In this document: piece after piece, positions 1-383 of the stretch
How the letters are laid out: each line of letters opens with the position of its first letter
How positions within the stretch are numbered: the first letter of the stretch is position 1
Assembly: GCF_003334335.1 (NCBI RefSeq)
Contig: NZ_QOWQ01000200.1
DNA length: 383 bases
Source: Escherichia coli
GTDB taxonomy: Bacteria; Pseudomonadota; Gammaproteobacteria; Enterobacterales; Enterobacteriaceae
Reading direction: 5' to 3' (one strand)
The notes under the pieces: generated by a model
Told to the model about the DNA's origin: nothing
The model's input: only the letters and a program-made list of their open reading frames with translations
The model's database searches: none
Position numbers and translations under genes: made by a program

Positions 1-383
1 TGTGCCAGCGCCTGGCGTGCCGGTGGCGGCAGAATCAGCGACTGCATGGCATCACGCTTTTCCTCAATCCGGTCAAAAACCCCCACCACCTCGTAAGCCC
101 CTTCAATAACTTTCTCCACCACATTTCCCCGGTGCGGAACACGCACTTCCCCCAGAGACTGACCACAGACGCATCCGTTCTGACAGACGAACCTGAAGTA
201 ACCCGGCAGCATCTGGTAGCTGGAGGTACCGTCATGGGAGTTGAGCAGAATGATTTCAGGGACATGTTCTCCGTTTATCTCTCCGGCCCGCCGCAGACGC
301 AGCATATGTTTTGTGTATCCCCGGCGGCCCGGGTCGCGCACACGGGTCTGGCAGGCGAAGAATGGCTGAAAGCCTTCCCGCTG
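1..383 (-). CDS. Internal fragment of a DUF932-family (YfjQ-like) protein of unknown function; truncated at both window edges, with N-terminus beyond 383 and C-terminus beyond 1
   Basis: Seen in sequence: the minus-strand frame with codons starting at 383 (383-381, 380-378, ...) runs 127 codons to position 3 with no stop, while the other two minus-strand frames hit stops. The translation has normal globular-protein composition. Recognition from memory: motifs such as EGFQPFFACQ.RVRD, HMLRLRR, PEIILLNSHDG.SSYQM, GEVRVPH and VIEGAYEV.GVFD resemble E. coli YfjQ and its island paralogs. The frame is missing from the ORF track probably because it has no start or stop inside the window. Confidence 0.78.

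Follow-up and report, generated by a model that had tools for sequence, protein, structure and literature searches.

A 76-aa open reading frame in Escherichia coli is very probably a chance, one-base-out reading of a DUF932 mobile-element gene

The stretch of DNA analysed in this study (hereafter the window; 383 nt, 58.7% G+C) lies wholly inside a gene of the DUF932 family (YfjQ/YafZ-like, UPF0380), and the 76-aa open reading frame (ORF) on its minus strand is a chance reading of this gene one base out of frame and no gene in its own right. We assign this reading a probability of about 0.96. The identity and frame of the gene, the lack of conservation of and selection on the 76-aa ORF, and the ORF length to be expected by chance are established in the following. 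Based on these sequence comparisons, we infer that the 76-aa ORF is probably not translated into a functional product.

The 76-aa ORF occupies positions 35..265 on the minus strand, running from an ATG at 265..263 to a stop codon at 37..35, and is among the five ORFs in the mechanical ORF list for the window. A first-pass annotation had described it as an out-of-frame shadow ORF, offset by one base from a stop-free frame that spans the window but does not appear in the list. Position, start codon and offset were as described ((383-265) mod 3 = 1). The minus-strand frame read from base 383 (1..383) contains zero stops in all 127 codons, and it is missing from the list because the list omits ORFs running off the window ends. 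The plus-strand frame from base 3 (3..383), which is the codon-aligned antisense of this frame, is likewise free of stops from end to end of the window; two window-spanning open frames are present, not one. The first-pass annotation had expected family matches for the window-spanning frame only, which held insofar as the DUF932 frame alone has such matches, but it had overlooked the second spanning frame on the antisense strand.

The four further ORFs in the list are short: 42 aa with a TTG start (241..369, plus strand), 35 aa (2..109, plus strand), 23 aa (103..174, minus strand) and 22 aa (275..343, minus strand). Their frames contain 2-6 stops and reach codon-usage scores of about -58 to -67 bits, and they are non-coding frames of the DUF932 gene. 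Scanning both strands of the window against Rfam (E <= 1) yielded zero RNA families, and a scan for promoter and terminator consensus sequences gave no site. A repeat search of the window detected no inverted repeats and only two chance direct pairs of 10-11 nt.

In order to place the spanning minus-strand frame, its 127-aa translation was compared with Pfam, where it matched DUF932 (PF06067) with E = 2e-35 (123 bits, model positions 27-152 of 227). For the 76-aa product, searches of Pfam, NCBIfam and PHROG returned zero matches; a homology comparison of the two overlapping minus-strand frames, suggested by the first-pass annotation as a check, thus separated them as it had predicted. Many E. 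coli chromosomes match the window at 100% identity, and in the matches listed it lies under a CDS annotated as “DUF932 domain-containing protein”. Among 5,426 complete E. coli genomes, a survey at megablast sensitivity found a match in 4,468, the median copy number being 3, and the DUF932 family is present in 4,472. At the protein level, at least 1000 contigs carry the DUF932 product, whose 90%-identity cluster has 18,561 members, and the frame retrieved 5,395 representative clusters at E <= 1e-3, 1,277 of them at E <= 1e-30. The NCBIfam model TIGR03299 has a cut-off of 110.7 bits, which both the fragment (18.3 bits) and the full-length protein (17.2 bits) missed; the protein is at most a distant relative of this phage/plasmid-like subfamily and not a member of it.

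The DUF932 gene of E. coli SMS-3-5 (locus L001) is 819 nt long and specifies a protein of 272 aa, of which the window covers residues 57-183. Base 383 is in phase with the annotated CDS, and the start codon of the gene is an ATG preceded at 6 nt by AGGAG. The gene is set in a CP4-type island adjoining tRNA-Ser, in the order GTPase, Ag43 autotransporter, DUF932, antirestriction protein, JAB/RadC-like protein, DUF987, hypothetical protein, YeeU antitoxin and CbtA toxin. Two other E. coli loci contain an additional gene, annotated as a “hypothetical protein” of 81 aa, that shares one base with the stop codon of DUF932 (L036 2319..2564; L037 2322..2567); this gene is not found in SMS-3-5, where the gap between the DUF932 and antirestriction genes measures only 91 nt. 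A “hypothetical protein” recorded under the match in two E. coli records was considered as a possible annotation of the shadow ORF and rejected, as it is a separate small downstream gene with this one-base overlap.

Across the whole host gene, dN/dS in the DUF932 frame ranges from 0.07 to 0.16 (Nei-Gojobori). An alignment of 89 diverse DUF932 homologues revealed three invariant residues (C123, N125, H140) and a set of near-invariant ones (H82, R85, R87, E99, N104, H106, G108, G117, G126), all of which lie within the window. An AlphaFold2 model of the protein is confident (pLDDT 93.6, pTM 0.89). These observations bear on the reading that the DUF932 copy in the window is a decaying pseudogene, with no functional frame left and the 76-aa ORF a mere fragment. 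CP4-type islands are cryptic and hold many pseudogenes, and a DUF905 pseudogene adjoins the gene in L036. Moreover, one DUF932 copy from a viral-contig collection (L023 1501..2301; 39% nucleotide identity in the window region) carries an in-frame stop and is probably a frameshifted pseudogene. Against such decay stand the low dN/dS, the retained invariant residues and the confident fold, together with the intact 272-codon CDS, including its AGGAG-N6-ATG start, in window-identical genomes, and we regard a pseudogene here as next to negligible in probability.

The composition of the 76-aa ORF differs clearly from that of the frame in which the gene is read. Its product begins with MSLKSFCS and contains MWWRKLLKGLTRWWGFL; FCSTPMTVPPATR is an example of a peptide unique to it. 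The residues R, W, C, S and T make up 47% of the product compared to 20% of the DUF932 frame, in agreement with the richness in these residues noted in the first-pass annotation. This richness had been attributed there to off-frame reading of GC-rich coding DNA, and the G+C content is indeed elevated, but moderately rather than strongly so (58.7% for the window, 54.1% over the span of the ORF). G+C at the three codon positions amounts to 0.69/0.43/0.65 in the DUF932 frame, near the 0.61/0.46/0.61 of 11 other annotated genes of the island, and to 0.43/0.65/0.69 in the shadow frame. Over the same span, the codon score (a leave-one-out codon-usage log-odds) is -32.7 bits for the shadow ORF versus +20.2 bits for the DUF932 frame. 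Codon-position periodicity, also proposed as a check by the first-pass annotation, is therefore able to tell the two minus-strand frames apart; as described below, compositional tests leave the antisense frame standing.

A GGAG motif (269..272, minus strand) precedes the shadow ATG by 3 nt. It arises from the DUF932 frame, where the codons GGA GAA specify Gly-Glu, and its spacing is suboptimal for a Shine-Dalgarno sequence; we consider it incidental.

Next, we calculated how often an ORF of this length arises when the 272-aa protein is synonymously recoded. Three models were used, in which the gene's own codons were shuffled or codons were drawn according to the usage of the island genes or to average K-12 usage. 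An ORF of at least 76 aa in the +1 frame appeared in 31% (shuffling), 44% (island usage) and 47% (K-12 usage) of recodings; when all four non-aligned alternative frames were counted, one of this minimum length appeared in 53-63%. The length of the 76-aa ORF is no more than chance gives. When the gene is read one base out of register, its conserved codon positions 1 and 2, combined with a G/C-leaning position 3, by chance form no TAA, TAG or TGA over a run of 79 codons, and an ATG happens to be located near the start of this run. Nothing maintains the ORF, which is a statistical by-product of the gene around it.

The search for relatives was extended beyond the family databases. The exact 76-aa sequence does not occur among ~15 billion predicted proteins, and a search of 5.8 billion clusters returned five singleton matches. 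Three of these start with the DUF932 N-terminus in its true frame before passing into the +1 frame, a structure that identifies them as deletion or frameshift pseudogenes. One further match changes frame several times. The remaining one (P0003), a protein of 123 aa predicted in an ENA assembly, has repeated VSYTHL and LSLIHI strings that flank the shadow-frame segment; we take these strings to be translated sequencing-adapter sequence, most probably, in a chimeric 708-nt contig. None of the five is an independent homologue; all are chimeras that a frameshift or deletion has produced from DUF932. The matches accordingly include no conserved homologue of the product, the finding that the first-pass annotation had named as one that would speak against a shadow ORF.

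To follow the ORF through related genes, we used 34 loci from the viral-contig collection with 46-96% protein identity and built a codon alignment of those that were left after dropping L023, which was excluded because of its in-frame stop. Of the 32 other aligned copies from this collection, 31 have between one and five internal stops in the 76-aa ORF, including copies that are 94-97% identical in nucleotides over its span; the exception, L013, contains zero internal shadow stops but has AGG where the ATG stands. In close copies (93-97% nucleotide identity), 1-3 premature stops are already present in the shadow frame, and the shadow ATG is lost (AGG, AAG or ACT) in 25/25 copies below 86% nucleotide identity. 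Among the 36 other copies considered overall, the ORF is intact in one only, namely L036 from E. coli O111:H8, where all 76 codons are retained in the +1 frame of 1501..2319 at 95.9% nucleotide identity and with 8 amino-acid changes. A chromosomal E. coli copy (L037) has a premature stop in the shadow ORF, and both K-12 yfjQ and the homologue on an IncF plasmid are without it. This patchy retention is consistent with chance.

The substitutions themselves follow the DUF932 frame. The shadow translation is 83% identical where the DUF932 frame reaches 98.7% amino-acid identity, and 109 of 125 substitutions (87%) observed in the window between close copies fall on DUF932 codon position 3, which is position 2 of the shadow codon, where every change alters the shadow amino acid. 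The chi-square P value for this bias is nominal and overstates independence, because the pairwise comparisons share phylogeny; its direction towards DUF932 position 3 is unambiguous. Whole-gene dN/dS in the shadow frame is 1.0-3.8 (Nei-Gojobori). Over the shadow span, DUF932 dS is 0.15-0.27 compared to 0.22-0.30 for the whole gene, with differences in both directions among the pairs; it is not consistently depressed and therefore gives no sign of a second layer of constraint. Taken with the missing family matches and the broken reading frame in diverged copies, these values bear out the first-pass description of the ORF as an out-of-frame shadow.

Three observations count against a chance reading: the ATG with GGAG 3 nt upstream, the intact ORF in L036 and the lack of an internal stop in L013. 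In a rival reading, the 76-aa ORF would be a young, lineage-restricted gene overprinted on the same strand of DUF932, and the E. coli alleles with an intact copy would translate it from an ATG of its own. The first two observations would fit such a gene, particularly as the frame stays open in both the window allele and L036 despite the amino-acid differences between them, and some authors see longer non-aligned shadow ORFs in bacteria than codon-usage models predict (PMC3454372). However, premature stops in alleles as close as 93-97%, substitutions concentrated on shadow codon position 2 with a shadow dN/dS of ~1 or above, and DUF932 dS that is not consistently lowered over the span all argue against it, as do a length within chance expectation (P = 0.31-0.47), the non-coding composition and codon score, and the fact that the exact product was never called among the proteins searched. 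Overall, we consider an overprinted gene very unlikely, and a chance out-of-frame reading of DUF932 accounts for these data.

The second window-spanning frame deserves separate attention. In L001, the antisense open frame of the window is part of a 291-aa ORF with an ATG start (5839..6714, minus strand of that locus), which exceeds the 272 aa of DUF932 itself. Its codon score is 29.9 bits versus 29.7 bits for the DUF932 frame, and its GC pattern is mirror-symmetric. ORF length, GC periodicity and codon usage are unable to pick the true strand here; because composition cannot do so, homology or substitution patterns are needed to exclude the antisense frame. Judged by length and codon score, the real coding frame could thus be the plus-strand, codon-aligned antisense frame, or both strands could encode proteins, and under average K-12 codon usage the probability of such antisense openness is only ~0.002, which would favour this reading. 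Under the codon usage of the island, with its few TTA and CTA codons, the probability rises to ~0.05.

Homology and evolution point the other way. The antisense product showed zero matches in Pfam, PHROG and NCBIfam, and its exact sequence is not in the collection of ~15 billion proteins. A Shine-Dalgarno sequence was looked for upstream of the antisense ATG and not found. Whole-gene dN/dS in the antisense frame is 1.3-5.2. Homologues of ~70-75% identity have 2-13 stops in this frame, K-12 yfjQ has 4 and the homologue on the IncF plasmid has 11. The frame is open because the sense gene holds one CTA, zero TTA and zero TCA codons, and antisense stops are likewise depleted in neighbouring genes of the island. 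We consider coding on the antisense strand exceedingly unlikely; the 291-aa ORF is a shadow too, read from the opposite strand of the DUF932 gene. We likewise consider it highly improbable that the minority of alleles with an intact frame (the window and L036 of O111:H8) show low-level translation of the 76-aa or the 291-aa ORF; either would then be a very young proto-gene, overprinted on the DUF932 mobile-element gene and too recent for a conservation signal.

A similar pattern is found next to the DUF932 gene of L001, where a 303-aa antisense ORF (6797..7708, minus strand) spans the antirestriction and JAB/RadC-like genes, which lie in a common reading frame and together contain a single TTA, CTA or TCA codon. 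This suggests that an island-wide codon bias keeps antisense frames open, and a “frame -1” effect of codon bias is known (PMC3454372).

Comparing our results to previous studies, the 76-aa ORF is a textbook instance of the shadow ORFs described by Mir et al. 2012 (PMC3454372) and differs from them in nothing material. It is embedded in a real CDS on the same strand and one base off, shows a skewed composition, lacks homologues, is not under selection in the frame in which it is read, and is of chance length. Some long non-aligned shadow ORFs in that study exceed the model expectation, but the 76-aa ORF does not. The 291-aa ORF resembles the “frame -1” antisense ORFs in being open through scarcity of TTA, CTA and TCA codons; it differs in being longer than its host gene, breaks down in diverged copies of that gene and is not under purifying selection. 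Overlapping genes with experimental support in E. coli and Pseudomonas (PMC9927249, PMC8850804) share the geometry of an ORF inside an annotated gene. These are mostly antisense and are backed by ribosome profiling, expression or phenotype data and, in some cases, by purifying selection, whereas the 76-aa ORF shows none of the evolutionary signals of such genes.

The host gene, in turn, has well-defined relatives. YfjQ (CP4-57), YafZ (CP4-6) and the IncF homologue belong to the same Pfam family as the window frame and share its mobile-element context. The window protein shares 73% identity with YfjQ, which K-12 encodes in its cryptic prophage CP4-57, and 63% with the IncF plasmid protein; its gene is a distinct allele or paralogue and not yfjQ itself. 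The islands carrying DUF932 genes show a common synteny of GTPase, in some cases Ag43, DUF932, antirestriction, JAB/RadC-like, DUF987 and toxin-antitoxin genes. The leading region of the IncF plasmid pCUVET16-394.1 contains the homologue at L039 7001..7822, where it follows ssb, a ParB-like gene, psiB and hok and adjoins an SLT-transglycosylase gene and traM. The neighbours of the family thus comprise antirestriction as well as SOS-inhibition genes. The F-plasmid member of the family is named YubP. DUF932 homologues were found on at least 5,000 plasmids, and 4,434 of the plasmids among the matches listed are predicted to be conjugative.

What the protein does was approached from several sides. 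A comparison of the AlphaFold2 model with solved structures found no resembling structure, and a PDB sequence search with the DUF932 protein gave only noise (E ~0.07 to a MAP-kinase-interacting kinase). PADLOC defence models showed zero matches to DUF932 and its two downstream neighbours. In the literature on DUF932, yfjQ, yafZ and UPF0380 we found no functional characterisation, and the 2024 y-ome review (PMC11551758) still counts both yfjQ and yafZ among the uncharacterised genes. The genomic neighbours, namely antirestriction, RadC-like JAB and CbtA/YeeU genes on the islands and ssb, psiB and hok on the IncF plasmid, tentatively suggest that DUF932 proteins may help in establishing incoming mobile DNA, a role that we propose with low confidence.

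Altogether, the shadow ORF is an ordinary, well-understood annotation artefact of an already known kind, and its value is one of annotation hygiene only. Relying on the ORF list alone would, as the first-pass annotation warned, call a spurious 76-aa protein and miss the fragment of a widespread mobile-element gene, and even a longest-ORF rule could be fooled at this locus, with 291 aa on the antisense strand against 272 aa for the real gene. The DUF932/UPF0380 family that hosts the shadow ORF is arguably the more interesting object of the two.

Follow-up and report, generated by a model that had tools for sequence, protein, structure and literature searches.

A DUF932 gene of Escherichia coli is carried by a genomic island at tRNA-Ser genes and was acquired horizontally

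The window, that is, the whole stretch of 383 nucleotides analysed here, lies inside a single gene that is read on the minus strand. Positions 1–383 hold codons 57–183 of 272, with codon 57 at positions 383–381 and the first two bases of codon 184 at positions 2–1. Two reading frames run through the whole window without a stop: minus-strand frame 0 (127 codons), which is the frame of this gene, and plus-strand frame 2. Chromosomal copies with 100% identity are annotated in many E. coli genomes as "DUF932 domain-containing protein" (WP_001234732.1). In strain SMS-3-5, the full gene occupies positions 19733–20551 of segment L001 on the minus strand and encodes 272 amino acids. The protein matches the Pfam family DUF932 (PF06067) with E = 7e-52, residues 37–261 aligning with positions 2–227 of the 227 positions of the model, and phrog_12094 with E = 7.5e-130. 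The match to the NCBIfam model TIGR03299, a phage/plasmid-like protein subfamily, was partial, and its 17.2 bits fell below the curated cut-off of 110.7 bits; the protein is thus placed outside that subfamily and is only a distant relative. An Rfam search of the window returned no RNA families. The dN/dS of the gene is 0.07 against yfjQ and 0.13 against yafZ, its paralogues in K-12, with dS saturated; these values argue for an intact, real coding gene under purifying selection. The gene is a member of DUF932/UPF0380, the YafZ/YfjQ/YubP family, and as such a very common and already known accessory gene of E. coli.

The open plus-strand frame belongs to an ATG-initiated ORF of 291 amino acids (plus strand, frame 2; window positions 3–383, L001 19670–20545) that mirrors the gene. 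It spans nearly all of the 272-residue DUF932 gene, with codon position 2 lying opposite codon position 2. An ORF that is unbroken over the entire window and longer than the annotated gene might itself be taken for the true gene, or both strands might be coding; we give this reading practically no credence. The Pfam match falls on the minus strand, the substitution pattern is that of purifying selection in the minus frame, and the same antisense frame is broken by 4 stops in yfjQ, 5 in yafZ and 11 in yubP. Stops in the antisense frame correspond to TTA, CTA and TCA in the sense frame, and the gene holds a single such codon among its 22 leucine and 15 serine codons, compared with 4–5 antisense stops in the K-12 paralogues. 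The frame is open because this copy is almost free of these three codons, and the ORF is probably a non-coding by-product of codon choice. It was rejected as a gene on the ground that the frame is not conserved in the paralogues.

The surroundings of the gene were inspected at five loci that carry an identical window, in the strains SMS-3-5, 600468, 503025, ATCC 43896 and UMB200201_11. In all five, about 5 kb separate the DUF932 gene from a tRNA-Ser(GGA) gene. In SMS-3-5 and 600468, this tRNA gene is serW, next to infA; in 503025, ATCC 43896 and UMB200201_11, it is serX, next to ghrA. In K-12, both serW and serX are tRNA-Ser(GGA) genes. The gene is part of the same co-oriented module of roughly 10 kb at each of the five loci. 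Read from the far side towards the tRNA, the module encodes a GTPase, an Ag43/Cah adhesin, a 2.5-kb hypothetical gene, IrmA, DUF905 and DUF932, followed by a KlcA-like antirestriction protein, a RadC-like JAB protein, DUF987, a hypothetical protein, a YeeU/CbeA antitoxin and a CbtA toxin, and it ends with DUF5983, DUF957 and DUF4942 before tRNA-Ser. Across strains and sites, a 5.7-kb comparison of the module gives 97.6% identity. SMS-3-5 lacks DUF905, IrmA and the 2.5-kb hypothetical gene, which separate DUF932 from Ag43 in the other four strains (L001 20552–20877 in SMS-3-5, compared with L002 20552–24130); this gap is a deletion or a variant form in an otherwise 95–98% identical module.

A genomic island of about 42 kb contains the module at its tRNA-proximal end. 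In SMS-3-5, the island measures about 41.6 kb and runs from serW to a gene for a tyrosine-type recombinase (integrase; L020 15700–16908), the last island gene before the adjoining clpA. The last 14 nucleotides of the tRNA gene recur in the stretch that separates the integrase gene from clpA, and comparison with the empty K-12 site gives an overlap of 18 nucleotides. The repeat of the tRNA end and the integrase are classical marks of an island integrated by site-specific recombination. K-12 has no island at either site: clpA lies 344 bp after serW, and ycdU follows serX.

The remaining cargo of the serW island in SMS-3-5 (L001 25232–40383 and L020 1–16908) is AT-rich, down to 36% GC. It includes a gene for the M subunit of a type I restriction-modification system and many IS elements, a gene cluster with a glycosyltransferase, glf and an O-antigen ABC exporter, and also an inovirus Gp2-type gene, a DUF3987 gene and a frameshifted gene with the primase domain of a TOTE system.

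The gene is widespread and frequently present in several copies. By megablast, the window was found in 4468 of 5426 complete E. coli genomes (82%), and 958 gave no match. The 5426 genomes hold 12,597 matching places, all but 7 of them chromosomal; the median is 3 copies per genome and the highest number 14. The tRNA-Ser island, the integrase, the direct repeats and the use of alternative sites together support the conclusion that the gene is accessory and horizontally acquired. The initial annotation had proposed an accessory or mobile-element gene from base composition and codon usage. The proposal is borne out by the island at tRNA-Ser, its integrase and repeats, the absence from K-12, the median of 3 copies and the homologues on at least 5000 plasmids. 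A conserved core-genome context would have spoken against acquisition; the gene instead sits at serW or serX depending on the strain, and both of these sites are empty in K-12.

Gene context shows the acquisition far better than base composition does. The composition was compared with a host background of 300 kb from SMS-3-5 (six 50-kb samples with 197 long ORFs), which served as a stand-in genome because it carries a 100% identical copy; the reference set for the codon adaptation index (CAI) consisted of 30 ribosomal-protein and elongation-factor genes of K-12. The earlier count of about 225 G+C among the 383 bases, roughly 59%, was exact (225/383 = 58.7%). Background windows of 383 nucleotides have a mean GC content of 51.1% (sd 5.8%), with 3.4% of windows at or above 58.7%. 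The arginine, glycine and isoleucine codons had also been counted correctly: the window has 14 arginine codons (6 CGG, 4 CGT, 3 CGC and 1 AGG), 13 glycine codons, 5 of them GGA, and 6 isoleucine codons, of which one is ATA. The use of CGG in 6 of 14 cases, compared with 9.1% in the background, is significant (binomial P = 9e-4) and holds after correction for the 8 codons tested. That of GGA in 5 of 13, compared with 10.6%, gives P = 8e-3 and is borderline after correction. The single AGG (P = 0.26) and the single ATA (P = 0.38) correspond to chance expectation.

Over the whole gene, the deviation becomes smaller. The GC content is 56.2% (90th percentile of the background) and GC3 is 60.8% (71st percentile). 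The CAI of 0.369 lies at the 33rd percentile, the background value being 0.406 ± 0.086 and that of the reference genes 0.68, and the Karlin codon bias relative to the average gene lies at the 85th percentile. The dinucleotide distance of the gene is reached by 14% of background windows. By codon position, the GC content of the window is 69.3, 42.5 and 64.6%, compared with 59.0, 40.7 and 56.2% in the background. About half of the GC excess of the window thus falls on first codon positions, because the protein is rich in arginine (11–12%, compared with 5.4% in the host). The argument from rare codons in the initial annotation therefore stands for CGG and GGA, which are over-used, but not for AGG and ATA, which occur at chance level, and CAI, GC3 and overall bias stay within the host distribution. 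That such codons are rare in highly expressed genes is equally true of most ordinary E. coli genes. The GC content does exceed the E. coli core level, as had been claimed; this deviation of the window is real but modest, and part of it follows from amino-acid composition. CAI was rejected as a sign of foreignness, since the gene lies at the 33rd percentile of host genes. The composition of the single gene is insufficient to call it foreign.

The module as a whole gives a different picture. At 54.7%, the GC content of the 9.8-kb module lies at the 99th percentile of windows of the same size. CGG makes up 24% of its arginine codons compared with 9% in the host, and TTA 2% of its leucine codons compared with 13%. 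Its distance in dinucleotide relative abundance is 134 (×1000) compared with 32 ± 12 in the background, in which no window is as high; with the repetitive Ag43 gene removed, the distance is 126 compared with 40 ± 15. The relative abundance of GpC is 0.98 (1.30 in the host) and that of CpG is 0.88 (1.17 in the host). The adjacent core flank is ordinary, with a dinucleotide distance of 31.6. The 9.8-kb module is clearly foreign in composition, and it is only at this scale that the compositional argument convinces; the single gene remains inside the host distribution. The remainder of the island is AT-rich (46.1% GC), and the island, with its GC-rich module, is therefore a mosaic. The unusual composition of the gene has two sources: an arginine-rich protein, by which GC at first codon positions is raised, and a foreign nucleotide signature that is common to the whole module.

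Two other origins have to be weighed against acquisition with an integrative island. The gene could be native and vertically inherited, its GC content and rare codons being due to an arginine-rich protein and low expression. The gene-level percentiles for CAI, GC3 and Karlin bias, all within the host distribution, would fit such a gene, as would the share of the GC excess at first positions and the arginine content. Against this stand the tRNA gene, direct repeats and integrase that bound the island, the alternative island sites between strains, the multiple copies per genome and a dinucleotide signature of the module that is about 8 SD off that of the host. The polymorphism of presence and absence at serW and serX, with K-12 lacking the island at both, refutes native inheritance, which we consider extremely improbable. 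The gene could also come from a defective prophage, as the K-12 labels CP4-6, CP4-57 and CP4-44 would have it, rather than from an integrative island related to conjugative elements. The paralogous K-12 regions are indeed annotated as cryptic prophages, the protein matches phrog_12094, and homologues with about 39% identity are present in jumbo phages such as GAP32, CBB and fHe-Yen9. However, the annotation of the 42-kb island shows no genes for phage structure, lysis or packaging, and the neighboring KlcA-type and DUF905 families are also found in the leading regions of F-type plasmids. Homologues were found in 27 of 50,697 phage records, mostly of jumbo phages at about 39% identity and all below 60%, compared with at least 5000 plasmid records. 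With no annotated virion or lysis genes and with homologues that are overwhelmingly plasmid-borne, a true prophage origin is unlikely, although we would grant it slightly more weight than native inheritance. The jumbo phages with a DUF932 homologue (H57–H70 in our set, for example NC_019401.1 19936–20736) have genomes of 350–380 kb and infect Cronobacter, Yersinia, Erwinia, Serratia and Pectobacterium; in most of the records, the homologue lies within about 20 kb of the record start.

The preferred reading, acquisition with an integrative island, agrees with the wide distribution of the family on plasmids. A tblastn search found homologues, at 61–63% identity, in at least 5000 plasmid records. 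Among the matches listed, 4,983 have 60–80% identity and 4,434 are on plasmids typed as conjugative, mostly from Escherichia and Klebsiella. In F-type plasmids, yubP is found beside yubQ (which encodes an SLT transglycosylase) and traM, where the leading region meets oriT; farther along lie hok, psiA/psiB, a ParB-like gene, DUF905, ssb, a methylase gene and an antirestriction gene. Among the families enriched in leading regions, DUF932 ranks third by size, with 4,661 members; counted in ORFs from oriT, its median position is 1, and it lies on the T-strand (Samuel et al. 2024, PMC11541004, supplementary file 3). In the same file, the family carries the label "anti-restriction", for which a single member out of 4,661, with a Foldseek match to phage P1 Hdf, provides the structural support (PMC11541004, supplementary file 3); we consider this label weakly supported.

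An alignment of 104 homologues with 36–74% identity was used to locate conserved residues. It places the most conserved core at residues 82–140 (window positions 132–308, minus strand). Five residues are invariant in the 104 homologues and present here: P29, C123, N125, H140 and G230. Three of them lie inside the window, namely C123 (positions 185–183), N125 (179–177) and H140 (134–132), all read on the minus strand. Nearly invariant are H82, R85, R87, E99, N104, H106, G108, G117 and G126. An AlphaFold2 model of the protein has a pLDDT of 93.6 and shows β-strands at residues 82–88, 96–104, 112–120 and 125–128, so that residues 82–140 are predicted to form the central β-sheet. A Foldseek search against AFDB50 retrieved DUF932/DUF945 proteins with TM scores of 0.9–0.98, which share its predicted fold. 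Sequence and profile searches of the PDB gave chance-level hits and revealed no solved fold related to the protein, PADLOC gave no hit for it, and in the literature on DUF932, yubP, yfjQ and yafZ we found no experimental functional study. The pattern of conserved Cys, Asn, His and Glu residues suggests a putative active or metal-binding site, which it would suit.

What the protein might do can be approached through its relatives. In F-type leading regions, the ORF closest to oriT on the transferred strand is typically that of YubP ("F gene 32"), and DUF905 and KlcA-type genes are common to the island and to these leading regions. On these grounds, we tentatively propose that the protein may act early after DNA entry and may help a mobile element to establish itself or to evade host defense; such a function at the outset of mobile-DNA establishment is possible, though we would not call it probable. 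A more specific proposal is that DUF932 proteins are enzymes or metal-binding factors that would act first when mobile DNA enters, the island copies being retained establishment or anti-defense genes. This reading is compatible with the invariant Cys, Asn and His and the nearly invariant His, Glu and Arg residues in a fold unlike any solved one, with the plasmid member usually being transferred first and with the jumbo-phage homologues, but we regard it as rather doubtful.

As a whole, this account of the gene, its module, the tRNA-Ser island, the horizontal origin and the two sources of composition is, in our judgment, very likely the best explanation of the window. The finding re-identifies a very common E. 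coli island gene whose family already has a Pfam entry and a K-12 annotation, and in this respect it matters little; the window adds nothing beyond what was flagged for the DUF932 family in 2024. The counts of GC and rare codons on fewer than 400 nucleotides led to the right answer for partly wrong reasons, as amino-acid composition explains much of the signal and the CAI is ordinary. The DUF932 family itself is abundant, conserved, first at the F-type oriT and structurally unlike anything solved, which makes it a reasonable target for studies of mobile-DNA establishment.

Among the closest known systems are the paralogous islands of K-12. YafZ (b0252, in CP4-6) and YfjQ (b2633, in CP4-57) belong to the same Pfam family, have 273 residues compared with 272 here, and share 73–74% amino acid identity with the protein. 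At the nucleotide level, the identity is only 69–72%, and the gene represents a lineage distinct from yafZ and yfjQ. The neighborhoods are alike, with a GTPase gene upstream and genes for antirestriction, RadC-like JAB and DUF987 proteins and a CbtA-type toxin-antitoxin downstream; in K-12, however, the GTPase gene (ykfA, yfjP) lies directly upstream of the DUF932 gene, whereas Ag43 lies in between here. In K-12, too, a tRNA or tmRNA gene and an integrase delimit the islands, but the sites are others: CP4-6, which carries yafZ, lies at thrW and has intF at its opposite end, and CP4-57, which carries yfjQ, lies at ssrA, compared with serW or serX here. The island copies, including those of K-12, have a similarly raised GC content (55.6–57.8%). 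In CP4-57 of K-12 (L012 22920–23869), the antirestriction-like and RadC-like genes are now named lfgA and lfgB ("CP4-57 prophage protease"); this naming means that someone has already credited the JAB protein of the module with an activity. In E. coli Nissle 1917 cured of its cryptic plasmids, transcription of Ag43c and of the DUF932 gene (yfjQ in the authors' naming) was up, as confirmed by qPCR (PMC11056357), a result that hints that the two genes are regulated together.

A second likeness is to islands of the CP4-44 type, which carry Ag43 together with CbtA/CbeA. Their module of flu (Ag43), yeeS (RadC-like), yeeT (DUF987), cbeA and cbtA is as found here, and integration at a tRNA site with a tyrosine integrase and direct repeats is shared as well. 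In contrast to the island described here, CP4-44 of K-12 has lost the DUF932 and antirestriction genes, has yeeR between flu and yeeS, and occupies a site other than serW or serX.

The third comparison is with the leading region of F-type plasmids, where YubP ("gene 32", UPF0380) belongs to the same family and has 61.5% amino acid identity over its full length. YubP is plasmid-borne, lies beside oriT and is the first ORF to enter the recipient, whereas no F-type oriT could be detected near the island copy; the F-type oriT region showed no nucleotide similarity to any part of the island. The two genes also differ in composition, yubP (L010 12001–12822) being AT-rich with 43.8% GC and a GC3 of 40%, compared with 56.2% GC in the island copy. 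This difference of 12 points of GC exists even though the leading region around yubP averages 56% GC. Common to the island module and the F leading region are three families: DUF932, DUF905 (YubL/YkfF) and antirestriction proteins of the KlcA/ArdB type.

Follow-up and report, generated by a model that had tools for sequence, protein, structure and literature searches.

The probable place of a DUF932 (YfjQ/YafZ-family) gene fragment from Escherichia coli in the yee module of tRNA-associated islands

A DUF932 gene across the window

The window, by which we mean the whole 383-bp stretch of Escherichia coli DNA analyzed here, covers the central third of a DUF932 (YfjQ/YafZ-family) gene that is intact, kept by selection and carried on the minus strand. 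Frame 1 of this strand is open across all 383 bases for 127 codons, none of them a start or a stop, and stops are present in the other two minus-strand frames. The translation of the window matches Pfam DUF932 (PF06067) with an E value of 2e-35 over model positions 27-152 of 227, and the initial annotation, which had read the window as an internal yfjQ-like fragment running from right to left, is borne out by the open frame and this match. A weak, subthreshold similarity of the same translation to the TIGR03299 "phage/plasmid-like protein" model was also recorded, and the full-length protein from an identical copy matches PHROG 12094 (E value of 7.5e-130), a family that is labeled "unknown function". 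No Rfam family was found in the window at E values up to 1. The short plus-strand open reading frames of the window (35 and 42 aa) lie antisense to the conserved coding frame and were treated as chance occurrences.

The extent of the complete gene, like the flanks of the window in general, was inferred from 100%-identical copies, and six such genomes were opened. In these copies the gene is 819 bp long and encodes a protein of 272 aa (WP_001234732.1; Table 1). The coding sequence begins 168 nt (56 codons) beyond position 383, on the right-hand side where the start had been expected, with an ATG that is preceded at 7 nt by a ribosome-binding site, AAGGAG. The promoter that had been placed on the same side was not recovered in our consensus scan: we found no sigma-70-type match between the ATG and the hairpin with a T-run that stands 25-50 nt upstream of it in five loci (three islands and both K-12 paralogues). 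At the other end, the gene does continue to the left of position 1, but it does so for 88 codons and a stop instead of the 100 or more codons that had been estimated.

Table 1. Coordinates of the features discussed, given for the window or for the locus record named.
Feature	Record	Position	Strand	Basis or remark
DUF932/YfjQ-family gene, internal part	window	1..383	-	codons 57-183 of 272; open frame and PF06067
DUF932 domain, conserved core (H82 to H140)	window	132..308	-	97-sequence alignment
ATG, extrapolated	window coordinates	549-551	-	identical copies
Stop codon, extrapolated	window coordinates	265-267 bases left of position 1	-	identical copies
Complete DUF932 gene (WP_001234732.1)	L001	19733-20551	-	100% identical to the window
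Hairpin and T-run	L001	16070-16096	-	strong; between module blocks
Hairpin and T-run	L001	20600-20629	-	strong; between module blocks
Hairpin and T-run	L001	20910-20938	-	strong; between module blocks
Hairpin and T-run	L001	27009-27036	-	strong; between module blocks
Stretch with the DUF905, IrmA and 838-aa genes missing	L002 (SMS-3-5)	20552-20700		compared with L001
Stretch compared with SMS-3-5	L001	20552-20884		
YfjP-like GTPase gene	L001	27349-28221	-	weak PADLOC matches
Tandem 181-bp repeats	L015 (NZ_CP025892.1)	12639-13096		about 942.6-943.1 kb of NZ_CP025892.1
DNA ligase locus	L016	8271-10202		phage-like metagenomic contig
DNA ligase locus	L018	8570-10426		phage-like metagenomic contig
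DNA ligase locus	L021	4371-5255		phage-like metagenomic contig

The gene is maintained by selection. Pairwise comparisons among the island gene, the allele of another island, the K-12 paralogues and the plasmid homologues gave dN/dS values of 0.016-0.136 wherever dS was not saturated, which shows purifying selection on the DUF932 gene, and the reading frame is intact in all copies opened. The lowest of these values belongs to the two K-12 paralogues, yafZ and yfjQ (dN 0.012, dS 0.78, dN/dS 0.016), and we note that a protein conservation of this strength is unusual for genes that are annotated as remnants of cryptic prophages.

The yee module and the ends of the island

We put at roughly 85% the probability that the window, judged by its identity and genomic context and leaving its function aside, is the DUF932 gene of the yee module in a tRNA island. 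The module that had been predicted from the window lies beside the identical copy in six of the six genomes opened, with antirestriction, RadC-like and CbeA/CbtA genes present in each case and a YfjP-like GTPase gene in all but LH50-c, where an IS66 element is found in the place the GTPase would occupy. In none of these genomes is the gene a lone fragment or bordered by core genes only. In these genomes, the DUF932 gene heads a series of ten genes in one direction, which continues downstream with an ArdB/KlcA-type antirestriction gene, a RadC-like JAB gene, DUF987, usually a gene for a 227-aa hypothetical protein, CbeA, CbtA, DUF5983, DUF957 and DUF4942. The neighbor families were checked independently of their RefSeq names; the antirestriction protein matches PF03230 (E value of 3e-37), the RadC-like protein matches TIGR00608 with 149 bits against a cutoff of 134, and the CbeA antitoxin and CbtA toxin match the profiles PF06154 and PF06755, respectively. 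This ten-gene block is the published "yee module"; the names "flu" and "yee" were given to modules of pheV islands, and high recombination of these modules has been reported (PMC11537424).

Upstream of the DUF932 gene there are, optionally, genes for DUF905, IrmA and an 838-aa protein; farther on come an Ag43/Cah autotransporter gene with the IS102/IsrC sRNA and, after it, the YfjP-like GTPase gene. The GTPase gene had been expected near the DUF932 gene and is indeed present, but the Ag43 "flu" block, of 3.5-6.8 kb, separates the two. In SMS-3-5, the DUF905, IrmA and 838-aa genes are missing between Ag43 and DUF932; what remains of the DUF905 coding sequence in this genome is its last ∼45 nt, together with the hairpin, which points to a deletion and not to a different ancestral arrangement. 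The GTPase itself gave weak PADLOC matches to LeoBC (E value of 6e-9) and LeoA (E value of 8e-5), which are dynamin-like GTPases of a candidate defense system. In the protein databases, several entries (P0019, P0020, P0023 of 473 aa, P0025, P0043, P0029 and P0060) have DUF932 fused to Ag43 C-terminal domains, to RadC or to an antirestriction domain; most of them are singletons, and they look like frameshift or gene-calling artifacts across adjacent genes of the module.

Strong structures of a hairpin followed by a T-run also stand between the blocks of the module (Table 1), and the one upstream of DUF932 may be an attenuator or a read-through control point. From the start of DUF932 to the end of DUF957 we found no comparable hairpin, which suggests that the genes from DUF932 through DUF957 form a predicted nine-gene transcription unit headed by DUF932.

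The yee block is the tRNA-proximal end of large genomic islands that lie at the 3′ end of tRNA-Ser and carry variable cargo. A tRNA-Ser(GGA) gene is located 4.7 kb from the 3′ end of the DUF932 gene in five of the six identical-copy genomes, three times as serX, beside ghrA, and twice as serW, beside infA, and the sixth copy lies beside setC. The island in SMS-3-5 could be followed from end to end. There, the 14-bp core at the 3′ end of the tRNA, CCCCCTCACCGCCA, occurs exactly twice in 84 kb, at a distance of 41.6 kb, and the sequence after the distal core continues as the downstream flank of serW in K-12, in which the site is empty. A tyrosine integrase gene is found just inside the distal repeat, next to clpA. 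Strain 503025 has an integrase that is 96.8% identical to that of SMS-3-5 and the same 14-bp core, ∼97 kb from serX; the core occurs once at the tRNA and three times beside the integrase gene. In both islands that were traced end to end, the integrase gene lies at the end opposite the module, ∼36 to 91 kb from the DUF932 gene. The integrase is 34% identical to IntA of K-12 and scores 184 bits with the NCBIfam integrase-domain model, below the cutoff of 434 bits.

A tRNA or tmRNA integration site with an adjoining integrase had been proposed for these flanks. Both elements were found; the site, though, is tRNA-Ser (serW or serX, and in one case a position beside setC) and not ssrA, and the integrase sits at the far end of the island. 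Annotation of 10-20 kb on either side, which had been suggested as the way to look for them, reveals the tRNA and the module but misses the integrase at its greater distance. By analogy with related islands, the integrase would recombine the 14-bp core CCCCCTCACCGCCA at the 3′ end of the tRNA, leading to integration and excision of the island. For those relatives, it has been reported that OI-43 and OI-48 of E. coli O157:H7 are flanked by a perfect 14-bp repeat, TGGCGGTGAGGGGG, which corresponds to the last 14 bp of serW/serX, that the Shigella SRL pathogenicity island has the identical repeat and that the integrases are near-identical; excision of OI-43 and OI-48 was measured, and excision and integration of SRL-PAI were cited (PMC3064760).

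In strain 503025, the cargo between the two ends includes fecIRABCDE and virK/capU/lpxM as well as a gene for aspartate racemase that neighbors one for an anaerobic C4-dicarboxylate transporter; the SMS-3-5 island has glycosyltransferase genes and a type I restriction-modification subunit gene, and the island of strain EC-107 has ter genes. The ∼97-kb serX island is bordered, immediately beyond its integrase end, by a 181-bp unit repeated in tandem 2.5 times (98% matches; Table 1). Each copy begins with the 14-bp tRNA-Ser core, which is how the core comes to be present three times, and two of the copies score just above the gathering threshold of the Rfam RtT family (RF00391). The serW island end in SMS-3-5 is without these 181-bp repeats.

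Relation to known islands and distribution

The structure described above is already known; it is that of an SRL-PAI/OI-43/OI-48/CP4-6-type island with a yee module. The Shigella flexneri 2a island SRL-PAI and the E. coli O157:H7 islands OI-43/OI-48 use the same serX/serW sites and the same 14-bp repeat as the islands examined here. In SRL-PAI, orf46-56 encode a YfjP/YeeP GTPase, Ag43, YfjQ, YfjX/KlcA, YeeS, YeeT, YeeU, YeeV, YeeW, L0009 and L0010, which is the order found beside the identical copies. The likeness extends to part of the cargo, in that SRL-PAI and strain 503025 both have fec and the aspartate racemase gene next to the anaerobic C4-dicarboxylate transporter gene, and OI-43/48 and strain EC-107 both have ter genes. 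The present islands differ from SRL-PAI and OI-43/48 in that their cargo varies by strain and that one identical copy stands beside setC and not at tRNA-Ser. The SRL orf48 protein is represented in AFDB (Q9AL47) by a 189-aa form that is 94% identical and is not the allele of the window.

The two K-12 islands with DUF932 paralogues differ in how closely they resemble the present ones. CP4-6 (thrW ... yafZ ... intF) has the same layout, in which the tRNA is followed by toxin-antitoxin, DUF987, RadC-like, antirestriction, DUF905, DUF932 and GTPase genes, then by cargo and, at the far end, by the integrase gene; its YafZ is 74% identical to the query DUF932 protein. CP4-6 differs in its tRNA, thrW, in IntF, which has no real similarity to the island integrase, in the GTPase gene directly upstream of yafZ with no Ag43 block, and in the absence of DUF5983, DUF957 and DUF4942. 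CP4-57 (ssrA-intA ... yfjP-yfjQ ... yfjX-yfjY-ypjJ-yfjZ-ypjF) contains the same gene families, and its YfjQ is 73% identical to the query. In CP4-57, however, the integrase gene adjoins the ssrA site and the module lies at the distal end, and ∼6.4 kb of other genes separate yfjQ from yfjX, whereas in the present islands the DUF932 and antirestriction genes are adjacent and the module abuts the tRNA. The layout of the present islands is therefore that of CP4-6 and not that of CP4-57. The initial annotation had named CP4-57 as the type, which holds for the gene content but not for an ssrA site with an adjacent integrase. Taken as a whole, its prediction of the flanks is supported but already known; the result confirms a textbook-level regularity of E. 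coli and Shigella islands and as such adds annotation and no new biology.

By megablast, 4468 of the 5426 complete E. coli genomes searched contain a match to the window, and the median number of matching places in a genome is three. Among the 12,597 matches, 12,590 are chromosomal and 7 are on plasmids, and 159 records match the window at 99% or more. The 5.4-kb block from DUF4942 to DUF932 is covered to at least 80% in one place in 3566 of the 5426 genomes. We note that the copy beside setC (NZ_CP100500.1) combines an identical window with different alleles for nearly every neighboring module protein. This mixture of alleles, together with the different insertion site, fits recombination or gene conversion between the paralogous modules, of which a genome has ∼3, and it means that an identical window does not fix the locus. 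The identical 383-bp stretch could also lie in a decayed or rearranged copy.

Candidate roles of the DUF932 protein

The DUF932 protein has a set of residues that would be compatible with an enzyme. In an alignment of 97 sequences at 36-74% identity to the query, H82, R85, R87, E99, N104, H106, G108, G117, C123, N125, G126 and H140 (full-length numbering) are invariant or near-invariant, and P29, C123, N125, H140 and G230 are invariant across the 97 homologues, the query included. In the AF2 model (pLDDT 93), the conserved residues lie on or between consecutive β strands, which suggests that the His/Cys/Asn/Glu/Arg set is a putative catalytic or metal site. Neither the single protein nor a profile of the 97 sequences had a significant match among the solved structures in the PDB, and a Foldseek search of the model against the PDB gave a best E value of 0.15; against AFDB50, only DUF932/DUF945 proteins were returned. 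PADLOC gave no match for the DUF932 protein or for seven other proteins of the module. We found no functional study of DUF932, yfjQ, yafZ, yubP, orf273 or UPF0380 in the literature.

The closest homologue outside the islands is a gene in the leading region of the F plasmid, at 62% identity over 268 aa. A tblastn search placed full-length homologues of ∼62% identity (61-63%) on at least 5000 plasmids, 4434 of which are predicted to be conjugative. Among cluster representatives, the number of homologues found was 5395. In pAA, pKp11-42 and F, the homologue is located between hok/psiA and an SLT gene next to oriT/traM, so that it is two genes from oriT; the order in the F leading region is ssb, DUF905, the ParB-like YfjB/HerB, psiB, psiA, hok, the DUF932 gene, the SLT gene and oriT. 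Recent papers describe leading regions as anti-defense and establishment modules that are expressed on entry, and zygotic induction from ssDNA promoters has been documented for leading-region genes such as psiB and yfjB. The DUF932 gene is not named in the main text of these papers. That DUF932 is shared with the oriT-proximal end of F-like leading regions is the less familiar point of the present analysis.

These observations lead us to favor, tentatively, the idea that DUF932 is an enzyme-like factor that acts early after entry of a mobile element, in establishment or in evasion of defense. We consider this the most likely function, although with less than even confidence. The initial annotation had offered such a role as a hypothesis, to which the leading-region setting of the plasmid homologues now lends circumstantial support. 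It draws on three features: the closest non-island homologue is two genes from oriT in the F leading region, an antirestriction gene is adjacent in the islands, and the invariant His, Cys, Asn, Glu and Arg residues cluster on neighboring β strands. DUF932 is among the most widespread uncharacterized genes of enterobacterial mobile DNA, and the plasmids that carry it, at least 5000 in number, are mostly conjugative IncF plasmids that spread antibiotic resistance. Were it an establishment or anti-defense factor, it would be a target for blocking the spread of plasmids and islands, and it would explain how islands that have no transfer genes move between strains.

A more far-reaching version, which we hold to be doubtful, is that the yee module is a chromosomal counterpart of the plasmid leading region and that DUF932 is an early establishment or anti-defense enzyme with a fold unlike any solved structure. 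If it were true, nonconjugative islands (SRL-PAI, OI-43/48 and CP4-6-like islands) would spread as ssDNA hitchhiking on conjugation, and the module would be the first part to enter and to be expressed. Within the module, as within the leading region, all genes run in the same direction. By blastp and tblastn, the F leading region and the island module share only DUF932 (62% identity), DUF905 (43%) and the PF03230 antirestriction protein (28%). The island module is without ssb, psiB, psiA, the ParB-like gene and hok, and it has an integrase and an att site in place of a transfer origin. Searches of ∼160 kb of island DNA (L001-L004) for similarity to the F oriT and for the F nic motif gave only chance-level blastn matches (E value of 0.05 or more). 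Since the islands have no F-type oriT, ssb, psiB, psiA or ParB-like gene, the analogy with a leading region is a partial one.

An early role competes first with a role in the service of the resident host or element, for example, in phage defense or exclusion or in the regulation of neighbors such as Ag43. We likewise regard this as doubtful. In its favor, the island genes are kept in most E. coli genomes, and in Variovorax populations, start-codon and missense mutations in the DUF932 gene of an integrated plasmid rose above 50-70% after exposure to phage (preprint). Those mutations, however, were selected as loss-of-function changes, which a phage dependency factor fits as well as a defense gene does, and the protein has no PADLOC match. 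In plasmid-cured E. coli Nissle, a yfjQ-like gene did shift its expression along with Ag43c, but this co-regulation comes from one transcriptome, and in F-like plasmids the gene stands where entry functions typically do, two genes from oriT.

We think it unlikely that DUF932 is instead an enzyme for the processing or repair of the element's own DNA, working for example on nicks, on ends or on the conversion of ssDNA to dsDNA, and is not directed at host defenses. The invariant His/Cys/Asn/Glu/Arg set would suit such an enzyme as well, and a RadC-like protein is its neighbor in the islands. Further, among phage-like metagenomic contigs with distant DUF932 homologues (38-43% identity), three of the four independent contexts have a gene for an NAD- or ATP-dependent DNA ligase 0.5-4 kb downstream (Table 1). 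This link is absent, though, from the annotated phages GAP32 and immuto, from F plasmids and from the islands, and the sample in which it was seen is very small; we therefore dropped the ligase association as a general rule. No nuclease, ligase or polymerase fold was detected in the protein.

The remaining alternatives concern the nature of the locus. It seems quite improbable that the gene and its neighbors are the leftover of a defective P4-like prophage ("cryptic prophage CP4") with no present function. The name has its grounds, in that the K-12 paralogues lie in regions annotated as the cryptic prophages CP4-6 and CP4-57, genes for a P4-type integrase as well as AlpA-like HTH and DUF3987/YfjI genes are found in the islands, and the protein matches PHROG 12094. 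The dN/dS values given above speak against decay, however, as do the frames that are intact in thousands of genomes, and virion or lysis genes were not seen in the island stretches examined. Moreover, of 50,697 phage records only 27 contain a homologue, as against the at least 5000 plasmids; those phages are mostly jumbo phages of ∼350 kb, in which the homologues lie in runs of small co-directional open reading frames. An origin of the window in the leading region of a conjugative plasmid, from an F-type DUF932 gene beside oriT instead of a chromosomal island, is highly improbable and was rejected on identity grounds, since, for all the thousands of IncF plasmids with a full-length homologue, the plasmid copies are ∼61-63% identical in protein and the chromosomal ones 100% identical in DNA, and the 7 plasmid matches to the window stand against 12,597 in all. 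The only near-identical (98%) "plasmid" match of the DUF932 protein, PLSDB record NZ_CP141089.1, has a length of 4.94 Mb and is evidently a chromosome filed as a plasmid.
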